Assembly (NCBI GenBank): GCA_963976765.1 | Contig: CAXBME010000006.1 | Coordinates: 295,470-315,469 of the forward strand | DNA from: an uncultured Planctomycetaceae bacterium | GTDB lineage: Bacteria; Planctomycetota; Planctomycetia; Planctomycetales; Planctomycetaceae | Direction: 5' to 3' | Length of the DNA stretch: 20,000 bases | Shown: positions 1 to 20,000 of the stretch, in pieces | Layout of the letters: each line of letters begins with the position of its first letter | Numbering within the stretch: position 1 is the stretch's first letter | The notes under the pieces: model-generated | The model's input: the letters and a program-made list of their open reading frames with translations, nothing else | Database searches by the model: none | Told to the model about the DNA's origin: nothing | Translations under genes and position numbers: made by a program

Positions 1-1
1 C

Positions 2-319
2 TACGGCACCGGCTTTGCGGCGCTGCTCAAGCAGACCAAAGAGGCTCTTCCCGAAACAACCATCGTCGTCTGCGAACCTTTCGCTCTGCGATGCGGAGCC
101 GTCAAGGACGAATGGTTCCCGGAATTCGACGAGCGCCGCGCAGTCGCTCAAGAAGTCGCCAAAGAGGCAGGCACGTTGTGGGTGCCGTTCCAGACGATGT
201 TCGACGAAGCCATTGCCGCAGGAACGACTCCCAACTACTGGGCCGGCGACGGCGTCCATCCATCCCTCGCCGGTCACGCACTGATGGCAAAAACCTGGCG
301 CGAGGTCGTCGGAATCTGA
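2..319 (+). CDS. SGNH/GDSL hydrolase family protein, 3' part (5'-truncated by window)
   Basis: Frame 2 is open from the window start to TGA 317-319. Manual translation ...IVVCEPFALRCG...WVPFQTMFDEA...YWAGDGVHPSLAGHALMAKTW contains the block V DGVHP..GH motif. Absent from the ORF track because the start lies outside the window. Confidence 0.88.
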   Translation, partial: YGTGFAALLKQTKEALPETTIVVCEPFALRCGAVKDEWFPEFDERRAVAQEVAKEAGTLWVPFQTMFDEAIAAGTTPNYWAGDGVHPSLAGHALMAKTWREVVGI

Positions 320-438
320 CAGACGGATTATCCATCGCGTGAAAACGTCGAAGTACCAATCGAACGCTGCCGCCTGGTAAGCCGTTCATGGTAGGCAACG
401 CCCACCATGCCACCTGACCTTGAGTTGATGGATCGGCG

Positions 439-1278
439 TCAAACCAGTTCGTGGTATTCGACGATTTCGCGCGAGCGGTCGATCTTTGTGACCAGACTGG
501 ATGCGACGGAGTTGACCAGGGCTCCGTCGATCCGGTCTTTGTCAGCAGCCATGCCAGCGATCATTGACAGCTCGCACAGACGGTTGATCAGTCGCGGGCA
601 GCCTTGAGCGTGAGCATGAATCTGCAGTGTGGCGTCGTTCGTGAAGATCTCGCGATCGCTGCCCGCCTGCTTGAGCATGTCCGCGATGAACTCGTCGGTC
701 TCGTCCAGTTGAAACGAGTGAAGCTCGACACGCAGGTCTGCGAGTTCACTGAGGATGCCGCTCAGTCGAGGCAGTTCTTTGGAGCGGACGGCGGTAATGA
801 ATGTCGACAGTCCGGCTGATTCCTCGGCAGCACAGAACAGACGTTCGAGCAACGACAGGCACGTCGTGTCGGCACGTTCGAGGTGGTCGAACACGAAAAT
901 CGTCTGAGTCATAGTCAGCTGCAAAGAGTGCATCTGGTCGGTGATTTTCCGCCAGAGGTTCCAGCGGGATTCCGACTCGCTGGGGGCGAGACCGAGCGAC
1001 AACGCGAGGTTCCACAGCATCTCGTGTGCGTCGACGCCGAGCAGGTTCGTATACGCGACATGCCGCTGGGATCTCTTCACCTGCTCGCACAACACCTTCA
1101 GTGTCAACGACTTGCCGGTCCCCTCAGAGCCGCTAAGCAACCCGAATCCGCGTTTCTGCTCGATCAGATAGAACAGCCGGGCAAGCGCTTCTTCGTGGAT
1201 GCCGCTTTCGTGGAACCATTTTGTGCTGAGTCGGTTGGTAAACGGAGAAGCCGACAGGCCCCAGTAGGATTCGTACAT
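439..1278 (-). CDS. ExeA/GspA-family AAA+ ATPase
   Basis: Typical ExeA start MYESYWGL..SPF at ATG 1278, HEEALARL, Walker A GSEGTGKS, Walker B-like IFVFDHLE, C-terminal GCPRLINRLC. Confidence 0.88.
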   Translation of the reverse strand: MYESYWGLSASPFTNRLSTKWFHESGIHEEALARLFYLIEQKRGFGLLSGSEGTGKSLTLKVLCEQVKRSQRHVAYTNLLGVDAHEMLWNLALSLGLAPSESESRWNLWRKITDQMHSLQLTMTQTIFVFDHLERADTTCLSLLERLFCAAEESAGLSTFITAVRSKELPRLSGILSELADLRVELHSFQLDETDEFIADMLKQAGSDREIFTNDATLQIHAHAQGCPRLINRLCELSMIAGMAADKDRIDGALVNSVASSLVTKIDRSREIVEYHELV

Positions 1279-1748
1279 TTCCAGTCGCCTCTTGCTGCAT
1301 CTGGACTGTTGATCGAGAAAGCGGGCGCACGCCAAACACTCGGCGCAACCCGCTCAATCGTCACTATCGGCACACCGAGGGCAGAATGATGACCGGAAAG
1401 TTGGGAACGCACCTCTAATTCCAGCCAGATCACCGCTTCGTTGCCTGACCACCCTGCCGTCCGCGAGCAAATAAATACGGGCAAGGCGACGGCTCAGTGA
1501 AACATGCAGGTTAGCGGCAATTCTCACCACCAGTCCCGCACGCACTCTCCGATGAATGACCAGTAGAGGTCATGGCAAAGCAAAAACGCCGTAAAGCCGA
1601 ACATGAAGCCCGAGAAGAAGTTTCCGGACGTAATTTCATCGGCTGAACGAAGCCACGACGTCACGGGTGGTGACCACCGCGCCCCGAAAGACAGGGGCCT
1701 TCCGTCGTTCGGGGAACCAGTTCGACCGAAACCAGCGAAAACCCTACG

Positions 1749-1786
1749 AAAAAAGCCTCATTACCGGTTTTCGGCAATGAGGCTTT
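1749..1786 (-). terminator. Intrinsic terminator downstream of the tRNA-Asp 3' end
   Basis: Minus strand reads AAAGCCTCATTGCCG-AAAAC-CGGTAATGAGGCTTTTTT: a 15-bp stem with one G-U pair and a U-tract, starting 5 nt after the tRNA discriminator. Confidence 0.85.
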
Positions 1787-1790
1787 GAAG

Positions 1791-1837
1791 CGACCCCGAC
1801 GGGACTTGAACCCGCAACCTCCGGATCGACAGTCCGG
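1791..1837 (-). pseudogene. tRNA-Asp(GTC) 3' fragment = putative att core of the integrated element
   Basis: Minus strand CCGGA-CTGTCGA-TCCGG (anticodon arm, GTC), AGGTT, GCGGG-TTCAAGT-CCCGT (T arm), CGGGGTC-G. Upstream sequence gives no D arm or 5' acceptor strand. Confidence 0.9.
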
Positions 1838-1964
1838 AAACAGACTATGAGCACCGGAGAATGGTTCCGGGCGTCAACGCTTTCAGCAAGTGCGGTGCCA
1901 TTCCCATCCGCGGGAATCTGAGCCACTCAACAGCCACTGTCCAGCATGTTCCGGGATTTCAGAA

Positions 1965-1992
1965 TTGACGACCTGTTTAGGGTCGCTAAGTT
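1965..1992 (+). promoter_or_regulatory. Putative sigma70 promoter of the early operon with operator-like dyad
   Basis: TTGACG-N16-TAAGTT, overlapped by the inverted repeat CGACC-N7-GGTCG. Confidence 0.4.
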
Positions 1993-2476
1993 CGCCGTCA
2001 CGAGAAAAGTCGACGAGCCACGAGACACAACGCTGAGACCCGGTTGCTTCCGGGAGAGTTGACCAGGCATGGTCGCTCGATCTTCAGTCGCGGTTGACCG
2101 GTTCGTCAAGCAGATGAATCGAGTCCCGCTGACGTCCTGCTGTTGAATCCATGAAGCTGTCGGTTGCAGTGATTCTGTGGCCACCGTTTTGTGAATTTCA
2201 GCCCGCTGTCGTTTGCTCGACTCACACGAATTGCGTCCCTCACTTCAGATTCCGCCAGGGATCACTCGTGAGGTATTTGCTGGCCGACATCGTGGAAGTG
2301 TGACAGGTCTTGCACTCAGGATCTGCGTGCCTTCACTGCATGGTTGCCCGCACAGTTATCACGTGATCAGGAGCGGCGACGCATGTTCGCTAATCGGATG
2401 GAGTTTCCAGGTATTCACAGGTCGACGTTGATGGGGGATTTTCCCACGGCGTTTATCTACACCAATGGAGGCTCAA

Positions 2477-3634
2477 ATGACGGCACTGAAGATCTTTTCC
2501 GGCGACGACGAAAGTCAGTCCTGGCGTCGATTGTTGAATCTGCCGCCCAATGCGTATCTGCGGCTGCGGGAATACTACGAACGATTCATGGAGCCGGCTC
2601 CGCAACGTCGCAAGTTCAGCAGGTCAACACCGCAGGCGTACCTGACGTCAATCGGTCGCTGGGAACAGTTCGGGACCTCCGAGTTGAAGCTCTGGGAGAC
2701 GGATCAGTTTGGCCGAATGATGTGGAAGCCACTGAATTCACAGACTCCGCAATCAGTGAACGATCCACCGATCGGGATTGTCATCGACGACGATCTGGTC
2801 GCATTCCAGAACGCGATGCTGGACGCCGGGTTTCCTGTGTCGACGGTCAACACCACACGCCGCCACCTGCTGCCGATCTTCAATCTGGCGGCGCCTCGCA
2901 GCGAGCGCGGTGCTGGCCGTGGAGATTTGCTGGTCCGTCCATTCTGTCCAATACTCGACGAAGAAGTTGTGCAGAAGCTGATTCCCACCGAGGAAGAAAT
3001 GACGGCCTTCTTCAAAGCGACTTCTCAGGCGAAGTGGCCGATTTCGAACGACTGGCCAGCGTCTCACTGGTGGCAGGCGTTGATTGTGCTGCTGTGCAAC
3101 TACGGGCTGGGTTGTGCGGACTGGAAGCGTCTCGAATGGGACGAACACGTCATCGAGAACTGCTCACTGCTCAAGTATGTCCGCTACAAGACTCGAAGAA
3201 AGCGGAAGCACCCGGTGCTGTTCGAGATCAATGCGACGACCAGGTGGTATCTGAATCGGATTCGATCAGAAACGATGATTCGAAATGGCAAGTCCCGGAT
3301 CTTCTGTTCGGCACAGTCGAAGACCTGCTTCAAAAACGAGTGGAATCGTCTCGTCGAACTGGCGGGAGTCTCCTGCAAGGAGAAGAAGTCAGACGGCAAA
3401 ACGTACGAAGAGTTCAGCCGCCATGCGATTCGTCGATTCTGCAATCAGTACATGAACGATCATGCTCCCGGCAAGCCGGGAGAGTGGCTGCTGAACCATG
3501 CCTTCACGACAGACAACGTTGTGAATCATCGCAGTTACAGTCGCATCTATCAGCCGCCTCAGAGCGTGACGGATGCACTGCACTCGGTCGAGCAGCTGCC
3601 GATCTTCCTTCAGACGATGCAGGAGGCGGCGTAG
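2477..3634 (+). CDS. Tyrosine recombinase/phage integrase-like protein (atypical box I)
   Basis: GGAGG RBS before ATG 2477. SAM-like core-binding segment (DDDLVAFQNAM..G..VSTVNTTRRHL..IFN), box I-like LLCNYGLGCADWKRLEW, box II HAIRR...LLNH...RSY. Confidence 0.75.
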   Translation: MTALKIFSGDDESQSWRRLLNLPPNAYLRLREYYERFMEPAPQRRKFSRSTPQAYLTSIGRWEQFGTSELKLWETDQFGRMMWKPLNSQTPQSVNDPPIGIVIDDDLVAFQNAMLDAGFPVSTVNTTRRHLLPIFNLAAPRSERGAGRGDLLVRPFCPILDEEVVQKLIPTEEEMTAFFKATSQAKWPISNDWPASHWWQALIVLLCNYGLGCADWKRLEWDEHVIENCSLLKYVRYKTRRKRKHPVLFEINATTRWYLNRIRSETMIRNGKSRIFCSAQSKTCFKNEWNRLVELAGVSCKEKKSDGKTYEEFSRHAIRRFCNQYMNDHAPGKPGEWLLNHAFTTDNVVNHRSYSRIYQPPQSVTDALHSVEQLPIFLQTMQEAA

Positions 3635-3696
3635 GCGGCTCACGTGTGAATCCAATGGAAGCGTCGGAACCGCGAGCGTCGGCCCACGCTCGCAGC

Positions 3697-3754
3697 GACA
3701 GAGCAGGTCAGGGTTCATCCTCTTCATGCCTCCGGCCTGCTCTGTCTTCGTTTT
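3697..3754 (+). terminator. Long hairpin with U-rich tail, possible terminator/attenuator
   Basis: GACAGAGCAGG (3697-3707) pairs perfectly with CCTGCTCTGTC (3736-3746), followed by TTCGTTTT. Confidence 0.45.
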
Positions 3755-3768
3755 CCCGGAGTAGTGTC

Positions 3769-3927
3769 ATGCAGAAGTTCATGCGTCACGCGAGGCTCTG
3801 GCTGTCACTGCCCGTGCATCTGATAGCGTTGATTTTCTTTGCCATCGCCACGGGAGTGATGGCCTTATCGGAACTGATCGCCGCATCCAAGCCGCCACCT
3901 TCCAGGAAGCAGGTACAGGCGGAATGA
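3769..3927 (+). CDS. Small putative membrane protein (52 aa)
   Basis: GGAG 8 nt before ATG. MQKFMRHARLWLSLPVHLIALIFFAIATGVMALSELIAA.. has one hydrophobic helix. It is the 3' end of the 527-aa ORF in the track. Confidence 0.55.
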   Translation: MQKFMRHARLWLSLPVHLIALIFFAIATGVMALSELIAASKPPPSRKQVQAE

Positions 3928-4035
3928 CCGACCACTGATCCGCCGCTTTCAGTTTTCTCAAGAAATCAATGACCTTCTGCGTGGAACGTACGCGCACAGT
4001 CAATCTTCTTTTCCAGGTATCAGGAGTGCTTTCTG

Positions 4036-4218
4036 ATGTCTTCTGCGTTTGAACTTGGCGACTGGCTGCGGATTCATGAGAGGCGAATCAGTCTGGCCAA
4101 GGACTTGATTCTGGCCAAAGAGACGGGAACGCCATCGCAATTGAGAACCAGTTTTCAGGGGTTGCTGACTCGCTGTTCGAATCGATCGGCGATGGATGTG
4201 CGCTTCAGGCGGAACTGA
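4036..4218 (+). CDS. Hypothetical protein (60 aa)
   Basis: AGGAG RBS, operon position, helical-looking sequence. Confidence 0.55.
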   Translation: MSSAFELGDWLRIHERRISLAKDLILAKETGTPSQLRTSFQGLLTRCSNRSAMDVRFRRN

Positions 4219-4341
4219 GTAGCGAGGGCGAAGTAACGGAGTGAGTCGCGACGGCTGGGACGGAGCCCGGCGAGGGCAAGCCGTCGCGACATGGAGAGAG
4301 TCTGGTTTGGGAGAGCCGGACGCAGCGAAATGGAGTGAAGC

Positions 4342-4623
4342 ATGCTGGTGGTCACTCGATCGGAAAACGAGACGATCCATATCGGAGAACTGATCGACAT
4401 CACGATCGTCGCGGTACGTGGCAACAAGGTTCGAATCGGAATCGATGCGCCAAGGCTGTTGGCGATTTTGCGAGGCGAGCATCTGACTGACGAATCGCTT
4501 CTGTCCCGCAAAAAGCTGATTCAGCAAATGACATCAGCCGTCGACGTTGAGACCGGTCGACTGGTCGAACTACTCGCCGCAAGTCCGGTCGGTCAGGCCG
4601 CCGGAATGGAGGCGACCGCATGA
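4342..4623 (+). CDS. csrA: CsrA/RsmA-family carbon storage regulator homolog with C-terminal extension
   Basis: MLVVTRSENETIHIGELIDITIVAVRGNKVRIGIDAPRLLAILRGE matches the CsrA pattern ML.LTR..GE.I.IG..I.I.V....G..VRIGI.AP....I.R.E; GGAG RBS. Confidence 0.92.
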   Translation: MLVVTRSENETIHIGELIDITIVAVRGNKVRIGIDAPRLLAILRGEHLTDESLLSRKKLIQQMTSAVDVETGRLVELLAASPVGQAAGMEATA

Positions 4624-6584
4624 TTTCCGTCGGCACCGAAATCTACATCCGTCCCGAACACGGTATAGACGGCGCTAGCGGAGCAATCTGGGGCAGACTG
4701 ACTGTCTCCGAAATGGGCGAGGTCAGTCCTGGCCAGTGGATGGTCGACTTGAGCCGTCGTTGCCAGGACGGTGTGATCCGCCGAGTCGTCAGCGGACTGC
4801 CATTTCCATTCACGGCTTCAGCAAACGGCAGACGCAGTGACGGCACCTCGAATGTTGCCGCCGCGAATGCGGAGTTGCAGCGGAATAATCCGCAGTTGAG
4901 CATTCAGCTGCAGCGGTTCCGCGAACTGGCCAAAGATCGAAAGGAACTGCGACATGCAGCTGCCGACGCTGAATCATCTGATGCACACGATCGGCAACAC
5001 TCAGCTCCAGGCGACCTGGTGGTGTCTCGAACACAAGGTCTGGCAACGAATGGATGCAGCCGAGTTCCTGTTGGGCCATCCACCGAATCGGACGATTCCG
5101 CAGGCCACGTACGACCTGTGGCTGAACGGGATTTACAAGGAGTACGTGGCGACGATCAAAGCTCAGTCGCAACTCTGGCAGCCGGGCACGTCGTCATCGT
5201 TGACCTGATGAACGTGCTGGTGGCGGCGTATCACGTCGGGCAGAAAAACCAGGTTCATGCGGTGCGGAGCTTACTGGGAACTGTGCGGCAACTGATCGAA
5301 AAGCTGAAGCCGGAAACGCTGCTGTTTGCGGCGGAAGGCGGCCATGGTTTTCGGCGAAACATCTTCCCGGAATACAAGGCGACTCGACCGGAAACCGAGC
5401 CGCTGCTGAAAGATCAGATCAAGCTGGCTCACGACGCACTGACGGCAATCGGCTGGCCGGTCCTGTCGTCAGCCGGTTACGAAGACGACGACGTACTGGC
5501 GACAGTTGCCGAGCGGTGCAAGGCGAACGGTGTGCCATGCACTGTAGTGACCACTGACAAGGACATGCTTCAGCTGCTGCCCATCTGCCGGATTTATCAC
5601 CAGCAGAAAAAGCGACTCGTCACCAGCGACGACGTTCAGAAAAAATACAACATCGGTGCCGGCCAGATGGGCGACCTGCTGTCACTGTGGGGCGACAGGA
5701 TCGACAACGTACCTGGCGTGCCTGGGATCGGGAAGGTCAAGGCGGCTGAACTACTGAACGAGTTTGAGAATCTCGACGCCATACTCGTTTCAGCCATCGC
5801 CCACGATCACGGCAAATCGTCGATGTGGGCCAAACTGAAAGAGCATCGCAAACAAGCCCTGCTCAGCCGACGGCTGGTTGACCTGCAACACAACGTTCCA
5901 CTTGCGGACGGCTGGCAGGTTGCGCGAGCCATGCAGCCGCGAGGCACATGGGTCGACTCGCTGCGAGCGATGAGTCTGGGTGCCGTCGTCAACGGTCTTA
6001 GTGACGCGTTTCAATCGGCTGGCCAGTTGCCAGCATCACAGCAAGAACCTCAAAGGAGTGACGGCCATGCCGACTTATTTTCCCGACGACCTGCAACGTC
6101 GAGCCGAACTGGCAACGAGACGCGATCAGATCAAACGCACGCTGCTGATTCTGGGCGTGTGGCAGACGTGGATGATCGATCCGAAAACGGCGTGCAGGCA
6201 TCTGGGATTGCCGGTCAAGTCGGACCAGAAACCAGAGCAGCTTCACAACCTGTTGAGCGAGTTTCAGCGGGAGGTGAGAGGCCAGATCCAACTGACACAG
6301 TCCGTCCAGCTTTCATTGGAGCTTGTGTCGATCTGGGTTTCGAACTGACCGGCGGTCCGGATCAATTCAACAACTGGACAGCCACATATGCCGGCCAGCG
6401 ATTCATCCTGCATGGGCATCCGAAGTGCCAGCAGATCACAGCCATTGACACGGGAAACAGTCACCCCCTGGCGGAGTTCAAGGAGCGAGCCAATGCGACG
6501 ACGTCCGAGACCAGACCCACATGGTCGCCCAGCGGCGAGCTGGCTGAGGATCCAGCCCAACCACTGGCACACTCAAATTGCTGA
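4620..6584 (+). CDS. Multidomain protein with Pol I-type 5'-3' exonuclease/flap endonuclease domain (~5187-5886)
   Basis: VIVDLMN, FRRNIFPEYKATR, GYEDDDVLAT, TDKDMLQL and H3TH motif GDRIDNVPGVPGIG.VKA. ATGA overlap with csrA. No polymerase domain. Confidence 0.85.
   Translation: MISVGTEIYIRPEHGIDGASGAIWGRLTVSEMGEVSPGQWMVDLSRRCQDGVIRRVVSGLPFPFTASANGRRSDGTSNVAAANAELQRNNPQLSIQLQRFRELAKDRKELRHAAADAESSDAHDRQHSAPGDLVVSRTQGLATNGCSRVPVGPSTESDDSAGHVRPVAERDLQGVRGDDQSSVATLAAGHVVIVDLMNVLVAAYHVGQKNQVHAVRSLLGTVRQLIEKLKPETLLFAAEGGHGFRRNIFPEYKATRPETEPLLKDQIKLAHDALTAIGWPVLSSAGYEDDDVLATVAERCKANGVPCTVVTTDKDMLQLLPICRIYHQQKKRLVTSDDVQKKYNIGAGQMGDLLSLWGDRIDNVPGVPGIGKVKAAELLNEFENLDAILVSAIAHDHGKSSMWAKLKEHRKQALLSRRLVDLQHNVPLADGWQVARAMQPRGTWVDSLRAMSLGAVVNGLSDAFQSAGQLPASQQEPQRSDGHADLFSRRPATSSRTGNETRSDQTHAADSGRVADVDDRSENGVQASGIAGQVGPETRAASQPVERVSAGGERPDPTDTVRPAFIGACVDLGFELTGGPDQFNNWTATYAGQRFILHGHPKCQQITAIDTGNSHPLAEFKERANATTSETRPTWSPSGELAEDPAQPLAHSNC
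4954..5208 (+). CDS. Hypothetical protein (84 aa) nested out-of-frame in the exonuclease ORF
   Basis: AAAGGA upstream of ATG. Globular-looking sequence (MQLPTLNHLMHTIG..WWCLEHKVW..) where the long frame reads as low-complexity polar sequence. Confidence 0.55.
   Translation: MQLPTLNHLMHTIGNTQLQATWWCLEHKVWQRMDAAEFLLGHPPNRTIPQATYDLWLNGIYKEYVATIKAQSQLWQPGTSSSLT
6067..6348 (+). CDS. Hypothetical protein (93 aa) nested out-of-frame in the exonuclease ORF
   Basis: Strong AAAGGAG RBS before ATG 6067. MPTYFPDDLQRRAELATRRDQIKRTLLILGVW.. looks like amphipathic helices. Confidence 0.6.
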   Translation: MPTYFPDDLQRRAELATRRDQIKRTLLILGVWQTWMIDPKTACRHLGLPVKSDQKPEQLHNLLSEFQREVRGQIQLTQSVQLSLELVSIWVSN

Positions 6585-6795
6585 CGCCGGGAATGGTCTG
6601 CTGATTGACTGCCCAACGCATCACTGCGACGGGCAGATTTTTACGCTGGCCAGACCGGGACACGATGGCGCGATGATCGTGAGTTGCAGCACCTGTTGCC
6701 GGAAGATGGCGGTGATTCTGGTCGGCTGGGAATCACCGGCCCCCGCATCACGCGGAGTGAAGCCACCGACTGAAGACGAAACGCTAGGGACTTAA
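6493..6795 (+). CDS. Putative zinc-ribbon protein (100 aa)
   Basis: AAGGAG before ATG 6493; CPTHHC...CSTC motif; overlaps the exonuclease ORF end by 92 nt. Confidence 0.6.
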   Translation: MRRRPRPDPHGRPAASWLRIQPNHWHTQIADAGNGLLIDCPTHHCDGQIFTLARPGHDGAMIVSCSTCCRKMAVILVGWESPAPASRGVKPPTEDETLGT

Positions 6796-6797
6796 CC

Positions 6798-7397
6798 ATG
6801 CCTCGAAATATGAGCTTTGCATTGACCACCGATCAGTTCCGCGCTCGGTCGAAGACGGTCACACGACGGATCGGCTGGGCATTCCTGCAGCCGGGCGATC
6901 AGGTCATGGGCTGCGTCAAGTGCATGGGCCTGAAGCCGGGAGAGAAAATCGAAAGGCTCGGCCTGATCGAGATAGTTTCAGTCCGCCGCGAGCCACTCCG
7001 CCTGATGCAGGTCGACGAGCATTACGGCAAAGCAGAAGCCGTCAAGGAAGGCTTTCCGGAAATGAACGGAGCCGACTTCGTTTCCATGCTCTGCAACCAT
7101 TCGAGCAAACCCGCCGACACTGAGTTTAACCGCATTGAATTTCAGTACCTCGCTCCGAACGGCGAGCCAGTCTCCGACGAGATTCCTTGCCGCCTGCTCC
7201 GATTCAATCCTCGCCGGGCCGCACGCGGCGCGGAGGCGGCTGAGGTTGAGATCGGCAGCGACGTGCTGTGGATGAGTCGTCGGGATATCAGCCGCAACAT
7301 CACCGAGTTCGGCCCATTGCCAGGCCTGCTCGCTGCGCAGTCGGCGTACAACGCCGGAGTGGATTACCCACCCCGGAACACCATGAACCAACCATGA
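6798..7397 (+). CDS. ASCH/PUA-like domain protein with extra C-terminal domain
   Basis: MSFALT..QFRARSKTVTRRIGW..LQPGD, IEIVSVRREPL, EAVKEGF, RIEF.Y match phage ASCH-type proteins. Confidence 0.75.
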   Translation: MPRNMSFALTTDQFRARSKTVTRRIGWAFLQPGDQVMGCVKCMGLKPGEKIERLGLIEIVSVRREPLRLMQVDEHYGKAEAVKEGFPEMNGADFVSMLCNHSSKPADTEFNRIEFQYLAPNGEPVSDEIPCRLLRFNPRRAARGAEAAEVEIGSDVLWMSRRDISRNITEFGPLPGLLAAQSAYNAGVDYPPRNTMNQP

Positions 7398-7408
7398 GGA
7401 CTGAGACT

Positions 7409-7756
7409 ATGAAAGACACGGCAACGTTTGAGACATGGGCGATCGTGGACGTGATGGGCCATCAGCGGTTTGCTGGCTATCTCACGGAGCGGACAATCGG
7501 CGGGAAGGCGTTTCTGCAGATCGATGTGCCGGAAGTATTCGGCAAACAGGCAGCGTTTTCACGAATTCTTGGCCCGGATTCGATCTACGCCATCCAACCG
7601 GTCACCGAGGAAGTCGCTCGCGACATCGCACGCGAACTCAAAAAGAGTCCACTCACCGAATGGGACTTCACGCCAGAGCTGCGTGAGACGATCAAAGCCG
7701 GACGGCGGCTGCTGAGTTCCTCACCGCCGCAAAGCGTCAGGGATAATGATTCTTGA
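7409..7756 (+). CDS. Conserved phage hypothetical protein
   Basis: WAIVDVMGHQRFAGYLTERTIGGKAFLQIDVP...SIYAI.PVTEEVA is a pattern I recognise from temperate-phage early genes. GAGGA RBS; alternative ATGA-coupled start at 7394. Confidence 0.75.
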   Translation: MKDTATFETWAIVDVMGHQRFAGYLTERTIGGKAFLQIDVPEVFGKQAAFSRILGPDSIYAIQPVTEEVARDIARELKKSPLTEWDFTPELRETIKAGRRLLSSSPPQSVRDNDS

Positions 7757-7779
7757 TTGACTCTGAGAGTGAGGCGAGT

Positions 7780-7804
7780 GACGCATTCGTGCGTCGTTTT
7801 TTTT
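7780..7804 (+). terminator. Intrinsic terminator upstream of the replication gene
   Basis: GACGCA-TTCG-TGCGTC followed by G and 8 T. Confidence 0.75.
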
Positions 7805-7849
7805 GAGTCATCAGTGATGTTCAAAACTTGTTGAACACGGAAGTGCAAC

Positions 7850-9166
7850 ATGAGTCATCCGGCGAGTAGTTACCCGACAGAGCGACGGAACTGGACCGTT
7901 GACGGGCGGAGAAAAATCTTTGCTCTGACGTTTCAGCGACTGCTGATCAATTCGCAGGCCATCAAGGATCTCGGATTCGAAGGCATTCACCTGCTCACCA
8001 GAATTGTTCTGATCGAAGACGAGTTGCGGCACAGCCAGCCTGTGAAGATGTGGAACACGGAGGTCGAGCACCTGCTGGGGCTGAAAGTCGATGCTATGCG
8101 TCGAGTCCGCCAAGCCTGCATTGATCACGGCTGGCTGCACTACGTCCCCGGCCGGAAGCGAAAGATCGGTCAGTATTGGGTCACCATTCCCGACGAAGCC
8201 GTGCGTGACGAGTGGTTGAATGACGACGCAGGCGAAGAAATACCCCCGCCCGTCAGCGGGGTAAAGCCGACGGAAAGCCAACACAAAGCTGACGGAAAGC
8301 CAACACAAAGCCGCACACCTTCTATTCCTGTACCTGATCCAGAAAACTCCTCCTCCACCGTTTCCGATTTCGAAAGCGGTGGAGGAGGAATTTTTGAAGA
8401 TGATGCCAACGAATCAGCCGTGTCTGAGATGCTGGCAACGAAACCGGTCGAGTCCGGTTCCGGATCGACAGCCGTGTCTGTTGATTCATCGCGGGATGCG
8501 TCTGCCGAGTCGGACGCATCCACAATGGTTCCGCCCGTGTGCGGAACTGACGAGGTGGCGATCGCCGCCACCATCGAGCGTGTGAAGTCCGAGCACTTCA
8601 CGAACAGTCTGGCGGCGGACAGGTTCGGCAACCGTAAGTTCGGCCTGGCTGACCAGGCAGTCAGAACAGCGATCGCCAGAGGTCACACGACGGCATCCGT
8701 CGATGCCATCTGTGATTTCGTGGAATCGCGACCCGGCTTCTATGGGGCCGGTGCGGTGTATGTGCGTCTCACGACTGAGGCGTACGTGACTGACGAGCCG
8801 CAAGATTCCTGGGCAACGCCAGATCCGGTGGCGTTCGCAAAATGGAAGCATCGACGGGAGCAGGAAGCCCGCCGAAAACAAGACGCAGCGGCGACAGTCC
8901 TGTACCAGCAACGAAAAGAGAAAGAGACAGCACCGCTGGTGCAACTCGAAATTCACTGGCCGGCCATCGAGAAGATGAGCACCGATGAAATTCTTGTGAT
9001 GCTGGCTGGCGAATCGCAAACGCGGAGATATTTCACCCGATCAAACTACGATCGGAACGCACCGATGATTCGGACTCGGCTTTTGAAACTCTATGCGGCA
9101 CAGCAGGAAGTTGTTCACGCGAAGTCCCGAAGTCCCGAAGAGCAGACTCAAGAGGCAGTCACATGA
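7850..9166 (+). CDS. Putative phage replication initiator (N-terminal winged-helix, internal iterons)
   Basis: N-terminal wHTH-like segment (EVEHLLGLKVDAMRRVRQACIDHGWLHYVPG...YWV), disordered middle with 11-bp tandem repeats, P.P.P.P..SSST motif, lambda O-like layout, coupled to parB. Confidence 0.65.
   Translation: MSHPASSYPTERRNWTVDGRRKIFALTFQRLLINSQAIKDLGFEGIHLLTRIVLIEDELRHSQPVKMWNTEVEHLLGLKVDAMRRVRQACIDHGWLHYVPGRKRKIGQYWVTIPDEAVRDEWLNDDAGEEIPPPVSGVKPTESQHKADGKPTQSRTPSIPVPDPENSSSTVSDFESGGGGIFEDDANESAVSEMLATKPVESGSGSTAVSVDSSRDASAESDASTMVPPVCGTDEVAIAATIERVKSEHFTNSLAADRFGNRKFGLADQAVRTAIARGHTTASVDAICDFVESRPGFYGAGAVYVRLTTEAYVTDEPQDSWATPDPVAFAKWKHRREQEARRKQDAAATVLYQQRKEKETAPLVQLEIHWPAIEKMSTDEILVMLAGESQTRRYFTRSNYDRNAPMIRTRLLKLYAAQQEVVHAKSRSPEEQTQEAVT
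8263..8316 (+). repeat. Five tandem 11-bp iteron-like units (putative origin)
   Basis: AAAGCCGACGG AAAGCCAACAC AAAGCTGACGG AAAGCCAACAC AAAGCCGCAC. Confidence 0.8.
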
Positions 9167-10737
9167 CGAAAAAGTCGCACGCTGTCGGCGACAGGCAATT
9201 CATCGGGCTCGAGAGGATCAAACCGAGCCCGTACCAGCCTCGCACTTATTTCGACGCAGACAAGCTGGCCGAACTGGCAGCCAGCATGAAATCGTCGACA
9301 CAACTAACGGACTGCCTGGTCCGCGTCTCGCCGGGATACCGGGGAGCGGGAACGCCTGAGTCCTTCGAACTGATCGGCGGTGAACGCCGGTGGCGAGCCG
9401 CAAAGACCGCCGGCATCCGGGGCGTCTGGTGCCGGGTGATCGAGGCCGATAATCAGCTCGCTCAACGACTGGCCACGTTTGACAATCTGGACCGTGAGAA
9501 CCTGACGGAAGTTGAGAAGCTTTGGGCATTCCGTAAGTTGATCGATCGCGGGGCTTGTACTCAGAAGGAGCTGGCGGCGGAACTGAAACTCACACCGGCG
9601 GCGTTGAGCAATCGTCTGAGAATTCTGACGGTGCCTGCCGAGTGGCTGGATCGGATTTCTCAAGAAACTTACGGGCTGTCGACAACTCATCTTCGCAGTC
9701 TGGTGCCGTGGATCAAACGCGAGAACGTGCTGGCGATGGTGTGGGCGGACCTGCAGGCCGAAGCGAGTAAACACGGCTCGGATTGGAAATGCACAGTCGC
9801 CGAGTTCGCGGGCATCGTGCTGTACGCGGTGAAGAAACTCAGTCGGCCACTGAAGGACGGCGAACACATCGTCCGACTGCCGGGCGTGAAGGTTCATGGT
9901 GATGTCGATGTCGCTCTGACTCCTGCACAGCGATGTGACAACGAACTGGACTGCGTCTCGGTGAAGCTGGATCCCGATGGAGGGAAAGAGAAGCGAGCCT
10001 TCAATGTCGAGTTATGGGAGACGTTCCAGCTTGAAAGCGAGCAGGCACAGAGAGCGGAATCGAAACCGTCTCCAGCGAAGAAATCGGAAGTCGCCGAAGA
10101 AAGACGGGATGAGTTCCAGCGAAAGCTCTATCGCTGGAAGCTGACGCAACTGCAACGCATGATTGTGGAGAGATTCGAATCCGTGTCAGGGCCGATCGAT
10201 CAGCAGAATGTTCCGTTTCCGGAAATCGTCCAGCTGCACCTGCTGTGGTTCGCCTGCCACGGTGATTCAAGACAAACCAACGCGAGAAGCGAAGACCTGG
10301 CCGATCCTGTCAGCGAGGCCGGCGGCAGAGCTATCCGTCACGGAGGCCAGATTTTCAATCCAGTGAGTGTCTTTGAGACACTCGACACGATCGCCGCCGG
10401 CAGGGAGCATCGCAACAAAGTGTTCCGTGCCGTGGGTCTCTGCCTGGCGAACTGGTGGTCTGCCGATTTCGAAGGTCCACGCCGTGGCGTGACGCCGGCA
10501 GCGATCGAATGGGCCGCCGGCCAGTTTGGCTTCGATGTCTGCTCTCCGTGGCGACTGACTCGCGATTTCCTCTCACTGTATTCGGTAGCTGGCCTGAAGA
10601 CTCTGGCGGATGAATGGGCGCACGCCTTCGACGCAAAGACTGCCGGGAAAGAGTCGATGATCAATGAACTACTGGATTGGTGCGACGAAAAGCCTGCCCC
10701 GCAATCACTCGCAAAACTGAAGGCGATGGAGCTGTGA
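9163..10737 (+). CDS. ParB/RepB/Spo0J-family protein with long C-terminal extension
   Basis: IKPSPYQPRTYFD..LAELAASMK, arginine patch FELIGGERRWRAAK, NLDRENLT.VE, HTH TQKELAAELKLTPAALSNRLRIL. Confidence 0.9.
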   Translation: MTKKSHAVGDRQFIGLERIKPSPYQPRTYFDADKLAELAASMKSSTQLTDCLVRVSPGYRGAGTPESFELIGGERRWRAAKTAGIRGVWCRVIEADNQLAQRLATFDNLDRENLTEVEKLWAFRKLIDRGACTQKELAAELKLTPAALSNRLRILTVPAEWLDRISQETYGLSTTHLRSLVPWIKRENVLAMVWADLQAEASKHGSDWKCTVAEFAGIVLYAVKKLSRPLKDGEHIVRLPGVKVHGDVDVALTPAQRCDNELDCVSVKLDPDGGKEKRAFNVELWETFQLESEQAQRAESKPSPAKKSEVAEERRDEFQRKLYRWKLTQLQRMIVERFESVSGPIDQQNVPFPEIVQLHLLWFACHGDSRQTNARSEDLADPVSEAGGRAIRHGGQIFNPVSVFETLDTIAAGREHRNKVFRAVGLCLANWWSADFEGPRRGVTPAAIEWAAGQFGFDVCSPWRLTRDFLSLYSVAGLKTLADEWAHAFDAKTAGKESMINELLDWCDEKPAPQSLAKLKAMEL

Positions 10738-10826
10738 CCGCTACGTGACAAACAGCCACCTTTGATCGATTGAATGGATTATCTACCACTCGCGCCGTTC
10801 TGATTTCATTCAAAGGATAGACAACC

Positions 10827-11603
10827 ATGGTGTGTGCTGCGAAAACGCTTCCTGAGCCTTACTACGAACGCGACGGAATCCGGATTTATCACGGAGAGTC
10901 GTTTTACATTCTCGACGCCCTGCAGGGCCTGTCGGCAATCGTCACCGATCCGCCGTACTCGTCCGGCGGAACATTCAGCGGTGCTCGTGTGCAGAGTACT
11001 GTCTCGAAATATGTGCAGAGCGGCACTGTCCGTCGCCTGCCCAACTTCAGCGGAGACAATCGAGACCAGCGGAGCTTTCGGTTCTGGTCGACTCTCTGGC
11101 TGACGGCAGCGTTTCACGCCACGGTGCCCGGTGCCGTAATCTGTTCGTTCATTGACTGGCGGCAGCTGCCGACGCTGACTGATGCCATTCAGGCCGGCGG
11201 CTGGACTTGGCGAGGTGTCGGCGTCTGGTCGAAGGGATTCGGACGCCCGGGCCCGAATCGATTCAGTTCAGCGTGTGAATATCTGGTATGGGGTTCCAAC
11301 GGTCCCATGCCGAACGAAAAACAAGACGCGGTTTACCCGTCCGGGATCGTCGAATGTTCTGTGGCTTGCGGGAAAACGAAGCTGCACATTGCTCAGAAGC
11401 CCGACAAGGTGGCGGAATGGTCTTTGTCGATCGTGCCACCTGGCGGAACGATCTGCGATCCGTTCATGGGTTCCGGTTCAACGCTGGTCGCCGCTCGCAA
11501 GCGTGGCATCAAGGCCATCGGAATCGAATGCGACGAACAGTCGTGCGAGGTCGCGGCAAAACGAATCGACGATCAGATCACCAGCGAATGCGCTGATTGT
11601 TGA
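10827..11603 (+). CDS. Orphan DNA N6-adenine/N4-cytosine methyltransferase (beta class)
   Basis: Motif IV TDPPY precedes H..QKP and motif I DPFMGSGST...IGIE. No adjacent restriction gene recognised. Confidence 0.93.
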   Translation: MVCAAKTLPEPYYERDGIRIYHGESFYILDALQGLSAIVTDPPYSSGGTFSGARVQSTVSKYVQSGTVRRLPNFSGDNRDQRSFRFWSTLWLTAAFHATVPGAVICSFIDWRQLPTLTDAIQAGGWTWRGVGVWSKGFGRPGPNRFSSACEYLVWGSNGPMPNEKQDAVYPSGIVECSVACGKTKLHIAQKPDKVAEWSLSIVPPGGTICDPFMGSGSTLVAARKRGIKAIGIECDEQSCEVAAKRIDDQITSECADC

Positions 11604-11657
11604 CCAGAACGAACTCTCTAATGAAGTGTCCACAAATGATGGATTACCCGGAGAGGC

Positions 11658-12419
11658 TTATTCAGTGTACAGCTCGTCTTGCAGATAGTTGCGATGTTCG
11701 TACAGCGCGTAGCGAAGAGCGTCTTCAGGCACGCCTTCCCCCAGAAGCCGGGCGTAGGCATCGCTTTTTCGAGGATGGAGACAAAGGAAACTGAGCGTAT
11801 CGTAGAACGTGCCGATCGCGATGTGACCGCCAAAGTGGTCTGAGTTCGCAAAGGCTACATATGGGAATCGAGCCGGAATCAGGCGGTTGGAAAGGTCGCA
11901 GGAGTTGTCTCGTGTTCGGGATGCAGTCACTCGCCCGCCGCGCTGATCAAATTCACGACCGTGAAACAGGTCTGAGAATACTGCTGTCAGTTGTCTCAAT
12001 TCGTATTCGCACATCCCGAAGAACAGTCGAGTCAGTGGTTCGTGAACCTCATCATTCTTCCGATCAAGAACCCGGAATCCAACATCAGAGCCACCATCAG
12101 GCAAGAGCACGCTGAACTGCTCCATGATCTTGACCGGCTTATCTGTGTCAAAAGTCCGCTCAAATGAAGAAGTTCGAAACAGGCGGCCACCGGAGAGTTG
12201 AATGTACGATTGGCAATCATCGAGCCGCTGCGACGACCTTCTGTACCTTCGCCGAATAAACTGATCATCATCACCGTCGTAAATCTGGTCGTGAAAGAAG
12301 CAGATGCGATCGTCGGCGTAGATGACCGGGTGGAATCGAATCCCGTCCAGATCCAGATCACGCTCAGCTATTGCCGATCCATCAATGTCATCAAACTTAA
12401 TTCCTTCGAGACTCGCCAT
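11658..12419 (-). CDS. Hypothetical protein (253 aa), accessory
   Basis: Fills the gap between the MTase and HTH genes, GGGGGA upstream of ATG, plausible composition; no motif recognised. Confidence 0.65.
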   Translation of the reverse strand: MASLEGIKFDDIDGSAIAERDLDLDGIRFHPVIYADDRICFFHDQIYDGDDDQFIRRRYRRSSQRLDDCQSYIQLSGGRLFRTSSFERTFDTDKPVKIMEQFSVLLPDGGSDVGFRVLDRKNDEVHEPLTRLFFGMCEYELRQLTAVFSDLFHGREFDQRGGRVTASRTRDNSCDLSNRLIPARFPYVAFANSDHFGGHIAIGTFYDTLSFLCLHPRKSDAYARLLGEGVPEDALRYALYEHRNYLQDELYTE

Positions 12420-12497
12420 GGCTGTGCTGTTCCCCCGGATGGTGTCACGTATTTTCCAAACCAGATCATAGATGGTTTGTTCAGAGGCTCCCTGTGT

Positions 12498-12686
12498 TCA
12501 ATCGACCTTCAGTGATTTCAGGCCGACGGCGGCGGCGAGTCTGGCCAGGTCGGCCATGCGTGGCTCGCGAGTTTTATTCAACCACGTCCAGACGGTCCTC
12601 TGATCGCGTTCAATCAGCAGCGCGACATCTGAGACCGTCAGTTTTTTCTGCTCACGACGGGCGTTGATCTGGTCGACGAAATCCAT
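12498..12686 (-). CDS. XRE/Cro-C1 helix-turn-helix regulator (62 aa)
   Basis: INARREQKKLTVSDVALLIERDQRTVWTWLNKTREPRMADLARLAAAVG; GGGAG RBS. Confidence 0.88.
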   Translation of the reverse strand: MDFVDQINARREQKKLTVSDVALLIERDQRTVWTWLNKTREPRMADLARLAAAVGLKSLKVD

Positions 12687-12689
12687 CGG

Positions 12690-12917
12690 TCACGCTCCCT
12701 GTCCCTGTGGAGCGTACAGGTCATAAGCGGCAGCTGGTGACGGGATTGACTCCCCATCTTCACGCATGCCGGACAGGTGCAACTCGATCGCCTCGCGGAT
12801 CAGCGAGGCCGCTTCTTCCCGCGTTTTCCCGACGGCGACACAGCCGGGCAGGTCAGGGACGTAAGCGCCCCAGTCACTGTCTTCCGACTTTTCGATCACG
12901 ATCAGATACTGACTCAT
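12690..12917 (-). CDS. hicB: HicB-family antitoxin (short, no DNA-binding domain)
   Basis: YLIVIEK...WGAYVPDLPGCVAVGKTREEA...IREAIELHL..M.EDGESIP.P; GGGGAG RBS before ATG 12917. Confidence 0.93.
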   Translation of the reverse strand: MSQYLIVIEKSEDSDWGAYVPDLPGCVAVGKTREEAASLIREAIELHLSGMREDGESIPSPAAAYDLYAPQGQGA

Positions 12918-12938
12918 TTCTACCAACTCCCCGCCGGC

Positions 12939-13130
12939 CTACTTGAGGCCGGCCTGTTTCAGAATACTGTTGAGTGTTCCGGGCGGCAGAACACTGTTTG
13001 GCTTGCCGGCCACGGTGACACGCCCCGACTTCGTCGCGTGTTTGAACTGACGGTGACTGCCTTTCTGAGCCACCAGCATCCAACCGTCATTGTCGAGCTG
13101 TTTCAGAATGTCCCGCACTGTCGTCGCCAT
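12939..13130 (-). CDS. hicA: HicA-family mRNA interferase toxin
   Basis: L..DGW....QKGSHRQFKH..K.GRVTV........PGTLNSILKQAGL with the catalytic His in GSH; AGGAG RBS. Confidence 0.95.
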   Translation of the reverse strand: MATTVRDILKQLDNDGWMLVAQKGSHRQFKHATKSGRVTVAGKPNSVLPPGTLNSILKQAGLK

Positions 13131-13159
13131 GTCTGTCGCTCCTGCCTTGTGATATCGTC

Positions 13160-13221
13160 ATTCTACAAATTGTAGAATCGGACACAATACAGACCGCCGG
13201 GATATTCTACAAATTGTAGAA
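13160..13221. promoter_or_regulatory. Two palindromic operators upstream of hicA
   Basis: ATTCTACAAATTGTAGAA at 13160-13177 and 13204-13221 (44-bp period). The proximal copy contains a minus-strand -10 TAGAAT with TTGTGT 16 nt upstream. Confidence 0.85.
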
Positions 13222-13256
13222 AATCATAAGATTGATCAGCAACGGGTGCTGTCGGG

Positions 13257-13538
13257 TCAGTGGCTGAGGTCATCGCACATCGCGCAGGATTCCACGCCGG
13301 AGTCGGCAGGCTGGCCGGACTCAATACAGAGAGTGGCGAGCAGGTTGCAGTGCCAGGCGGTGACTGGCTCACTCGCTTGTTGCCCGCAACAGCGACGGAG
13401 TCTGCATGTGCCGGACTCGGCGCCACGATGGATGCAGGGGACATGACTGTCCGCGCGCGGAACCGGCGGTGTTGTCGGTCGAGCTACCGGCGACCATGGC
13501 GTGCCGGAATCGGACGGCTCAAATGGCGATACGATCAT
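13257..13538 (-). CDS. Small Cys-rich protein (93 aa), last gene of late block
   Basis: ATGA overlap with upstream gene; CIHRG...C...CC...WHC...LC...CAMC. Confidence 0.65.
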   Translation of the reverse strand: MIVSPFEPSDSGTPWSPVARPTTPPVPRADSHVPCIHRGAESGTCRLRRCCGQQASEPVTAWHCNLLATLCIESGQPADSGVESCAMCDDLSH

Positions 13539-15409
13539 CTCATCCAGACCCTGAAATCACTGAGTCTGCCGCCGCAAAGCCCGACCAGTCCCAGACGCAT
13601 CTGCTGATCAGACGCCACTGTCCAGTGCCGCCCCAGCAGGCCACTGCCTGCTGCCAGTGGTAGGACGGCGTTCGTGACCAGCCGGCCATTGATCCAGATC
13701 CCGTAACTCATCATCCACTCACGCCAGACTCGCTGGATGGCAACACAATCGAAATTTTCGAGAATGCCCTGGACGACTGCCTGATTGATCAGCACGTCGG
13801 CGTCGCTTACCGACCGCCGAATCACGACTCGCACGCGGTCGCCCGACAGCGGACGTTGCACGCCAGACCAACTGCTCGCGCCGCAGTCCGGGTTTCCGCT
13901 GCCGCTACTCGCCGCGCCGGTGGCTCCGGTGTAGTTACATTCGATGTTGGAGTTTCCAGCGTAGGACGGCAGCGGTTGCGTGTGCCGGTTGCTCGCAGTG
14001 TCTCGCTGACAATGGAGTTTCAGGTGAACACCCGCCGGACCGCAATCGTGATCCTGATGCCAGCTTTCTCGACGTAGCGTCAGCCGGATGAAGCTGTCGA
14101 TCCAGATGCCCGCGTCGACTTCACGCTCATGGTATGGCTGCGAGCCATCGATATGATCGGCCTCGTCAATGGTGTGCCACGTGAAATCGATCTGAAGCCG
14201 AAAGTCTTCGGGAAAGGTCAGACTCGGCAGCGAAATCATCGGCGGACTCAGCCTCATGGCGTGATATTTCTCCGCCGCGAACAGCGTGTCGATTCCGTCC
14301 TGTCCTACCAGGCCATCAACCAGCACTGTCGGCCTGATGCCGCTGCATGAAAGCAGCTGCTGCTGGCCAATTGGCGCGTCCCAATCCTGGAGAATTTCCA
14401 GCGGATACCCATCGTCCCAGCCAGACGGAATGGCCGTCAGCGGCTCGTCGATCAGCAGCGTGCCAGCATTGACCACCGCACCAATCTCGTCATTCATTTT
14501 CGGCACGCCGTGCGTTTCGATAGACAGCCAGAGATGATCGACGACGACATCCAGCAGATACTCGCCTTCAGATGTGCCAGGGTCCGTGTCCTGCATGTCC
14601 GGATCATGGCCGCTCAACAAAAATGCGATGCCGAATTTTGTGATCGGCCTGGAAACGACGTCGAAACTCAAATCGGGTCTCTGATCAGTATCCCAGACTC
14701 CGTCAGTGTCGATCACGGAGAAGAACGATTCGCATCGGCCAAGGTACGGATCGGGCATACCTGCTTGCCTGCGTCCCTCCGAGTAATACGGCGAGCGAAA
14801 GAAGTCGGAAAGGCCGAAGCCGAAATCGGCGGTGTCGGCGACTGTGCCGGTGAATGGCGACCAGCAACCCTTGAGGAATTGATTCCCGCTCGAACCGATC
14901 CACCACGAAAAGTATTTGACGCCGGCCTGTTCAATTACGATGGCTACGCGTACTCGTGGGCGAGCGTTTTCGTCCAGAGTCAGCGGCGACCGTTTGTTGT
15001 GCAGCCGCCAGGCACCACGGGCTCGCATGTTCTTGATCGAGCCCTGCACGCTCGGATCATAGGTCGCGCCGGAGTCGTCCCACAAAATAGTGCCAGCCAC
15101 CCACGGATCAGCACTGGCACTGGTCGCGGCAATTGTCACCCGACGACTGCCGCCACTGTCGGCGCCTGGGGCCGTGCGGCTGTCTGCCGCAACGCTGACA
15201 GTCGCTGCAACGCTGCCGAACGTGACTGTCTCAGTGGTCAGCGACTGCTCTCCGTCTCGCTCGTCAATAATCAGGATGCCAGCCGCGTCACCGGCATCAG
15301 CTCCGGCAAAGGTGATCGGCACCGGCAACGCTAATGGCGGACACTCAAAACAGTGGCACATACATTCCGCGTCGGAATTACCGACTGGAGTTCCGATTTT
15401 CATCATCAA
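13535..15409 (-). CDS. Putative virion/tail-associated protein (624 aa)
   Basis: Long ORF coupled at both ends by 4-nt overlaps, N-terminal CMCHCFEC, G/D/S/T-rich beta-type sequence. Function inferred from context only. Confidence 0.6.
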   Translation of the reverse strand: MMMKIGTPVGNSDAECMCHCFECPPLALPVPITFAGADAGDAAGILIIDERDGEQSLTTETVTFGSVAATVSVAADSRTAPGADSGGSRRVTIAATSASADPWVAGTILWDDSGATYDPSVQGSIKNMRARGAWRLHNKRSPLTLDENARPRVRVAIVIEQAGVKYFSWWIGSSGNQFLKGCWSPFTGTVADTADFGFGLSDFFRSPYYSEGRRQAGMPDPYLGRCESFFSVIDTDGVWDTDQRPDLSFDVVSRPITKFGIAFLLSGHDPDMQDTDPGTSEGEYLLDVVVDHLWLSIETHGVPKMNDEIGAVVNAGTLLIDEPLTAIPSGWDDGYPLEILQDWDAPIGQQQLLSCSGIRPTVLVDGLVGQDGIDTLFAAEKYHAMRLSPPMISLPSLTFPEDFRLQIDFTWHTIDEADHIDGSQPYHEREVDAGIWIDSFIRLTLRRESWHQDHDCGPAGVHLKLHCQRDTASNRHTQPLPSYAGNSNIECNYTGATGAASSGSGNPDCGASSWSGVQRPLSGDRVRVVIRRSVSDADVLINQAVVQGILENFDCVAIQRVWREWMMSYGIWINGRLVTNAVLPLAAGSGLLGRHWTVASDQQMRLGLVGLCGGRLSDFRVWMR

Positions 15410-16200
15410 TCAAATTCCAGTTCGGACGACTGGCAACCCAACGCGACGAGACGCCATTTGCTGCCCTGGAGTCTTGCCAACGCCAACGTGCTCTCGTCGG
15501 CTGAGACGTTTTCCCACATGCTGTTCAATTCAATATCGTCATCCGTGCTCGACCATACGCCGGAACTGTCAAAGTCATAGATTCTCGCATTGACGGTCGA
15601 TGGCGTCAGGACGGGCGGCGAACCGCTGACGGTTGGCGGCTGAAGGTCTGTGACCAGGTAGCAGAACGCTTCGGCGGTGAACGGCGTCAGGTCGACCGTT
15701 GCCCATTGCTCGCCCGTGGCTGTGAACGGTCTCGGCCAGCGAATCAGACCGCCGCCGGCTCCGCACGTCTCCAGAAGGCCGAGCGTGTTGTGTTGCGGCC
15801 TGACATATTGATGCTCGACGTTAAGGACGTTGACCCTGCAGTTCAGGCGCCCCTCGAGGCGAGCAAGGCCGACTCGGCCATCAGGAATAGCATGCAGGCT
15901 GACGGCAAAACGATCCAGATGGTCGGCATGTGTCGGCTTGATGCTGTTCCAGATTTCGCCATCCCGAAAACTCGATTCAAAGTCGGCAGGGTCGTTCTTT
16001 ACTGCGTCAAGTCCGACGGCCTGGAACTGCTCGACCGTGACACCGGTGTTGTTGAAGATCGGAAACTGATCTCCGTGGGCAGCGGAGAACAGCGGGCGGT
16101 TGCCAAACTGATCGCGATCATTCGCGGCATCTATCGCCGCATTCATCTTCTGGACAGGGATGCGGCGTACCCGCTGGCCACGCTTGAAATTGTGCGGCAT
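15406..16200 (-). CDS. Putative tail-associated protein (264 aa)
   Basis: GAGG RBS; N-terminal FKRGQRVRRIP...MNAAIDAA and NNTG..VEQFQAVGL...IPDGRVG.ARLEG resemble phage tail-region proteins; operon context. Confidence 0.6.
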   Translation of the reverse strand: MPHNFKRGQRVRRIPVQKMNAAIDAANDRDQFGNRPLFSAAHGDQFPIFNNTGVTVEQFQAVGLDAVKNDPADFESSFRDGEIWNSIKPTHADHLDRFAVSLHAIPDGRVGLARLEGRLNCRVNVLNVEHQYVRPQHNTLGLLETCGAGGGLIRWPRPFTATGEQWATVDLTPFTAEAFCYLVTDLQPPTVSGSPPVLTPSTVNARIYDFDSSGVWSSTDDDIELNSMWENVSADESTLALARLQGSKWRLVALGCQSSELEFD

Positions 16201-16211
16201 TTAGACCTCAA

Positions 16212-16964
16212 TCAGCAAATCGGCTCTGCACGGGTAACAGTGATCTGTTCCTGTTTTTTGCCGACTCGGCCATTTGTAAACCAGGTAACCGTTCCGCCGC
16301 CATTGGCTGTTGCGGTGGCGACCTTCCTCGCCTCAACAGTCAGCGTGTCAGCGTCGACAACTTCAGTGATCCGTTGCGAACCGCTGACGCACACGCCGCC
16401 GACCTCTTCATCAGGGACCAGGAAAATATGGTGCGGGCCAGTCGATTGCGTCAGGCCGTGGCCAGGGATTGTCAGTGTGACCGTCGCTGAATCTTCTGTC
16501 GTGCTGATCGGATTATTTGCTGTACCAGTGTCTGCACTGGACCAGGCGAGCTCAAACAGCAGTTCTCGGGTCTCATTGCTGTTCGCCAGATCGACCAGGC
16601 GAGTCTCTTCGATCTGCAGGATGAAGGTCAGAACGGTATCAGCGTCGCCGTCGATAATTGTCAGGTCGTTCGCGTTCAGGCCATTTTCCGCGTGACGCAG
16701 CACGATGCCGGTTTTTTTGTCGGCCACCGATACCAGGATCGCGTCGAGCACCGCCACTGATACCCGTTCATCGTTTTCGTCGACCAGTTTTGCCCGGTAA
16801 GCGGGCGTTGTTTCTTCGAAGACTCGATCAGGAATCGTTTCTGCTGAATCAAACAGGATGGCGAGTGGGTACATTCTTAACCCCGTTTCAAGCAGTAAGT
16901 TGTCGCCGGACTCCAGCAGCAGCGGGGAGCCGTCTTCCAGCAGCAAATTGAATGGCATTGTCAA
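16212..16964 (-). CDS. Putative structural protein with LLLE-x-G repeats and phage beta-barrel domain (250 aa)
   Basis: N-terminal LLLEDGSPLLLESGDNLLLETG; NNPISTT..SATVTLTIPGHGL...ITEVVDADTLTV...ATATANGGG resembles a recurrent phage tail domain (often labelled E1 FCCH-like). Confidence 0.65.
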   Translation of the reverse strand: MTMPFNLLLEDGSPLLLESGDNLLLETGLRMYPLAILFDSAETIPDRVFEETTPAYRAKLVDENDERVSVAVLDAILVSVADKKTGIVLRHAENGLNANDLTIIDGDADTVLTFILQIEETRLVDLANSNETRELLFELAWSSADTGTANNPISTTEDSATVTLTIPGHGLTQSTGPHHIFLVPDEEVGGVCVSGSQRITEVVDADTLTVEARKVATATANGGGTVTWFTNGRVGKKQEQITVTRAEPIC

Positions 16965-17590
16965 ACTCTCTCGAATGAGTACCCAAACCGTTGAATGTCG
17001 TCGGCAAATCGGACGCTGACCAGATGGCGGGATCGATCGTCGTACTCCGCACGGTAGTCCGGTCGACTGGCCGTCACGTTCCGTCGCGGCAGTTCGAAGA
17101 ACAGCAATTCAAGTGCATCACAGATGCCGGACCATTCGGACAAAAGGTCTTCCATTCGGACGACGCGAGAAACCATCTGCTCGCCGTGCTCGTCGGCGAG
17201 GTAATGCTGGAACATGCCCGGCCCGTCGGTGCCGTGCGGGCCGCAGATGTCGACGACGAATTCGGCGAAACTCTGCGACTTAGCCCGGATCACCTTGTCA
17301 CGCCAGGTGCCGTATCGTGCATTCGGGACGCCACATCGGCGGCAGTAGTGGTAATCACTGTGGACCTGCTCCCACGGATTCCGGATGACGCCAAATGAAA
17401 AATAGTCACTCCACTCGCGGCCATTCTCCGGTGCGAAGAACTCGCGGCGAATGGTACGAGCCGTGGCGTGCTTGTAGTGCCCGTCCGGATAGACCACGGA
17501 CGCGAACGGCATCAGTGTCTCCGTGATCGATTCGCCGCCGGTCTTCATCAAGTGGACGAAGACGAATTTACGGCTGTCGGAAATCAGCAT
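16961..17590 (-). CDS. Sulfotransferase family 2 (PAPS-dependent, carbohydrate-type) protein
   Basis: MLIS..RKFVFVHLMKTGGESI (5'-PSB), FSFGVIRNPWEQVHS.Y.Y (3'-PB), RMEDL..EW, LPRRN.T, F.DDIQRFGYSF. Start at ATG 17590. Confidence 0.88.
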   Translation of the reverse strand: MLISDSRKFVFVHLMKTGGESITETLMPFASVVYPDGHYKHATARTIRREFFAPENGREWSDYFSFGVIRNPWEQVHSDYHYCRRCGVPNARYGTWRDKVIRAKSQSFAEFVVDICGPHGTDGPGMFQHYLADEHGEQMVSRVVRMEDLLSEWSGICDALELLFFELPRRNVTASRPDYRAEYDDRSRHLVSVRFADDIQRFGYSFERV

Positions 17591-18126
17591 TGGTCCGCCT
17601 TCCAGGCAATTGCCATGCCTTCCCTTTCGGTGACGATCAAACCGAGTTCGGAAACCGCTCGCCGAACGCCGCTGCCCCATCGTTCGTGTGTAAAGTCATG
17701 CAGCACCATCACGCCGGTCAGTCGCGGCAGGATCGGTTTGATTGCATCGATCATCGACTCGTACAGATCACAGTCAGCGAAGGCGAAGCAGATTTGTTCC
17801 GGCAGTTTCTGCGGCATCGTCGACCTGAACCAGCCCTCGTGAATCTTGACGTGTGGCGGGACCGACTCCGTCCCGCATTGCTCACAGATCGCTGATTCCA
17901 GACTCGACCGTGTGGCGGTCATCAGTCCGCCGAATCCGCTCGACGGTGGCAATCCTTCGAAGGAATCGAACAGGTGCAGATTTCGGCTCGTGCTGATCAA
18001 CCAGTGAGCCAGGAGCCGCGACGTACTGCCAGCGTTACAGCCGGCTTCGACAACGTCGCCCGGCAGAATGAGTGACGCGCACAGCAGCCGCTCAATCACC
18101 TGATGTTGTTCCGGAGAAACCATCAT
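17584..18126 (-). CDS. TylF/MycF/NovP-family sugar O-methyltransferase
   Basis: PGDVVEAGC..GSTS, LHLFDSFEGLP, EGWF..TMP, ICFAFADCDLYES, MVLHDF...WGSGVRRAV. Confidence 0.9.
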   Translation of the reverse strand: MMVSPEQHQVIERLLCASLILPGDVVEAGCNAGSTSRLLAHWLISTSRNLHLFDSFEGLPPSSGFGGLMTATRSSLESAICEQCGTESVPPHVKIHEGWFRSTMPQKLPEQICFAFADCDLYESMIDAIKPILPRLTGVMVLHDFTHERWGSGVRRAVSELGLIVTEREGMAIAWKADQC

Positions 18127-19181
18127 TGGAGCGACTCCAGTGCGGTGACGATGCCGCGGCGAAAACTCGACTGACTGAGGAATGATTTGTCAGCCGCTCG
18201 CAGATACTGGTGAGCGGACAAGATCAACGACTCATCGGCGAGCATGTCGGCAATCTGCCGATGGTCGTCATAGTAGAGCGGGTAGTCCGCTCCGAGGTAC
18301 TCAACAACAGCCGGGTGACGATTGACGATCAGCGGCGTGTTTCTCGCAAGACATTCGATCGTCACGTTGTTCGCGGCGGCGTCCAGAACTTCCATGCACA
18401 CGACGGAGCGACTCAGTAGAAAATCGTAGCCAGATGGCTCGATGAAATTGACGTCGAGAATCCGATCGGCTGCGAACTCGCGGCGATCAGAAAACGCTTC
18501 GATGCAGAGTTGCTCGTGCTGCAGGTGATGTGTCTGACGAGGCATCAGCCGCGTGCGGTGTATGGTCGTCTCGACTTGATGAATCAGCCGCACATTGCGG
18601 AGATACCAGCCCACCTGCAACAGTCGCGGCAGTTCGATCCATTCGTCTGGACTCCATTGCATCGCGGGAATTTCGGTCGGGTGCTTCACGACTGCCGTTG
18701 GCACACTCCAGTGCTCCGCGATCCATTCGGCGAGGTAATCGCTCAGACAGATGGCCAGCCTCAGGTGAGACATCGACGCACGGAAGCCACTGTTGAGGTG
18801 CAGACGGTCGATGCGATCTTCCTGCCGAGTCCAGTCCGGTGGGTGAGGCGGGTGATGGAAGATACCCACCCACGGCTGTGTGATCGGTTCCGTGCGACGG
18901 GAGTACACCCACGTTTGCTCGACGAAATCATCGAACAGCAGCTCTGCCCGCGACGAATGCAACGGAGCCAGAGCATCCATCGCAAACGGCCAGCCGCTAC
19001 GGTGATACCCATCACCGATGATCTGCGGCTTCCGCATCAGCTTGACGATGCCCGTTGAGTGCGATCGCTCGGTGTGAGACTCGCAGTACAGGCAGTCGGT
19101 CAACGTGCAGACGCCCTTCACGCGGCAACCGAACAGTTCGGGCGTTGCATGTGGTCGACGATGTTGGCAGGTGTCGGTCAT
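18123..19181 (-). CDS. Glycosyltransferase-like protein (GT-B type) with N-terminal Cys-rich module
   Basis: HRSGW, PWVGIFHHP, ICLSDYLAEWI, VVKHPTE, LLQVGWYLRN, YDFLLSRSVV, ANNVTIECLARNTPLIVNRHPAVVEYLG (parallels the GT4 G...lEAma.G.Pvi......E motif). Confidence 0.72.
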   Translation of the reverse strand: MTDTCQHRRPHATPELFGCRVKGVCTLTDCLYCESHTERSHSTGIVKLMRKPQIIGDGYHRSGWPFAMDALAPLHSSRAELLFDDFVEQTWVYSRRTEPITQPWVGIFHHPPHPPDWTRQEDRIDRLHLNSGFRASMSHLRLAICLSDYLAEWIAEHWSVPTAVVKHPTEIPAMQWSPDEWIELPRLLQVGWYLRNVRLIHQVETTIHRTRLMPRQTHHLQHEQLCIEAFSDRREFAADRILDVNFIEPSGYDFLLSRSVVCMEVLDAAANNVTIECLARNTPLIVNRHPAVVEYLGADYPLYYDDHRQIADMLADESLILSAHQYLRAADKSFLSQSSFRRGIVTALESLQ

Positions 19182-20000
19182 AAGATGATTCGATCGCGTT
19201 GTTTTCCGGATGTCATGACGCGGTTTGCGCCTGAGTTAGCTACCGCAACAAAAACGCCATTCCCATACGTGACGGATTGCCAGTTGTTTGCTTCAGCAGC
19301 CGAGCGTGCCGTCCACGTAATACCATCAGGTGAGGTCATCACGCGGTTCGTGCCATCAAAACTGACGGCGACAAACTGACCATTTCCGTACGTGACGGTT
19401 CGCCAGTTGTTTGCTTCAGCAGCCGATCGGGCCGTCCACGTAATACCATCAGGTGAGGTCATCACACGGTTCGTGCCGGAGTTGCTAACAGCCACGAAGA
19501 GGCCATTTCCGTACGTGACGGTTCGCCAGTTGTTTGCTTCAGCAGCCGAGCGTGCCGTCCACGTAATACCATCAGGTGAGGTCATCACACGGTTCGTGCC
19601 ATCAAGACTCACAGCCACAAACAAGCTGTTGTTGTAACTCACCTCGTACCATTGATTGGCTTCCGCGGCCGAGCGGGCCGTCCACGTGGTTCCATCAGGT
19701 GAGGTCATGACGCGATTCGCGCCATCACTGCTGACAGCCACGAAGAGGCCATTTCCGTATGTGACCGAAAACCATTGATTTGCTTCAGCAGCCGAGCGTG
19801 CCGTCCACGTGGTGCCATTAGGTGAGGTCATCACACGGTTCGTGCCGGAGTTGCTGACAGCCACGAAGAGGCCATTTCCGTACGTGACATGTTGCCAGGT
19901 GTTTGCTTCAGCAGCGCTATGTCCAGTCCAGTTGATGCCGTCCATTGAGGTCATGACGCGATTCGCGCCATCACTGCTGACAGCCACGAAGAGGCCATTT
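19178..20000 (-). CDS. Beta-propeller repeat protein (BNR/Asp-box-like), 3' part; 5' end outside window
   Basis: Frame is open to the window edge (..NGLFVAV..); more than six 41-aa repeats WTARSAAEAN.W..VTYGNGLFVAVS..G.NRVMTSPDG.T. Confidence 0.9.
   Translation of the reverse strand, partial: NGLFVAVSSDGANRVMTSMDGINWTGHSAAEANTWQHVTYGNGLFVAVSNSGTNRVMTSPNGTTWTARSAAEANQWFSVTYGNGLFVAVSSDGANRVMTSPDGTTWTARSAAEANQWYEVSYNNSLFVAVSLDGTNRVMTSPDGITWTARSAAEANNWRTVTYGNGLFVAVSNSGTNRVMTSPDGITWTARSAAEANNWRTVTYGNGQFVAVSFDGTNRVMTSPDGITWTARSAAEANNWQSVTYGNGVFVAVANSGANRVMTSGKQRDRIIL
19212..20000 (-). repeat. 123-bp coding tandem repeat (~6.4 units visible)
   Basis: GGTGAGGTCAT-type anchor recurs near 19329, 19452, 19575, 19698, 19821 and (variant) 19944. 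Confidence 0.93.

Follow-up and report, generated by a model that had tools for sequence, protein, structure and literature searches.

Clustered CsrA-type sites form a candidate translational operator before csrA in a Planctomycetaceae prophage

Described Csr systems and the prophage leader

In mRNA leaders repressed by CsrA, the protein recognizes ANGGA sites in which the GGA is single-stranded, best in a hairpin loop. A CsrA dimer bridges sites 10–63 nt apart (PMC3856055), and CsrA of Escherichia coli has been reported to repress its own translation. The small RNAs CsrC and CsrB are described as carrying 14–22 sites, and some mRNA leaders titrate CsrA, including flaA, with two sites, and fimAICDHF (PMC4894983). 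TwoAYGGAY RNA (RF01731) contains AYGGA words proposed to be Csr/Rsm sites (10.64898/2026.09.22.753630). Among phages, csrA has been found in 30 of 2,517 (RsmM subfamily, PMC7366521), and the main text of that report uses 'leader' and 'autoregul' 0 times. Bci of Pseudomonas phage AUS531phi, which has a CsrA domain, influences infection as well as quorum-sensing genes (PMC7546807). Phage csrA genes and CsrA autorepression are each already known. In the literature searched, there was no described operator before a phage csrA gene and no account of Csr in planctomycete phages, and none of the literature searched described targets of Planctomycetaceae CsrAs. Phage csrA genes are common and few of their RNA targets are known; a compact four-site leader would allow a direct test both of phage CsrA binding and of ANGGA reading by planctomycete CsrAs.

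The leader described here lies in a 20,000-nt window (the whole stretch of DNA analysed), located at the end of contig C6 in a Planctomycetaceae genome of 8.57 Mb. It occupies the 123 nt between a 60-codon open reading frame (ORF) and a prophage csrA gene (positions 4219–4341, + strand) and contains seven GGA and four ANGGA. With a probability of roughly 0.55, we consider this stretch to be a cis-acting translational operator in the early polycistronic mRNA of the prophage. Its closest counterparts are the E. coli csrA leader and the hcnA leader bound by RsmE (PDB 2jpp), with which it has in common several ANGGA, one of them on the Shine-Dalgarno (SD) sequence, a spacing within bridging range, and a putative binding protein of the same fold. 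Here, in contrast, the setting is a prophage in a Planctomycetaceae host with eight CsrA paralogs, and the phage protein has atypical RNA-contact residues. RsmM and Bci are likewise encoded on temperate phages, although of hosts in a different phylum. The flaA leader of Campylobacter and the fimAICDHF leader of Salmonella illustrate how the same leader can be a CsrA target and also titrate CsrA, whereas the present one precedes csrA itself and is phage-borne.

CsrB, CsrC, RsmY, and RsmZ resemble the leader in having repeated GGA within a structured non-coding stretch, but the leader has far fewer sites, lacks transcription signals of its own, and runs into the csrA start. A scan of positions 1800–4700 returned no promoter-like site and a single terminator-like one, at 2162, with a sigma-70-tuned method that is weak for this phylum, and Rfam gave no match at the leader locus at E ≤ 5. 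The original prediction had offered two branches, an autoregulatory leader or a miniature CsrB-like sponge. The second branch was not supported, as no promoter or terminator bounds the stretch, no Rfam family matches it, and only one or two GGAs lie in stable hairpin loops. Since terminator, promoter, Rfam match, and late-gene sites are all missing, an operator acting in cis on translation is a better fit than a small RNA of the CsrB kind. As for TwoAYGGAY, its model does not match the leader, whose AYGGAG sites occur in a single-copy element instead of as two AYGGAY terminal loops on a basal stem. On the features tested, the leader resembles a CsrA-repressed leader and falls outside the CsrB/Rsm and TwoAYGGAY families. 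A ribozyme or riboswitch was also considered and rejected: Rfam gave no match, and a resemblance to hammerhead-like and HDV-like RNAs, judged by eye against consensus structures, was dropped.

Prophage setting and the phage CsrA

The prophage setting proposed at the outset was borne out. The 3' 50 nt of a tRNA-Asp gene form a putative attachment-site core at 1788–1837 (− strand) that is 100% identical to G000:C22:24649-24698, where the second copy sits in an intact tRNA-Asp, and C22:1-24,650 encodes terminase, portal, head-protease, decoration, and tape-measure proteins. Because of this shared tRNA-Asp segment and the phage structural genes on C22, the ends of contigs C6 and C22 are most likely two parts of a single prophage in tRNA-Asp, some 43 kb long not counting a gap in the sequence. 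The early block consists, in order, of integrase, small ORFs, csrA, 5'-3' exonuclease, a putative replication protein, ParB, and DNA methylase. Its first large gene is integrase-like (2465–3634, +; phrog_1 integrase, E 5e-5), and csrA is present in 12 of 20 regions around related integrases, including all four closest, which come from records labelled Planctomycetaceae or Planctomycetota. Past the integrase stop, two GC-rich stems without GGA loops (3672–3746, +) may be a processing or stability element. The 60-codon ORF whose stop bounds the leader (4036–4218, +) is preceded by an SD-like CAGGAG; it had no Pfam or PHROG match, and a protein search returned only the ORF itself (one candidate).

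Downstream of csrA, at 4620–6584 (+), lies an ORF of 654 aa for a 5'-3' exonuclease with its own ATGGAG SD (PF02739, residues 191–343; PF01367, residues 348–435). The overlap of the csrA stop with this ORF, an ATGA at 4620–4623, was seen at base level as originally described. The exonuclease domain begins only at about residue 190, and the true gene structure of 4620–5200 is uncertain because the exonuclease frame looks low in complexity there. Another frame of this ORF contains an 84-codon ORF (4954–5208, +) with an SD-like AAAGGA, called as a gene on two contigs, for which no relatives were found. Where the early and late gene blocks converge, the interval 12498–13130 (−) contains an HTH gene (PF13560) and what we take to be a HicA/HicB-like pair. 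An ORF in the late region (19178–19987, −) is built of repeats of about 39 aa and is cut by the contig end.

The csrA gene itself (4342–4623, +) encodes 93 residues, of which 47–93 form a C-terminal tail. Its assignment to the CsrA family was supported (PF02599, E 1.8e-17, 63.4 bits against a curated cut-off of 27; phrog_9500). A monomer model of residues 1–55 had a pLDDT of 89.8 and superimposed on CsrA/RsmA structures (PDB 5z38 and 1vpz) with a TM score of 0.79 and an rmsd of 0.8, and the sequence aligns in register with solved CsrA. Among the RNA-contact residues, Arg6 and Arg44 are kept, while Val4, Ser7, Leu43, and His47 are atypical; all 41 chromosomal copies sampled have Leu4, Lys, Gln, or Arg at position 7, and Val, Ile, or Leu at position 47. 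In CsrA, Arg44 weighs most in RNA binding, and Arg7 and Ile47 less (PMC3856055). RNA binding by the phage protein is plausible, perhaps weak in view of the four atypical positions, although Arg6 and Arg44 are retained. Given the same substitutions, the leader binder may instead be one of the host paralogs, of which the genome encodes eight besides the prophage copy. CsrA matches occurred in all 121 genomes of the host family searched, with 4–18 in each, and FliW had no match in the host genome.

Sites and predicted structure of the leader

The GGA positions listed in the original prediction (4211, 4238, 4258, 4262, 4293, 4310, 4318, and 4332) and the lack of TCC held at base level, with GGA 4211 located inside the upstream 60-codon ORF. 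The richness that these eight GGA were taken to indicate survived in part: no other 130 nt of the window is as dense in GGA, yet eight is no excess over shuffled sequence. Shuffles of 4211–4341 average about six GGA, and eight are reached with p 0.17 (dinucleotide) or 0.24 (mononucleotide). The count is therefore uninformative in a stretch this rich in G (58 G and 32 A in 131 nt; 44% G).

The ANGGA sites are more telling. There are four, at 4236, 4260, 4291, and 4330, the last on the ribosome-binding site as had been noted, and all read AYGGAG. Site 1 (ACGGAG, 4236–4241, +) is partly single-stranded, with a predicted unpaired probability of 0.5–0.7. Site 2 (ACGGAG, 4260–4265) lies inside the first stem, and site 3 (ATGGAG, 4291–4296, +) is single-stranded between the two stems with an unpaired probability of 0.98. 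Site 4 (ATGGAG, 4330–4335, +) is the csrA SD, 6 nt before the ATG at 4342. Successive sites are spaced by 24, 31, and 39 nt, so that an SD-overlapping ANGGA is combined with upstream sites at 10–63 nt, as in CsrA-repressed mRNA leaders. Four ANGGA are found in shuffles of the stretch of about 130 nt with p 0.03–0.05, and in dinucleotide shuffles of the non-coding 123 nt with p 0.02; for four AYGGA, a motif picked after the data had been seen, the latter value is 0.0003. With the SD region removed, three ANGGA remain against 1.0 expected (p 0.076).

Genome-wide, counted with window length and thresholds set to the observed values, four ANGGA in the 123 nt upstream were present for 14 of 3,851 SD-bearing ORFs, and four AYGGA for the prophage csrA only. 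Without the SD filter, these numbers were 21 and 4 of 14,416, two of the latter 4 being one locus. Within the prophage, only the csrA leader has such a cluster (70 nt upstream of all genes; 200 nt upstream of early genes). Collectively, these counts support a real, non-random cluster of CsrA-type sites. A prophage-wide CsrA regulon was considered as well and rejected, as such sites are not found before the late genes, none of which has more than two ANGGA in the 70 nt upstream by heuristic gene starts. A 15-codon mini-ORF (4291–4338, +) begins at site 3 and ends 3 nt short of the csrA start codon, with a possible SD buried in the 12-bp stem; it is probably due to chance.

Folding of 4219–4345 gave a z of −3.0, and 2 of 200 shuffles were as good. 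Both hairpins claimed earlier were recovered. A perfect 12-bp inverted repeat (4245–4256/4279–4290) forms a stem at 4245–4290 (+) that encloses site 2. The original prediction placed a GGG-ACGGAG-CCC hairpin inside it; the sequence is indeed there, but in the ensemble this pairing accounts for about 21%, against about 75% for GCCC/GGGC. GGA 4262 is single-stranded in both inner-stem alternatives, and the hexaloop form within the full 12-bp stem costs 3.4 kcal/mol (−27.2 versus −30.6). An alternative 6-bp hairpin (4254–4271) presents site 2 as an ACGGAG hexaloop and forms in RNA prefixes up to 4280, which suggests that it would arise first during RNA synthesis. The second hairpin (4300–4321, +) has 9 bp, three of them G-U pairs, and a GGGA loop (4309–4312); the fold energy of 4296–4325 is −12.7 kcal/mol on the + strand and −3.4 on the − strand. 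GGA 4318 is paired in this stem (unpaired probability 0.0), and the csrA SD is partly paired in the predicted fold. GGA 4262, 4293, and 4310 are predicted to be unpaired, with 4310 alone in a stable terminal loop and 4262 in the alternative one.

We infer the steps of the operator model, from transcription and binding to repression, binder identity, and exonuclease coupling, as follows. A CsrA-family dimer would bind an upstream ANGGA, be it site 2 as a G-C-closed ACGGAG hexaloop or the single-stranded site 3, or the GGGA loop. The bound dimer would then bridge to site 4 and block ribosome loading on csrA, and the output of the overlapping exonuclease ORF might be lowered as well. Such negative feedback would cap total CsrA activity, with either the phage protein or any of the eight host paralogs as the binder; phage csrA would probably limit its own synthesis or sense host CsrA.

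Leaders of other phage csrA genes and competing readings

Direct relatives of the leader were not recovered. In 61 related genomes, BLAST returned a single match of 41 nt (L011), which lies within an unrelated ORF of the chromosome, and a match on contig C49 of the same genome was rejected, being also inside an ORF. A 16-mer scan of genome contigs gave at least 120 matches, and among the 80 matches listed there was no similar structure and no csrA nearby. In viral contigs, the stem arms had 117 matches, none of the 80 viewed having csrA nearby, and the three-site pattern had 0. With the integrase as query, no locus was found in genome contigs, nor by alignment in viral contigs. Two public runs, represented by DNA contigs of one study, showed no differing letters over the leader and hence yielded no covariation.

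The comparison was thus extended to csrA genes as a class. The phage collection contained 81 csrA records, and the csrA set drew on viral scans, on regions linked to integrases, and on 46 loci presumed to be chromosomal (40 taken from the head of a list of 150 matches and six of the host's own paralogs). Clustering reduced the 212 genes to 115 viral, 10 prophage, and 41 chromosomal groups besides the window, with three loci dropped for too little upstream DNA; kinship among loci was handled by clustering alone. The statistics exclude 43 metagenome loci. One viral query had been chosen after its leader was seen, and none of its matches was significant. Of 125 phage csrA leaders, 17 had at least two GGAs in hairpin loops and 108 had fewer; the same threshold was reached by 22 of 382 phage genes other than csrA (p 0.007) and by 3 of 41 chromosomal csrA genes. 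The enrichment test was restricted to the 67 of these 125 leaders that are non-coding, by heuristic gene calls, and 80 nt or longer, with the SD region removed. Their observed-to-expected ratio of ANGGA was 1.57; the ratio was 1.05 for the leaders of 287 other phage genes and 0.96 for the 41 chromosomal csrA leaders, and GGA without a preceding A-N gave 0.99 in the phage csrA leaders. Individually, 6 of 67 phage csrA leaders reached p < 0.05, versus 7 of 287 controls (Fisher 0.021). AYGGA across the phage csrA set was not significant (p 0.08–0.15), nor did the first 78 clusters differ significantly from the means of their loci in paired tests (p 0.12 and 0.72), and control motifs shifted too (hairpin AGG, p 0.006; ANGAG, 4/67). 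Taken together, the enrichment appears specific to A-N-GGA and to phage csrA as a class, with a minority of leaders driving the excess. This suggests that about a tenth of phage csrA genes with non-coding leaders have their own operator, and it lends the autoregulatory-leader reading indirect comparative support.

The rich leaders (L139, L291, L145, L218, L230, and L151–L165) have no evident sequence in common with that of the window. The richest, L291:3750-3976, found via the integrase, and L139:2770-3000, contain 7–8 ANGGA, many of them in hairpin loops and several in hairpins with an ACGGA hexaloop; neither matches Rfam, and both are stronger operator candidates than the leader described here. 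In the family L151–L165, which belongs to phages of a different family from this prophage, 12 of 15 members (nine distinct) retain a GGA hairpin that is 100% paired, with two double-sided and three wobble changes, a pattern reached by 3 of 500 shuffles; both double-sided changes are in one sequence, and the leader overlaps the tail of an upstream ORF. The close prophage pair L289/L290 also retains its hairpin, whose loop reads AUGGA in the copy with an ordinary CsrA and AUUGA in the one whose CsrA no longer has Arg6/Arg7. In L290, a 15-nt element is repeated before two early genes.

The strongest competitor, unlikely though deserving weight, is a generic structured intercistronic spacer, in which GC-rich early-operon hairpins serve mRNA stability or processing and the GGAs arise by chance from a purine-rich strand and SD-like words. 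The unremarkable GGA count agrees with it, as do stems without GGA loops both at 3672–3746 and before many phage csrA genes (L181/L183, L242–L258, L208, and L213). Clusters of four AYGGA number 63 in the genome, and most among those listed are coding or repeat-like. In the host, a flgN-like gene (G000:C1:75173-75260, −; L558/L559; match to PF05130 below cut-off at E 5.6e-6) has four ACGGA in its leader, and this cluster is not conserved: seven congeners preserve for the most part just the ACGGA nearest the start, which indicates that AYGGA-type clusters can be transient. Against a generic spacer stand the position of the cluster before the one gene whose product would bind the motif, as rare as the genome-wide ANGGA count makes it, and an enrichment across phages that is specific to A-N-GGA and csrA.

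It is improbable that the leader is a dual-function element or a processed sponge, in which the induced early mRNA or a fragment of it would titrate host CsrA paralogs and shift host Csr control. The flaA leader sets a precedent with two sites (PMC4894983), the site densities of L139 and L291 are like those of RsmY/Z, and RNA antagonists are plausible given the eight host paralogs and the lack of a FliW match. Yet the same sigma-70-tuned scan shows no promoter-like or terminator-like site bounding the leader, Rfam has no match for it, and four or five accessible sites, compared with the 14–22 reported for CsrC/CsrB, would face eight paralogs to titrate. More doubtful still is a broader scenario in which temperate phages of planctomycetes evolved CsrA operators with several sites before their own csrA more than once and independently, the protein of this prophage has become an RNA-weak subunit that poisons host CsrA and is silenced by it via the leader, and this toggle's leader doubles as a sponge on induction. 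Were such a toggle true, early-gene output of the prophage would be tied post-transcriptionally to the Csr state of the host.

A mutual-inhibition switch is the least credible of these schemes: an RNA-weak phage CsrA would inactivate host CsrA through mixed dimers, and host CsrA would repress it via the leader. Its appeal lies in the substitutions at positions 4, 7, 43, and 47 in a kept fold, and about half of more than 500 natural CsrAs are reported to have failed to complement in a Bacillus subtilis assay (PMC13443453). Arg6 and Arg44 are nevertheless retained, other phage CsrAs with rich leaders (L139 and L218) have ordinary residues, and the joint loss of Arg6/Arg7 and the AUGGA loop in L289/L290, a single case, points to self-binding. 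Finally, the palindrome could act as a DNA operator, an 8-bp palindrome being present at both stem-arm ends (4245–4252 and 4283–4290), but the G-U pairs of the second hairpin favour RNA on the + strand. Elsewhere in the host genome, on contigs C2, C4, C10, C18, C19, and others, intergenic repeat-like long hairpins contain runs of CACGGA in which the GGAs are mostly paired.
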